Assembly: GCA_963764165.1 (NCBI GenBank)
Contig: CAVXRD010000001.1
Coordinates: forward strand, 1,568,001 to 1,632,000
Length of the DNA: 64,000 bases
Direction of reading: 5' to 3'
Source: an uncultured Verrucomicrobiae bacterium
GTDB lineage: Bacteria; Verrucomicrobiota; Verrucomicrobiia; Limisphaerales; Palsa-1400
Below, piece by piece: positions 1 to 64,000 of the stretch (the stretch's first letter is position 1; each line of letters opens with the position of its first letter). Made by a program: the position numbers and the translations under genes. Under the pieces are notes generated by a model. It searched no databases, was not told where the DNA came from, and saw only the letters and a program-made list of their open reading frames with translations.

Positions 1-310
1 ACACCATCAAATAGGGGAGGATGAAGAGATTGTGCCAGACGCAGCGCGGCCTGTTGGGTGATTTCAAACTGTACCACTACCCGATATTCGGGTTGCATTG
101 AACTCAAAGTCGGGTAGTATTGACGCGACCTCAAACCTGACCGAGATAAATGGTTTTGCCCATTGCAGGATTTGCCTGTCGGGACCGAACAACGAAACGA
201 AAAGGGATAAATGTGCTGGAAAACAAAACTGCAAAAATGGGCCGGTCGGGGCTTAATCGAAATCAGGCACCTTCAACCGACTTTCGGTCAACAAATGAAC
301 GGACTTCTTT

Positions 311-1105
311 ATGATTGACGAGTTATATAAAGAAATCAAGGACACCGGACTCTTGGATGTATTCGACGCAAGCGGCTTTGTTGAAAGCCTCAAGCAAATG
401 TTTTTTTCCAAACACGTCGTATACAAGCAATGGCTTGTTCCGCTCGACAATTTCGAGTTCTCCAGCGCGACCTTTTACGAGATGATCGAGAAGGAGTTGA
501 ACGTTCGTAAAGTGCCCGGATTGGAGATCACCCGCGTCGAATTGAGCGAGGGCGGGCCGCTTTCCGCAAAACGCCAATATCTCCGGCTCCGGCGCGAACG
601 GCTTGCATTCGACATTTGCGCTGCGCCGTTTGGCACCAGCTATTTCTTCTCCTTCCGCTCGGTCGAGCTTCCGTTCAACATCAGCATCCTGCAATTGGTG
701 GTGTTGGTCGTCATATTTTCGATGTTATACGCCTTGGTGGTGCATTTTATCGGCCTTATCCTCGGCATTCTCCTTTTCTTCGTCCTCGTGGGCGGCGGCA
801 TTTGGTTTCTCCGTAATCTTGTGGCCCTCGGGTTGAAGGATATGGATGCCGCCCTCCTCAAAGCTCCGACCATTGGCCCGATCTACGAAGTGTTTTTCCG
901 CAAAGAGACCTATTATCGCGAGGACACCCGAGCCATGTATCTTTCCCTTGTGGATACCATCACCAAAGCCCTGGTTGACGAGGTGACAGCGGCCAAGGGC
1001 ATCAAAATTGCCAAGCGGGATGACCGGCCGATTTCAGCCGAATTGAATCGAGAAAAGCCGAATCCGCCGGATCAGGGCGCAACACCCGACGAGAAAGCGA
1101 CTTAA
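311..1105 (+). CDS. hypothetical membrane protein of the integrative element
   Basis: 264-aa ORF with two adjacent hydrophobic helices (ILQLVVLVVIFSMLYALVV / IGLILGILLFFVLVGGGIWF). Ends 3 bp before the ATPase gene, suggesting an operon. Confidence 0.75.
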   Translation: MIDELYKEIKDTGLLDVFDASGFVESLKQMFFSKHVVYKQWLVPLDNFEFSSATFYEMIEKELNVRKVPGLEITRVELSEGGPLSAKRQYLRLRRERLAFDICAAPFGTSYFFSFRSVELPFNISILQLVVLVVIFSMLYALVVHFIGLILGILLFFVLVGGGIWFLRNLVALGLKDMDAALLKAPTIGPIYEVFFRKETYYREDTRAMYLSLVDTITKALVDEVTAAKGIKIAKRDDRPISAELNREKPNPPDQGATPDEKAT

Positions 1106-1108
1106 GTC

Positions 1109-4100
1109 GTGTCGCCTATTGAAGAAAAGCTGTCCGATCAGTTTTACCAATGGGAACGGCGTGGCCGTGGCTGGGAGGTTTTTCCTGAACCCGTCCGCCC
1201 TGAACCCCCTTTCCGCCCTTTCTACGGGCATTTTGTGCCTGACGCGCAGATCATTGATGACGGGCGTCGGCCCACCTTCTTGAGTTCACTCGTGGAAAAG
1301 CTCAGTCGCAAGTTGAGCACCGAGCCGCCACCTGTGCCCGAAGTTCCAGAGGCAGAGGAAGAACCCGAACCGCATATATTGATTCGTGAATCGCTCATTG
1401 AACTTCAAACTTCCCTGCCCGCCAAACTCGACATCGGCAAGGATGCTTTTGAGCAGTTTTTGCGCAACCTCTATTCATGTCAGGAGCCGATTGCTTTTGA
1501 AATGCTGGGCACGCCGGAGCAAGTGAGCGTCCAGTTTGCCGCCCATCCGAACGATGCCTCCATTGTGCGCCGTCAGTTGCAGTCATATTTTCACGAGGCT
1601 TCGTTTCTACCGCGCGAAGGCGCGCTTATGAACGCATGGGAATCGTGCGAGGGTGATGAAATTCTCATTGTCGAATTCGGATTAGCCCGCGAATTCATGT
1701 TTTCGCTTGAGTGCGGCAAACTTGACCCGTTCGTTGGTATTGTCGGGGCGCTCTCCGAGTTACAACCGGGGGAATTGGCGCTGTTTCAAGTTCTCTTTGA
1801 ATCCGTGGAGCAGGATTGGCCTGAGAGCATCGTGAATTCAGTTACCCACAGCGACGGCAAACCCTTTTTCGTCAATATGCCGGAATTGGCGTCGGCGGCG
1901 GAAAAGAAGGTGACGCGCCCACTCTATGCAGCGGTCGTCAGGATCGCCGTCAAAAGCGAATCATACGACCGCACCGTTGAAATTGCCCGACACTTGGCAG
2001 GCTCCTTGCGTGTATTCGCCAATCCCCAGGGCAACGAACTCATTCCCCTTACCAACGACGATTACCCGTTCGAGGAACATATCGAGGACGTGCTTTGCAG
2101 ACAGTCGCGCCGTTCCGGGATGCTCCTAAACAGCGACGAGTTGATCGGTTTCGTTCATCTCCCGTCGAGTGACATCCGCTCACCGGCCTTGGAGCGCGAA
2201 ACCGGCAAGACCAAAGCCGCCCCGGCCATAGCCCAAAACGAGCGCGGCATCTTGCTCGGCACAAATGTGCATATTGGCAACGCGGTTTCAGTGCATTTGA
2301 CTCCCGAACAACGCGTCCGCCACGTTCACGTTGTTGGCGCAAGCGGCACCGGCAAAAGCACACTCCTTTTTAATCTCATCCGCCAGGATATTGAAAATGG
2401 CGAGGGCGTTGCGGTGTTTGACCCGCACGGTGACTTGGTTGACAAAATTTTAGGCGTGATCCCGACCGCGCGAATCGGCGACGTGGTTCTCGTTGATCCC
2501 TCTGACGAGGATTACTCAATCGGGTTGAATATCCTTTCGGCCCATAGCGACCTCGAAAAAAACCTGCTTTCATCTGATCTCATTTCCGTCTTTGAGCGGC
2601 TATCCACAACTTGGGGCGACCAGATGCAGAGCGTTTTGCAAAAAGCGATCCACGTGTTCCTCGAAAGCAGCGAACGTGGCACGCTTGCCGACTTGCGCCG
2701 CTTCTTGATTGAGCCGGCATACCGAACCGAATTCCTGAAATCAGTTCGCGACCCGGAACTGCTCTACTACTGGCAAAAGGGATTTCCTCAGTTGACCGGG
2801 AACAAATCCATCGGTCCGGTCATTACTCGAATTGATGCGTTTCTTGCGCCAAAGCCCATTCGATACATGGTGTCGCAAACGGAGAACCGATTGAATTTCG
2901 GCGAGATCATGGATTCGGGCAAAATATTCTTAGCCAAATTGCCCGAGGGCTTGCTTGGCAAGGAGAACTCATATCTTCTCGGCACCCTTCTGGTTTCGAA
3001 GTTCCAGCAACTCGCCATGAGCCGCCAAGCAAAACAGATTGCCGCGCGGAGGGACTTCTGGATATACATTGATGAATTCCACAATTTCATCACTCCCTCG
3101 ATGGCGCAGATACTTTCCGGAGCGAGGAAATATCGCATCGGACTGACCTTGGCCCATCAGGAATTGCATCAGTTAGAGCGAAACCGCGATGTTGCAAGCG
3201 CCGTAATGTCCAATCCCTACACCCGCGTCGTGTTCCGTGTCGGCGACAGCGATGCGAAGAAGCTGGCGGAAGGATTTGCGTTCTTTGAAGCGCGTGACCT
3301 GCAAAATCTGGAAACCGGGGAGGCTGTCGCCCGAGTCGAAAAGGCGGACAGTGATTTTAATCTGACCGTTCCTTTTCCCGAAAGCATTGACCCCGGAACA
3401 ATGGAGGCGACTCGGCAAGCAGTGATCGCAGCCTCACGGAGGAAATATGGGACTCCGCGCACGGACGTGGAAACAATGCTGCTTGCCAAATTCCAAGCAC
3501 AAGCATCCGAGCCAAAGAGAACGAAGTCTAAGCTCGCCCCGCCGCCATCTCCCAAGGTTGCGGAGGCGAAAATTTCGGATGTTCCAAAGCCGACGGTTGC
3601 GGAAAAGGAAGTTCCACCTGCTGCTGAGAAAACGGCAGCAGCGCCACCGGCTTTTACCCCACCGCCCCTTGCCGATATTCTAAAAACGGCACCGGCACCA
3701 GTCATCGAAATCCAGGAGCCGCCACGAGAACAAGGCCAAGGCCGAGGCGGATTGGAACACCAAGCCATTCAGAAACGAATCAAACAGGAAGCGGAAAAGC
3801 TTGGTTTCCGCAGCACTATTGAAAAACCCGTTTTAGAAGGCCAAGCCAGCATCGACGTTTGGCTAGAGCGAAACAGCCTCATCATCGCGTGCGAAGTTTC
3901 CTTCACAAATACGGAAGACAATGAATCCAGCAAAATCATAAAATGTTTGAAAGCCGGAATTCCGAAGTTCGCCATGATTTGCACGGACGAGAGAAAGTTG
4001 CGAAAGATCGCAGCGGCGATTTCCTCCGGTCTTGATTCTGAATTGGCCTCGCGGGTTGAGTATTTCCAGCCCGACCCGTTCATTGAGCATATCAAAACTC

Positions 4101-4255
4101 TGCCGGTTGAGCCGCCAAAGAAATCAGAGAAAATCCGCCGAGGCTATAAAATCAAACATTCACATTCAACAGGTTCAACAGAAGAACAGACGGCAAAAGA
4201 GAAAGCTGCCATTCGTGCCATTGCGGAATCCATGCAAACGAAAACGAGCCGTTGA
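1109..4255 (+). CDS. VirD4/TraD (type IV coupling protein)/HerA-like ATPase with Pro-rich linker and C-terminal PD-(D/E)XK-like domain
   Basis: Walker A HVHVVGASGTGKS, DPHGD motif, Walker B YIDEFHN, ARKYRIGLTLAHQ. C-terminus has EH..IQ..IK...E...IDV.......ACEVS. Confidence 0.85.
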   Translation: MSPIEEKLSDQFYQWERRGRGWEVFPEPVRPEPPFRPFYGHFVPDAQIIDDGRRPTFLSSLVEKLSRKLSTEPPPVPEVPEAEEEPEPHILIRESLIELQTSLPAKLDIGKDAFEQFLRNLYSCQEPIAFEMLGTPEQVSVQFAAHPNDASIVRRQLQSYFHEASFLPREGALMNAWESCEGDEILIVEFGLAREFMFSLECGKLDPFVGIVGALSELQPGELALFQVLFESVEQDWPESIVNSVTHSDGKPFFVNMPELASAAEKKVTRPLYAAVVRIAVKSESYDRTVEIARHLAGSLRVFANPQGNELIPLTNDDYPFEEHIEDVLCRQSRRSGMLLNSDELIGFVHLPSSDIRSPALERETGKTKAAPAIAQNERGILLGTNVHIGNAVSVHLTPEQRVRHVHVVGASGTGKSTLLFNLIRQDIENGEGVAVFDPHGDLVDKILGVIPTARIGDVVLVDPSDEDYSIGLNILSAHSDLEKNLLSSDLISVFERLSTTWGDQMQSVLQKAIHVFLESSERGTLADLRRFLIEPAYRTEFLKSVRDPELLYYWQKGFPQLTGNKSIGPVITRIDAFLAPKPIRYMVSQTENRLNFGEIMDSGKIFLAKLPEGLLGKENSYLLGTLLVSKFQQLAMSRQAKQIAARRDFWIYIDEFHNFITPSMAQILSGARKYRIGLTLAHQELHQLERNRDVASAVMSNPYTRVVFRVGDSDAKKLAEGFAFFEARDLQNLETGEAVARVEKADSDFNLTVPFPESIDPGTMEATRQAVIAASRRKYGTPRTDVETMLLAKFQAQASEPKRTKSKLAPPPSPKVAEAKISDVPKPTVAEKEVPPAAEKTAAAPPAFTPPPLADILKTAPAPVIEIQEPPREQGQGRGGLEHQAIQKRIKQEAEKLGFRSTIEKPVLEGQASIDVWLERNSLIIACEVSFTNTEDNESSKIIKCLKAGIPKFAMICTDERKLRKIAAAISSGLDSELASRVEYFQPDPFIEHIKTLPVEPPKKSEKIRRGYKIKHSHSTGSTEEQTAKEKAAIRAIAESMQTKTSR

Positions 4256-4474
4256 TTATTTTTCTTCCAGTAAATACACCGGGCCTTTGACCTTGAATTC
4301 TGAATACGCCTCGATCATCCGAACCCGTAGTTTGACAAGACTTTGGCCAGGTGTTTCTTCCGCATTAAAAATTGAAGTCTGCATCACGCCCATTTCTCGC
4401 GCCGCCTGGGCGCGTGTCTTGCCCGCCTTTTTGCGAAGAGTTTTGGCAAGCACCACTAAATCGTTTTCATTCAT
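4256..4474 (-). CDS. small XRE-like helix-turn-helix protein
   Basis: LRKKAGKTRAQAAREMGVMQTSIFNAE fits an HTH. Divergent from the recombinase. Start placed at MNENDL. Confidence 0.7.
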   Translation of the reverse strand: MNENDLVVLAKTLRKKAGKTRAQAAREMGVMQTSIFNAEETPGQSLVKLRVRMIEAYSEFKVKGPVYLLEEK

Positions 4475-4574
4475 GGCCGCTTTGTAGTTCATGCGAAAAA
4501 CCGTAGCAGATATATTCAATTTGCATACACTTTTTTCTTGTCAAACGGTTGCGTTTTCGGGTATGAAATAGTGT

Positions 4575-6077
4575 ATGAAGGAAAATAGTGCCTTGAAAAA
4601 ACGTGTCGGCATATGGATTCGTGTTTCCACCGAAGATCAAGCCAGGGGCGAAAGCCCGCAACACCACGAGCAACGCGCCCGCGAATACGCCAAGTTCAAC
4701 GACTGGACAGTGGTTGAAGTGTATGACTTGGCCGGGGTGTCAGGCAAAACCGTCATGGAAAATGCCGAAGCCAAGCGGATGATGTCCGACCTTAAGCGCG
4801 GCCACATCAACGGCCTGATCTTTTCCAAGCTCGCCCGCCTTGCCCGAAACACAAAGGAGCTTTTGGAATTTGCCGAGTTGTTCCGTCAGCACAGCGTGGA
4901 CATGATCTCCTTGCAGGAGAAAATCGACACATCATCCCCCGCCGGACGCCTTTTCTACACGATGATCGCGGCAATGGCGCAATGGGAGCGAGAGGAGATC
5001 GCCGACCGTGTTAAAGCCTCGATTAAAATCAGGGCAAAACTTGGCAAGAGTTTGGGCGGTGCCGCGCCTTTCGGCTATCAGTGGGAGAACAACAAATTGG
5101 CCGTGCATCCCGTCGAATCTCCCGTCCGCAAGCTCATGTATGAGCTTTTTGCCAAAAACAAGCGCATGAAGGGCGTTGCGCGGCTTCTTAATGAATCGGG
5201 CTACCGCACGAGGAACGGCAGCAAATTCAGCGATACGACAGTTTTGAGGCTGCTTCAAGACACCACGGCAAAGGGGTTGTATCGCTCAAATCACACCTAC
5301 CGTGACGGCTCCGGCAAACTCCTTCCCAAACCAGAAGACGAATGGGTTTACAGCCCCGTCACTGCGATTGTGTCCGAATCCTTGTGGAAAGAGTGCAACG
5401 ATGCTTTGGGAGCGCGAAAGGCGCAGAAGCCGCTTGGACGGAAGCCTGTGCATTTGTTCGCCGGATTGCTGCATTGCGGTTGCGGCCAAAAGATGTATGT
5501 CTTTTCCCGCTCCCCCAAATACGTCTGCCCGGAGTGCAGGAACAAAATAACGGTCGAAGACATGGAGGGGGTTTTTCACGACGAATTACATGATTTCTTC
5601 GTGTCCCAGGACAAAATTAAAGGGCATCTGGCGAACGCAAACCAAAACCTTGCCGACAAAAAAGTCAGGCTTGAGGCGCATACCCGGCAGATTGAAAAAG
5701 TTCGCACCGAAATGCGCAAAACATACCAACTCTATCAAGAAGACCAGATTACCCCGGAGGGCTTTGGGAAAGTGTATCGCCCGCTTGAAGATCAGGAACG
5801 CGCCCTGACAGCCGAACTTCCAAAGCTCCAAGCCGAAGTTGACGCAATCGAAATGCACCAGATTTCCGCCGAAGAAGTGCTCGCGGAGGCGACTGGACTA
5901 CACCGGAAGTGGCCTCATTTCGGCCAAGAGGAAAAGCGGAGAATCATCGAAAGTATCGTCGAGAAGGTCACTCTTTCGGGAGACACAATTGATATAACAT
6001 GGTCATACTTAACCTCTTCTGAAGAACTCACAAAAAGGCAACGCAACGTGTCGGGTTCATCGCGGCCACCAGCATGA
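4575..6077 (+). CDS. large serine recombinase (integrase)
   Basis: [10 protein letters not shown] catalytic Ser motif, SG and LARLAR resolvase motifs, APFGY recombinase domain, CGCG...C..C zinc ribbon, coiled coil. Confidence 0.95.
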
Positions 6078-7104
6078 ATTCGGCGGGAAACGTCATCGTG
6101 CCTGCGGCTCGCGAAATGGTGACGCGGCCTTCTTCAATCGGCTGGCGCATGGTTTCCAAAACGCTGCGTTTGAATTCCGGCAATTCGTCCAGGAACAGCA
6201 CGCCATGATGCGCGAGCGAAATTTCGCCCGGCGTGGGATTGATGTTGCCACCCAGCAGGCCCGCGTCGCTGGCCGTGTGATGCGGCGTGCGAAATGGCCG
6301 GCGCGTGACCAGCGCCTGCTTCGGTTTGAGCAGCCCGACGATGCTGTGAATCTTCGTCGTCTCCAGCGCTTCCTCCAGCGTCAACGGCGGCAAGATTGTG
6401 GTGAGCCGTTTGGCCAGCATGGATTTGCCGGTGCCCGGCGGCCCGATCAAAAGAACGTTATGTCCGCCCGCCGCCGCGATCTCCAGCGCGCGCTTGACGG
6501 ACTCCTGGCCCTTGACTTCCGCCATGTCAAAATCGTCCTCGAACGATTGGCCGAAGATCTTCTCCAAATCAACTTTGGCGGGCTCAATTTTAATTTCCCC
6601 TTCCAAAAATCCTACCGCCTCGCGCAAATTTTCAACGGGAATAACCTCCAGTCCTTCAACCACCGCCGCCTCCGCCGCATTGTCCACTCCAACGATGAGG
6701 CCCTTCAACTTCTGCGCCCGGGCCTCCCATGCGATTGACAGAACGCCTTTGACCGGTCGCACTTGGCCTGTTAGCGCCAATTCACCAACCATCGCATAGT
6801 GATCCAGCTCCGACGACATGAGTTGATCGCTCGCCGCGAGCATTCCGATCGCAATGGGCAAATCAAAACTCGGCCCTTCTTTTCTGACGTCGGCGGGCGC
6901 GAGATTAATAGTCGTCTTGCCCATGGGAAATTTGAACCCGGAATTGGTAAGCGCCGTGCTGACGCGATCCCGCGATTCCTTCACTGCCGCATCGGGCAGC
7001 CCGACAATCACCACCAACGTATCACCCCAGCCGGAATTCACCTCCACCTCGACGGGGAAGGCTTCAATTCCATTGACAGCGGCGGATAAAACGCGAGCCA
7101 GCAT
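6028..7104 (-). pseudogene. comM: YifB/ComM Mg-chelatase-like AAA ATPase, 5' part, interrupted by the element
   Basis: [63 protein letters not shown], then RCVAFL-stop. About 358 aa versus ~500 aa for the intact family. Confidence 0.92.
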
Positions 7105-7222
7105 GGGCGGATGTTGGGGCAATGAAGCCGTTACGGCAATGCGGTTTTTGCGGGATTTGACAGACTGCGTCAGAGCCATCGATTCCCAAACAGCGCAAAC
7201 GTGGGGACTGACGCCGACCGGA

Positions 7223-7666
7223 TTAATGTTCCCGATTTCCGAGCCGCAGTTCCAATTCTTCAATTTTGTCCTGCCATTCCTCAGGGTCATATTCGTCCCG
7301 GAGTTGCGAATCTGACTTGATGAGGGCGAGCGCAGCTTGGGCAACAGGGACAAGTTCCTCAGCGGGCGAATCCCGATGAGCCGCAATCCAAGCTGTGGCG
7401 CCTATAGACAGTTTCGCCGGAGGACGGCCGCACAAAGCGCTTACAATCTCGACCGCTGCGATGGCTCTTTGGCAGTCGCTAATGGTCAAACGATCCGGGA
7501 GCCGGCCCAGGAATTTTCCGAACCGGGTCGGTTGTTTGGTCCCGCCGTGGTCGATGACGCGTTGGAGTTCACCGCGCAGGGTTACGCCAGCCACACCCTC
7601 ATTCAGGTCGTCAACAAAATCCAACGCTGGATCGTTTTGAAAACTACCGTCTCCCCAACTACCCAT
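7223..7666 (-). CDS. DUF4259-like protein
   Basis: N-terminal [21 protein letters not shown] and C-terminal S.L...Y...W...IEEL..RL pattern. Confidence 0.75.
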
Positions 7667-7925
7667 TTCTACCCCTTTGAGGGACAAGCCTCATTCGTTT
7701 GGTTATTAGACCGCGTCCTAAATTCGCATCAACAAGCAGCTTGGGCGAAATCGACATAATTTGGACCACCAATGTATCCCCCCAGCCAGAATTCACCTCC
7801 ACCTCGACGGGGATCCTCCTTCGTTGAAGCTTCGGAGGACAGGAGGCTTCAATTCCATTGACATCCGCCGTCGAGCTATTCGCGCTTCGGCAAGACAAGT
7901 CAGCGGATAAAACGCGGGCCAGCAT
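7659..7925 (-). pseudogene. comM: second, degenerate copy of the comM 5' end (~33 codons) with two in-frame palindromic insertions
   Basis: 7765-7970 is a direct repeat of 7010-7150. Reads MLARVLSA[ins]VNGIEA[ins][16 protein letters not shown], then diverges. Confidence 0.9.
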
Positions 7926-7956
7926 GGGCGGATATTGGGCGATGGCGGGGCCGAGG

Positions 7957-8207
7957 GCAATGAGGTTTTTGTCGCGAAAAACCAAGGGTGCAATAGGGTG
8001 CAATAGCATGCAATGCCTCAATCACGAATTATCAAGTCGGCGAGGAAAACTGCGAAATATCAAAGAACATGCCTTGACGGCGACAGGGGAAAAATAAGCC
8101 CAAAATTCTTTTTTGTCAATTATGATTGCAGTTACACTGTTTCGTGGTATTGTCGAAAGCGTATGACAACCGTATCATCGATTGTTCAGCCGGGGCCGGA
8201 GGCGAAT
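7957..8207. repeat. dispersed divergent-promoter/boxA/10-bp-repeat module, copy A
   Basis: Blocks TGTCGCGAAAA, (AGGGTGCAAT)x3 degenerate, TCAAAGAACA, TTGTCAATT...ATTGCA.TTACAC...GTGGTAT shared with copies B-D. Confidence 0.9.
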
Positions 8208-8827
8208 ACAGCGCCGGGGGCGCCGGGGCAGGAGTGCCGCGGGCCGACGGGCCGCGCCCGCACCAGCAAGATCGCGCGCCTGCCCGCCGATATCCGGGCT
8301 GAATTGAACGAGCGGCTTCTGGAGGCGGAAGCGCCAGCCGCGATTGTGGAATGGCTCAACGGCCTGCCGGAGGTGCAGCGCACGAGGACCGCCTCAATAA
8401 AATCCTGGGCACAGGCCGCTTCGCCGCCAACTGGAACAACGACCTAAGACGATGGGAAGGTCCGGGAGCAGCCATGCGGTATGAGGAGGAGGAAGTCACG
8501 CTCCAGGTGCGGACGGAAATGAAGCGGCGCTATCCGAATGGTTTCCCGGAAGGCTACCGCCCTCCCTACGGCGACCCGCTGCCGGTTTACCCCGCGCCCG
8601 TTGACACCCCAAAGAGTGTCAATCATTCAGAGCAGAAGCCTGGCGTTCCAGCGCGCAGCGACAGCCCGCCCAACAATTCCGTTGGGAACGAGGAATGTGC
8701 ATCCGCCCCAAGGCAACGGACAGAACAGGAGCCCGCGCGATTGGATGTTGGGCGACAACCGACAAATGAACACATTATCAAGATGACGCCTGCGCATGGG
8801 GGCGCGGGTGTGACTGCAAGCGGGTAA
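8163..8827 (+). pseudogene. DUF3486/Mu gp27-like protein, internally deleted or frameshifted
   Basis: RTSKIARLPADIRAELNERLLEAEAPAAIVEWLNGLPEVQ matches the family N-terminus. Frame breaks at ~8380; a second frame continues to 8827. Confidence 0.6.
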
Positions 8828-8828
8828 C

Positions 8829-8898
8829 AATATTTGGGCGGACGCGCAGGTCGGCCCTGCCAAATCTCGGCAGGGTGGCGCTGCGTCGCCGCACCAAT
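8829..8898. repeat. REP-like palindrome pair (GTAG/GCAG type)
   Basis: AATATTTGGGCGGACGCGCAGGTCGGCCCTGCCAAAT is the near reverse complement of 52978-53014. Confidence 0.75.
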
Positions 8899-9087
8899 GT
8901 CACCCACCGACCTGCGAGAGACTTTTTTACAACAAGCCCGGTAGGGACACTAAAAAATTTGTCTTACAATGATAGCAAAGTGATTTTCTGCCTCATTCAA
9001 GAGCCTCGCTAAAGAGCCTCGTTAAGGTAGACACTTTATCATCGAACGCATCGACGGCGCGGCTTACAAAAGCTGATTAGATACAAT

Positions 9088-9143
9088 CCTCTAAACCGTC
9101 CTTAACAAAGACGCGAGTGTCCGAATACTGGACGGTTTAGAGG
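9088..9143. repeat. perfect 14-bp inverted repeat with 28-nt spacer
   Basis: CCTCTAAACCGTCC (9088-9101) and GGACGGTTTAGAGG (9130-9143). Confidence 0.85.
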
Positions 9144-9369
9144 TCAACCTATCGTAACGCCCAGAGAAGACATGACTGGATACGTGCCGTTTATTTATGC
9201 TAAATACCGCATCCTATGAATCCAAAGCATGACCTATGCCCGCTTTTATTAATTCGTATAAAAAAAATGAATGAAATTTATTAAACTACTTGACACTCAC
9301 GATCGAGATCTCTACTCTGCCCGTCATCCCACCAACGAGCAGAAATCATTTAAACGAAAGGCATGCCAA

Positions 9370-11154
9370 ATGAAGACTATCAGTGTCTATATGTGTTCCA
9401 TTCTATTCGCAAGCTGTCTGGCTGTTCAGGCGTTCGAACGTGAAGTGTGGATATCCCCGATTGGGCCGGCGGTGACAAACGCGTTTACCAGCGACACCTC
9501 TGTAACCGTCACTGGCACGGGAACAGTCGTATATCCGGAAAATGTTATTGGAACTCCAACATATCCATTTCGCTGTCCGGACGCCAGCTCGCTCAGCAAC
9601 GTCCTTCATTGGGTGCTTCCAGAGACCAATATGACAATCCACTTCATGGTCGGGACATTCGAGACGCAGGTTGGCGCCATTGTGGTCGAGCATGGATGGA
9701 GATTAGTGGGGGCCGGAATCGATAATACGATCATTCAAATGACCCCCGGCGCTGTTGTTCAGGACGGGTCCCTTTGCGTCATCGGCGCCTGGAATGGCTC
9801 CGGTGTTAATAACGCGGACAGCGTGGAGGTTGCTGACATGACGGTGGACTGCAACCTCATTAACAGTAATGTAACCGTAACATCCGGTGGTTTTCTTGGC
9901 GCGGTGGGGTTTGGCGGCAACGACACGAGGATTTCCCGCGTCAAAGTTATCAACTGGGGATCACCGAGCGGCAGCCCGGTCACCTGCTATGTCTTGAACT
10001 TGGGCACGTCCAGCACCGGCGGCCCCGTCACAAACTGCGTGATTGAAGGTTGCATCCTGACTCAACCCGCGGCGGGGGCGTCCGGTGCGGGCGTCATAGG
10101 TATTTCCGCAGGAACAGGAAATGGGCCCATATATGCCGGCGTGCTTCGAAACAATGTTGTCTACAATGTGGGCGCGGGGGGCTCGGGCCAACCGGGAGCT
10201 TTTGTCGCATACCAGCCAAGTGGTTTGACGCTGAACAACATCGCGACGGGCCTTTCAGGAAACAGCACCTCCGTCTTCGCTGCTTCCGGAGACTTCGTCG
10301 ATGCAGTCGTGGATGGAAACGTTTTTGACAACGTTGCCAACGGGATCGAGATCGATTCGGAAAGCGGGTTTTCGACGAATGTGATATTAAAGAACAACGT
10401 GATTCGGGTGAACGGTGGAAACGGTATCTGGTATTACACAGGCGGGAGCTCGAATCACTGGGCGTCCAATTTAGTGATTATGGACAACATCGTCTACCCG
10501 TCTTTAACTGCCACCTCGTGCACCCCGCTGGCCATTGGGAACTATCTGTCCGCATCTGTGATGAACAACATCTTTCAGCATGCCGGCTCCGAACCAGATG
10601 TTTATATGAACTGGTATTTTACTCCGAACCCTCAGCATTCTGTCTCTACAAGCGATAGTATTCAACTAAACACCTGGGCTGGCAATGTTAATTTTAGCGG
10701 AACACAGCTTGTTGAGACCAGCGATTGGGATTGGCAGCCCGGGGACCAGGACACCATTCAGTTCACGCCGACGAGCGCGGGCTGGTACAGGATCATGACC
10801 GGCGTATATTACGGTTCAATCGCGGCGGATATTACCATAGATTCGCCGATGTGGAACGGATATATTACCGACACCGAGTTTTGGTTCCGCATGATGGGCG
10901 GGAGCACCTCCAGCACCATTGGCGAGGTGGTTGAAAACCGGCGCGGCAGTTATCCGTTTGGGACGGCGGGGAATGTCACTGAGGTTAGAGTTGGCTGCGA
11001 TGGCTCTTACACATACCTCGACGTTTACGTGCCGTCGACCACGGGTGCTCTGCCAATCAGTGTCACGGCAAAGGGCCTTCTTCGAGGCAGGCTTGAGGTT
11101 CCCACCGGGCCAACAACAACTGCGCCTACGGTGTCGTTCACACAAAGCCTCTAA
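9370..11154 (+). CDS. secreted right-handed beta-helix (pectin-lyase-like) protein, paralogue 1
   Basis: Signal peptide MKTISVY...AVQA, GAGID.TII motif, Asn/Gly-rich NN-V/I repeats. Start chosen by alignment to paralogue 2. Confidence 0.8.
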   Translation: MKTISVYMCSILFASCLAVQAFEREVWISPIGPAVTNAFTSDTSVTVTGTGTVVYPENVIGTPTYPFRCPDASSLSNVLHWVLPETNMTIHFMVGTFETQVGAIVVEHGWRLVGAGIDNTIIQMTPGAVVQDGSLCVIGAWNGSGVNNADSVEVADMTVDCNLINSNVTVTSGGFLGAVGFGGNDTRISRVKVINWGSPSGSPVTCYVLNLGTSSTGGPVTNCVIEGCILTQPAAGASGAGVIGISAGTGNGPIYAGVLRNNVVYNVGAGGSGQPGAFVAYQPSGLTLNNIATGLSGNSTSVFAASGDFVDAVVDGNVFDNVANGIEIDSESGFSTNVILKNNVIRVNGGNGIWYYTGGSSNHWASNLVIMDNIVYPSLTATSCTPLAIGNYLSASVMNNIFQHAGSEPDVYMNWYFTPNPQHSVSTSDSIQLNTWAGNVNFSGTQLVETSDWDWQPGDQDTIQFTPTSAGWYRIMTGVYYGSIAADITIDSPMWNGYITDTEFWFRMMGGSTSSTIGEVVENRRGSYPFGTAGNVTEVRVGCDGSYTYLDVYVPSTTGALPISVTAKGLLRGRLEVPTGPTTTAPTVSFTQSL

Positions 11155-11210
11155 TATCGTCATGGACTTGGTCATTTAACGAGCAGAAATCATTAAAAAA
11201 GGAGTATTAA

Positions 11211-12986
11211 ATGAAGGCTATCAAAGTCTATGGATGTTTTTTTCTATTCGCAAGCTGTCTAGCCGCTCAGGCGCTAGAAAGAGAGGTTTGGATATCCCCG
11301 ATTGGGGCGGCTGTAACAAACGTCACTAACATCAACGTCTCTGTCAGCGTCGCCGGCACGGGAACGATCGTGTACCCGGCGAATCTTACTGGAACTGAAA
11401 CATATCCATTTCGCTGTCCGGATGCCACCTCGCTCAGCAACGTCCTTCACTGGGTGCTTCCACAGACCAATATGACAATCCACTTCATGGCCGGGACATT
11501 TGAGACGGAAGTTGGCACGATTGTTGTCCAGATCGGATGGAAACTAAGAGGAGCCGGAATCGATGATACAATCATTCAAATGACACCCGGCGCTACTGTG
11601 CCGGACGGGGCTCTTTGCGTCATCGACTGGTGGAATGGCCGCGGTGTTAATAACGCGGACCATGTGGAGGTTTCTGATTTGACGGTGGACTGCAACCTTG
11701 CTACCCTTACCGTGATCCCCGGTGGCAAGCTTGGCGCTATTCAGTTTGGAGGCAACGACATAAAGGTCTCCCGCGTCAAAGCCATCAACTGGGGCTCAGC
11801 AACCGGCGCCTCGAACGAATGCTTTGTTTTCGCCTTGAGCGCCTCCAATACTGGCGGTCCCGCCACAAACTCCGTGATTGAAGACTGCATCGTGACTCAA
11901 CCCGCGGCGGCGTCCGGTGCGGGCGTCACAGGCATTTCCGCTGGGCAAGGAAACGGGAACCAAGTCGCCAACGTGGTGCGGAACAATGTTGTCTACGGTG
12001 TGGCCTCAGGGGGCACAAATCAGCCAGGATATATTAACGCTTACGTGGCAGGTGCCATGACGATAAACAATATCGCGACGGGATTGCTGGGGCCCGGAAG
12101 CGACTGCGTCCACATTGACAGCTATAGCTTTGTCGATTCGGTCGTGAGCGGAAACATTTTTGACAACGTCACCGCGGGAATGACCTTCAATATGATCAAT
12201 TCAAATTCATCGACGAATTTGGTATTAAAGAACAACGTGATTCGTCTGAATGGTGGATCGGGCATCTGGTATTTAACAGGCTCGAATTACTGGGCGTCCA
12301 ATTTAATGATTATGGACAATATCGTTTACCCGTCTTTAACTGCCACCACGTGCAACCCGCTGTCCATTGGGAACTATATGACCGCATCGGTGATGAACAA
12401 CATTTTTCAGTACGCCGGCTCCAATGCGGATCTTATCATGAACTCTAATTTTACTCAGAACCCTCAGAATTATTACTCTACAAGTGGTGCTTTGCAACTA
12501 AACACCTGGGCCGGCAATGTTAATTTTAGCGGAACACAGCTTGTTGAGGCCAACGACTGGGATTGGCAGCCCGGGGACCAGGACACCATTCAGTTCACGC
12601 CGACGAGCGCGGGCTGGTACAGGATCATGACCGGCGTATATTACGGTTCAATCGCGGCGGATATTACCATAGATTCGCCGATGTGGAACGGATATATTAC
12701 CGACACCGAGTTTTGGTTCCGCATGATGGGCGGGAGCACCTCCAGCACCATTGGCGAGGTGGTTGAAAACCGACGCGGCAGTTATCCGTTTGGGACGGCG
12801 GGGAATGTCACTGAGGTTAGAGTTGGCTGCGATGGCTCTTACACATACCTCGACGTTTACGTGCCGTCGACCACGGGTGCTCTGCCCATCAGTGTCACGG
12901 CAAAGGGCCTTCTTCGAGGCAGGCTTCAGGTTCCCAGCGGGCCCACAACGACTGCGCCTGCGGTGTCGTTCACACAAAGCCTTTAA
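11211..12986 (+). CDS. secreted right-handed beta-helix protein, paralogue 2
   Basis: Colinear with 9370-11154; RBS AAGGAG upstream. Confidence 0.8.
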   Translation: MKAIKVYGCFFLFASCLAAQALEREVWISPIGAAVTNVTNINVSVSVAGTGTIVYPANLTGTETYPFRCPDATSLSNVLHWVLPQTNMTIHFMAGTFETEVGTIVVQIGWKLRGAGIDDTIIQMTPGATVPDGALCVIDWWNGRGVNNADHVEVSDLTVDCNLATLTVIPGGKLGAIQFGGNDIKVSRVKAINWGSATGASNECFVFALSASNTGGPATNSVIEDCIVTQPAAASGAGVTGISAGQGNGNQVANVVRNNVVYGVASGGTNQPGYINAYVAGAMTINNIATGLLGPGSDCVHIDSYSFVDSVVSGNIFDNVTAGMTFNMINSNSSTNLVLKNNVIRLNGGSGIWYLTGSNYWASNLMIMDNIVYPSLTATTCNPLSIGNYMTASVMNNIFQYAGSNADLIMNSNFTQNPQNYYSTSGALQLNTWAGNVNFSGTQLVEANDWDWQPGDQDTIQFTPTSAGWYRIMTGVYYGSIAADITIDSPMWNGYITDTEFWFRMMGGSTSSTIGEVVENRRGSYPFGTAGNVTEVRVGCDGSYTYLDVYVPSTTGALPISVTAKGLLRGRLQVPSGPTTTAPAVSFTQSL

Positions 12987-13185
12987 TGATGGGCGAGCCG
13001 TGCTTAGAAACCGGCCGCACGCGATTCACAACTCAGCTCGGGACGTTGGGCGCGCCGCCGCTAGGGCGCGCTCAACGCCTCAACTGCCACATCGACATGG
13101 GTGAGGGCTCCGCAACAGGGTGTCTCGAATGTCGATTGCATTTGGAACTTGTGCATGACCGCGACTGCGCATATTCTATATTTTC

Positions 13186-14140
13186 ATGAACCACACGCCT
13201 AAAGTGAAAGATGCCAATCACTCGGGGGCAAGGATTGGACCCGCCAACGGATTTACCTTGATCGAACTGCTGGTCGTGATCGCCATTATCGCCATCCTGG
13301 CGGCGATGCTGCTGCCGGCTTTGAGCAAGGCTAAAATTCAGGCCCAAGGCGTTCAGTGCATGAATAATGGAAACCAATTGAGCAAAGCCTGGCAGATGTA
13401 CGCGGGAGACAACCATGACGGGTGCGTCAATAATTTCGGCGTTACCGAAACAGATTATGTGGAGGCCCAGACACTCAACCCGGACTATGGCACCTGGGTT
13501 ATGAATGTCATGGATTGGACGACGGCCGAGCAGAACACGAATGTGTCGTATATTCAAAAAGGGCTCCTGGGGCCTTACATGGCCGGTTCCGCGGGGGCCT
13601 ACAAGTGTCCGGGCGACCATTATCTGAGCAGCGCGCAAATCGCGGCTGGATTTCCAGCGCGGGCCCGAAGTTATTCCATGAATTGCTTTCTTGGACATTT
13701 TTCTCCATGCGCCACGTGTGTGTCGGGAGCGGCCGGTTCCGGGACCGATGTCACTTACCAAGGCATGGACTGGGCCAATTCGGCGTGGCCGCAGGTACTT
13801 AAAGGTGGGCAGCATTCCCCAGCCCTCCCAAATTTTTGTGTTCCTCGACGAGCATGCCGATTCCATCAACGATGGCTATTTCGATTCTGGCCAGGCCGTT
13901 CAGGGAGTGCCCTCAACCTGGGGCGACTGCCCAGCCTCTTACCATAACGGAGCCTGCGGTTTTTCCTTTAGCGACGGCCATTCGGAAATTCACAAGTGGG
14001 TGGTCCCAGGCACGGACGCCCCGGTAATTCCCGGGGGCGCAAACTGGCCGGGGCCGTCGCTGGGGAGTCCTCCCAACTACAAGGATCGTTATTGGATCTG
14101 CGCCCATTCCAGCAGCGGCAATGGCCTCAACGCTCCATAA
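13186..14140 (+). pseudogene. prepilin-type N-terminal cleavage/methylation protein with H-X9-DG motif, split by a +1 frameshift at ~13795
   Basis: [14 protein letters not shown] in the first frame; FVFLDEH..SINDG.F and [20 protein letters not shown] in the next frame. Confidence 0.85.
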
Positions 14141-14213
14141 ACGGGCCGGGGCCAGCCCTCAGTTTTCGCGCTAGCCATGAGGTTCCATTCCGCTCCTCTC
14201 TCGAAAACGCTGT

Positions 14214-14630
14214 TCAGTCACTTGGGCGGGGGTTTTTATTGCCTTGGCGCACAATTGGGGCGCGGTCATTGCCCAGACGGTTTAATTGCTCTGCGGTCGC
14301 CGGCTGTGTGAGCACTTTCAGCAATCTGTAGTTTTTCCCGGGCGGTATCGGCAATAATAATCCCGCCAAACTCGAATCTTCCGGCAAATCTTCCCACCCT
14401 TGAGCACCCGTCATTTTATGTTTTTCCCCGAACTTGCTGACATTCGGGATAATAACTTCTTCAGCCGATTCACGGCGCACCCAATAGTTTTTGCTTTCGA
14501 TTCGGGCAGGCCCGCCAAAAATCGCCTCGTCAAATGGCAGCTCGAATTCGCCCCCGGGGCCGCGCATTAAAACTGTCAGCTTTCCTCCGGGTTTAACCTC
14601 AACATTATTTTGCACAACGCGATTGCACAT
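14214..14630 (-). CDS. hypothetical protein
   Basis: 138-aa ORF filling the gap, with plausible composition; no family recognised. Confidence 0.5.
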   Translation of the reverse strand: MCNRVVQNNVEVKPGGKLTVLMRGPGGEFELPFDEAIFGGPARIESKNYWVRRESAEEVIIPNVSKFGEKHKMTGAQGWEDLPEDSSLAGLLLPIPPGKNYRLLKVLTQPATAEQLNRLGNDRAPIVRQGNKNPRPSD

Positions 14631-14768
14631 GTTTTTCAGTATGGGGGGCCACTCCCACGGTTGCCAATTCCAATTGGGAGGACAATCAAACGCAGCCCGG
14701 GACGGTTACCGAAACGCGCGCACCCGTCTTGACTGTGAGGACAAATGGGGGCAAACGTAGGCTGAAAT

Positions 14769-15872
14769 ATGCCTGAGCAATCCACAAGGGCCGAGCTTCC
14801 GCCCATAAATCGAAGCACTGCTTATGCGAGTTGCGTTTGGTTGGAGGGCGGGCTGGCCTTTAACCGGCGGAGCCTGCACACCTGCCTCGTTGTCCATCAC
14901 GGACGCGGATGTCCCGAGCTGATGAAATTCAACGGCGGCGAAATCCCCGTCAGGCAAATCTTGGCCGCGCGAGACGAGATGATTCGCCAGAACCAGACGG
15001 GCCGGCATCCAGCGTGCCGGGATTGTCCGCACCTGGTTACAAAACTCTGGCCGCAGCCGCGATATCCGTTCCATACCATAGGAATCGCCAATTTTACCCG
15101 CTGCAATCTGCGCTGCAATTATTGCTTTCTTCAGACCGCGGTGGATCGCTCGATTTTGAACGGAGGCGACCAGCCCTATCGCGTCATGCCTGTTTTGCAG
15201 CAGTTGATCCGCGATGGCTTGCTGGCTCCCGACGCCTTCATAGACTGGGGCGGTGGCGAACCGACGATCTACCCTGAGTTTGATTCAATCCTCGAGCTGA
15301 CGACCCTTCGCGGGGCCGGCAATCTCGTTCATACCAACGGCACGCGCTTTCCTGCGCCGCTAAAACAAGCTTTGCCCGCTGGAAAAGTCCACATTATCTG
15401 CTCGGTTGATGCGGGCAGCCGCGAAACTTATAAATTGATCAAGGAAGAAGATCTTTACGACCGGGTGTGGAAAAATCTGGCCGAGTACCAGAGAGTGGGC
15501 TGCTTGCTTTATGTAAAATATATAGTCAAGGAGGAGAATTGCAACAGCCCCGATCTGGTGGCTTTTGTCCAGCAAGTGCGCCAACTCGGGTCTCCCAAGG
15601 TGCTGGTTGATATCGACTATGACTTTCCGATTCCCAGCGCCGCGGTATTAAAAGGATTGTGCGAAATGGTGCAGGAATGCAAACGCAACCGTGTGCCGGT
15701 GGACGTGGGCTACACCGGCACCTATTTCACGCCCGAAGCAGGAACAAAAGAACTTGTGCTCCAGCAGACTCGCGCGGGTCTCTTTCCGGCGTTAAAAAAG
15801 GCCTTGCGCGGAATGACTGCTGCCGCAACGTCTTTCTTCGCCAGCCTCCGGCAAAGCGGAGGCTTGAAATAG
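14769..15872 (+). CDS. radical SAM protein
   Basis: CNLRCNYC motif, WGGGEPT, SVDAG..ETY..IK; additional N-terminal cysteines. Confidence 0.9.
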   Translation: MPEQSTRAELPPINRSTAYASCVWLEGGLAFNRRSLHTCLVVHHGRGCPELMKFNGGEIPVRQILAARDEMIRQNQTGRHPACRDCPHLVTKLWPQPRYPFHTIGIANFTRCNLRCNYCFLQTAVDRSILNGGDQPYRVMPVLQQLIRDGLLAPDAFIDWGGGEPTIYPEFDSILELTTLRGAGNLVHTNGTRFPAPLKQALPAGKVHIICSVDAGSRETYKLIKEEDLYDRVWKNLAEYQRVGCLLYVKYIVKEENCNSPDLVAFVQQVRQLGSPKVLVDIDYDFPIPSAAVLKGLCEMVQECKRNRVPVDVGYTGTYFTPEAGTKELVLQQTRAGLFPALKKALRGMTAAATSFFASLRQSGGLK

Positions 15873-16200
15873 CGCGGACCGCTTCAAGCGGCTTCGTGTT
15901 TGTTAGCCGCTCGGGCTTCTTTGCATTTTCGCTCGGTTCAGTTGGGTTGCTCGTTCCACGCATGCCTGAAATCGTCGATTGAATTCGCCGGCGCCTTGCC
16001 CTAGCCGGGGTTCGACGGCTAGGAATTAACTCAGGCGCCTGAAATCCGCGCCCTCCGCCTCAAACGCAAGGGCGGGTGGGATTGGGCGGGATTGGGCTTG
16101 CCAAGGATGGAATCGTGCAATAATAACAGCCGGATTCAGGCTGAATGAAAACATCACCGCTCCAATTTAAAGGGCCAGAAAACGCCGCGGGAGAGCTCGA

Positions 16201-16857
16201 ATGCCCCTGAGCATTCATAACTTCTACGGGCAAATTTTCAAGATCTGGCGGCGGCGCCGCTTTAATCTGTTTCTTCGCCTGGCCGCTCCAAGGCCGTCGG
16301 ATATCATGCTTGACGTCGGGGGGACACCGTGGTTTTGGGCCTCAAGCTCCGTGACAGTCAAACAAATTGACACGCTGAACCTTGTTCAACAAGACGTTAG
16401 CGCGGCCGTCGGCGCTCGATTTGTGGTTCGCTCGCTGGCGGGCGATGGGTGCCGTTTGGAGATGGCGGACAAGTCCTATGACATTGCTTTTTCCAACAGC
16501 GTGATCGAGCACGTGGGGTCATGGGAGCGGCAAGAATGCTTTGCGCGGGAAATTCGCCGGGTGGGAAGGTCGCTTTGGGTTCAAACACCGGCTTACGAGT
16601 GCCCATTTGAACCACACTACTTGACGCCATTCGTGCATTATTTGCCGGTGCCGGTCCGGCGCGCCGTTGTTCGCTGGTGCACCGTTTGGGGATGGCTGGA
16701 GCGGCCAACACCCGAGCAGGTTAACGAGATGGTGGTGATGACGCGCCTGCTCCGCAAATCGGAAATGCAGAAGTTGTTTCCCGATTGCCAAATCTTGACG
16801 GAGCGCCTCCTTTGGATCATTCCCAAATCCTACATTGCGTTTCGTTCCAGAGGCTAA
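16201..16857 (+). CDS. class I SAM-dependent methyltransferase
   Basis: MLDVGGT, YDIAFSNSVIEHVG, WVQTP...PFEPH. Confidence 0.9.
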   Translation: MPLSIHNFYGQIFKIWRRRRFNLFLRLAAPRPSDIMLDVGGTPWFWASSSVTVKQIDTLNLVQQDVSAAVGARFVVRSLAGDGCRLEMADKSYDIAFSNSVIEHVGSWERQECFAREIRRVGRSLWVQTPAYECPFEPHYLTPFVHYLPVPVRRAVVRWCTVWGWLERPTPEQVNEMVVMTRLLRKSEMQKLFPDCQILTERLLWIIPKSYIAFRSRG

Positions 16858-16947
16858 TCGAGATGCGGCGTGATCGTGGATTGATGAGCGGCGCCCGGCC
16901 CCAACCCTCAAGGCGATTTTTGCGTCCCTGAAAATCGGCAGACCAGA

Positions 16948-18867
16948 TTACTTGTTCTTTAGCAACTCACACGCGGGCTTTACGCCAAGATCACAGGCTT
17001 TCTCCAGCAGAGCGGTGGCGCGCTGCTCGTCCCGCGGCACACCATCGCCGGTGTGGTAGAGCTTGGCCAGATACAGGCAGCTTGGGCCGTCCCGCCCGTC
17101 GGCGGCCTTTTGCAGCCAGTGCGCGGCAACGGTGTGGTCTGGAGAACCGCCCTCCCCGGCCAGCAGCATCCTGCCCAGCTTCTGGCACGCCTCCACGTCC
17201 CCCAAAACCGCGCCTTGCTCATAGAATTGGCGAGCCTTGGTTTTATCCATCGCGCGGCCGCGCCCGAGGTCGCAAGCGCAGCCCAGGATGTAATAGACTC
17301 GCGCGTTTGTCATGCTGGCGGAGGCTGCTTCCAAGTGGGCCAGCGCCCGGTTTGCATAAGGTTCGGCTTCGGAGCGGCCCAATAAGACATATTGAATGGC
17401 GAGATTGGCGCAGCCCTCGGGATTGCCAAGCTCGCAGGCTTTATCAAAATAAAGGCAGGCTTTGGCCCGGTCGGCAGCGACAATCTTTCCCTGAACGTAA
17501 AGCGTTCCCACTTGGTTGCACAGCACGCCCAGGGATTGCTCGCGGCTTTGTGGTCCAGCGGCGCCCACCACACCCGCCGGAATGGAATCATCGCGCAAGT
17601 CTTGCTTCTCGAAGTCCGCCAGCAGGCCCATCAGGTTTTTCGTCGCGTTGGGCCGCTTTTCTTGCGCGGCCCTGGCCCAGAACCCGATGGTCGCCCCAGG
17701 ATGCGGCGCCTCGACAAAACCGGCGCCCAGCATCAGCAGAAACATCGCCGCCCAGCAGGCCATATAGGTGTAATTCGGCGCGCGGGGGCCAGCCCTGCTT
17801 TCCCAGCGTCCCAATTTTCCCAAAGCACTGAGCGCGGCCAATCGATCCAGCAGCGGCGCCAGCAGGTTCAACATCGGAACCACCACCAATTTGTCGTAAA
17901 ACGACGGCAGCCCGATAGCTTCCAAGACCCAAAAAGCCGCGCACACGCCCAACCCATAAAGGCCACCGAAAACAATCCTGCCCAGGCTGCTGCGCGGGGT
18001 GGTTGCCGGATCCGTCATCAGCAGGTGCAATCCCAAAAAGACCGCGACGGGAATATTCGTGGTCACAAAAAAGTACACCCCGGTCGCGTGGAAATAGAAG
18101 AAGTCAACCAGAGCGATGGCCACCACAGCCGAAAACGTCAAGAGCGTGACGGAGAAAAAGTACTGCACCACCAGGCCACCCAAAAAAATCTCCAGATAGA
18201 GATAGGGCGGGCGCCCCTGTGTGAGGGCAATTTGCTCTCCCCAAGTGCATCCACTGTTGCCCGTGCAGATTAATACCAGCGAGACGATGGTCAGCGCCAG
18301 AGCCGACGGATTGAAAATATGCGTCCCCTTTCCCTCGCGCCGCCAGCGGATGAATTGCTTGCCCAGCACTCCCATGGCGACCATCAGGAACTGAAACACA
18401 AACCAATCGTCACGAAACCACATGAACAGATTGGTGCTGAAGATGATCGGCCACGGCCCGAATCCCAGCCGCCATGCCTGGCCCCGCCACCAGGTCAACA
18501 GCCCGTCAAATACATAAAGGAACACCACCTGCGAAAGAATCAGCGGAGCTTCCTCGTAGACATTCCGCCAATACCAGCCCCAGTACACATAAATGCTCAA
18601 CTGGACCAGAGCCTGCACGTAGTGCGACCTTACCGCCACGAACTCCCACGCCAACCCCGAACCATTCCGGCCCGCACGCATGAAGAGAACCCCTTGCCAG
18701 CATAACAAGAAGGCCGCCACCCCGCCGTAAGTCCAGGCCAGATGTGGATTCGTCCGCGCGCGCGAAATAAACCCGAGCGCCATAAACACCGCTGTCAGCG
18801 CCAGCGGCAGCGCCAGCGCCCGGCGAGTCCGCGGCGCCGGGGAATGGGTGGCGGCCGGCAAAGTCAT
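16948..18867 (-). CDS. RnfD/NqrB-like polytopic membrane domain fused to Sel1-like repeats
   Basis: HIFNPSALAL and LMTDPATTP motifs, many TM helices; C-terminal KAC.LG...GC and G.GV..D...A...KA repeats. Confidence 0.75.
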   Translation of the reverse strand: MTLPAATHSPAPRTRRALALPLALTAVFMALGFISRARTNPHLAWTYGGVAAFLLCWQGVLFMRAGRNGSGLAWEFVAVRSHYVQALVQLSIYVYWGWYWRNVYEEAPLILSQVVFLYVFDGLLTWWRGQAWRLGFGPWPIIFSTNLFMWFRDDWFVFQFLMVAMGVLGKQFIRWRREGKGTHIFNPSALALTIVSLVLICTGNSGCTWGEQIALTQGRPPYLYLEIFLGGLVVQYFFSVTLLTFSAVVAIALVDFFYFHATGVYFFVTTNIPVAVFLGLHLLMTDPATTPRSSLGRIVFGGLYGLGVCAAFWVLEAIGLPSFYDKLVVVPMLNLLAPLLDRLAALSALGKLGRWESRAGPRAPNYTYMACWAAMFLLMLGAGFVEAPHPGATIGFWARAAQEKRPNATKNLMGLLADFEKQDLRDDSIPAGVVGAAGPQSREQSLGVLCNQVGTLYVQGKIVAADRAKACLYFDKACELGNPEGCANLAIQYVLLGRSEAEPYANRALAHLEAASASMTNARVYYILGCACDLGRGRAMDKTKARQFYEQGAVLGDVEACQKLGRMLLAGEGGSPDHTVAAHWLQKAADGRDGPSCLYLAKLYHTGDGVPRDEQRATALLEKACDLGVKPACELLKNK

Positions 18868-19097
18868 TTCCGAAACAGGCTATGCAGGCATCGAATGGGC
18901 GATGTCGCTGGTGGAGTCATGGTATGCCGAACTTTATCCGGCGGGCTCGAACTGTCGAGACAAGATTTCGATCTGCCTGGCGCAAAAAACTAATGTTCAC
19001 TGGAGGAAGACCGGGAAAACGGAGACAAAAAAACATCTTTAGGCCCGTCGTCTTTGCGGCAGGCATTTGAGTGGACGGCGGATTTGGTTTTGGGTTC

Positions 19098-19379
19098 CTC
19101 TGCGCACTCATCTTTTCTGCGCGGACGTTTTTTCCCCGGAGATCCATGTCGCGAAAACCCAAGGGTGCAACAGGGTGCAATAGCGTGCAACGCCCCGATC
19201 ACGAACGGCTCCCCTCGCGCGGGGATCCGCAAAATATCAAAGAACACGCCCTGACGGCGACAACCAGGAACATAAGGCCGAAACTCCGTTTGTCAATTCC
19301 GATTGCAATTACACGCTTATGTGGTACTTCGTCGCATGACAAGCGAAACATCGATTGTTCAGGCTGGACCGGAGGCGAA
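19098..19379. repeat. dispersed divergent-promoter/boxA module, copy B
   Basis: Core 19147-19326 aligns with A, C and D. 19098-19146 also aligns with 36238-36286. ATG at 19336 gives MTSETSIVQAGPEA, homologous to MTTVSSIVQPGPEA in copy A. Confidence 0.9.
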
Positions 19380-19424
19380 AGAATTGACGGGGGCGCGGGG
19401 CCGAGGTTGCGCTGCGCTTTCGCA

Positions 19425-19622
19425 GTGTTCATAGCTCGGCCCGTCCTCGCCGCCGTTGCCCTGCGTCACTCTGCTCGAAATGATCGTGCCTTCAGTCGAA
19501 GGATAGCCGGTCGCCATGGCTTGCCGAACGGCGGGCACGACCAGGAAACCGTCAAAAAGCAACGTGATCGCCGACCAAAATACTCCAAAGAATGCCAGGA
19601 ACAGTCTGCCCTTCATTTGCAC
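19425..19622 (-). pseudogene. truncated DUF3592-like membrane protein
   Basis: TM segment followed by YPSTEGTIISSRV...DGPSY; homology appears to end where it meets the truncated ORF of copy B. Confidence 0.55.
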
Positions 19623-19815
19623 AAATTATCACGAGGATGGCTTGCACGTGTCAATCAGTGGAAAATGAAGAATACACCACCTCGCTGAAGCGAGGTGTTA
19701 ATGGAAAGACAGCCAGAAGAATTCTATCTCACACCCATTAGGCATATCCGGGCGGAAATCGGTGTTGGGGCGGAAATCGGTTGCGCTTTTACGGGCGAAA
19801 GGGCAATAATATCGC

Positions 19816-21462
19816 ATGGCAGGACTTCCAAAAAAACCGCTCGGACCGGCATGGCGCGTACTTTTGCTTTTGTTTCCGCTGCTCGCGCCGGCGGCGGTGC
19901 AGGCTCAGTACGCCTACTCACTCAACGCCGACGGGGTTTCTGTCACCATCACCGATTATACTGGCCCCGCAGGCAGCGTCATCATTCCCAGCAGCCTCAA
20001 CGGATATGCGGTCAGCGGCATTGCGGAGGATGCTTTTTTCAATTGCCAGATGACGAATGTGACGATTCCCGGCACCGTTACCGTCATTGGACCGGAGGCG
20101 TTTTATCAATGCGGCAATCTGCCCACGGTGGCGATTCCTTCCAGTGTGACGAACATCGGAGCCGGCGCGTTCGCCGCGTGCATTGACTTGAAATCCTTCA
20201 CTGTGGCGGCGCAGAACGAGTATTACGCCAGTTCACAAAGCATCTTGTTCGACAAGGGGCTGGACACGCTGGTTGAATACCCGAGCGGCGCGAGTGGAAC
20301 TTATACGATTCCGGGGACGGTCACGAACCTGGCGGACGGCGCGTTCGAAGGCTGCACGAGCATGACTCATATCACTGTTCCAACTAGCATCGCGAACATC
20401 AGCGAGTATGCCTTCGCCTACTGTTATGACATGACCAGCATTACCCTGCCGGCCACCATCACGAACATTGCCGATCATGCGTTTTACGGCTGCAACGGCC
20501 TGGGAAGCATCACGATCCCGACTAATACCACCAGCATTGGGGCCGAAGCGTTTTATGGCTGTTACGACCTTGGCAGCGTCACGATTCCCGCTGGTGTCAC
20601 GAACATCGGAGCAGGGCCGTTCGAGTGGTGCATCGGGTTGAAGACTCTTGCCGTCGCAGCCCAAAATCCCTCATACAGCAGCGCCAGCAATGTCTTGTTC
20701 GACAAGAGCCAGGACACGCTCATCCAATTTCCCGGCGGGCTCAACGGAAGCTACACCATTCCCGGAAGCGTCAATGCCATAGCATCTTCCGCCTTCGCAG
20801 GCTGCCAATCGTTGAAAAACGTCGCGATTCCTTCGAGCGTTAAAAATATCGGAGATAATGCGTTCTATGAATGTTACGACCTGGCCAATATCACGATTCC
20901 CGGCGGCGTCACCAATCTCGGCGCCAATCTGTTTTATGGCTGCAATGGATTGACGAATGTTACGATTGCCTCAGGCATCACCAACATCGGGAGTGATGAC
21001 TTCTACGGCTGCTATGGGCTGACGAGCGTGACCGTTCCCGCCAGCGTCACCAGCCTTTATGATGGAGCGTTCGAGTACTGCGTTCATTTGACTACCTTGT
21101 ATTTTCTAGGCAACGCGCCCAGCGCCGACACAACCGTGTTCACGCACGACGCCGACTCGCCAACGATATATTATTTGCCCGGGACAACTGGCTGGAGTTC
21201 CAGTTTTGCCGGAGAGACGGCGGTCGAGTGGAACGCGCTGATACAAGTCAGCGATGGAAATTTTGGCGTGCGAGGCAATCAATTCGGATTCGACATTGCT
21301 GGATCGGCGAATATCCCCATCGTCGTGGAAGCCTGCACGAATCTGGCCAACCCGGTATGGACGCCGTTGGAATCGGCCACTTTGACAAACGGGCTGGTTT
21401 ATTTCAGCGATTCTAACTCGATCAGTTTTCCCGCCCGCTTTTACCGCGTCAGTTCACCCTAG
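19816..21462 (+). CDS. BspA-type leucine-rich repeat (LRR_5) surface protein
   Basis: Repeated IP.SVT.IG..AF..C..L..; signal peptide; C-terminal ARFYRVSSP. Confidence 0.92.
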   Translation: MAGLPKKPLGPAWRVLLLLFPLLAPAAVQAQYAYSLNADGVSVTITDYTGPAGSVIIPSSLNGYAVSGIAEDAFFNCQMTNVTIPGTVTVIGPEAFYQCGNLPTVAIPSSVTNIGAGAFAACIDLKSFTVAAQNEYYASSQSILFDKGLDTLVEYPSGASGTYTIPGTVTNLADGAFEGCTSMTHITVPTSIANISEYAFAYCYDMTSITLPATITNIADHAFYGCNGLGSITIPTNTTSIGAEAFYGCYDLGSVTIPAGVTNIGAGPFEWCIGLKTLAVAAQNPSYSSASNVLFDKSQDTLIQFPGGLNGSYTIPGSVNAIASSAFAGCQSLKNVAIPSSVKNIGDNAFYECYDLANITIPGGVTNLGANLFYGCNGLTNVTIASGITNIGSDDFYGCYGLTSVTVPASVTSLYDGAFEYCVHLTTLYFLGNAPSADTTVFTHDADSPTIYYLPGTTGWSSSFAGETAVEWNALIQVSDGNFGVRGNQFGFDIAGSANIPIVVEACTNLANPVWTPLESATLTNGLVYFSDSNSISFPARFYRVSSP

Positions 21463-21478
21463 CGAAGACGGTCGAACT

Positions 21479-23890
21479 ATGGATTATCATCTCCACTCCG
21501 GCAAGGAAGTCCTCGGTGTGTTTCCGTTGGAGGAATTGCGGCGGCGGCGGCTTGACGGGCGGTTGACCGGCAATGAAATGGTTTGGCGCCAGGGGATGCC
21601 CAACTGGAGACCGTTGGATGAAGCGCTGGGCATTTCGCCCAACTCCGCCCCGAACCGAAAAACCAGCCCGTGGCTGATCGTGGGCATTGCGGCCGGCGTC
21701 TTTTGCCTGATCATCGGGCTCGTGGTTTCCTTCTTCGTGGCTCGGAGGTTCGTGCAAGGATTGCGAGCCGCCAAGATACAGCATTCTCAGGGGGCAGCAA
21801 GCCCTTGGCTGGCAAACGAAAACGGAGTGGAAGCGGCCAGCCGCCCGATTCAACAGACGACCAAAACTCTTCGTCAAGCCGATGTTCAGAAAATGAACAA
21901 AGCCTTTCGCGTTCGGCAATACCTTGACGCTTACCAGCAGTTTGGGGCGCATGACCAACCTTGGGACGCGGATGCCAGATTCTTCATCCAATCTTGGATT
22001 GATAGCAACTTTGGCGGTGATGACGCAACGAACCTTCCCTACGTGCCAGCTTTGGGAGACAAACTGGCATCGAATAACGGATGCGCAGACCCGATCGTTC
22101 TGACGGTGGCCGGGGTGACTTGCGTGGAGCTTTTCGAAAGCCGCGCCCGACTCGAAAAAGCGGTGGCAGCGTTCGCCCATTCGCATTACAAGGCGTATCC
22201 AAGGATGTTCGCCACCGAGTCGCTGGCTGGCGCGTTGAAAGGCCAGGCGGCCCGTGTCAAATCGCTGGACATAGAGGCGCTGGATCTGTTTAAGGAATCT
22301 CTCCATGATGGCAGCCTGCAGGCGGCGGACCAGGAGGAACTAGCCTTCGTTTTCACGGACAATTGGGGCGCTGGCTTATTTGAGAGGCATCCCGAAAAGG
22401 TGATTTCCATCACAGAACAAGCGGGGCCGGATTTTCGCTGGCTGGCTTGCCTGCTCCGCGGCTTCGTGGAGGTCAAGCACGCCTGGAAGGCGCGCGGGGA
22501 CGGATGGGCTAATTCGGTTTCCGCAGCCGGCTGGCAGGGATTTCACGACCATCTGGCCAACGCCAACATCATCCTGACGGAAGCATGGAAGCTTCACCCG
22601 GAATGGCCGCAAGCGGCCGCGGAAATGGTAACCGTCATCATGGCTGAGTCCGATGCAGACCAGGCGCGCGACTGGTTTGATCGGGCCACCGTGGCCCAAA
22701 TTGATGACCCGGCGGCGTGGAACAACATGCGCTGGGCATTGCGCCCCCGTTGGGAAGGCAGCCTCGAGGCCTTGCGGGCTTTTGGCGCCTCCGCCATCAA
22801 TTCGGAACGCTTTGACACCGACGTGCCCCGCAAGTTTTTTGATTGTGTCACAGACATCGAAACGGATTCCAAAAATCTGCCCGGCCAGCACATTTACGGC
22901 CGTGAGGACATTTGGCCCGAGATGAAGCGAATGTATGAAGGCTACATCGCCGCGCCTTCTCAAGAGCGTTACGCCGCTGGCTGGCGGGGGTCGTACGCGA
23001 TTGTCGCCTATTTTGCGAATCACTTCGACGTCGCCCGCGAGCAATTGGAAAAGCTGGATTGGCAGTTGCCACCCGCAAAGCTTGAGGGCTGGGGAACCGA
23101 TCTTTCGCTGGTGACGTTGGAGGTGGCTGCGCGCACTGGCTCCCAAGCTCGCGAGATCACGGAAGCTGAGCACGCCCGCGACGACGACAGAATTGACGAA
23201 GCTCTGAAGCTTTATCAAAAGCTGGCGTCGTCCGCCCGGGATGAACGCACAAAACAATTCATCCAGCATCGCGTGGCCTCGCTGGCAATTGAGCAGCGGC
23301 TGCAAAAGGGCGATTGGATTGATTTCCTGCCCTCTTCCACCAACGATTTAAATTGGATTTCAGCGCGCGGGCGCTGGAATGTTCTTCCTGATGGCGCCGT
23401 CGAGATTGAGTCCGGCCCGACGGGTTCCATGCTTTTTTCCGGGGTTCGGGTCGGCACGGAATTCGAGGTCAAAGGAGAATTCGAGGCCGTGCGCTCGACG
23501 ACCGGGGATTTTCAGGCGGGGCTGGTGATGGGCCTGCCGGAGTCGAGCCAATCGGATTGGTATGCCTTCCTCGTCAAACGCAATCGCAACGAAGGCCAGA
23601 TCGCGGCGTATGCCAGGGCGTGGAGTTTGCGGGGGAGCGTGCGGCTTCCGGCAGCCGTGCATGACGGCCGGAATTCGTTTCTATTTCGACTGCGCGACGG
23701 CAAAGCCGACGCCTCCGTCAACGATGCGGAGGTCATCCACAATGCGGATAACCCCGGCTCCATACGTGTTTGCGACAATCAATTCCTTTTGGGTTTGGGC
23801 GCTTACAATGACATGAACGAAACGGTCATCCGGTATTCCAACGTGAAGGTGCGCCGGCTTGGGGGCACAGGTTCTTCGTCCGGGCGATAG
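21479..23890 (+). CDS. GYF_2 (DUF4339) domain, TM helix, TPR-like/DUF4034-like region and C-terminal beta domain
   Basis: G.F.LEEL......G.L....VWRQGM.NW.PL; AWKARGDGWA; LRPRWEGS. Confidence 0.7.
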   Translation: MDYHLHSGKEVLGVFPLEELRRRRLDGRLTGNEMVWRQGMPNWRPLDEALGISPNSAPNRKTSPWLIVGIAAGVFCLIIGLVVSFFVARRFVQGLRAAKIQHSQGAASPWLANENGVEAASRPIQQTTKTLRQADVQKMNKAFRVRQYLDAYQQFGAHDQPWDADARFFIQSWIDSNFGGDDATNLPYVPALGDKLASNNGCADPIVLTVAGVTCVELFESRARLEKAVAAFAHSHYKAYPRMFATESLAGALKGQAARVKSLDIEALDLFKESLHDGSLQAADQEELAFVFTDNWGAGLFERHPEKVISITEQAGPDFRWLACLLRGFVEVKHAWKARGDGWANSVSAAGWQGFHDHLANANIILTEAWKLHPEWPQAAAEMVTVIMAESDADQARDWFDRATVAQIDDPAAWNNMRWALRPRWEGSLEALRAFGASAINSERFDTDVPRKFFDCVTDIETDSKNLPGQHIYGREDIWPEMKRMYEGYIAAPSQERYAAGWRGSYAIVAYFANHFDVAREQLEKLDWQLPPAKLEGWGTDLSLVTLEVAARTGSQAREITEAEHARDDDRIDEALKLYQKLASSARDERTKQFIQHRVASLAIEQRLQKGDWIDFLPSSTNDLNWISARGRWNVLPDGAVEIESGPTGSMLFSGVRVGTEFEVKGEFEAVRSTTGDFQAGLVMGLPESSQSDWYAFLVKRNRNEGQIAAYARAWSLRGSVRLPAAVHDGRNSFLFRLRDGKADASVNDAEVIHNADNPGSIRVCDNQFLLGLGAYNDMNETVIRYSNVKVRRLGGTGSSSGR

Positions 23891-23966
23891 TCAAGTCCTG
23901 CGCCGGACCGATAAAATAACTGACACCACATCGGCGACCATCCGGTGTGCGATTCGAATTCAAGAT

Positions 23967-24158
23967 CCGGGCATACGCATCTTAATTCCGCGGTAGGGAC
24001 GCCTCGCCGAGGCGTCCGGTTGCGCGTGAAAATGCTTTTGGCTTTGTGCGTGAATAATGCCTCACCCCGGACGCCTCGGCGAGGCGTCCCTACCAATCAA
24101 CAAGCCTGGCGCTCGTTGATTTTCAATAGATTACAAAGAATTAAGATGTGTCTGCCAG
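23967..24158. mobile_element. MITE with ~20-bp imperfect TIRs and 10-bp target duplication, containing a REP doublet
   Basis: GGCATACGCATCTTAATTC ... GAATTAAGATGTGTCTGCC; AATTCAAGAT at 23957-23966 and 24159-24168. Confidence 0.8.
23992..24094. repeat. GTAG-type REP doublet (REPIN-like)
   Basis: GGTAGGGACGCCTCGCCGAGGCGTCCGG ... CCGGACGCCTCGGCGAGGCGTCCCTACC. Confidence 0.9.
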
Positions 24159-24203
24159 AATTCAAGATTGATCGCCCCTACTCGATGGCGTATTGAACGG
24201 AGC

Positions 24204-25979
24204 ATGGGTTTTTTCCGTCCTTTAAGCACAAAACCAAAAAACTCCGGGGAAGATTCGAAGGAACTCGATTGCTATCCAGATGGCGGGCAGCTCAAATCCT
24301 GGCACTGGATATGTGGGATTGCCGCCGGTTTGTTTTATGCGGTTTTCATTTGGAAAAATTCATTCATGGTCAGCGGCGTGCGTTTTTTTTCCCTGTTCGA
24401 TGACGGGATGATTTCGATGCGTTACGCGAAAAACCTCGCTGACGGCTTCGGTCTGCGTTGGAATCCCGGGGAAGCGCCGGTGGAGGGATACACCAATTTT
24501 CTCTGGACGCTTTACATGGCCGCAATCCATCTGCTGCCGATTGCCCTCTCCAAGACCTCGCTGCTGGTGATGCTGACCGGAGTCGCGATACTGCTGGCCA
24601 ACCTGTTGGTGGTAAAAAGCGTGGCCGAACGCATCGTCGGGAAAGATTCTTATGTGCCGCTGATAGCTGTTTTTCTCACCGCGTTTTATTATCCCCTGAT
24701 CTACTGGACACTCAGAGGGATGGAGGTCGGTTTCTTTTGTTTGCTGATCAACGCAGCTATACTTGCCGCGTTCCGCCTCGAAGACCGCTACTCTCTCGCC
24801 GAGGTATGGTGGTTGGCTTTGGCTTGCTGTGCGGCAGTGCTGACACGTCCTGATGCCATCGTCCCTATAGCCGTCATCGGCATGTTCTTGCTCTATGTTA
24901 TCTGGCAGCATGGCTTTAAGCGCGGCTACTTGATCATTCCGTTTGCCATCGCTGCAGTGGCGGCGGGTCAGACGGCGTTTCGGGTGGCATACTACGGCGA
25001 TCCACTTCCCAATACCTATTATCTGAAAGTGACCGGAGTGACGCTGTTGGAACGAGGCGCTCGCGGTTTTGAGGTGCTATATCAAGTTGCTCTCTATCAT
25101 CTCTGGCCGGTCCTATTAATTCTTGCGGTGGGATTGGCAATGAATTTCAAACGGCTGATCTCTCCAAAGGTTCTTCTGCTGCTCGGCATCTTTGCTGGGC
25201 AGGCATCCTATTCGGTCTACGTGGGTGGCGACGCCTGGGACTGGATGCTTTTTTCAAATCGTTACCTCACTGTCGCCATGCCCGCTTTGTTTGTGGCGCT
25301 GGGTCTGGCCGTCACGATGCTGTGCCAATTCCGGCAAATGGCATTGATGGTCACCCTGCCCGCTTTGGGCGTCGTGCTTTTGCAGCAATCTCTTTGGTAT
25401 TTTGAAGTCGGCTCGACAACATGGCACGGCCCGGCCCTGGCTCTGGTGGGGGCCTTGAGCGTCGCCACCGGATTGGGCATGCTCCTTCTTAACAGCAATC
25501 GTCGTGTCACTCCTTCGAGTGTGTCTCTGGCAGCAATCCTATTGGTGTGCCTGACAATGAATATCTACGGGGTGACGACCTGGTTTTCAGGGAAGGGGCA
25601 AGAAATTCAGGAAGACGCAGAGGCTTCGCGCGCCGGTTTGTTGTTGGGCCAGGGCACAGCGCCGGACACTACGATTGCCTATGTCAAAGCTGGCGCGGCG
25701 CCCTACTTTGCGGGTCGCCGGGCCATTGATTTGCTGGGCAAGAGCGATCCGGCGATAGCGAAAGGCACGCCTGCGACCAAGTTTTATCCGGGACATAACA
25801 AATGGAATTATGATTACAGCATCGGCAAGCTGAAACCCGACCTCGTCGCGGCCTTGTGGAAAGCCACGGCTGCGGACACCAACATGATGACTAATTGGGG
25901 TTATGCGCTGCTTCGCAACGGAATGTATCTTCGTCAGGAAAGCGCCAATAAGGTCAATGTCGAAGTCCTATGCCCCTAG
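24204..25979 (+). CDS. GT-C fold membrane glycosyltransferase (arabinofuranosyltransferase-like)
   Basis: FDDGMISMRYAKNLADG.G..WN.GE..VEGYTNFLW, GME, TRPD, YYGDPLPNTYY.K, IDLLG. Confidence 0.85.
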   Translation: MGFFRPLSTKPKNSGEDSKELDCYPDGGQLKSWHWICGIAAGLFYAVFIWKNSFMVSGVRFFSLFDDGMISMRYAKNLADGFGLRWNPGEAPVEGYTNFLWTLYMAAIHLLPIALSKTSLLVMLTGVAILLANLLVVKSVAERIVGKDSYVPLIAVFLTAFYYPLIYWTLRGMEVGFFCLLINAAILAAFRLEDRYSLAEVWWLALACCAAVLTRPDAIVPIAVIGMFLLYVIWQHGFKRGYLIIPFAIAAVAAGQTAFRVAYYGDPLPNTYYLKVTGVTLLERGARGFEVLYQVALYHLWPVLLILAVGLAMNFKRLISPKVLLLLGIFAGQASYSVYVGGDAWDWMLFSNRYLTVAMPALFVALGLAVTMLCQFRQMALMVTLPALGVVLLQQSLWYFEVGSTTWHGPALALVGALSVATGLGMLLLNSNRRVTPSSVSLAAILLVCLTMNIYGVTTWFSGKGQEIQEDAEASRAGLLLGQGTAPDTTIAYVKAGAAPYFAGRRAIDLLGKSDPAIAKGTPATKFYPGHNKWNYDYSIGKLKPDLVAALWKATAADTNMMTNWGYALLRNGMYLRQESANKVNVEVLCP

Positions 25980-26396
25980 AAATGGATTGTGCGTGTCCAC
26001 AAAAGGAAAGTGGCTGACGTCGCGCGTTACAACCGTCAGGCCCCAAGCGCGGGCGATTGCGGCGATGGCCGAGTCCCTCGTAGTTCGGGAATTCCAGAAG
26101 CTTTTACCGCGCTCGGCAAATATCGCAGCCGCATATTCACCCCACACTTCCGACTCCGCCGGTCCAAAGGGGAGCACAATATCGCGATAGTCTTCCCGCA
26201 GGAAGCTGATGTGCCGCAGTAAATCCGAGCGTCGCCTTCCGAAGGGTAGACGATGCACCCCGTAGTGCAATTCGCCAAAAGTGATCTCGGAAAGCGCGCA
26301 CTCATCCGCGTTCGCCTGAAGCCATGATTGAACCGCCGGATTGGGCTGCGGTTTCCACATCTCGGAAACGACGTTGGTATCGAGAAGCCAAGTCAT
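25968..26396 (-). CDS. vapC: PIN-domain toxin
   Basis: WLLDTNVVSE, ITFGEL..G, D..IAA.A...GLTVVTRD..HF. Confidence 0.92.
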   Translation of the reverse strand: MTWLLDTNVVSEMWKPQPNPAVQSWLQANADECALSEITFGELHYGVHRLPFGRRRSDLLRHISFLREDYRDIVLPFGPAESEVWGEYAAAIFAERGKSFWNSRTTRDSAIAAIARAWGLTVVTRDVSHFPFVDTHNPFLGA

Positions 26397-26626
26397 TCCT
26401 CAAGATAGGGCGGCAGCTTCAGTCCTTTGAGCCGCCTAAAATGCTCTGTTAAAGGCAAGCGGCGGCGCGGTTTTTTTCCAAGACGGGCGCGCAAGGCCGG
26501 CATCCCCAACTTCAACGACTGACGGATCACGTCGGCCTGACTCAGCTCTGTCTCTGCAGCGGTCGCCGCAAGATCCTGGGCCAATCCCTTTGACCCGGGC
26601 ACGGGAATTGTGTTAGTATGTTTCAC
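26393..26626 (-). CDS. putative RHH/CopG-like antitoxin
   Basis: Short ORF (GTG start) overlapping the vapC start by ATGA; LSQADVIRQSL. Confidence 0.6.
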   Translation of the reverse strand: MKHTNTIPVPGSKGLAQDLAATAAETELSQADVIRQSLKLGMPALRARLGKKPRRRLPLTEHFRRLKGLKLPPYLEE

Positions 26627-26706
26627 AGAGAAATCATAATCGCTGCCGGTCCCTTTGCAAGAAGTATGAGATGCGATTTCTGGCATGTCTTCATGGCACG
26701 ACGAGG

Positions 26707-28734
26707 TCACGGCGATACCACATGGAAAAACTGCTGCGGCGCCGTTGGGCTGACCCAATAAGGTGAAGTAGCATTGTTGGTTTTCCAAGGCCCTGTTAAA
26801 TTGGTCGCTTGCAACAACGTTCCTCTTGTCCAACTTAAAATCACATCGCTGCCGACCTGTTGGACGCTGATCGACTGAGCTTCGGATGCATGGCCAACGA
26901 AAGTGACCACGCTCAGCGGTGGAATCGGGTAGCTGAAGCTGGAGTTGGTAATGCCGAGCGCGGGCTGGTTTGATAGCGAAAGGCTGGCGGATGTGATCCA
27001 AGGAGTTACAACCTCGGCAGTGAATGAGGCCAGATTAAAAATCTGCGTTACGGCCGTGGATCCGGCGTTGGCGGCCACGATGGCAAAATTGCCGGAGGCG
27101 GGATCCTTGTAGGCGCTGATCTCGGTGAAAGCGTTGTTGGAAACTCCAATCCGGCAGTAACCCGGACGCACGAAACGGCTGTAATTGCCGAGCGCATATA
27201 ATCGTTTGGCTGGATTGCCGTAAAGATCGGTCAACCCCTCGTTGTCATTGTTATTATTGCCAGCGATCAGCCACCAGTAATTGAATGCGTTCACTTGTGC
27301 CTCGGTCATGAAGAGATGAATCCGGCTGGCCCAATACATGGCGTTGCTCATGCTGCCATCGAAGGGTGTGTAGGTGGAGACTTCCGACTCCCAAAGTGCC
27401 GCGTTCGTATTGGAATACTTCGGCAGCACGGATGGCATGATGCTAGGCGGGGAACCGTCATAATCGTGGCAGGCGATGATGCCGACGTTGGTGGCCAAAG
27501 TTGGATCGCTCATCGCTGCCGCATAATAATTGGTTTGCCAATTGTCGTCTTCCGCTACCATGATTTTTGTGGAGGCCACGTTGCTGGCGATCAGCGCCGC
27601 GTGAATGTATGGGACAAAATCATGGATCTGTTGCGGAGTCCACAGACACGACGGGTAATTAGCCGCAATATCGGGTTCGTTTTGGATCGACAGGGCATAG
27701 ATGTTGACGCCGCAGCGAGTCTCCATGTCGAGCACGAAACCGGCCAGTTCGCTGGCGTATGCCTGATCATTGGAAGAGACAAAGCTCCCTCCATTGAGAC
27801 TATTATTATCTTTGAATGCTGCATCCGGCGTGTAGGGAGCGCACCAGACCCGGGCGCCACGGGCTTGGGCCAATTGCATGACATTGGTTTCCACCGTCGT
27901 TCCTGCCACGATGACTGATTTCAGCAATGAAAGGCCGATGCCCGTGTTGGTCGAAAAAAACATATCGGCTTGAGCCGTGGTCAAATTGGTTTCAAAACCC
28001 GAGGAAGCGCCAAAGCCGTCTATCCTTTGATGCACCTCATTCCAATTCACAACACAGTTGGTGCTCGCGGGAGCGGCGCCTGAAAATTGGATGTTATCCA
28101 CCCAGCACGTTGAAGCGCCGCTCAAGGGCGTGTAATAGGGCCCGTAGATGTGAAGGATCACATTGTAGATGTTCGTCAAATTCGGATCACTCGCGGGATT
28201 GACGGGCACGCTCACATGGAGCCAATTGGTGGCGCTGGCGGGAATATCAACGGCGCCGAACCAATCCTGCCCCCACCCCACCGCGACGCCAAATTGCAAA
28301 TGGCCGAAGAGCGCTGCTCCGCTGTTCGTCGCGGTGGCGGAGCCGGGAGCGAAGCGGATGTCGCATTCAAAATTGGTGTATTGCACCCCGTTTACCGGCG
28401 GCAGGACGCCGATAAAGTCATAAACCGCCCACTGGCTGTTCCCATCCGGGCCGTCGAAGTTGGCGGTGATTTTCATTGAACCCGAAGCGGGATTGGCCCC
28501 GGCATCATTGGTGGAGTCCCAAGCCAAAGACCGAAAAGCGCCGCCAAACCAATTCGTCCAGACATTGGTAATCTGGCCGCTCGCGTAGTTATTGCTGGCA
28601 GGGCCCGATGGATTGAACTGATCAACGACAGCCACGCTTTGAGCAAAACTATTCGCGCAAACAAGACCGACAATCCCCAAAAATGCGAAAACGCATCCTG
28701 CATCTCGAAGATGGTGTAATCGTTTGCTTCTCAT
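26707..28734 (-). CDS. glycoside hydrolase family 30 (xylanase-like) with unassigned N-terminal domain
   Basis: HQRIDGFGAS, YALSIQNEPD, LWESE, AFNYWW, GNYSRFVRPGY.RI. Confidence 0.9.
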   Translation of the reverse strand: MRSKRLHHLRDAGCVFAFLGIVGLVCANSFAQSVAVVDQFNPSGPASNNYASGQITNVWTNWFGGAFRSLAWDSTNDAGANPASGSMKITANFDGPDGNSQWAVYDFIGVLPPVNGVQYTNFECDIRFAPGSATATNSGAALFGHLQFGVAVGWGQDWFGAVDIPASATNWLHVSVPVNPASDPNLTNIYNVILHIYGPYYTPLSGASTCWVDNIQFSGAAPASTNCVVNWNEVHQRIDGFGASSGFETNLTTAQADMFFSTNTGIGLSLLKSVIVAGTTVETNVMQLAQARGARVWCAPYTPDAAFKDNNSLNGGSFVSSNDQAYASELAGFVLDMETRCGVNIYALSIQNEPDIAANYPSCLWTPQQIHDFVPYIHAALIASNVASTKIMVAEDDNWQTNYYAAAMSDPTLATNVGIIACHDYDGSPPSIMPSVLPKYSNTNAALWESEVSTYTPFDGSMSNAMYWASRIHLFMTEAQVNAFNYWWLIAGNNNNDNEGLTDLYGNPAKRLYALGNYSRFVRPGYCRIGVSNNAFTEISAYKDPASGNFAIVAANAGSTAVTQIFNLASFTAEVVTPWITSASLSLSNQPALGITNSSFSYPIPPLSVVTFVGHASEAQSISVQQVGSDVILSWTRGTLLQATNLTGPWKTNNATSPYWVSPTAPQQFFHVVSP

Positions 28735-28884
28735 GCGGCTTGAGAAGCCTATCCGGTTTCCGCGCTGAAGTCGCCGCTAAAGTTATTGCTGCGTTTCACC
28801 TCGCTATGCTCCAAATCCGCGCCGCGCTCACAATCAGGCAACTGCTGATATGCGCTTACGCGGGCGACCCCTCCGGCATTTTTC

Positions 28885-29418
28885 CTATTTCTTCAAATAC
28901 TCGTCCAACCGTTCCTTTTCGGTTTGCGCATGGGCGATCTCGTTGGTCAAGTGCCGGTATCGGATTTGAAGCAATGAATGGATCTGCTCGTCCAGGGATT
29001 TGCCGGAAAGGATGTTTGTGTCGAAGTCATGGCCCAGCGGAACAACGCTATAGTCATCGAATGCCTGGCAGTCCTTGCCATCGAAGAAGTTGGCGAATAT
29101 AAGATACGCATCGCCCTGCGCCGGCCACTTCGTGGAGCGAAGGATTGCCGCCGTGCCAGAGTTGAACTTCTCGCCCTTTAGAGTCGCAACAATCTCGATA
29201 TCGGAAGTAAGGACTCCGCGGGACGGGTTAAACATTACCCCCCCGTTTGTAAGCTTGGTCCGCCATGGTATGCCCTTGGATGTTGCCACGAGAATGGACG
29301 ATGAACCATCAACTGTATTGTTCCAGTCGATAAATGGGGATGCCGGAAAAGCGAGTGCGGACACAGTCGCTACCAGCAATAAGAGAAACAATGTCTTTTT
29401 TCGGAAGTGCGTGATCAT
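28885..29418 (-). CDS. hypothetical secreted protein
   Basis: 177-aa ORF with a signal-peptide-like N-terminus. Confidence 0.65.
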   Translation of the reverse strand: MITHFRKKTLFLLLLVATVSALAFPASPFIDWNNTVDGSSSILVATSKGIPWRTKLTNGGVMFNPSRGVLTSDIEIVATLKGEKFNSGTAAILRSTKWPAQGDAYLIFANFFDGKDCQAFDDYSVVPLGHDFDTNILSGKSLDEQIHSLLQIRYRHLTNEIAHAQTEKERLDEYLKK

Positions 29419-29625
29419 AGCAATTCATCTTAAATTTAAAGTTACCCAAAAGTCAAATTTCGTTCCACTCATGGATTTTCCCACAAATCATCCAACGGTT
29501 GGTTTAAAACGCGCATAATCTGTGAATTGCGCTATTAGTCCACTGCTCGTGCCTGTGGCATAAATGGCAAGCATTGGCCAGTTCCAGCGGTCTATTCGCT
29601 CTTAATCACAGTAATCTCCACTGAA

Positions 29626-30347
29626 TTAAATCGCCGCAAACGAAAAACCATTTTCCCGCCTGTTTTTTTCAATTCGCTCGAACACCTGAAATTGCAATCT
29701 TAATTGATAAATATCGCATTTATGTAGATCAAATTGCTCCTCCGGTGAATAAAATGTACGCGTAGTCAGTCCGCTTGGAAGAGCACGAAATGAGTCAAAC
29801 CCCTGCGGATTAGTCCCACGTGCCGTCCGGACACGTAGAAAACGGCTCACTTCGACAGCATCCATCTCATCAGGAGAATCCCTGAGATCAAAAAATGGAT
29901 TCCCCCAGCGTTCTCCCGCCGCCTCGAAATATCCGTCCATGTTCAGGTCTTGGACAAAATGAACAGGCTCGCCCCACGGATCCATGATTTTCCTCGACCG
30001 GACAAAAGAACGGTCCTCTTTGACAAAATCGTCGTCTTTCAAAAAGGCCGCAAACCCTTCAATCTCGATTTCCTCACCTCGCCCAGTCGGCTTAAACCGC
30101 TCCGGGTGCAACTCATAATAAGCACACATTCCCGGATTGATGTAGTAGGGCAGTTCGCGCCATTCGGTGTTTTTTCTTCCGCGCGAGCCCGCCCCTGCGA
30201 CTCCGATTGTCCCGACCCCTCCCCAAGGCCTGTCGGGAACAAACCGCACGATGGAATTAAGCAGGCAAGAACAGCCGCCGCCATTGCCACGATCCAAAGG
30301 CCCAGGATTATTGAGAACCTCGCGAAAATGAAGTTATGCCTGTTCAT
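29626..30347 (-). pseudogene. hypothetical membrane-anchored protein, probably frameshifted near 30180
   Basis: TM-like start in ORF 30039-30401 and a globular continuation (DPWGEP) in ORF 29626-30297. Confidence 0.4.
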
Positions 30348-30944
30348 GTTTGTTATGGTTGAATGCCGAAACTTGTAAGCAACTGACTTCAGTAATTTCA
30401 TCTTGAATCAATATCCGAAAGAAATTGCGCCCAGCACGCTAATGAACCGTTGTCGAAATAAAGGGAGGGTTCGCCTCCGTCGAAGTAATCGAACTGTAAA
30501 TAGGCGGCGTTCGTGTCCACGCTCAGAGCCATTCCGTCATAATCCCAACTTGGCGCCGTGGGGAGATTGGTAGAGGCTCGCGGCTGAGGAGCCGATGAGT
30601 GCGATTACAAGACTCAGGAATAGCGAGCGAAATGGCTTGGGCTTGGTCATTTTGTTTGGACTCCCGCGCTGGACTCAGTCCAGCCTTGCTGATTATTCAC
30701 GACATTGAGATTTTTTCAAGCGGCAATTCTTCAAAGCATTAGAACCCGCCGATTCAACGTGGCTTAAGTTGGGCTAAGCAAGCACCCGCGATGTGAGGCA
30801 ACGCGCGGCAGCGCTATTAGGCGAGATCCTAATTCGGGCGCGCAAGGAATTGCCCAAGACCCCCAAATAACAGGGCGAGGCTCCTGCCGGGCTTCGAGGC
30901 AGGATTTTGTGACGGCTCCGCGCGACTGTCTGTGGAGGTAATTC

Positions 30945-31151
30945 ATACCACATAACAGTGTGATTGCAATATTAATTGATAAACATGGCTTTCGGCCTTA
31001 TAATTCTCCTGTCGCCTTCAGGGCGTGTTCTTTGACATTTTGAGGACTTCCGAGTCCCTGATTCGAGGCTTAGAAACAAACTGTGATCGGGGCGTTGCGC
31101 GCTATTGCACCCTATTGCACTCTCGGTTTTCGCGACAAAAACCTCATTGCT
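30945..31151. repeat. dispersed divergent-promoter/boxA module, copy C (inverted)
   Basis: Reverse complement of A/B/D core. Confidence 0.9.
30976..31037 (+). promoter_or_regulatory. sigma70-like promoter followed by a hairpin and boxA-like motif
   Basis: TTGATA(30976)-17 bp-TATAAT(30999); CGCC-TTCAG-GGCG hairpin; TGTTCTTTGACA at 31026-31037. Confidence 0.65.
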
Positions 31152-31228
31152 TCCACGCGCAAGCGCCAGCCCAATATTTAATATTAAGGAATCGATGGTG
31201 TCTCTCCCTGCCAGGACTGATCGACTGC

Positions 31229-31340
31229 GTTTGTGACGGCTCTATGCGAGGGTTTGTGACGGTATTTGTGACGGACTAAGTGCTTGATTGACAACGTTGT
31301 GACGGGTGTGACGGCTTTTTAGGGGGGTATGCACATATAT
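31229..31340 (-). repeat. iteron-like CCGTCACA repeats around an IHF-consensus site
   Basis: Five TGTGACGG copies; minus-strand AATCAAGCACTTA fits WATCAANNNNTTR. Confidence 0.75.
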
Positions 31341-31410
31341 GCCGTCTAAATGGTCGATTTAGCGGCTCTGATCTTAGCTGGGAAAAAGAGACAGTGGTCT
31401 CTGGTTCCAA

Positions 31411-31452
31411 CCCAGTCTCAGCAAATCTCACCAAATCTCACCAAATCTCACC
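31411..31452. repeat. 10-bp tandem repeat (CCAAATCTCA) x3-4
   Basis: cccagtctca gcaaatctca ccaaatctca ccaaatctca cc. Confidence 0.9.
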
Positions 31453-31566
31453 TGTTTTTTTGATCGCCAGAAAAAAAGCCGCGGCAGTGCCTTCCGCATT
31501 ATGGTTATCATCAAGGTGAATTAAGGGTGCTTTAAATTCGATCCTGACTCGTCCATAATTAGGCAA

Positions 31567-32658
31567 ATGAAATCTAGCCGAAACATCTATCAAGGCCGAC
31601 GCCTGCTGCTTGCGCCAGTGTTCATCCTGGCGCTGGCGTTTTCATCCACGGCGAATGCGCAAGACGATGCCGCCAAACAGGAACCCGAGAATCCCGCGAC
31701 CGTGCTGCCGCTGGAAAAATCGGCGAGCCGGGGCATTGTCACGCGCGATCCGTCCGACATTGTCAAGTGCAAGGACGAGTATTGGGTCTTTTACACCGGG
31801 CGGGGCGTTCCGTCCTATCATTCCAAGGATCTGGTGAAATGGGAACGCGGGCCGGCAGTATTCAAAACGGCTCCGGAGTGGATCGCCAGCGCGGTTCCCG
31901 AAAACCGAAAAATGTCCTACTGGGCCCCTGACATCATGAAGGTCGGTGACCGGTATTTGCTTTATTATGCCGTTTCCTCGATGGGAAAAATGACATCCGC
32001 CATCGGCCTCGCCGCAAATGCCACCTTGGACCCGAACGACCCGGCCTACAAATGGACTGATGAAGGTATCGTGGTGCGAACCAAGGAGGGTGATAATTGC
32101 AACGCGATCGACCCAACCATTTTTCAAGACACGGACGGAAGCTTGTGGCTGACGTTTGGATCCTATTGGAGCGGCATTAAATTGATTCAGCTCGATCCCA
32201 AAACCGGCAAGCGCATCGCGCCGGATTCGGCGATGTATCCGCTGGCTTACAATGAATCCATCGAGGCGTCCTATCTTTGCAAGAACGACGGCTGGTATTA
32301 TCTTTTTGTGAACTGGGGTTCGTGCTGCCAGGGGCCAAAAAGCACTTACAACATCCGCGTCGGACGAAGCAAAACGATCACCGGGCCTTATCTTGACAAA
32401 GCCGGTGCGGACATGCTGCACAGCGGCGGCAGTGTGTTTCTCCCAAATGCCAACGGCCCCTTGATCGGGCCGGGACATGCGGGAATGCTGAATGCCGATG
32501 GCAAGACTTGGTTCACGTCGGATTTCGAAGGCGACATTCGAATGAATGGAAAGGCAACCCTGGCCATCATGCCCCTGCGCTGGAACACGGACGGCTGGCC
32601 GGAGGCGACGGTGAATGATGTCAAACCGGCGGCCTCCGCGGACCCGACGCCGAAGTAA
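31567..32658 (+). CDS. glycoside hydrolase family 43 (endo-arabinanase-like)
   Basis: RDPS, YWAPD, NAIDP, FGSYWSGIKL, IEASYL, GPGH. Confidence 0.93.
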   Translation: MKSSRNIYQGRRLLLAPVFILALAFSSTANAQDDAAKQEPENPATVLPLEKSASRGIVTRDPSDIVKCKDEYWVFYTGRGVPSYHSKDLVKWERGPAVFKTAPEWIASAVPENRKMSYWAPDIMKVGDRYLLYYAVSSMGKMTSAIGLAANATLDPNDPAYKWTDEGIVVRTKEGDNCNAIDPTIFQDTDGSLWLTFGSYWSGIKLIQLDPKTGKRIAPDSAMYPLAYNESIEASYLCKNDGWYYLFVNWGSCCQGPKSTYNIRVGRSKTITGPYLDKAGADMLHSGGSVFLPNANGPLIGPGHAGMLNADGKTWFTSDFEGDIRMNGKATLAIMPLRWNTDGWPEATVNDVKPAASADPTPK

Positions 32659-32722
32659 AACGCATGCCTTAACTTATCATCGCGGCGCCCGTTGGCTCGC
32701 AGACAACAGCCGCGATGGGCTT

Positions 32723-33565
32723 TCAATGGGAGTTTACGGCAAATACGTCGTTCTTGTCCGCCCGCAAGTCGGACCATCGCCAGCGTTCCACATGGCCATC
32801 GCAAAAGGAGAAGACGGCGCCCTTATCATGGCGGCAGGCTGGCTGCTTGTAAGGTGAAAGCGCAAAGCCAATGCTGGGGACGGGTTGTTTGGTGGTGATT
32901 TCCGTGTAATAGCCGGCGGACGGCAATGCGTCAACGCTCTCGCCGCTTTTCGGAACGCCCACGTCTCCCATCAACCAGATTTGGCTCGGACGCAGCAGTT
33001 GGGTCAGCTTGAGGCTGCCGAGGGCGGACCCATCGGTGTTCAATCCATAACGAATGATGCCCTCCGTGTAGTCGTCGCCCTCCACCGGGCCATAGCCGCC
33101 GACTTGAATGCCGCCATAATAGTTGTCCACGCTGGCTTCGATGTCAGCGTTCAGCACCGCTGGACAGCGCCAGATGTTGTTGGATTCCGAAACGGCGGTC
33201 ATATAGTGGCCGCTGCTAAGAATGTTGAACCACCAATTTGGTGTCACGCCGGTGGCAAAGTTGCCCGTGTTCAAGGACGGCAAGTATTGTTGATTGTCGT
33301 CGGCATACATGATGAAGGCCGTGGCGATTTGCTTGCTGTTGCTGGAGCAATCGGACGTCACAGCCTGGAGTTTGGCCTTGGACAGCGCGGGCAGCAGCAA
33401 CGCCGCCAGAATGGCAATGATGGCGATGACGACCAGCAATTCAATCAAGGTAAAACCCTGAGTGACGGCGCAACAGTTAGCTCTGCTCTTCAGTTGAGCC
33501 CGCACAACCCGTGCAGGCTCAACTGGATCTATGGAGTCATGATTCCAATTCGCGGTTGAACTCAT
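32723..33565 (-). CDS. prepilin-type N-terminal cleavage/methylation, H-X9-DG protein
   Basis: [41 protein letters not shown]. Confidence 0.9.
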
Positions 33566-35766
33566 TGAACAGACAACCGGTAAAACCGACTCCCGGCGCC
33601 TTTGGTGTCCGTGACTGTGACTGTCGCGGCCGTCCCATTGACGGTTTGCAAGGTCTGCCATGCGCCGTTCGACAAGTTGCTTGTATACTGCACGGTATAT
33701 TTCAAGCCGGTTTCCGTGGGGAAGCTCAGGCTAACAGTGCTGCCAGTCACGCTGGCGGTCATTGACGGCGGATTGATGGATGCCAGAGCCTTCCCCAAGG
33801 CCGCCACGTTCGTCGGATTGGCCACCGGGCCTACCGTCTTGAAACCATATTCGATGTGGTCTCCCGCTGTCGTTGCAAGGGTAATGCTGAAGGGCTGTCC
33901 AGAAACCAAGGGGGCGTTGGCAGCGGTGAAAGAACTGTAGTTCGGAGCAAAATCCTCAATGAATACCGTCTCGGTGTAGTTGGTTGCCAGCGTGTTGCTG
34001 GGGCAATAACCAACGAAGGTCAGCGTCTGCCCCGCCAACGCGTCGTCTTGCACATAGAAGTCGGCTTCCACAATGGCGGCGGGCGAGCCATCCGGATTCA
34101 CGAACTCGGCATTATTCGTAATATAATCGCTGGTGTTGGGAGACAGCGTCACCACTGCGCCATTGAACATCGCGGGAAGGTGCGCTGGAGGCTCCACGTT
34201 TTGACCCACCAAAGCGCCCTCCATGCCGCCATTATCATAAAAATAATTTTCGTAACCGACCCAAGGCGCATTCGGATCAACGGTCAAATGAGCCGGGTTC
34301 AGAACAGTGAGGTACGTAGAGGCGCTGTTTGTGCTGGCGCTGCTGGTGGCCACGACGGTGTATGTCCCTTCAGCACTAGCTGCCACATTGTTCAGGGTCA
34401 GAGAGGCAGTAGTGGCGCCCGACACGTTTGCGCTGTTGGTCAAATTCACGCCATTTTCCTGCCATTGATAATTCAAACCGCTGCCGGTGGCGGTGACCGT
34501 AAATGTCTGGCTGCCGCCCACCAGGACAACCGGGTTGGCGGGGAGCACCACGAGATTGGTGGTCGAGGGCACGGCGATCACTACATCGCCCAGGCTGGCG
34601 ACCGTGGCGGGGTTCGCATCCGGCCCGATCACCTCAAATCCGTACTGCACGATTTCGCCTGGGTTGTTGCCAGTCAATGGATAGGTCACAGTGTTCGTGC
34701 CAGGAGTCAAATTCACGGTCTGTTCTCCATTAAACGAGTAGCCAGGGCCGAAATCTTTGATCCATGCATCAGCGGTGTAAGGAGGAACCAGCGTATTTGT
34801 CAGCACGACAAAAGTAAAGGTGATCGTGCTGTTGGCATCCGCTCCGTTGGGCACCTGAGCGTAGAATGACGCGTCCATGATGTTCGCTCCACTGCCATCG
34901 GCGTTGACCCAGTAATCGTTCCCGGCGGCGTAGGTATTGGTGTTCGGGCTAAGCGTCAACGTGGTGCTGGTCAGGGTTTCCGGCAAATCAGCGATTCCCC
35001 AGACTTGGCCGCCCGGATTGCTGCCTCCGTATCCCGGGGCATCACTCGGATTGGCAGTCCAGCTCATATAGCCATTCACGAACGTGATGGGGCTTACTGT
35101 AACGTTGGTCACCAGCGGCGCGTCGATGACTGCCGAACCCAAGCTGGCGACGGTCGCCGGATTGGCGTCTGGCCCGATGGTTTCGAAGCCGTATTGAATA
35201 TGATCCCCTGGCTGGGTCGTAAGATTGATTGAAAAGGGACCGGGACCTATCGGCTCCGTCGAGGAGTTGACGAGCGCATAACTGGAATTGAAGTCCTTGA
35301 TAAAAGCCGTGCAAGTATAGGCGCCGTCCAGAGTGTAGGCCAGCCCTTCGCCCGAGAAAACCACGTTCGTGCCCGCAAGAGCGTCATTTTGAACGTACAT
35401 GCTGGCATCCATGGTCTTGTTGGGGGTGACTCCGTCAGCCTGAACCCAGTAGGTGTCGTTGGTTTCCCAGACGTTGGTGCATGGAAGGAGCGTCAGGGTC
35501 TGGTTGGAAAAAACTGCGGTTAATGCGCCAGTGGCCCACGGGCTTCCAAACTGATACCCTCCTCCGTCGGAAGGCAGCGCGAACACGTTCATATAGCCAA
35601 TCCATGGTTGTGTTGAATCCACATACACATTCACCTGCGCGCTGGCCGAATGGGACAAAACAAACGCCAGACCGGACACGACGGCCGTTCGTCCGATAAT
35701 CTTGAACCAATTTATGCTCGTTGAAATCGAACGGGCAACACAAGGACAAGAGATGGAGATTTTCAT
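33562..35766 (-). CDS. secreted protein with three copies of an unassigned ~160-aa domain, an Ig domain and an FYR-type C-terminus
   Basis: Repeated W.GYM...L.PNTN...YGF...GP.ANP..VA.LG; Ig motif YQWQ.NG...G.YTV; ends SRFYRLSVQ. Confidence 0.8.
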
Positions 35767-36007
35767 ATTTCTAATATATTAATTTGAATTGTTCAGTTGC
35801 GCTGAGGGCAAGAATTCCTCGAAGCCCGCTGAGGACACGCCTTCCGTGGACGATTGAGTCGGCGCAAATCATGTATTTGGAGGCGATTATATGGAATCCG
35901 CCAAAAACCCCATCCCTCTTTCGAGGGATACGATGGGAGGCGCTGGCAACAGCTTGGATTCAGGACTCCTGAAAATCGGCGAACCGGCGTCCAAGCAGGT
36001 AAACGCA

Positions 36008-36107
36008 TATAATCTCTAAAAACCCGCTACACCCGCTACATCGTTGAGCATCAACCAGATAACCCGCTACAAATACAGCTACAAGGCCGCTACAAACCCG
36101 CTACATT
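36008..36107 (+). repeat. iteron-like CCGCTACA repeats around an IHF-like site
   Basis: Two copies, then CATCAACCAGATA, then four copies at roughly 11-bp spacing. Confidence 0.8.
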
Positions 36108-36237
36108 CTTCCGAAAAATGGTTTCTAAAGGGTCTTTACAGAAGGCAACGAAGTTCACGAAGGGGGAAAAGACCGTCTGTCCCATGCATCTCTCCTCCCT
36201 TCATTTCCTTTGCGTGCTTCTGGATATGGCTTTATGT

Positions 36238-36492
36238 CCCTCTGCGCACTCATCTTCTCTGCGCGAACGATTTCCTCGGGGATTCTTGTCGCAATAACCA
36301 AGGGTGCAATAGGGTGCAATTACGCGCAACGCCCCGATCCGTTTTTATTTAACCGTGTCTAAAAAATACAAGGTCGTCTGGGGCGGGAATCCGCAAAAGA
36401 TCAAAGAACACGCCCCGATGGCGAGAGGGAGAAACATAAAGCCCGAAGCCCGGATTGTCAATTAATATTGCAATTACACGCTTATGTGGTAT
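36238..36492. repeat. dispersed divergent-promoter/boxA module, copy D
   Basis: Same conserved blocks as A-C with a longer central spacer. Confidence 0.9.
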
Positions 36493-36518
36493 AAGGACTC
36501 GGCGCAATAACCAAAGGT

Positions 36519-36690
36519 TTATGCGGGCGCCGCGTCGCGCATCGCCCGGGTGGCCGCAGGCGGAAGCGGTTTGCCCGCCTGGCGAAGTTGATCCACCTCC
36601 TCGGCAATCACGGCACAGAGGTGGAGATAGGCTTCCTGCTCCGTCGCGCCGTGACAGACGCCACGCCAAGGGAAGAGATCAGGATATTCG
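36519..36690 (-). pseudogene. hicB: HicB-like antitoxin fragment lacking its N-terminus
   Basis: PDLF...GVCHGATEQEAY..L...I.E......GKPLPP. Confidence 0.65.
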
Positions 36691-36753
36691 TTCGTTCCAT
36701 TATGGCATTTGCTTGATTGTGTCCTGCCGAGCGATTCGTTATCGTGCGTGGCA

Positions 36754-37971
36754 ATGACCCCTACCAATAATCGCGGCTGGCTCGTTGCCTTCTCCGGCCT
36801 CGGGATCAATCTTGCCCTCGGTGTCCTTTACACATGGAGCATGTTCAAAACGGCCATTGAAAAGGAATTCGGCTGGGAAGGGAGCAAACTCAATGATCCC
36901 TACGCGCTTTGCTGCCTGGTCTTTTCCTTTACGATGATCGTTGCAGGCCGATGCCAGGATAAATTCGGGCCGCGGGTGACTGCCACTGCCGGCGGATTGC
37001 TCCTCGGCGCTGGAATGGTTTTGATCTCGACGACAAGCAATTACGCGTCGTGGTTATTGGGCTTCGGCGTGCTGGTCGGTTTGGGGATCGGTTTCGCCTA
37101 CTCCTCCGCCACGCCGCCCGCATTGAAATGGTTTCCGCCCGCGCGGACAGGACTCGTGGCCGGACTCGTGGTGGCGGGCTTTGGGCTGGCGCCTGTTTAT
37201 CTGGCGCCAGCTTCTCAATTTGCCCTTGCTCATTTTGGGTTGAAAAAGTCCATGCTCGTATTCGGGATGGCTTTCACGGCCGCCGTTTGCGGGCTGGCGC
37301 AAATGTTGAGAAATCCGCCCGCGGGATTCGTGGCCGCTCCAGAAATGTCCGCCACCGTCGCCAAGCCCTCCGCCAATAATTTTGTCGCCAGCCAGATTCT
37401 GCGCACCGGAACGTTCTATGTATTATGGCTGATCTACGCGATTGGCGCCGGGGCCGGACTGATGGTCATCGGCAGCGTCAGTGGAATGGCGAAGAAAAGC
37501 ATGGGCGAAAATGCCTTTATCGCGGTGGCGGTGATGGCCGTCGGCAATGCTGGTGGCCGTCTCGGCGCCGGGCTGTTGTCCGACAAAATCGGGCGACGCT
37601 GGACGCTGCTGCTGGTGCTGCTGTTTCAGGCCGGCCTCATGTTCGCCGCCGTCCCCGTGACCTCCCATAAGGATTCTTTGCCCGTCGTCGTAGTGCTCCT
37701 GGCCACATTCATCGGCTTCAATTACGGCGCAAACCTCGCGTTGTTCCCATCCTTTGCCAAAGACTTGTGGGGCTTGAAGAATTTTGGGACCAACTACGGC
37801 GTCCTCTTTACCGCGTGGGGAATTGGAGGGCTGATCTTCCCCAAGGTGCAGCAGATGCTCACCACGAACAGCGGTGGAAGTTTTCAGTCATCGTTTATTT
37901 GCGCCGGAGCGCTTCTCATCGGAGGCGCCATGCTGACATTCCTGATCCGGCCCGCGCCGCCGCCGCGATAG
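36754..37971 (+). CDS. OFA-family MFS transporter
   Basis: INLALGVLYTWS, GRCQDKFGPR, KWFP..TGL..G, FGTNYGVLFTAWG. Confidence 0.92.
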   Translation: MTPTNNRGWLVAFSGLGINLALGVLYTWSMFKTAIEKEFGWEGSKLNDPYALCCLVFSFTMIVAGRCQDKFGPRVTATAGGLLLGAGMVLISTTSNYASWLLGFGVLVGLGIGFAYSSATPPALKWFPPARTGLVAGLVVAGFGLAPVYLAPASQFALAHFGLKKSMLVFGMAFTAAVCGLAQMLRNPPAGFVAAPEMSATVAKPSANNFVASQILRTGTFYVLWLIYAIGAGAGLMVIGSVSGMAKKSMGENAFIAVAVMAVGNAGGRLGAGLLSDKIGRRWTLLLVLLFQAGLMFAAVPVTSHKDSLPVVVVLLATFIGFNYGANLALFPSFAKDLWGLKNFGTNYGVLFTAWGIGGLIFPKVQQMLTTNSGGSFQSSFICAGALLIGGAMLTFLIRPAPPPR

Positions 37972-37978
37972 CGCCGAA

Positions 37979-39046
37979 TCAAACTTCCACCTGGTAAAAC
38001 TGAACGCGGCCCCAGGGCGGCCATTTGCCATCTTTGCGTGGCGGCTGTCCGATCGCACCGGAGAAAATGAGCCAATTGCCATCCGCGGTGAACCGGGCGT
38101 GAGTGATGCGCCACTTGGTGTCAACAGACGCCACAAGGTTTCCATCTGTAGAATCAAAGATGGCCGCGTTCCAAGTGCCTTGCGCCTGCCTGCCCGCCAT
38201 GACGAAGTGCTTGTGGTTGGGGTGCCACGCGATTGTTTCCATCAGGCCGGAGCCTTGCTGGGCTTCCTTGATCTGGTCCAGTTTCGTGCCTTTGCGCCAA
38301 TCCCACCGTTGCCAGGTCATTTTTCCATTGCCAGCCATGGGATCGATCATCGGCCCCATGCCGCAGCCAAGAAGTGAGTTTCCGTCGGGCGCAAACGCGA
38401 GGCCGTAAATGCCGCCGGAATAATGATGCGATTTAATCGTGCCCCACGAGGTAAAATCCGGAGATGTCCATTTTGCCACCGGCGGAGAATCCGGCTTGGC
38501 CCGCAAATCCCATACCCGAATTTCTCCCATCATATTCCCTGCGGCAAGATACCGCCCGCCCGGGCTGAAGGCGCAGCTCAACACCGGCGGTGTATGCGAA
38601 AAAGCCCCAATGCGCATTCCTGTCGCCGTGTCAAATACTTTTACCGATGGCTCTGTTTCAGGAGCGGGCTCATATTTCCAGCCGCCGGCAATATATTGCC
38701 CTGTGGTTGCCGCCAACCGCTTCCCATCCGGCGACAACGCAAGCTGCCAGTTCCAAAACTTGTGCGCCTTGACGCGGCGATGGCTCCGGCCGGAATTGGC
38801 ATCATGCCAGAGCAGCCTTCCATCGTAGCCGCCCGAGATGACAGTCTTGCCGCCCGGCAATAAGACGCACGAACTGGCGGACGAAGCATGCTTCTTTGAA
38901 AATATTTTCGATTCGCCGGTGTCGAGATCCAAAGAATGAACTGACCCATCTGAACACGCGGCGAAGGCCGCGCTCCCTTCCGGGTCGGTGGCAAAGCCCA
39001 GCACGCCGGTCGGCAATTTTATATCCAGATCAGGTGTGAGCTTCAT
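37979..39046 (-). CDS. WD40 repeat protein
   Basis: SGGYDG.L.WHD, LSPDG, AFSPGG..LAAG...GEIRVWD. Confidence 0.88.
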   Translation of the reverse strand: MKLTPDLDIKLPTGVLGFATDPEGSAAFAACSDGSVHSLDLDTGESKIFSKKHASSASSCVLLPGGKTVISGGYDGRLLWHDANSGRSHRRVKAHKFWNWQLALSPDGKRLAATTGQYIAGGWKYEPAPETEPSVKVFDTATGMRIGAFSHTPPVLSCAFSPGGRYLAAGNMMGEIRVWDLRAKPDSPPVAKWTSPDFTSWGTIKSHHYSGGIYGLAFAPDGNSLLGCGMGPMIDPMAGNGKMTWQRWDWRKGTKLDQIKEAQQGSGLMETIAWHPNHKHFVMAGRQAQGTWNAAIFDSTDGNLVASVDTKWRITHARFTADGNWLIFSGAIGQPPRKDGKWPPWGRVQFYQVEV

Positions 39047-39050
39047 GGTA

Positions 39051-40427
39051 TCAGGCCAGCAATTCCCGAATCGGCGGCGCTTGATTTTCCACCCGGTGGA
39101 ACGTCGGCAGGCCGGGCAGGTCATATTCGGCGTATGGATCGATTCCCAGGGCAGTGAAAATCGTGGCGAACAAATTTTGCTCGTCGTAAGCCTTCTCCAC
39201 CACCTCCACCCCGTCCTCGTCGGTCGCGCCTGTGACGACGCCGCGCTTGAGCCCGCATCCAGTCATCATCAAGCTCCAGGCATTCGGGTAATGGTCGCGT
39301 CCGCGCGCGGCGTTCAACCACGGCGTGCGCCCAAACTCGCCCATGGCAATGACCAGCGTGCTGTCAAGCAAACCGCGATGTTCAAGGTCATTGACCAAAT
39401 GAAAAATGACGCGGTCCAATTCCGGCACCAGCATTTGATGGATCTCGTGCTGGAAGACATGGTTGTCCCAATTCATTCCGTTGGCCACCATGACAAAAGG
39501 CGCGCCGTGGGAGACCAGGTTCAGGGCCATGAGCGAATGCTGGGCAAAACTTCCCGCTCCATACCGTTCGCGGTCCTTGGCGGGCAGTTTCTTCAAATCA
39601 AAAAGATCCGCGCTGGCGGTCATTCCTTTCAGGCGGTCAAACGCCGCATTCTGAGTGTGCGCCACCGCGCTCTTCCGATCTCGCTCGTATTTCGAAGTCA
39701 GGAAGCGGCGCAATGTTTCGCGGGATTCCTGGTCGTGCCGCGGAATGCCTTCCAAAGCGGCGTCGACGAATTGAGTATAATCGCCGCCCAGGCGGACGGG
39801 CGCATGCTCGGCGCCAAGCCAGCCCGGCCAATTTCCAGCCTTGAACATTTCGAATTCGTTGCCGCCGGGAATTGGGTCAAGAAGAATGAAGTTGGGAATC
39901 GCCGCATCCAATTGGCCCAATGCCTGCGAGCAGGCGCTTCCCAAAGTCGGCCGCGTAAAGCCCGCGCGTTCCGGATTTCCGCGCTGGAGCAGATTGATGG
40001 CCTGCAAATGCTCCGATTGCGCCGTCTTCATGCTGCGCACAATATTCAGCTTGTTGGCAATGCTCGCGCAGCGCGGCATAAGCGACGAAAAATGCACACC
40101 GGGAATTTTTGTCCGAATGCTTCCGAACGGACCGCCACTGGGACGGCCCGGCTTGGGATCCCACGTTTCAAACTGGCTCGGCGCGCCGCAAAGCCAGAGG
40201 AGAATGCAATGTTTCCCGGCCTTTTTCGTTTGCGCCGCAAACAGCGGATTCTGAAACAGTCCAGTGAAACTTGCGATGCTGGCCAGCGCGCCGCCCGCCA
40301 GTCCTTTGATAAAAAGCCGCCGGTGCAGCCGATGCTCATCCACGCGGCACGAGCCTGGCGCGCAACTTTCTCCAGCGCCGCTTCCCGCGTTGCACCGGTC
40401 GGATGTATCTGGTGAAACGGGATTCAT
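39051..40427 (-). CDS. DUF1501 protein
   Basis: CILLWL.GAPSQFETWDPK, WDNH, MGEFGRTP..N...GRDHY; Tat-like RRLFIK. Confidence 0.93.
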   Translation of the reverse strand: MNPVSPDTSDRCNAGSGAGESCAPGSCRVDEHRLHRRLFIKGLAGGALASIASFTGLFQNPLFAAQTKKAGKHCILLWLCGAPSQFETWDPKPGRPSGGPFGSIRTKIPGVHFSSLMPRCASIANKLNIVRSMKTAQSEHLQAINLLQRGNPERAGFTRPTLGSACSQALGQLDAAIPNFILLDPIPGGNEFEMFKAGNWPGWLGAEHAPVRLGGDYTQFVDAALEGIPRHDQESRETLRRFLTSKYERDRKSAVAHTQNAAFDRLKGMTASADLFDLKKLPAKDRERYGAGSFAQHSLMALNLVSHGAPFVMVANGMNWDNHVFQHEIHQMLVPELDRVIFHLVNDLEHRGLLDSTLVIAMGEFGRTPWLNAARGRDHYPNAWSLMMTGCGLKRGVVTGATDEDGVEVVEKAYDEQNLFATIFTALGIDPYAEYDLPGLPTFHRVENQAPPIRELLA

Positions 40428-40429
40428 GA

Positions 40430-42310
40430 TTATGGCATGGTCAGGAATTCGGCGCTCGTCATCAAGGCCCAAAGCAAATCGCGATCCGCTTCCGCCGGGT
40501 GTTTGGCCCGCTCTTTCAGAAATGTTTTCGCGTAACCTGCTTCTTCAGAATCAGGCAGGCGGGCATACGTTGCGAGAAACGCCTCTTGAACGCACGCATT
40601 TGGATCCGCCAGCGCCGCGAGGCGCGACACGGTGTTCGTCGAGCCGGATTTGAGGATTTCAGCGATCAAGGAGGAATTCGCCAGGAATTGCGCCTGCTGA
40701 TAGGAGGCGTTATAATCCTTCGGCAAAACCTCCGGCAGCGCCGTAATCGCGGCGCGCCGCAATGCATCGTCTTCCGGCGTCAAACCAGCCGCAATGCGCC
40801 ACGAACGCGCGAGCTGCTCGGCGGAGAGCGGGCGTTCAATGGCGCCGGCGAATGTTTCCGGCGGCGCGCCCGAGTTGCTCAGGGCGTAGGCGCGGCTGAG
40901 CACCATGCCTTTGACTTCCCTGCGGACATCGTAATTGTGGCTCGCGAAATCCTGGGCCAGCCAATCCAGCAATTCCGGATGGCTTGGCGCGTAGCGGGCG
41001 TTCATTTCATCCGCCGGCTGCACAATGCCGCGCCCGTAAAAAACGGACCACATGCGGTTGACAAAGGCGCGCGCCAGGAGCGGGTTGTTCTGCGTCGCCA
41101 TATCGGCGAACGCGGCTCGCCGGGAAAATTTAGGGACACGGACTTTGGCTTTGGGATCCACATATTTGTCGTCACTATCGTTTTCCTTGGCGTCCGCGGC
41201 GGGGCGATCTTCCTTTACGACGCCTCCGCAAAGGAGAGTGACCACCGCAGGCTGCGATTCCTTCTTCAAGTTTGTAAAATTGACAAAGCCGCCGGTGGCC
41301 GATTCCGACACTGCATTGCCGCCCTCGACGTTCTTGCTGCGATTGTAGGCCGCGACCAGGCCCCAATAGTGAGCCTGCTTGATTTCGCGGGCCAGGGGAT
41401 GATTGTGGCATTGGGCGCAATTAACTTTTGTTCCGTATGCAAGAGGAGCGACCGCTTCCGCGATGGCTTGGTAATCGTCGCGCCGCTCATACAAAAACCA
41501 TGACGAGCCTTCGTCCTCCGGCCTGGCTGGCCGCGCCACCAAAATCGCGTGGACCATTTCGTTCCACGGCCGGTTGGCGCGGAAATTATTTTCCAGAAAA
41601 GACCACCAGCCGTTCTTCTGGCGCTGCCCCTCCGTCTTCTCCCGTTTGGGGCGGCCCATGAGGAAGTAATCCCACAGCTCGCGCATCCGCACGGGATACT
41701 CATCGGAGGCGAGCAGCTTGTCCACCAAGCCGGCGCGCTTCGACGATGCCTGATCGCTGGTGAACGCCTGCAATTCCGCCGGGGTGCAAATGCGCCCGGC
41801 TAGATCAAGATAGACGCGGCGGCACCATGTGCGATCATCCACTTCGGCCGCGGGTTTGACGTTGCGTTCCGCCCAGCCTTCCGAAATCAACGTGTCCACC
41901 GCTTGCGTAATCGAATCAAAGTGACGGGCGGGGCGCGGATGGGCGGAGGCCGCGACCTCTGCCGCGCTCATGGAAGTGATCCACTCACCCACCGCTTTCA
42001 TGTCCGCCTCCGACAACTGCTTCTTGGGCGGCATGTGCGGATCCGCATTGGACGCCAGATTGTTGTAAAGGCGGCTTTCCTGCGGCTTGCCGGGAACGAT
42101 GACCGCGCCATCATCGCCACCCTTGATCACCATTTCGATGTTATCCAGTTCAAGCCCGCTCTTCTGTTGGAGCGGGCCGTGGCACTTCACGCAATTGACA
42201 TCCAGTATCGGCTGGACCTTGCTGGACCAAAGCAGGGACGCCTCCGTCCCGCTGGCGATTCGGGCGGCAATAAGAATCCCGCAAAAGATATGAACTGATT
42301 TGAGGCGCAC
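40430..42310 (-). CDS. planctomycete cytochrome c plus DUF1549/DUF1553 protein
   Basis: CVKCHG, RRVYLDL.GR, CAQCHNHP, VNRMW..F.GRGIV, PSHPELLDWLA.DF. Confidence 0.93.
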   Translation of the reverse strand: MRLKSVHIFCGILIAARIASGTEASLLWSSKVQPILDVNCVKCHGPLQQKSGLELDNIEMVIKGGDDGAVIVPGKPQESRLYNNLASNADPHMPPKKQLSEADMKAVGEWITSMSAAEVAASAHPRPARHFDSITQAVDTLISEGWAERNVKPAAEVDDRTWCRRVYLDLAGRICTPAELQAFTSDQASSKRAGLVDKLLASDEYPVRMRELWDYFLMGRPKREKTEGQRQKNGWWSFLENNFRANRPWNEMVHAILVARPARPEDEGSSWFLYERRDDYQAIAEAVAPLAYGTKVNCAQCHNHPLAREIKQAHYWGLVAAYNRSKNVEGGNAVSESATGGFVNFTNLKKESQPAVVTLLCGGVVKEDRPAADAKENDSDDKYVDPKAKVRVPKFSRRAAFADMATQNNPLLARAFVNRMWSVFYGRGIVQPADEMNARYAPSHPELLDWLAQDFASHNYDVRREVKGMVLSRAYALSNSGAPPETFAGAIERPLSAEQLARSWRIAAGLTPEDDALRRAAITALPEVLPKDYNASYQQAQFLANSSLIAEILKSGSTNTVSRLAALADPNACVQEAFLATYARLPDSEEAGYAKTFLKERAKHPAEADRDLLWALMTSAEFLTMP

Positions 42311-42411
42311 TTTGGCCTGTTAGTTTGCCACCAATAGACGAGTTCGCGCAACAGCCTCTTCAAACAAAAATACTTGATGTGTTGACCGGCGCGTTCAAAT
42401 CGCTGCCAGTG

Positions 42412-42627
42412 ATGGACGCAGGCCCGCAGGTGGCGCGCGGCTGTGTCGAAGACCAGCCGCAGCAACACTCAAACAACCCAAAACGAATCTGGCTGTGGCC
42501 ACCTCCGAAAGACATATCAAAACTTCGAAACTGCAACTGGCGAGCCGTGGAACTCTTTCTAACGCGCCACTTGTTTCGGAGTGGCTGCGGCTGGTCTTCG
42601 ACACAGCCGTGCTCCGCTCAAAGCGAA
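42412..42627. repeat. GGAG-type REP doublet, copy 1
   Basis: Arms 42432-42463 and 42584-42615 (GCGCGGCTGTGTCGAAGACCAGCCGCAGC and its reverse complement). Confidence 0.9.
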
Positions 42628-42883
42628 ATCACACGCCGCACCCGCTTTCAATCACATCACTGAGCAATTGCTCCGGCGGGTCGATTCGGCGAATCGCTTG
42701 CCTGCGGACATATGCGGAAATCGTTTGCCTTGGGGGAAAGCGCGTGGCCATGCCGGGGAAAATTGCGGCCGACGTTTCGGCCCTCACAATCAAGTGGGAT
42801 TCTCGACAGAATATCCTTGTCAAAAAAACGCCGGCAAGCCACGTTCTTGACAGTTTCTCGCAGGGGCGACATTCTCGTCCGCA

Positions 42884-44692
42884 ATGCACAATCGCTTCTT
42901 AGCTCTTTCGGCGATTCTTTTGTCAGGCTGTTATTTCGACACGGCAGGAGCGCAATCTTCGATGGCAGATTCGGAAGCGCACGATGTGTCCGCGGTGGCC
43001 AATGAAGCGAACCTGTGGCGGGCGGAACACCGGATCATCGATTTGCATCAGCACTTGGACTACACGCCAGAGTTGCTGGCGCGGGCCATCCGCGTCATGG
43101 ATGCATCCGGCGTGGGATTGGGAATTGATCTGACACCCGGAACGGTGACTGCCGGGGCAAAAGGCGAGCCTGGCGAATTTGAATCGCACAAAAAGATGGA
43201 GGATTCGCTATTTCCCGGACGCTGGGTGCAATACATGAATCTCGATTACACGCACTGGGATCAGACGGATTTCGCGCAACAGGCGGTCAAGCAAGTCGAG
43301 GAGGGGCATCGCCTTGGCGCTGCGGGCTTCAAAGAGTGGAAACGTCTCGGATTGTATTTGCGCGATGGTTCCGGCGCGCTGATTAAAATCGACGACCCGA
43401 AACTCGATCCGATGTGGGAGCGATTGGGTCAACTGCACATGCCCATCTCCATTCACGTGGCCGATCCAAAGGCGTTCTTCGAGCCGTACACGCCCCAAAA
43501 CGAACGCTGGGAGGAATTGAAGGATCACCACAGTTGGTGGTTTGGCGACACGAACAAGTTCCCCACTTGGAAAGGCCTGCTGGAAGCCATGAGCCGCGTG
43601 ATCGGACGCCATCCAAACACCACTTTTGTGTGCGTGCATTTTGGAAACAACGCCGAGGAATTGGAGTGGGTCGATCAGCAGCTCGCGCTGCATCCCAACA
43701 TGATGGTGGATCTGGCGGCGCGCATTCCCGAAATCGGGCGGCATGACCCGGGGAAGGTCCACGACTTTTTTGTCAAGCATCAGGATCGGATTTTGTTCGC
43801 GACCGATTTTCAATCCCTGGACTGGCGGATGATTCTCGGGTCGAGCGGTCCCGAGCCGCCTCCTTCGGAAGCCGATGCCGAGGTTTTCTTTCGGAAAGAA
43901 TACCGATGGCTGGAAACGTGGGACAAGAACTGGCCGCACATGACGCCAATCCAGGGAAATTGGAGCATCAGTTCCATCGGCCTCTCGGTTCCGGTTCTGC
44001 GCAAAATTTATTTCGACAACGCCCGCCGGCTCTTGGCCAGATCGCTTCCAACGCCCGTCCTGGCTGCCCGCCACACGACGGTGGATTTTGTGCCGGATGG
44101 CGATGTCACGAAAACAATCTGGCAGACCACCAAGCCCGTGCACATCGAAACTCGCAGCGGCGATGGTGCCATTTGCGCCGCTCTTTCCACAACTGTCCGA
44201 TGCCTGTGGTCGTCTAACAATCTTTATCTTGCCTACCGCTGCCCATTCACGAAATTGACGGTTTTCGATCCTCCACAAAAAGAAGGAAAGCGTATCGGAA
44301 AGCCGCATGACGGACTTAGCCTTTGGGATCGCGACGTTGTGGAAGCATTCATCGGGAGCGATTTGAAAAACATCCGGCATTACATGGAATTCGAGGTGGC
44401 GCCCACCAACGAGCGGCTGGATGCAAGCCTTGATTTGCCCAAGAAAGACTTTGCATGGGAGAGTCATTTTCAATCCGCCGTGCGAGTCGATGAGAAAGGA
44501 AGGTTTTGGGACTGCGAGATGCGAATTCCAATGGCGTCGCTGGGGGCGCAGCCGGCCGCCGCAGGCACAAAATGGCGCATCAACCTTTACCGCGGCGACA
44601 CGGCCAGCAAAACGGATTTGTCGTGGAACCCCTGCCTGGTCGAAACGTTTCATGCGCCGGACCGGTTTGGCGTCCTGGAATTCACTGAGTGA
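42884..44692 (+). CDS. amidohydrolase_2 domain fused to a CBM9-like domain
   Basis: IDLHQH, IHVADP, ILFATD, KIYFDNA; C-terminal LWDRDVVE.FI, YMEFEVAP, WRINLYR, FHAPDRFG. Confidence 0.85.
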   Translation: MHNRFLALSAILLSGCYFDTAGAQSSMADSEAHDVSAVANEANLWRAEHRIIDLHQHLDYTPELLARAIRVMDASGVGLGIDLTPGTVTAGAKGEPGEFESHKKMEDSLFPGRWVQYMNLDYTHWDQTDFAQQAVKQVEEGHRLGAAGFKEWKRLGLYLRDGSGALIKIDDPKLDPMWERLGQLHMPISIHVADPKAFFEPYTPQNERWEELKDHHSWWFGDTNKFPTWKGLLEAMSRVIGRHPNTTFVCVHFGNNAEELEWVDQQLALHPNMMVDLAARIPEIGRHDPGKVHDFFVKHQDRILFATDFQSLDWRMILGSSGPEPPPSEADAEVFFRKEYRWLETWDKNWPHMTPIQGNWSISSIGLSVPVLRKIYFDNARRLLARSLPTPVLAARHTTVDFVPDGDVTKTIWQTTKPVHIETRSGDGAICAALSTTVRCLWSSNNLYLAYRCPFTKLTVFDPPQKEGKRIGKPHDGLSLWDRDVVEAFIGSDLKNIRHYMEFEVAPTNERLDASLDLPKKDFAWESHFQSAVRVDEKGRFWDCEMRIPMASLGAQPAAAGTKWRINLYRGDTASKTDLSWNPCLVETFHAPDRFGVLEFTE

Positions 44693-44728
44693 CGAACTTT
44701 GCAGACCGCCTCAAGTTTATATGGAAAA

Positions 44729-44820
44729 TTAAACAGGAGGAAAACCGGGAGAGCAGAGAAAAATGCTCATTTTGCGAACGATTTTTCCATCTCCGTTTCC
44801 TCGGCTTTGCTCCTGTTCAA
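44729..44820. repeat. imperfect ~30-bp inverted repeat
   Basis: TTAAACAGGAGGAAAACCGGGAGAGCAGAG / CTCCGTTTCCTCGGCTTTGCTCCTGTTCAA. Confidence 0.7.
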
Positions 44821-44905
44821 ATTTTCATTCCTGCACCCCAGCGAGGATTCGAAATCAACTTGGTTGACACCCCTGAACGAACCGCCTCATATTGCTTGAA
44901 GACCC

Positions 44906-45808
44906 ATGAGAACATATTCTTTCGCCGAAACCTCCCGCAGGAAGCTATATTCAAAATGCGCTTTCATTCTTGCCTTGGCGTTTGCCTTTTCGATTCACGG
45001 CGAAGAAAAGATCCCGGATGAATGCAAAATCGGAGGCTTTGCCATTGGCTGTATTGTTTACACATTCGACCATGCCAATTTGTTTGACTCGCTGGAGATG
45101 ACGGCCCAGACGGGTTCACGCGTCGTCGAATTGGCAGCCAAACCGAGCCTGAGCAAGGAGGATCCGAAAGTCCCGTTTGACTATCATGCTTCGCCTGAAG
45201 TCATCCAAAAAGTGAAGGCCAAGCTGGCCGAGTGCCATCTCAAGCCCGTCACCTATGCGGTCATCCCATTTCCCGCTGAGGAAAACGATGGACGCCAGTT
45301 GTTTGAATTTGCCAAAACGATGGGTTTGCGCGCCATCGTCACCGAATCGCCCGAACTTATAGACCGCATCGAGAAGCTGGCCAAGGAATTCGACATCATG
45401 GTTGGCTTCCACGATCACCCACGGCACCAGGACGACGCTAGCTACAAGATGTGGGACCCGAACTACGTCCTTTCGCTGGTCAAAGATCGGGATTGGCATC
45501 TCGGCGCCTGCGCCGATACGGGCCATTGGGTTCGCTCCGGCCTCAAGCCCGTCGATTGCTTGCGCATTCTCAAAGGCCGGATTGTTTGCAGCCACCTCAA
45601 GGATTTAAACGCGATGGGACGCGGCGCGCATGATGTTCCTTTTGGCACCGGCGTCTCGGATATTGGCGGAATCCTCGATGAGTTGAAGGCCCAGAATTTT
45701 CAGGGCAGCCTATCCATCGAATACGAATACCACTGGGATACTTCCTTGCCCGAAGTTTCCCAATGCGTGGGCTTTGTCCGCGGATACGGCATGGCAAAAA
45801 ATTGGTGA
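44906..45808 (+). CDS. sugar phosphate isomerase/epimerase (TIM barrel)
   Basis: GACADTGHWVRSG, HLKD, DVPFGTG, SIEYE. Confidence 0.9.
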   Translation: MRTYSFAETSRRKLYSKCAFILALAFAFSIHGEEKIPDECKIGGFAIGCIVYTFDHANLFDSLEMTAQTGSRVVELAAKPSLSKEDPKVPFDYHASPEVIQKVKAKLAECHLKPVTYAVIPFPAEENDGRQLFEFAKTMGLRAIVTESPELIDRIEKLAKEFDIMVGFHDHPRHQDDASYKMWDPNYVLSLVKDRDWHLGACADTGHWVRSGLKPVDCLRILKGRIVCSHLKDLNAMGRGAHDVPFGTGVSDIGGILDELKAQNFQGSLSIEYEYHWDTSLPEVSQCVGFVRGYGMAKNW

Positions 45809-45828
45809 CAGCAAACAAATTCCTTAAA

Positions 45829-47127
45829 ATGCAAAATCGACGTCAATTTATTGCGCAGACAGGAGCGGTCGCCGGCGGACTCAGCCTGGGTCTGTCTCTG
45901 GATGCCAAAGTTCTCGACCAGAGCCCGGGAGCCAATGATCGCATCTCTATCGGACTGATTGGTTGCGGCACGCAAGGCCGCTACAATTTGCGGGAGCTGA
46001 TGAAACTTAAAGGCGTGCGCGCCGCCGCAGTCTGCGACGTCGATGAAACTCACTTGCAAGACGGCGTTCACGACGTTACCGAAGCGGGCCAGCCTGCCCC
46101 AAAGCAATTCAAGGACTTCCGGCGCTTGTTGGAGGACAAGGATATCAACGCAGTCATCATCGGCACGCCGGATCATTGGCACGCGCCCATTTTTATCGCC
46201 GCCTGTCAAGCAGGCAAAGACATCTGGTGCGAAAAACCGATCTCACACAATTTGATGGAGGCCAAAGCCATGCTCAATGCGGCGCGGCGGCACAAGCCCG
46301 TCGTCCAAATCGGCACCTGGCAGCGCAGCATGAAACATTTCCAGGACGCCATCGCCATCGTGCAATCCGGCATGCTGGGAAAAATCAACATCTGCCGCGC
46401 CTGGATGGTTTTGGACCGCGACATTGGCCGGCAGACTGCCCAGACGCCTCCGCCGACTCTCGATTGGAATTTTTGGCTCGGTCCGGCGAAGTCGGTGCCT
46501 TACACGCCCAATCGCTGCCATGAAAACTGGCGCTGGTTCTGGAACACGGGCGGCAGCCTGATGACCGACTGGGGAATCCATATGATTGACATCGTCCTGC
46601 TGGCCAGGCGCCAAAGCGATCCCATTTCGATTTCCAGCCAGGGCGGCATTCTCACTTCCGACGATGACCGGGACACCCCGGACACACTGCAAGCCAGCTA
46701 CCGCTTTCCAAACTGGATCTTGAATTGGGAGCACCGCTTCAACAACCCGCGCGGGATCGACGGCGGAATTTCCCACGGCGCGGAGTTCATCGGCCAGCAT
46801 GGAACTCTTATAGTTGACCGACAGCGCTACCAATTCTTTCCCAATCCCAAGGATGCGCCCGCGCCGCCGGAGTCGAAATGGGAAGACAGCACGCACTGGC
46901 AGAATTTTGTCGATTGCATCCGCACCCGCGCCACGCCGCGCTCGGACATCGAATCGATGGCCAAGACGACGATGGTGTGCCACTTGGGCAACATCGCCCT
47001 GCAAAGCGGGGGCACGGTGCATTGGGACGCCGCGGCGCAAGACGTGTCCCATCCCCGGAGCGTGTCGCACTGCCTGGCCTACCAGCGCGAATACCGCAAG
47101 CCGTGGAAACTCGAGATGCACGGGTGA
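45829..47127 (+). CDS. Gfo/Idh/MocA oxidoreductase with Tat signal
   Basis: RRQFI, IGCGTQG, TPDHWH, CEKP, DWGIHMID. Confidence 0.93.
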   Translation: MQNRRQFIAQTGAVAGGLSLGLSLDAKVLDQSPGANDRISIGLIGCGTQGRYNLRELMKLKGVRAAAVCDVDETHLQDGVHDVTEAGQPAPKQFKDFRRLLEDKDINAVIIGTPDHWHAPIFIAACQAGKDIWCEKPISHNLMEAKAMLNAARRHKPVVQIGTWQRSMKHFQDAIAIVQSGMLGKINICRAWMVLDRDIGRQTAQTPPPTLDWNFWLGPAKSVPYTPNRCHENWRWFWNTGGSLMTDWGIHMIDIVLLARRQSDPISISSQGGILTSDDDRDTPDTLQASYRFPNWILNWEHRFNNPRGIDGGISHGAEFIGQHGTLIVDRQRYQFFPNPKDAPAPPESKWEDSTHWQNFVDCIRTRATPRSDIESMAKTTMVCHLGNIALQSGGTVHWDAAAQDVSHPRSVSHCLAYQREYRKPWKLEMHG

Positions 47128-47143
47128 CAGCAAGGAGCAATTG

Positions 47144-47291
47144 AATCTGGAACGCCCAAACTCAGGAAAAGAGGCGGGTGTGCCAATTTATGCCTCTTGC
47201 TGGCTCAAACGCAAAGAGGAGACAATTAATTGCCGAAGAGCGCACTTACTGGAATGGAATCCTCCGTTCCTGAGTTCGGTCGTTCCAGATT
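47144..47291. repeat. imperfect 31-bp inverted repeat
   Basis: AATCTGGAACGCCCAAACTCAGGAAAAGAGG / CCTCCGTTCCTGAGTTCGGTCGTTCCAGATT. Confidence 0.8.
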
Positions 47292-47298
47292 ATAATAA

Positions 47299-47400
47299 TA
47301 TATAATCTCCAAAAACCCGTTACACCCGTTACACAGTTGATTATCAACTAGATAAACCCCTACATCAGCCGCTACAGGTCCGCTACAAACCCGCTACATT
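47299..47400 (+). repeat. iteron-like CCG(T/C)TACA repeats around an IHF-like site
   Basis: Colinear with 36008-36107; central TATCAACTAGATA. Confidence 0.8.
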
Positions 47401-47594
47401 TCATCGGGCGACAGCCGCAGATGGACATAGATCGACGGAGATTTTCAAAAAAAGATGGTCGGCACCCGGATTTTTCCCGGCATTGCATTTCACCGGTAGG
47501 GCAAACGTATCTAAATGCAAATTAAGCTGCGTCTGCCCCATCGGTTGCGCCTTCTCCGGTTGCCCAGAAATCCGAGCAGGTATATTCTTCCGGC

Positions 47595-47795
47595 ATGAGT
47601 TCCGTGCATGAGATCGAAGCCGCCGTCAGCAAGCTTTCCCGTCAGGAGCTTTTGGCTTTCCGCGACTGGTACTCCGGGTTCGACGCTGCCGCGTGGGACT
47701 AACAGTTTGAGGGGGACGTTGCCGCCGGACATTTGGACGCCCTTGCAGACGAGGCCATCCGTGATTTGCGCGAGGGGCGCTGCCGGGACTTGTGA
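47595..47795 (+). pseudogene. antitoxin-like gene with internal stop
   Basis: MSSVHEIEAAVSKLS..EL..FRDWY..FDAAAWD*QFEGDVAAG.LD.LADEA; TAA at 47700. Confidence 0.75.
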
Positions 47796-48145
47796 AGCAT
47801 CGCGCCGCCCCAGAACCCATCTCATAAATAGGAGCGGGGCGCGCTCGCCAGAAAACGGCCCTCTGGCGTCGTTGCTCCTCAGTCACAGCCCCATGTGGGG
47901 GATGCTCCTTCGTCGCGCCTAGCCAGAGGGCCGTTTTCTGGCGAGCCCCTCGGGTGGCCGATCTTTGGGGCGGCGGCTTCGTTGCTCGTCGGTCGAAGAT
48001 CGCTGCGGATATTCTTCCTCCTCGCGCCTTGCCGCCACCCCAAATCTCTGGCCACGCGCCCCCCACTCCTATTTATGAGATGGGTTCTAAGTTCTGGCAG
48101 TACTACGCGCAACTTCCCGAGGGGATTCAGCGGCCGGCGGATGAT
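47792..48145 (+). pseudogene. ParE/RelE-like toxin 5' remnant interrupted by a MITE
   Basis: GTG start overlapping the antitoxin stop: MKHRAAP | insertion | KFWQYYAQLPEGIQR.AD. Confidence 0.7.
47812..48088. mobile_element. 277-bp MITE with 23-bp perfect TIRs
   Basis: AGAACCCATCTCATAAATAGGAG at both ends, inverted; internal GAAAACGGCCCTCTGGC/GCCAGAGGGCCGTTTTC stem; splits a reading frame. Confidence 0.9.
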
Positions 48146-48318
48146 CGCGCGCTTCGCTTTGGCGCACGCTTCGCTTGCAGGGTTTTGGCGGCGAACTTGC
48201 CTCCTGATTCTGCTTCACAACGGCGAATGTCTTCGCCGATGGCGTGAACGTCATAATTGAATCGTTTCGCGTAATCCGTGCGGCGGCGGTGGATTTCTTG
48301 AACAATTGGATCTTTCAT
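48127..48318 (-). CDS. small PIN-associated hypothetical protein (putative antitoxin)
   Basis: MKDPIVQEIHRRR..YAKRFNYD..AI..D pattern, overlapping the PIN gene end. Confidence 0.65.
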   Translation of the reverse strand: MKDPIVQEIHRRRTDYAKRFNYDVHAIGEDIRRCEAESGGKFAAKTLQAKRAPKRSARSSAGR

Positions 48319-48578
48319 ATCATGTTTCCGATACTCCCATCAATTCCAGCGGAGTGCAAATGACGGGAAGGGCGTAGCCTTCGGCTGCCGCCAGTCGTTC
48401 GATGCCAGGGAATAATCTCGCCGTTGTTGATGTGTGCGCAATTCCAAGTCAGCAGAAAATGAATGCCATGAACGGTGGCGGTGGCGATGTGAAATGCATC
48501 CACAGCAGCCTTAGCCGGAAGCAAATGGGTTGTCAGAATTCGACGGGCAAAGTCATCCACCTGAAGTTTCAATCGCAC
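48315..48578 (-). pseudogene. PIN-domain toxin fragment
   Basis: DAFHIATATVHG..FLLTWNC.HI.N; N-terminus missing and 3' end frameshifted (ICTP.ELMG lies in another frame). Confidence 0.75.
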
Positions 48579-48741
48579 TCATGTCCGCCGTTACGATGGC
48601 CTTCGAGCAAGCTTAAATCAAGCTCGTATGCGCCGCCTCAAAAAACCAGCTACAAGTCCGCCGAGGTTGCGAAAAACAGAAAGTGCAAAAAGTGCGGACC
48701 GACGAGATTGATAATTATTTAACATTCCTACTAATGGTCTA

Positions 48742-48770
48742 TTGACATACTTTAAAAAGCAATTCATACT
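48742..48770 (+). promoter_or_regulatory. sigma70-like promoter of the AbrB-VapC operon
   Basis: TTGACA-17 bp-CATACT, 7 bp before ATG 48778 (possibly leaderless). Confidence 0.6.
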
Positions 48771-48777
48771 TCAGCAA

Positions 48778-49053
48778 ATGAATACGACCAACAAGACCGA
48801 GGCGGTCTGGTTTACAATAAAAGGCCAGGTGGTCATTCCGCTGCGTCTCCGGAAACAGTTCGAGATTGGAGACGGCACAAAAGCTGTGGTCCAGGCGACT
48901 CCCGATGGAATTCTTCTTACTCCTGTGACCGCCGCACTCATAAGGCGCGGCCGGGGCATCCTCAAGCGCAAGCCGGGTGAAAAGCCGCTCACTGAGCAAA
49001 TGGCGGAGCATAAGAAACAGGAACGTGAACTGGAGGAACGTCATGCCGGCTAA
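48778..49053 (+). CDS. AbrB/MazE/SpoVT-family antitoxin
   Basis: T.KGQVVIP..LRKQFEI..G...........GILL.P. Confidence 0.9.
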   Translation: MNTTNKTEAVWFTIKGQVVIPLRLRKQFEIGDGTKAVVQATPDGILLTPVTAALIRRGRGILKRKPGEKPLTEQMAEHKKQERELEERHAG

Positions 49054-49444
49054 AGTGCTCGACAGTTTTGCGCTCATCGCCTATTTCCGCGACGAATCGG
49101 GCGCGGAGGCAATGGAAGAATTGCTTGTGGCGGCGGGGAAAAAGGATAACCCGCTCCAAATGACGGATGTGAATTACGCCGAAGTGAAACACTCCATTTT
49201 GAAAAAGGACGGCGCAAACGCGTGGGCCGAAGCCGAAAAGATTCTACAGAGCCTGCCGATTGAGTTTAACTCCACAGACCGGCTCCTTGCGGACTGCGCC
49301 GCCGATTTCAAGGCTCGCTTCAGAATCAGCCTGGCAGACGCGTTCGCCGCCGCCCTGGCGAAATCGAAAAATGCGGAACTCGTCACCGGCGACCCAGAAT
49401 TCAAAGAACTGGAGAAAGAAATTAAAATTGGATGGCTTGGTTAA
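49043..49444 (+). CDS. vapC: PIN-domain toxin
   Basis: VLDSFALIAYF..E.G, SLADAFAAALA, LVTGDPEF. Confidence 0.92.
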   Translation: MPAKVLDSFALIAYFRDESGAEAMEELLVAAGKKDNPLQMTDVNYAEVKHSILKKDGANAWAEAEKILQSLPIEFNSTDRLLADCAADFKARFRISLADAFAAALAKSKNAELVTGDPEFKELEKEIKIGWLG

Positions 49445-49680
49445 ACCCCAGTTTTATCCTGTAAATCCTGTTCATCCTGTCTAAAGAGCAGCCCTGATTC
49501 TGCGAATGCAGATTTCCGGTCGTTTCGTCAGGTCGTGCTCCCAAATTCGGACGACCCGCCAGCCTTTTTTCCGAAGCGTCTTCAGCAGCGAAGCGTTGCA
49601 AGCTGAGCGACCAGCCGGGAAACAGATAGTTTAGGTTACTCCGCGCGCGAACTTTCGTCTTGGTAAAATCGTCTGACATT

Positions 49681-49980
49681 TTAATCTAAGTTCGGGCCGA
49701 AACAATTGCCGTCTTCGTCGACAATTTTGCCATCCGGATGAACGGTGACCGGCACAACGTATTCCTCAACTTCTATTGCATCCCCATACTCACGCTCGCC
49801 ATCAAGAAATTGCTGAAGCCGGGTGATCTGGTTATCAATGATTTCCTTTTGAGCCTCCAACTCGGTTGCGAAAACGATGTAACCGTCGCCGTCATTCACG
49901 ACGGGCACCGGGCCTTGGCGAAATGTATTGATGTAAATGCAAAACCCGTCCCGCAGGTTTGTCGAGGCTTGTTCGCTCAT
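49681..49980 (-). CDS. hypothetical acidic protein
   Basis: 99-aa ORF with AGGAAG RBS-like sequence; divergent from an HTH gene. Confidence 0.65.
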   Translation of the reverse strand: MSEQASTNLRDGFCIYINTFRQGPVPVVNDGDGYIVFATELEAQKEIIDNQITRLQQFLDGEREYGDAIEVEEYVVPVTVHPDGKIVDEDGNCFGPNLD

Positions 49981-50110
49981 GATTGCTCTTCCTGTTGAAT
50001 CTTCATTGCGCGCCGCAACCTTTTTAACTTGTGGCCTTCAATCTGCAAGAAGTTTGTGTTCTATACTAGAACAACACTTTCGAAGGTGAACCTGGTAGCC
50101 TGGCGGCTTC

Positions 50111-50350
50111 ATGTCACAAGTCAGCCAGAATCTTGTTGGCGAACGTGTAAAAAAAGCGCGCGGAAGTGCGCAGCCACCGCTCACACAGGACGGACTAGCC
50201 AAGAAATTGGCCAAGCTCGGCATTTCGATTGACCGAGCCGGTGTCGCAAAGATTGAAACGGGTATTCGTGGCGTTCTCGACTTTGAGCTTGTCGCTCTTG
50301 CCAAATCTTTGGGTGTAAAAGTGACGTGGCTGCTGGGCATAAAGGAGTAA
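50111..50350 (+). CDS. XRE-family HTH regulator
   Basis: LTQDGLA.KL...G..IDRA.VAKIETG.R.V.DFEL..LAK.LGV. Confidence 0.88.
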   Translation: MSQVSQNLVGERVKKARGSAQPPLTQDGLAKKLAKLGISIDRAGVAKIETGIRGVLDFELVALAKSLGVKVTWLLGIKE

Positions 50351-50353
50351 AAC

Positions 50354-52351
50354 ATGGCTGCCTTCTACCGGGCATTTCTTGTCGATTTTCTCGCCGACTC
50401 TCCCGAAGAAATACTGGGCGCGCTTCTCCGCTCCTATCAGCATAACGAATTGCAGAAGCGGCAGACGAAGGCATGGGAAAAAGAAATTGTCGTTTTGAAA
50501 GGGGCGTGTGCTGAACTGATCCGCCTTGCCCCAATCGCGGCGAATTGGTCGCTGCTCATGGAATATCCAATTCCCCGGCGGCCCAAGCGGCTTGATGCTG
50601 TCTTGCTGGCTGCCGACGTAATCATCTGCCTTGAATTCAAAACGGAGGACAAGGCGCACAGTTTGCAACCTCAACGACAGGTTGAGGACTACGCGCTTGA
50701 TCTTCGCGATTTTCACGAAGCAAGCCGTAATCGGCGCATCGTGCCGGTGGTTGTCGTGCCAAAAGCTCCGCCCTCGACAGATTCCAACGTCCAGATTTCC
50801 ATCGAAGCAGTGCGTGACGTGAAACTGACCAATGCTTCCGATCTCGCACAAACACTTTTGACGGCCTTCAATGCCGAGCATCGTGATGATTCTACGCCGA
50901 TTGACCCGACAGCTTGGGATAAATCTCCGTATCGCCCCGTTCCGACGATCATCGAGGCGGCTGAAGTTTTGTTTGCCGGCCACAATGTCAGCGAGATTGC
51001 CCACTCTTACGCAGGCGCAACCAATCTGACAACTACATCTAACCGACTTGTAGAAATAATTCAGCAAGCGCAGCGACAGTCGGAGAAGGTCATCTGCTTT
51101 GTTACTGGCGTTCCGGGCGCCGGCAAAACACTCGCTGGGCTGAACGTCGTTCACAACCCAGCATTGCGGAGTGAAGGTCGTCCAGCCGGAGTGTTTCTTT
51201 CTGGCAACGGGCCGCTTGTTAAAATTGTTTCCGCTGCAATTACCCGCGACCACCAACGCCGCGTCCGCGAAACAGGTGGCGAGCGCGCGGTGGGTACATT
51301 CATTCAGAATGTTCACGTCTTTGTCCGGGAAGGACAGGAGAAATCCGATAGGCCACCGGTCGAAAGGGTAATCGTGTTTGATGAAGCGCAACGCGCATGG
51401 AACGCAGTTCAAAACCAAAAGAAAAATGGACTGGATGTTTCCGAAGCGGAAACGATGCTTTCAATCATGGATCGCCACCAAGATTGGACAGTTCTAATTG
51501 CGCTCGTAGGCGGCGGCCAAGAAATCCATAACGGCGAAGCCGGTTTAGCTGAATGGGGCAAGACACTGCTGGAAAAATTCCCAGGCTGGAAGATTGCCGT
51601 CTCGCCAATGGCGCTCGAACACGATTCAAGCACCGCCGGTCATCGCCTGTTCGCCGATGGAAATGCTGGCTCGCTTGCAATTCAGAAAGAGCCGTCGCTT
51701 CACTTGAAAGTTAATGAGCGTTCATTCCGCGCCCAAAAGCTTACCGATTGGGTTGAAGCTGCTTTGTCTGGCGAAGCCGCAAAGGCAGCAGCGATTGGTC
51801 CCGACTTACGCGAATTCCCGTTCACGCTCACCCGCTCGCTGCCGACTGCCCGCCAATGGCTGAAAAAACACGCGCGCGGCCAACAACGCGCCGGGCTGGT
51901 TGCAAGTTCGGGCGCGATCCGACTTCGCGCCGACGGGCTTGAATTGTCATCGGGCTTCCGGCAAGGAAATCGCGACATTTATGTGAATTGGTTTTTGAAT
52001 CACCCGCCGGACATTCGTTCCTCAAATCAACTCGAAGTCGCGGCATCCGAATTCGAGTGTCAAGGATTGGAACTCGATTGGGTTGGCCTTTGTTGGGGCG
52101 GAGATCTTTCCTATGACATTACAACCACCGGATGGAGGTTTCGGAATTTTAGCGGTTCACGTTGGGGAAGTCTGAAGAACGAAATTGACCGGAAATATCT
52201 TCTCAACACTTATCGTGTCCTTCTCACCCGCGCTCGACGTGGATTGATTCTCTGGATTCCGAAAGGCGACATTTCGGATGAAACGCGTTTGCCAATTTCA
52301 TTTGATTCCACAGCGGATTATTTGATTCGCTGCGGATTGACCGTCATTTAA
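50354..52351 (+). CDS. DUF2075 (Schlafen group 3-like DNA/RNA helicase) with N-terminal nuclease-like domain
   Basis: EY.IPRR.KR.D.V......LEFK; GVPGAGKT; FDEAQRAW; EFECQGLELD; NTYRVLLTRAR.G. Confidence 0.9.
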   Translation: MAAFYRAFLVDFLADSPEEILGALLRSYQHNELQKRQTKAWEKEIVVLKGACAELIRLAPIAANWSLLMEYPIPRRPKRLDAVLLAADVIICLEFKTEDKAHSLQPQRQVEDYALDLRDFHEASRNRRIVPVVVVPKAPPSTDSNVQISIEAVRDVKLTNASDLAQTLLTAFNAEHRDDSTPIDPTAWDKSPYRPVPTIIEAAEVLFAGHNVSEIAHSYAGATNLTTTSNRLVEIIQQAQRQSEKVICFVTGVPGAGKTLAGLNVVHNPALRSEGRPAGVFLSGNGPLVKIVSAAITRDHQRRVRETGGERAVGTFIQNVHVFVREGQEKSDRPPVERVIVFDEAQRAWNAVQNQKKNGLDVSEAETMLSIMDRHQDWTVLIALVGGGQEIHNGEAGLAEWGKTLLEKFPGWKIAVSPMALEHDSSTAGHRLFADGNAGSLAIQKEPSLHLKVNERSFRAQKLTDWVEAALSGEAAKAAAIGPDLREFPFTLTRSLPTARQWLKKHARGQQRAGLVASSGAIRLRADGLELSSGFRQGNRDIYVNWFLNHPPDIRSSNQLEVAASEFECQGLELDWVGLCWGGDLSYDITTTGWRFRNFSGSRWGSLKNEIDRKYLLNTYRVLLTRARRGLILWIPKGDISDETRLPISFDSTADYLIRCGLTVI

Positions 52352-52460
52352 TTATTAGTCGTGTAATTGTCCGATACATCGGTTTCAAGGATGGCTTCGC
52401 ATTTTGACCCTTGCGCCGGAAATTCCGGGAATTCAAATGCGCCCGGTTCCCTGAATTTGG

Positions 52461-52688
52461 TCACGTGTCCACTCCCCTGCAAAGTTCTGCCGTGGTAAGG
52501 CCCAGTGATTTGGCGAGGCGGGCGACATTCTTGATGCCCAGATTGCGGAGGCCGCGCTCGATATCGCTGATGTAGGTGGGATCAAGGCCTGACTTTTCGG
52601 CGAGTTTCTCCTGTGTGAGCTTGCAGGCTTCGCGGGCCGTGCGCACATTCCCGCCGAACGCGGAAAGGACTTTGTCTTTTTTCGACAT
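52461..52688 (-). CDS. XRE-family HTH regulator
   Basis: FG.NVR..R....LTQEKLAEKSGLDPTYISDIERG.RN. Confidence 0.9.
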   Translation of the reverse strand: MSKKDKVLSAFGGNVRTAREACKLTQEKLAEKSGLDPTYISDIERGLRNLGIKNVARLAKSLGLTTAELCRGVDT

Positions 52689-52954
52689 GGCTCATAGTCC
52701 ATGCCAAAGCGCACCAACCGTCCATCGACGATGAGTCAAGTTGGCGCGCCTCGGAGCGCGCCATGTCACCAGATAATTCTAATATTTCATTCTGCGGTCT
52801 GAACTCTGAGTCTACTTTACGGAGGCTTGTCGTATCCGGAGCCATCGCGTTTCAGCGTTTTCGCGCATGCGATTCGGGGCCGGTTTTGCCTGAATTGCGG
52901 CATTTGCGGCGTGTTGCGAGGTATGATTGAACGTGGGCGAGGATTTCAACATTA

Positions 52955-53014
52955 TTTGGGCGGCGCACAGTACCGCAATTTGGTAGGGCGGACCTGCGTG
53001 TCCGCCCAAATATT
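52955..53014. repeat. GTAG-type REP
   Basis: GGTAGGGCGGACCTGCGTGTCCGCCC; homologous to 8829-8898. Confidence 0.8.
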
Positions 53015-53087
53015 TTCCCCGCCTTTAATCACACCCGCTTCGAGGACAGAGGCTTGTTTTTCGGCGGAACGAAGCTATTTTTTTGCG

Positions 53088-53303
53088 ATGAGCAAGATTG
53101 AGGAAATCGAGCGTGCTTTCGAGCAATTGCCTCTGGCAGACTTTGTTGAGCTGGCTGGGTGGGTTGACCAGCGCCGACAGCAACTTGAAATCTTTCCATC
53201 GTCCACCGACAAGAGCCAGGAGACCGATCGTGACCACAGTGCCTTTCTAAACAGCTACGCCCCGCAAGACGAGGGTCTTTACGACGATGCCGCAACCAGG
53301 TGA
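53088..53303 (+). CDS. putative orphan antitoxin
   Basis: MSKIEEIE.A..QL..., ends AFLNSYAPQDEGLYDD; overlapping ATG at 53287 (MPQPGE) runs into a REP. Confidence 0.6.
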   Translation: MSKIEEIERAFEQLPLADFVELAGWVDQRRQQLEIFPSSTDKSQETDRDHSAFLNSYAPQDEGLYDDAATR

Positions 53304-53304
53304 A

Positions 53305-53351
53305 CCTTCGGCGGGACGCCGAAGGCGGCGGTCGAGACGACCGCGCTCCCC
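53305..53351. repeat. GGAG-type REP-like double hairpin
   Basis: CCTTCGGCGGGACGCCGAAGG followed by GCGGTCGAGACGACCGCGCTCCC. Confidence 0.7.
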
Positions 53352-53381
53352 ATTTTCATCTGCACGGATGAGGCTCAGGCC

Positions 53382-55838
53382 TCACGGCGCGAGAATTCCG
53401 CGGTAGAATTGGGTTTGGGCGCCGGCGGAGACTTGGAAGATGGTGTTTTGGTTTGTCAGCGCGGTGGTGCTGATGGTGTTCCAATGGAGCAAATCCCCGG
53501 AAGATTGCAGCGCGACGTTTTGGCCGATTTCTCCGCTTACCTTGATTGAAAACTGGCCGCCCACTTCCGCGCCGGGCGTGAGCCGCAGGGTTGAACTGGC
53601 GGGAAGAATAAATAACGTCACGCTTTGGCCGGGCACGATGGTTTGCAATACACCGCCCGTGTAAGGGACGCTCGCGAGCTGGGTGATGACGTTGGTTGAA
53701 TTGAGCTGCCAGACTTGGGCGGTGCCGGTGCCGATGAAATTGGTGGCGTTGATGATCAGCGGAGCGGTGCCTGTCAAATACTTGCTGACGACCATGATGG
53801 TCAGCGCGGCATCACTGGAGCGCTGGGCGGCGAAGACGGCGACGTTGTCCGGATTCGGGCCGCCGGCCAGCACGCTGGTGTCACCGAAGGCGTGGCGCGC
53901 GCCGTCGTAGTTGCGATACATCTTCATGGCCAGATACGTGGGCGAGCCGGTGGCGGGGGTTGTCCAGCGGGTGGACAGGTCAAGTCCTTCGCGGCCAAAA
54001 ATGCCGAGGATGTCCGCCTGCGCCGTCGCGCCGCTGATGTAGGCTTCCGCGCCCCAGTTGTATTCGGTCACGCCAATTTTCGTTCCCGGATAATTCGTGG
54101 AAACCCAATTCTTCATGCGCGGAATCAATTCAATCACGGAGTTGATCCAGCTTGGATCGACGTAGTTGGAATCCCAAAAGACGCGGGTGGTCTGATTGCG
54201 AAGGAGGGAGGTTGCGCTGGAAACATCCGTCTGGCTCCCAACGTTTCCTTCCTGCGGATAGCAATGCAGCGTGAAATAATCGAGCAAGCGCGTGCCGGAG
54301 TTGGTGTCGTGCTGGTGAATCTGGTTCAGCAGCCACGGCATGTAATCCCAGCCGCCGTTGGTCTTGCGGTCGGGATACTGGCTCGTGTTGTAATTGTTGT
54401 TCTGGCCCGACCATTGCTGGTCGTAGCCGCTGTAAAGGTAGCCGGGCCAGCCCCACTCTTCCGGGCCCAAAACCAGGGCCTGCGGGTCCATGCTTTTGAC
54501 CATCGAAGCGTAGGAAATCATTTTGCCGAAAATTTCCTGCATGGTCGGTCCGACCGGATGGATGTCCTGATGCGTGGAAGACCAGAGGCTGTGCTCGTTG
54601 TCCATGATGTAATACTCCACCCCGCCGTTGGTGGACTTGCCCCACGCATTGGTCAAATGAGCCACGTAGTTCATTTGAAAATTCGTATCCACGGGAATAT
54701 AGGAATCGTTGGGATCGTTCCATGTGATCAGGGTGCTGTTCGTCACGCTGACGCCATTGCCCGCGTTGGTGAAGTAAGGATCGTTTCCGGTCTGCGGGCC
54801 GTATTTGGAAATGGCGTAACTCGGCAGAATGGCCCGCCCCGGCCCCAACTTCGGCCCCCAACTCATCATGGGAACCGTGATCAGGACTTGCGCGCCGGCG
54901 GCTTTGCTGTTGGCTACCATGGAATCGGCGGATTGGCCCGGGGTGGCGGAGGAATCGGGATAGCTTTCGAAGTAATAGTCCGCCCCTTTGCCGTGGGCGT
55001 TAATGGTCCAATTGTAAGTGGATTCTTCGTTGCCGCCCGACCGGTTCATGGTAAAATTCAAATCCGCCAATTGATTGGAAGTCGCGAAAGCCACGCCGTA
55101 AATCAACGGGCTGATGGGATGGCGATTGGCCCCCGCATCGACGCCAATGAAATTGGTCGGGTTCGGCTGCGCGGGCTGAGGCGTCCCTCCGACCAGGGAT
55201 ATGTTATCGATCCAATTTGTCATGGTGAACAGCGGATAGCCGCCGTAAGAATTGATGCCGAAGCAAACCCCCGGCACATTGCCGAATCCGAGGCTTTGAT
55301 TGACAGGCACCGAAAGGTGAACCCATCCTGAAGCCGCGCTGGCCGGAATGGTCACGGTTGCATTCGATTCAAACGCATAGCCGGAGCTAATGAAGCCCAC
55401 AATCAAACTGCCGTAATTCCCCGAAGAACTCAGCGGCGTGCCCGGGGCCACGCGGATGTCAAAAGAGAGATTGGTGTAGGCGGCCGTGTTGGCATCGACG
55501 CTGAAATCATAGGCATTATTGACGTTGCTGGCAAAGGTTCCGAAAAAGACATTCTGCGTGCCACCGGCCAGCGGACTGACCACCTTGAGCGAGCCGGACG
55601 AAGCATTGTTGCTGGCATCCATGGTCGGATCGCACAAGATCGGCTGATTGCCTCCCGGCGAATTGTACCAGTATATCCAAGCGCTGTTGAAGGGCGACGT
55701 CGCCCCGCCATTGGCAAAGGTGAAAGTGAACGTATTGGTAATAATCGTCTGCGCGCGAAGCGGTGAACTCGCGGCCAGACATCCGCAAACGGCCAGCAGC
55801 GCGCAAAGACTCCGCCGAATTCGAGTATTCAAGGACAT
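53382..55838 (-). CDS. glycoside hydrolase family 44 with unassigned N-terminal domain
   Basis: ISPLIYG, NR.GGN....YNW, MDNEH.LW..TH.D.HP, GPEEWGW, RLLDYFTLH.YPQ, TEYNWG, QADILGIFGREG. Confidence 0.92.
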   Translation of the reverse strand: MSLNTRIRRSLCALLAVCGCLAASSPLRAQTIITNTFTFTFANGGATSPFNSAWIYWYNSPGGNQPILCDPTMDASNNASSGSLKVVSPLAGGTQNVFFGTFASNVNNAYDFSVDANTAAYTNLSFDIRVAPGTPLSSSGNYGSLIVGFISSGYAFESNATVTIPASAASGWVHLSVPVNQSLGFGNVPGVCFGINSYGGYPLFTMTNWIDNISLVGGTPQPAQPNPTNFIGVDAGANRHPISPLIYGVAFATSNQLADLNFTMNRSGGNEESTYNWTINAHGKGADYYFESYPDSSATPGQSADSMVANSKAAGAQVLITVPMMSWGPKLGPGRAILPSYAISKYGPQTGNDPYFTNAGNGVSVTNSTLITWNDPNDSYIPVDTNFQMNYVAHLTNAWGKSTNGGVEYYIMDNEHSLWSSTHQDIHPVGPTMQEIFGKMISYASMVKSMDPQALVLGPEEWGWPGYLYSGYDQQWSGQNNNYNTSQYPDRKTNGGWDYMPWLLNQIHQHDTNSGTRLLDYFTLHCYPQEGNVGSQTDVSSATSLLRNQTTRVFWDSNYVDPSWINSVIELIPRMKNWVSTNYPGTKIGVTEYNWGAEAYISGATAQADILGIFGREGLDLSTRWTTPATGSPTYLAMKMYRNYDGARHAFGDTSVLAGGPNPDNVAVFAAQRSSDAALTIMVVSKYLTGTAPLIINATNFIGTGTAQVWQLNSTNVITQLASVPYTGGVLQTIVPGQSVTLFILPASSTLRLTPGAEVGGQFSIKVSGEIGQNVALQSSGDLLHWNTISTTALTNQNTIFQVSAGAQTQFYRGILAP

Positions 55839-55906
55839 TCGCCAAAAATGTATCACGCGCCCGCCAAAATGCGAGCCATGCATTCACGTGTGATTGAAAG
55901 TGCGTA

Positions 55907-56123
55907 ATGGACGCAGGTGGAAAGGCGGAGCGCGGCTGTGTCGAAGACCAGCCGCAGCCGCTTCGAAACAAGCGGCGCGTTGGAATGAGTGCCATGACTC
56001 GCCACTCGAAGTTCCCAAGTTTTGATATGTTTATCAATGAGGGCTGCAACAAGATTCGCTTTTTGGTTATTTGAATGTTGCTGCGGCTGGTCTTCGACAC
56101 AGCCGCGCTCCGCTCAAAGCGAA
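55907..56123. repeat. GGAG-type REP doublet, copy 2
   Basis: Arms 55927-55958 and 56080-56111; core is the reverse complement of the copy 1 core. Confidence 0.9.
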
Positions 56124-56242
56124 TGCGCTTGCTCCTCGCCCGTCTTTAATCGCGCCCCACGCATACTCCAATTTTTATTTCACAGACTTGTTGCTTCAGT
56201 TACATTTAATTGAAAGCCCGTCAAACTGAGGATGGGAATGTC

Positions 56243-57406
56243 ATGCGAGCGCTAAGTATAACCTGGATGATTCTTTGCCTGGCCGGAACTCTCCGCGCGG
56301 AAACAAATCTTGTTGACGTTGCCGCCATTGATCGCGCGCGCATCATGGCGGCTGCGAATGCAGCCCTTTCGGCCCCGCCCATGACCATCACCGCGCAGCG
56401 GGCGAAGCTGAGCCAGGGTGGGTCAAATGATTTCTACTCGAACGCCGATTATTCGTGGCCGGATCCCTCGAAACCGGACGGAATGCCTTACATCAATCGG
56501 GACGGGCTGTCGAATCCGGAGAATTTCTCGGCTCATCGCATGGCCATGCGAAACACGCGCGATGAGGTGGCCGCCTTGGCCGCTGCTTACAAGCTCACTC
56601 GCGAGGATCGTTATGCGGCAAAAGCCGCGACCTTGCTGCAAGTTTTTTTTCTCGATCCAAAAACCCGCATGAACCCCAATCTCCAATACGCACAAGCCAT
56701 TCCGGGCGGCGTCCCGGGGAGAAGCTGGGGCATCATCGACGGATTGCACTTGGTGGAAGTCGCTCGCGCGGTGGAGGTCATTGAAGCATCGCCCGCATTT
56801 CCCCCGCAAACCGCGGCGGGATTGAAAGATTGGTTTCGCGATTTAACCGAATGGATGCTCACGAGTCGAAATGGAAAAGCGGAAGGCGCCGCGAAGAACA
56901 ACCATTCCGTGGCTTATTATTTGCAGATTGCGAGCTTCGCGCATTTTACCGGCGACGACAAAGCTCTCGCTTTATGCCGCCGGCAATTCAAGGAGGTTTT
57001 CGTCCCAAACCAAATGGCGCCCGACGGCAGCTTTACTTTGGAACTGAAGCGAACCAAGCCCTACGGCTATTCGATTTTCCAATTGGACAACATGGCGGCG
57101 CTTTGCCAAATCCTTTCCACCAAGGACGACAACCTTTGGGAATTCCAGTTGGCGGATGGACGCGGCATTCGGCGGGCCATGGAATTTCTGCATCCTTATC
57201 TGGCCGACAAAACGACGTGGCCGCACGCGCCCGATGTGCAAGCGTGGAACAGTTGGCCCGCGCGCCAGCCGAGCCTTCTCTTCGCCGGGATCGCTTTCAA
57301 AGAAACCAAGTATCTCGACCTCTGGCGCAAGCTTCCCGCCGATCCTGTGGACGAGGAAGTCCGGCGCAACATCGCCATCACGCAGCCCATTTTGTGGGTT
57401 CAATAA
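56243..57406 (+). CDS. alginate lyase family protein
   Basis: DFYS..DY.WPDP, PYI.RDG..NP, MNPNLQYAQ.I.G, NNH, EL.RTKPYGYS.F.L. Confidence 0.9.
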   Translation: MRALSITWMILCLAGTLRAETNLVDVAAIDRARIMAAANAALSAPPMTITAQRAKLSQGGSNDFYSNADYSWPDPSKPDGMPYINRDGLSNPENFSAHRMAMRNTRDEVAALAAAYKLTREDRYAAKAATLLQVFFLDPKTRMNPNLQYAQAIPGGVPGRSWGIIDGLHLVEVARAVEVIEASPAFPPQTAAGLKDWFRDLTEWMLTSRNGKAEGAAKNNHSVAYYLQIASFAHFTGDDKALALCRRQFKEVFVPNQMAPDGSFTLELKRTKPYGYSIFQLDNMAALCQILSTKDDNLWEFQLADGRGIRRAMEFLHPYLADKTTWPHAPDVQAWNSWPARQPSLLFAGIAFKETKYLDLWRKLPADPVDEEVRRNIAITQPILWVQ

Positions 57407-57407
57407 A

Positions 57408-59993
57408 CTAATCGACCGCATCGAGATTGTACTTAAAGTGACTGCAGCGGTTGGTGGCGAGCCAGTTCAACATCTCTGGCAGGAAATCCAACGGCGAGGT
57501 GATATCCATCGATGGCGCGCGGAAGATAAGCCCCTTGCAGGTCACATCGCTCCCTGAAGCCGAATTGGAGGCGTAGCGTGAAGCATCGAATCCCATCTCC
57601 GCGCCAACACGCTCCAGAAGGGCCGAACGCTCGGTTGTATTCGTATAATTGAGTTCCGAGAGTTGGCGCTCCCAATCGACAAATTTTGCATAAGGAGTGC
57701 CGGAGTATTCGCCAGCCAATCGCCGGCGCACCAATTCCACCGCTGCTTTGTTTGCGGCTACCATAGCCTTTAGCTGGTTCGTTTGGTCAGGACTTGCAAT
57801 GCGCGATCCGATTGTGCCGTCCGCGACTAGCCGCTGTATATGTTCGGCCATCGCTTTGTTCATTTCCTGATGAATCCTGTTCCACACTAATCGGGCCTTA
57901 GTCCGCCGCTGGCCTTCGGCACTGGCTTTGTCCAATTCCCACGGCGGAATTGCTCCTTCTATTTGAATCCCGAGATAGGACGAGAGATCTTCCTGCAAAT
58001 TCGTGCCGGCCGCCGCATTTGGGACGATGCAGCTCAAGTCAATACTAACTCCCTCGCTCGAGGATAGGAACGGCGTGACGGAAGGAGCGGTCAGCTTGTC
58101 CAGCCATCGCTGGCTTGCATCGCCGCTATCCTGGGCAAAATCGAGAATCAGCGATTCGCCGAAGAGCAAAGCGCCAGCCGTCGATGGCAGTTGATTGGTG
58201 ATGGCGGCAAATTTCGCCGCCGCCGCGGAAGAGTTCGGCAAGGTCGTCACAACAAGCACTCCGCCATATTTCCGGTCCTGGCCTTTCCAGACTTTGACAC
58301 TGGACAATTCGACGCGGTGACGCGGCATGGTGGCGGCATCCTTTAGAAAATCGGCGAGTGAACCACGCATGGTTCCAATCAGCAGGAATCCCGCAACCAC
58401 CGTCATCATAAATCCCGACAGGTAAATCGTCATCAACCCAATGGTCAGCCCGGCAGAAGGCGGTCGCGCATTCACCGATTCGTAGATGTTCAGCACGTGC
58501 TGAGCAATCAAGCGGTTGCCATGTTTTGGAAACGCCTCTTTGGCTGCTGCCGTGAGCGGGTCCGCCGCCCAAATTGGAATGTGAAAATCACCCGGCGCGG
58601 GCGGAGGCAGTGAAGTTCCGCGGAATTGCTCGGTGATTTTGCCAGTCTTTAGCGCACTGGGAATGGCAAGAGCCAGACTAATCGCCAGATAAGGAAACAA
58701 TCGCCCAAATCCCAAGGCGCTGGCCGCCACCAAGCCGAGGACGCCCAAGGCGAGAAAGCCCGCATTCAACCAGCGGTTTCGGCAGAAGAGCGTGGCCTGG
58801 AGAAAACGGCCACCATCCAGCGGCAAAAACGGAAGAAGGTTAAATACATTGAGCACTAACAGCAGGACTGCCACCGTTCGCACCCAGGGAACCGGATGCG
58901 ACATGCAGCAAGCGGCCAGAATCAACCCGATGGCAATACCCGGCAGCGGCCCTGCCAGCGACACGAGCGCCTTCTCCCATCCTGTCACATTGCGATTCTG
59001 CCCGGAGACGGCCGCACCGAAAAAAGGCAGAAAGAACATCCGCATATTGCGGTATCCGAATAGCTTCATGGCTACCCAATGGCCAGATTCGTGGAGGAAC
59101 AGAACCGGAACCAGCCAAAGCGCAATATCCCATCGGCTTCGTGTTGCGCTCGCAAAGAGGAAAAGCCCGGCAGAAATCACCAGCAATATCATCATCTGCG
59201 ACACGGATACCTTTTTATCCTCGATGGCTCTGATCTCCGCCAGCACGTCTGGATATTGAGAGCCTTGCACTTTGGCATCCTCCATCCGCTGCAAATGTTC
59301 CTGCGCCACCGCGATACTCTTCTCTGTGGGCTGCTGAAAGAATCCGCGCTTGAGATGGAATTGACACTGCAATTGGTGCAACCGCTCGCATCCGCCAATT
59401 AACTCGGCGTGGTTCGTCACCGGAACGACTTCCGAGCTTTGCCGCGCAGCCTCGACAATTTCCACGTGCTTCGAAAACAATTGAGGCATCGGAGCGCCGG
59501 GCATCCGATTCATTTTTACGGTTGGCGGCGCCGCGATGTCCGGTTTGCCGGATGATGATAAAATGAACGATCCGTTGGCGAACTCTGTAAAAAACATCGG
59601 AAAGAGCGCCCGCATTTTCTTCGCCTGTGTGTCCCAATAGCGATTATGAATTCGCGCGACGTATTGGCCAGACTCGTGGAAGGATGTCGCCCAATAAATC
59701 CGCGAGCCGCTGGCCGCGTCGTGAATAAAGTGATAGATAGCCGGGGAGAAACCGACCGATACAAGTTCGGCAATCAGCGGCGCAAAGAGTGCGTCAATAT
59801 CTGGCGGCAACGCCTCGACCTGAAATTCGGAGATGGAATCGACATTGGCATCATCGCTGGTGCAAGGCACGCGCAGGCGAAACACCTTCAGCATGGGGTA
59901 AATGAGGATAAACGAAATCGGGTTCTTCTTGCAGCCCCACCAGATTCCCTCCGCATTTGATCGCCTTATGTCGGTTTGATAAAAAACTGCCAT
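57408..59993 (-). CDS. site-2 protease (M50) family membrane protein with large flanking domains
   Basis: FLHESGH, F.PFFGAAV.G, VSLAGP, FNLLPFLPLDGG. Confidence 0.88.
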   Translation of the reverse strand: MAVFYQTDIRRSNAEGIWWGCKKNPISFILIYPMLKVFRLRVPCTSDDANVDSISEFQVEALPPDIDALFAPLIAELVSVGFSPAIYHFIHDAASGSRIYWATSFHESGQYVARIHNRYWDTQAKKMRALFPMFFTEFANGSFILSSSGKPDIAAPPTVKMNRMPGAPMPQLFSKHVEIVEAARQSSEVVPVTNHAELIGGCERLHQLQCQFHLKRGFFQQPTEKSIAVAQEHLQRMEDAKVQGSQYPDVLAEIRAIEDKKVSVSQMMILLVISAGLFLFASATRSRWDIALWLVPVLFLHESGHWVAMKLFGYRNMRMFFLPFFGAAVSGQNRNVTGWEKALVSLAGPLPGIAIGLILAACCMSHPVPWVRTVAVLLLVLNVFNLLPFLPLDGGRFLQATLFCRNRWLNAGFLALGVLGLVAASALGFGRLFPYLAISLALAIPSALKTGKITEQFRGTSLPPPAPGDFHIPIWAADPLTAAAKEAFPKHGNRLIAQHVLNIYESVNARPPSAGLTIGLMTIYLSGFMMTVVAGFLLIGTMRGSLADFLKDAATMPRHRVELSSVKVWKGQDRKYGGVLVVTTLPNSSAAAAKFAAITNQLPSTAGALLFGESLILDFAQDSGDASQRWLDKLTAPSVTPFLSSSEGVSIDLSCIVPNAAAGTNLQEDLSSYLGIQIEGAIPPWELDKASAEGQRRTKARLVWNRIHQEMNKAMAEHIQRLVADGTIGSRIASPDQTNQLKAMVAANKAAVELVRRRLAGEYSGTPYAKFVDWERQLSELNYTNTTERSALLERVGAEMGFDASRYASNSASGSDVTCKGLIFRAPSMDITSPLDFLPEMLNWLATNRCSHFKYNLDAVD

Positions 59994-60106
59994 TGTTTGG
60001 TTCTCCCGGCCTGTTTTGCTATCGCGCGATTAGAGCAATTTCCAGATAGAATGCAACTGCAATTTTACATTTGACGCAGCATTGGGTTTGATTGGAAGTC
60101 GGTGAA

Positions 60107-60207
60107 GGTAGGGACGTCTCGCCGAAACGTCCGGGGTGAGGCGCCTGCCATGCCAAAACCCTGCAATAGCCACACGCAACCGGACGCCCCCGCGAGGCGT
60201 CTCTACC
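60107..60207. repeat. degenerate GTAG-type REP doublet
   Basis: Homologous to the reverse complement of 23992-24094, including internal GGGGTGAGGC and CGCAACCGGACGCC. Confidence 0.8.
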
Positions 60208-60317
60208 TCGCTCCGCGACCAAAATCTCGCCCACTTTCAATCACATCCCGCAGAGTTTGCGAGAGCAGCCCCTGGCGAAACAAAGAATAGAAGACGGACG
60301 GCAGCCGAGCCGCGCTG

Positions 60318-62207
60318 CTACTCGGATTCCTTGCCGGCGGGCTTGAGGATGGCGGATAGCAAGTCGGGTTTGGTTTTGTCGCGGACGAGCTGCAGGTACT
60401 TTAGGCCGTCAGCGTATTTGATGGTGATGGTGCGGTAGGTGTCGCCGTCAAGCATTAGGAAATCGATGTGGCGCTTTTCCACGCTGTCGGCGATGGCGTC
60501 CTTGAGATGATCGCTGGAGAATTTGATATTGTTGACACCGACGACGGTCATGCCGGGGGCGAAGCCGGCCTGGTCGCCGGGCATTCCGGGAGTGACACTG
60601 CTGACGCGGCCGCTGCCATCGATGCTCATTCCCAGCGTGTCGGATGCAGAGCCGCGATGGCCTTTCGGCGGCTCGGGGCTGTATTGGAGCCGGTAGCCGC
60701 AGCGTTCGAGCACGGTCAGCGGGAGATCTGTTTGGGTGACATCGACGCGATCGTGGATGAAGGTGGCCCAATCGTAGGGAGTGATGTCGTTCAGCGCTTT
60801 GATGACGTCAGCGCGCTCGTAGGGGACGATTTTATCCCGGCCGTCCGGGCCAAGGAATTTTTTGCAGAAGTCATCAAGGCTTTTATGGCCGTCGGATTCC
60901 TGACGGATAATCGCGTCGGCTTCGAGCCACAAAAGCGCGCCTTCTGGGTAGTAATCCTGCGAGCGGCGCCACGATCCCCAATTCGGACTATGGCCGCGCA
61001 ACGTGTAATTAGCGGTAGCGGTGTCCTCCAGAGGACGCCATTGCCGGCCCGCCGTGTGCATCAGCCCGTCAATGGTGCCAGTAAAGCCCGCCAGGAAATC
61101 ATTCGTCGAAACCAATCCGCTTCGCACCGAAAGCACGCCGCCGAGATATTCCGTCAAGCCTTCGTAAACCCAGAGAAGGCTTGTGCGCTCGGGTGTGTGA
61201 AAATTCGTCGTGACCATCCCGGCGGGGCGTTTGTGCTTGCCGCACCATGAATGGGTGAATTCATGCGGCAAAAGATCGGCGTCCCCCTCGAAGGCGCCTT
61301 CGTCGATCAACGAGCGCTCGCCCATTTGATCCATGCTGCTGGACAAATGCTCGACCCCTGCCCCGCCCGCCTGGTCGCTGCAGGTGCAAAGGAAATGGTA
61401 GTTGGTAAAATGCGCGCCGCCGTAAAGCCTGCTCGCTTCCTGCACCAATTTCCGAAACTTGCCGATCATTTTTTCATCCACTTGAACGGCAGCCTGCGAT
61501 TCCGAAACGACGTGCATGACAACTGTCGGGAATTTTTCGGGGTTCAAGTCAATCGTGCGCAAATATTCGCCGCAAATCAGCGGGCAATCGACAAGGTTGC
61601 GAAGCGAAGCGCTCTTAAACTCGAAGAGGCTGTTGGTTTCCCTGGCAACCGTAAGGGCCGTGCCGATGCGCCATTTGGGCGGCAGCAGCAATTTGACGCC
61701 AGCGGTGAGTTCGTCAATCGATGCGTCCTCGGGATAAAAAAGGCAGGTGTTCCAACTCATCACGCCAAGCTTTGAATTTCCGAAGCAATCGACGCCTTCG
61801 GAGTTCACCGATGGCTGGTTGCAAATGTAGTCAATACGAATAATCAGACGGTTCATTCCAGCGGGAATCGTGCATTCGATGCGGCAAGGCTCCGCGCCGT
61901 CGCGCTGCCAGGCGATGGGCTTTCCGTCCGGTGTTTCAAGGAAAAGGCCTCCGATATTCTCGACTGGCCCGCACGGCGCGTGCGTGCCGGGAATCCATTT
62001 GGGATACCACAGCGCCAGTTTTCCCGGATGCACGGGAATTTCCTCTCGCGCATGCACGAGGCGGCGCTGAATCTCGCGCGCGTCCACTTCCAATTTGATG
62101 GAATTGGTTTCCGCCGCCTGCGCGGGAAGAAGAACAAGCGCAGCGAGTGCGAACGGGGCGAGGCGTCCAAGAAACGTTTCCAATTTCAAATCCAGCGTCG
62201 CGTTCAT
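60318..62207 (-). CDS. M61 glycyl aminopeptidase family protein with PDZ domain
   Basis: YPKWIPGTH.P, G.EHLSSS, LPHEFTHSW.GK, LLWVYEGLTEY. Confidence 0.92.
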   Translation of the reverse strand: MNATLDLKLETFLGRLAPFALAALVLLPAQAAETNSIKLEVDAREIQRRLVHAREEIPVHPGKLALWYPKWIPGTHAPCGPVENIGGLFLETPDGKPIAWQRDGAEPCRIECTIPAGMNRLIIRIDYICNQPSVNSEGVDCFGNSKLGVMSWNTCLFYPEDASIDELTAGVKLLLPPKWRIGTALTVARETNSLFEFKSASLRNLVDCPLICGEYLRTIDLNPEKFPTVVMHVVSESQAAVQVDEKMIGKFRKLVQEASRLYGGAHFTNYHFLCTCSDQAGGAGVEHLSSSMDQMGERSLIDEGAFEGDADLLPHEFTHSWCGKHKRPAGMVTTNFHTPERTSLLWVYEGLTEYLGGVLSVRSGLVSTNDFLAGFTGTIDGLMHTAGRQWRPLEDTATANYTLRGHSPNWGSWRRSQDYYPEGALLWLEADAIIRQESDGHKSLDDFCKKFLGPDGRDKIVPYERADVIKALNDITPYDWATFIHDRVDVTQTDLPLTVLERCGYRLQYSPEPPKGHRGSASDTLGMSIDGSGRVSSVTPGMPGDQAGFAPGMTVVGVNNIKFSSDHLKDAIADSVEKRHIDFLMLDGDTYRTITIKYADGLKYLQLVRDKTKPDLLSAILKPAGKESE

Positions 62208-62211
62208 CGAG

Positions 62212-64000
62212 TTATTCCTTGGAAAGCACCGGCTTGAGGATGGCGGATAGCAAATCCGGTTTGGAAGGATCGCGAACAAGCGCCGGATACTTCAAACCGC
62301 CCGAGTAATCGACTGTCACCGCCCTGAACGTCTCGCCATCGAGAACCAGCAGGTCGAGTTTGTGCTTGGCCACGCTTTCGATCACCGCGTCGCGCAATCG
62401 GTTGGCCGTGAAATTTCGGTTATCGACGCCGATGACTTTCATGCCGGGGCCGAGTCCGGCTTTGTCACCCGGCGTTCCGGGAATGATGCCGTAAATGGTG
62501 CCATCGCCGCCGAATGAAATTCCCAGCGAGTCGGTGGTCGAGGGCACGCTTCCATTGTGTTCGGAGTCTTTCTGGGATTGCGAAGGAGTGTTAGTGTAAT
62601 CCAAACGGTATCCGCAGCGCTCCACCACGCTCAGCGGCATGTTCGATTGAGTCACGTCGACGCGTTCATGGATGAAGGCAGCCCAGTCGTAGGCGCTGAC
62701 GGCGTTCAAATCGCGAATCACATCGTCGCGCTTGTAGGGAACGATTTCGTCTTTGCCATCGGGGCCGAAGAATTTTTTGCAAAAATCGTCGAGACTATGC
62801 TGTCCATTTGACTGCTGGCGAATGATTGCATCGGCTTCCATCCAGAGCAGTTCGCCCTCGTCGTAGTAATCCTGCGAGCGACGCAAAACAGACCAGTTCC
62901 GGCTGCCTGCGCGCAATAAATAACTGGCGGTCGCGGTATCCTCCAGCGGACGCCAATTCCGCCCAGTCACGTGCGTGAGCGAATCAATTTCCTGCGCGAG
63001 CTGCGGGATGAAATCGTTGGTCGTTTCCAATCCGCTGCGAACCATCAGCACATGGCCCAGATACTCCGTCAGCCCTTCGTAAACCCAAAGCAGGCTTGTG
63101 CGTTCGGGCGTGTGGAAGTTCGTCGTGACCATCCCGGCGGGCCGGCGATGTTTCCCGCACCATGAATGAACAAACTCGTGCGGAATCAGCTCGGCCACCC
63201 AGCCCTTGCGCCGTTTGTCGTCAATCAAATCGCGTTCGCTTACGCCATTGAGGCTGCTGGAAAGATGCTCGAGTCCGTTCGGGCCGATGGCATCGCTCAG
63301 TGTCACCAGAAAATGAAATTCGGAAAAATGCCCCCCGCCAAACAAAGCACCCGCCTCGCTCGGCACATTATGATATTCCGTGACGACCTTTTCATCGAGT
63401 TGGAAGGCTTCCGGCGATTCGGCCACGAGATGCATGTAGGACGGCGGAAAGTTGACCGGCTTCAAATCGATGGTGCGCATATATTCCCCGCAAATCAGCG
63501 GGCAATCGACCAAATTGCGGAGCGAGAGGCGATTGAATTCAACGGTGGAACCCGTTTGCTGAACCGTTTTGAGCGCGGTGGCATAAGACCAGTTAGCCGG
63601 CAGCGTCAGGCGGACGGAGGCGAATTGTTCGTCAATCGAAACGTCCTCGGGATAATAGAAGCAGGTATACCAATTGATGACGCCGAGTTTGGAATCACCG
63701 AAACAGTCAGCGCCCTCGGAATTCACGGAAGCCTGATTGCATATATAATCCAGACGCAAAACAATGTGATCGACGTTGGTTGGAACCGTGCATTCGAGGC
63801 GGCACGGTTCAGCGCCGTCGCGCTTCCATTCAATTGCCTGGCCGCTGGGCGTTTCCAAATACAAGCCGCCGATGTTCTCGATTGGCCCGCCAGGCGAATG
63901 GGTGCCGGGCAGCCATTTCGGAAACCAGAGCGCGAGCTTTCCGGGATGCGCGGGAATCTCTTCGCGGGCGTGCAGAAGCCGGCGGGAAATCTCGCGCGCA
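62212..64000 (-). CDS. M61 peptidase paralogue, 5' end outside the window
   Basis: GLEHLSSS, IPHEFVHSWCGK; the frame stays open past 63864 (FPKWLPGTHSP) to the window edge. Confidence 0.92.
   Translation of the reverse strand, partial: AREISRRLLHAREEIPAHPGKLALWFPKWLPGTHSPGGPIENIGGLYLETPSGQAIEWKRDGAEPCRLECTVPTNVDHIVLRLDYICNQASVNSEGADCFGDSKLGVINWYTCFYYPEDVSIDEQFASVRLTLPANWSYATALKTVQQTGSTVEFNRLSLRNLVDCPLICGEYMRTIDLKPVNFPPSYMHLVAESPEAFQLDEKVVTEYHNVPSEAGALFGGGHFSEFHFLVTLSDAIGPNGLEHLSSSLNGVSERDLIDDKRRKGWVAELIPHEFVHSWCGKHRRPAGMVTTNFHTPERTSLLWVYEGLTEYLGHVLMVRSGLETTNDFIPQLAQEIDSLTHVTGRNWRPLEDTATASYLLRAGSRNWSVLRRSQDYYDEGELLWMEADAIIRQQSNGQHSLDDFCKKFFGPDGKDEIVPYKRDDVIRDLNAVSAYDWAAFIHERVDVTQSNMPLSVVERCGYRLDYTNTPSQSQKDSEHNGSVPSTTDSLGISFGGDGTIYGIIPGTPGDKAGLGPGMKVIGVDNRNFTANRLRDAVIESVAKHKLDLLVLDGETFRAVTVDYSGGLKYPALVRDPSKPDLLSAILKPVLSKE

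Follow-up and report, generated by a model that had tools for sequence, protein, structure and literature searches.

A dispersed promoter-boxA-repeat module in a family of Verrucomicrobiota: probably a new kind of phage-derived element

A short module consisting of two back-to-back predicted promoters, a hairpin followed by a boxA motif and three phased 10-bp repeats is dispersed in 50 copies over the genome (7.0 Mb, 5 contigs) of an uncultured Verrucomicrobiae bacterium, and four of these copies (A-D) lie in the window, that is, the whole stretch of 64,000 nucleotides analysed here. The module is a real repeat, widespread in one bacterial family, and probably represents a new kind of phage-derived dispersed element. 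The preliminary description of this DNA read it as the source of an RNA, and that reading was changed because an orphan small terminase (TerS) gene and origin-like arrays, absent from that description, were found. The module may be the gene-less cis core of a phage-derived, integrase-free, satellite-like element that seeds helper-phage packaging of the chromosome. We put this reading at slightly less than an even chance, and it was arrived at because TerS occurs without a large terminase (TerL), is linked to repeat arrays, arrays of the DUF3631 type are present and a Mu-like prophage is resident in the host.

Anatomy of the module and its boxA motif

The profile search of the host genome returned 50 left arms, and for every one of them a co-directional right arm follows at a distance of 24-1984 bp (50/50 pairs, with partners allowed up to 8 kb apart and the profile of the right arm refined iteratively from the paired hits), while 29 additional right-arm-like hits are members of a second family. 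The middle spacer, which accounts for this range, holds unrelated palindromic repeats and one IS. All four copies recorded earlier were recovered at their window positions (Table 1) with the promoter hexamers and spacings given for them (17 bp in A, C and D; 16 bp in B), and each of the four carries the opposite-strand TTGCA..GTGGTA, the hairpin with TGTTCTTTGA, the 10-mers and GCGACA. Counted genome-wide, the core forms a family far beyond chance, and the proposal that it spreads as a unit agrees with the complete pairing of the arms and with sister expansions in four other genomes.

The selection on the promoter boxes that was suspected from the window copies is borne out by the full set, in which column conservation is 1.00 for the -35 box, 0.99 for the -10 box (TA..T), 0.97 for boxA and 0.94 for the stem, and falls to 0.71 in the -35/-10 spacer and 0.77 in the hairpin loop. 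The forward promoter has a spacing of 17, 16 or 18 bp in 32, 10 and 8 of the 50 copies, respectively, and the distance from the -10 box to boxA is 21-22 bp in 39 of 45 scored copies. The hairpin precedes boxA in 47 of the 50 copies, and a CAC-N6-GTG inverted repeat is found within the back-facing promoter in 45.

Table 1. Features of the four window copies and their surroundings (window positions)
Feature	Position	Strand	Details
Copy A	7957..8153	-	10-mers 7988-8013; hairpin and boxA 8058-8082
Copy A, promoters			forward TTGACA-17-TATTTT 8091-8119; back-facing 8126-8153
Copy A, broken orphan TerS	8163..8827	+	residues 1-81 and 209-368 of a 369-aa protein, in two frames; middle missing
Copy B	19147..19326	-	forward promoter TTGACA-16-TATGTT 19269-19296
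Copy B, TerS first codons	19336	+	
Copy C, whole module	30945..31140	+	left arm, 37-bp-class spacer, right arm; from the profile, element 16 on contig C1
Copy C, back-facing predicted promoter	30946..30969	-	-35 TTGCAA, extended -10, internal CAC-N6-GTG
Copy C, forward predicted sigma-70 promoter	30976..31004	+	TTGATA-17-TATAAT
Copy C, short GC hairpin, then boxA	31013..31037	+	TGTTCTTTGACA
Copy C, right arm	31084..31137	+	GATCGGGGCG, three phased TTGCAC-type 10-mers, T-tract, GCGACA
Copy C, 10-mers within right arm	31095-31120	+	part of the right arm, which as a whole is a candidate TerS/pac-like site
Copy C, downstream array	31232..31319	+	phased TGTGACGG around IHF-like site; candidate origin
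Second 10-mer array, sister family 3	31417..31452	+	AAATCTCACC x3, then T-tract
Copy D	36287..36491	-	forward promoter TTGACA-17-TATGTT 36433-36461
Origin-like array behind copy D	36019..36105	-	TGTAGCGG; oriented as the module
Further origin-like array	47300..47400	-	no family-1 module

In elements 9 and 26 (C1:914099 and C2:1889542) the hairpin is interrupted, at one position, by an identical inverted-repeat element about 270 bp long, which shifts boxA by 296-297 bp. Palindromic repeat families, which also fill the module spacers, were seen in the window at 23989-24094, 42432-42617, 47812-48088, 55925-56113 and 60107-60210, and a separate palindromic repeat family, with about 40 members genome-wide (for example C2:2182482-2182630), is built of ACACAGAT-type tandem repeats of 9/10 bp in inverted pairs. 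The window also includes two tandem gene duplications (9271-12986 and 60318-63864, blocks 70-87% identical), and a tRNA/tmRNA search of it returned none.

The name boxA, given to the motif in the preliminary description, proved appropriate: TGTTCTTTGACA lies upstream of the 23S gene, in the spacer of the host's single rRNA operon, the motif starts five of the eight retrieved loci of relatives, those being CRISPR leaders, and it is present at two of their cobalamin (B12) riboswitch leaders. The sequence TG(T/C)TCTTTGA has 73 sites in the host genome, 44 of them within modules, and a count of the 10-mer gave 57 occurrences versus 15 expected. The LexA box of Verrucomicrobia is TGTTC-N4-GAACA, and this palindrome was rejected as an identity of the motif, being found at the boxA position in 0 of 50 copies. 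The host has NusB and Rho genes, and boxA probably lets transcription read through. In PMC13753749 and PMC5725501 boxA is described at rrn, CRISPR and other genes. In the family, boxA was also recorded at the 5' end of leaders of both kinds, cobalamin riboswitch and CRISPR (L044, L049, L165-L170), and the pairing of boxA with a riboswitch may be notable in itself.

The possibility that the module encodes a folded ncRNA of about 130 nt was not supported. A new family of structured non-coding RNA could account for the constant distances among promoter, 5' hairpin and boxA, and in the folds of several copies the terminal GCGACA could base-pair with a TGTCGC close to the predicted start; however, the predicted transcripts of 19 copies with a spacer of up to 63 bp gave a mean folding z of 0.08 versus shuffled sequences and no common fold, the spacer ranges over 24-1984 bp, Rfam returned no match (window at the gathering score, the four copies at E up to 1) and the 10-mer sequence differs from species to species, which leaves such a family highly improbable.

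Orphan small terminases and their repeat arrays

By its sequence family, the gene behind the back-facing promoter is a Mu-type small terminase gene (gp27/DUF3486). Four copies (25, 33, 45 and 49) have it intact, as an ORF of 304-369 aa on the opposite strand that begins 9-10 bp away from the left arm. Copies 14 (copy A of the window), 23 and 43 have a broken version and copies 3 and 32 a short one, and the first codons can be made out in 31 of the 50 modules. The element's own intact protein matches PHROG_426 (E 3.3e-7), a match found in 18 of 27 members of the TerS family, while the match to Pfam Mu gp27 (PF11985; E 3e-4) is below the Pfam cut-off, and the protein-atlas cluster is named Mu gp27 at 0.95. 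A structure search, with the predicted model of a prophage TerS relative as a stand-in for the element's protein, gave no match at E 0.001; its best viral rows were DUF3486 proteins (E 0.015), and the weak PDB rows were small terminases (E >2). As given in PMC9611059, the N-terminal HTH of TerS binds DNA and the C-terminus binds TerL.

The viral relatives of this gene are followed by a long ORF in 57 of 60 loci, and 15 of the 19 that were tested match large-terminase families. Thus terL is directly downstream in the phage relatives and absent from this place in the element's TerS copies; no large terminase was found beside the latter, both TerL matches of the genome lying away from the family-1 TerS copies. 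The dN/dS of 0.14 (residues 32-220, six copies, the pairs not being independent) indicates that the element's TerS is under purifying selection, and TerS relatives, often in several copies, are present in 24 of 41 genomes. In the trees the TerL-less chromosomal TerS appear as a group apart from phage TerS: 27 of 27 orphan rows fall on one side of a branch (SH-aLRT 99) when proteins with fewer than 100 stop-free residues are excluded, and at an exclusion limit of 120 residues the grouping holds for 35 of 35 rows by FastTree (support 0.73) and for 34 of 35 by IQ-TREE, where the AU test (p 0.80) neither rejects nor proves one clade, the chromosomal rows having been obtained in part with the orphan TerS as the query. 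The divergent layout of TerS and module was seen only in the host and one other genus, and no TerS was found near the 55 boxA modules of other genomes, over a distance of about 1-1.5 kb; both observations count against the packaging reading.

Two further loci (L059 and L060) consist of terS-terL pairs with no flanking phage genes in view and a common conserved upstream promoter motif; one of them has 10-mer repeats before terS, and both are possible intermediates between phage and orphan genes. A four-gene remnant at C2:561578-565120 (L128) comprises membrane-type, gp26-like, short terS-like and terL genes and no capsid genes, and a promoter with AAATCCAACC x3 lies about 800 bp beyond it.

Of 30 chromosomal TerS loci, 17 have a period-10 array immediately 5' of the gene or at its 3' end, versus 0 of 60 viral loci; in this comparison kin are not independent and the viral flanks span 3 kb only. 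In the controls, arrays of period 9 and 11 were found at 0 and 1 of the 30 chromosomal loci and arrays of period 10 at 32 of 1500 host genes. The host prophage has no 10-bp array and, since the 60 phage loci have none either, the arrays are not established as phage pac sites. Each of the two other orphan TerS genes of the host has its own array 3' of it, and a AAATCTCACC-type array lies directly 3' of the orphan TerS at C1:1236191-1236784. In the host's sister families (2/3), 69 left arms of another promoter type were counted, with an array behind 42 of them. The sequence of the array unit differs among families and species, its polarity to transcription being kept, and the arrays are spaced along the genome no more evenly than at random, by which even spacing is rejected and which counts against the packaging reading.

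When one array type was used as the anchor, a co-directional TerS preceded it in 11 of 64 loci labelled Verrucomicrobia (7 genomes) and in 0 of 16 loci of other taxa, and boxA preceded it in 5 of 54 loci and followed it in 0 of 60; this set covers 80 of at least 120 GTDB stretches, 25 of them from one genome, with possible overlap with the genomes used earlier. Most of these loci therefore have no boxA or TerS nearby, which counts against the packaging reading. Another array pattern matched viral DNA twice, in both cases unrelated low-complexity sequence, and was discarded.

A constitutive orphan TerS together with many false pac or origin sites might also serve as an anti-phage decoy, kept by the host because it diverts or jams the packaging of Mu-like phages, and the TerS family is in fact closest to the TerS of Verrucomicrobia-type Mu-like phages; satellites interfere at the terminase step, as stated in 10.1101/2024.04.22.590561. 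Decoys, however, should mimic the phage sites, yet the arrays are absent at the 60 phage TerS genes, and no match to the 10-mer pattern of family 1 was found in the viral contigs and genome collections searched (the host genome possibly lying outside these collections). Moreover, a single gene copy would be enough for this task, and boxA would be left unexplained. We regard the decoy as quite improbable.

The second kind of array consists of phased TGTnnC hexamers with an IHF-like centre, judged by the IHF consensus, and lies within 600 bp of 28 of the 50 modules (31 by profile), including window copies C and D. Thirty of 32 such arrays are on the right side of the module and 31 of 32 are co-oriented with it, and an array is present in 26 of the 49 long gaps that contain a module, compared with 43 of the 915 that contain none. 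The same array type occurs directly behind two intact DUF3631 genes in the host and, judged by eye, behind the DUF3631 gene in about 10 of 20 cases in relatives, and is a candidate origin of replication. From the P4/PICI layout we presume that DUF3631 is a replication initiator and the array a Rep origin. None of the 50 modules is adjoined by a DUF3631 gene, such genes lying only elsewhere, and the array is missing from 19 of the 50 modules even by profile, which again counts against packaging.

Distribution, insertion sites and a possible mechanism

The extended boxA occurs 37, 46, 21, 16 and 10 times in five genomes, with 0-1 in the control, and has at least one match in 18 of 27 genomes; boxA-array modules are expanded in four related genomes. 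At the boxA loci of relatives a sense-strand array is downstream in 44 of 55, upstream in 1 and reversed in 0, and the order of boxA followed by an array was found in 17 of 20 loci that had not been used for motif definition. BLAST of copy C against 41 relatives gave only a boxA stretch of 26-27 bp in one of them, and because nothing beyond boxA was found the module arms are considered species-specific. The pattern of a TTGCA-type promoter with boxA had 0 matches in 151 order-level genomes, in a search run without a positive control. Two DNA sequencing runs yielded no joints, only short contigs in which relatives' modules have other flanks. In two genera (L035 and L173) boxA modules were observed upstream of a scpA-like gene, at which place the host has an IS and a palindrome.

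Twelve host positions are orthologous to ones that adjoin modules in relatives, and of these 9 are empty, 3 carry a sister family and 0 carry family 1; therefore, module positions are not inherited as such. Target duplications numbered 7 versus 9.3 expected, none being supported, the module has no long terminal inverted repeats, its ends are ragged, and a recombinase lies within 5 kb of 1 of 50 modules. By the lack of target duplication, the ragged ends and the rarity of recombinases no route to new sites is evident, and spread by recombination through the flanking palindromic repeats is a guess. The single case is at window 4575-7386, where a large serine recombinase stands next to a comM/YifB-type gene at a distance of 2 kb from copy A.

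These data bear on two further explanations. The first is a patchwork at hot spots, in which a MITE-like promoter cassette was moved by some transposase, and TerS, the hexamer arrays and the palindromes, each selfish and independent of the others, accumulated in the same intergenic gaps. Such an origin would suit the spacers and flanks full of unrelated palindromic repeats and IS, the hexamer arrays and DUF3631 genes that occur alone too, and the different family at 3 of the 12 orthologous sites, but it is hard to reconcile with the fixed order and polarity of all 50 arm pairs and of the co-oriented, right-sided arrays, with the absence of excess target duplications and long terminal inverted repeats, and with a link of TerS to arrays that persists across genera; it is therefore judged rather improbable.

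The second is a domesticated regulon, with the TerS fold acting as a DNA-binding regulator or nucleoid protein, the modules as Nus-protected portable promoters kept by the host and the 10-mers as operators. Here the conservation of promoter boxes and boxA over 50 copies while spacers drift, the purifying selection on TerS and the modules upstream of scpA in two genera are favourable, and 24 of 50 modules lie between divergent genes versus a background of 25% (p 4e-4), although 6 of the 24 count a TerS gene or its pieces. Nevertheless, the downstream gene is co-directional with the module in 31 of 50 cases, which is not above background (p 0.20), 9 of the 12 orthologous positions are empty in the host and none has family 1, the arm sequences differ among species, the neighbouring genes have no evident common function, and the origin-like arrays are unexplained. 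Such a regulon is unlikely.

Under the packaging reading both promoters of the module would fire, and boxA would load Nus factors, so that an untranslated transcript could run through the repeat-filled spacer to the arrays and perhaps open them. TerS from the few intact copies would bind the 10-mers of the modules, and the bound protein would recruit the TerL of a helper Mu-like phage for headful packaging of the cassette and the neighbouring chromosome, while the hexamer array would act as an origin fired by DUF3631 in trans, amplifying the flanks in place. Packaging in place from the modules, similar to lateral transduction, would then be followed by transfer between cells. The element would keep its cis sites (promoters, boxA, 10-mers, often an origin-like array) and lose its genes, as non-autonomous elements do.

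Mu-type phages package from integrated DNA, packaging is coupled to transcription in T3/T7, and transcription activates the origin in lambda. The candidate helper is a Mu-like prophage of the host with transposase, TerL, portal and capsid genes. This prophage was located on C4 at about 316000-352000 (L133, L344, L129), with transposase A/B, its own terS-terL, portal and capsid, and a DUF3631 gene with an origin-like array lies just left of it. Satellites pair their own TerS with the TerL of the helper (10.1101/2024.04.22.590561), TerS and Rep are the kinds of trans genes that they carry (PMC9618062, 10.1101/2024.04.22.590561), and lateral transduction is packaging in place from the chromosome (PMC12946183). 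The SF6 TerS domain is reported to bind pac repeats without sequence specificity in PMC4737164, which counts against the packaging reading.

A wider form of this mechanism, which is possible at best and on the doubtful side, is that the chromosome is seeded with tens to more than 100 mini pac-plus-origin cassettes served in trans by a domesticated TerS clade and DUF3631 initiators, that any infecting Mu-like phage would thereby become a distributed, site-directed gene transfer agent, and that Nus antitermination would activate the sites.

Significance and comparison with known systems

If true, the packaging reading would place a new mode of horizontal gene transfer between those of satellites, MITEs and gene transfer agents, one without capsid genes or integrase, in which dispersed cis sites and few trans genes could mobilise large parts of the chromosome; about 40% of the host genome is at most 37 kb away from an array, counted in both directions. 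An abundant protein clade that has no name (DUF3486-like orphans) would also acquire a function open to testing, as would the DUF3631 arrays. The boxA of this bacterial group is now defined from rRNA, CRISPR and riboswitch leaders, and a repeat family uses it in dozens of copies. Under the rival explanations, too, a monophyletic TerL-less TerS tied to species-specific 10-bp arrays remains noteworthy. In a literature search with most subscription papers and supplements outside its scope, no description of the element and no such terminase tied to such arrays was found, and a term search of PMC3226654 for a description of repeat-flanked genes gave 0 occurrences.

Judged from its sequence, the module fails the defining tests for PICI, MITE, gene transfer agent and structured ncRNA, although under the packaging reading it would operate as the packaging module of a satellite does. 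With the Neisseria Correia elements, which are promoter-carrying MITEs, it shares its short, dispersed and intergenic nature, a variable middle, promoters and an IHF-like site, and it has the high copy number and the internal deletions with both ends kept that are typical of MITEs; unlike Correia elements, it has no terminal inverted repeats or target duplication, and its links are to TerS and DUF3631 and to no transposase. Helical-period repeats with IHF are features that P1 pac and lambda cosB have in common with the module. Gene transfer agents and Bartonella run-off replication are cases of domesticated phage parts that move host DNA; unlike gene transfer agents, the element has no head or tail genes of its own and its sites are many and scattered, the flanking genes of the 50 modules being unrelated host genes with no head/tail cluster (judged from sequence starts, in part annotated).

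A short hairpin followed by boxA near a promoter is shared with the rrn and CRISPR leaders of Nus antitermination (PMC13753749 and PMC5725501), but the module has no rRNA, CRISPR array or structured RNA downstream, and its motif reaches 37-46 copies per genome in the expanded species. In SPP1 pac, according to PMC4737164, direct repeats span promoters and the start of terS, which resembles the module; in contrast, the arrays described here are not in a phage genome and were found beside 0 of 60 related phage terS genes. Like PICI/SaPI and the marine VEIMEs (10.1101/2024.04.22.590561 and PMC9618062), the element has its own TerS without TerL; a probable Rep with an origin would be a further likeness, with origin-like arrays behind 28-31 of the 50 modules and DUF3631 genes only elsewhere, as would dependence on a helper. 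Unlike these satellites, it has no integrase or att beside 49 of 50 copies, its parts are split over separate mini-modules, and, compared with satellites of about one third of a phage genome, the modules are of 0.2-2 kb, present in 50 chromosomal copies and mostly gene-less. Finally, lateral and pseudo-pac generalized transduction (PMC12946183) likewise involve chromosomal start sites of packaging and maybe amplification in place, which are here predicted from sequence; however, instead of a prophage's own pac or chance look-alikes, the sites proposed here are a dedicated, selected repeat family accompanied by a non-phage TerS clade.
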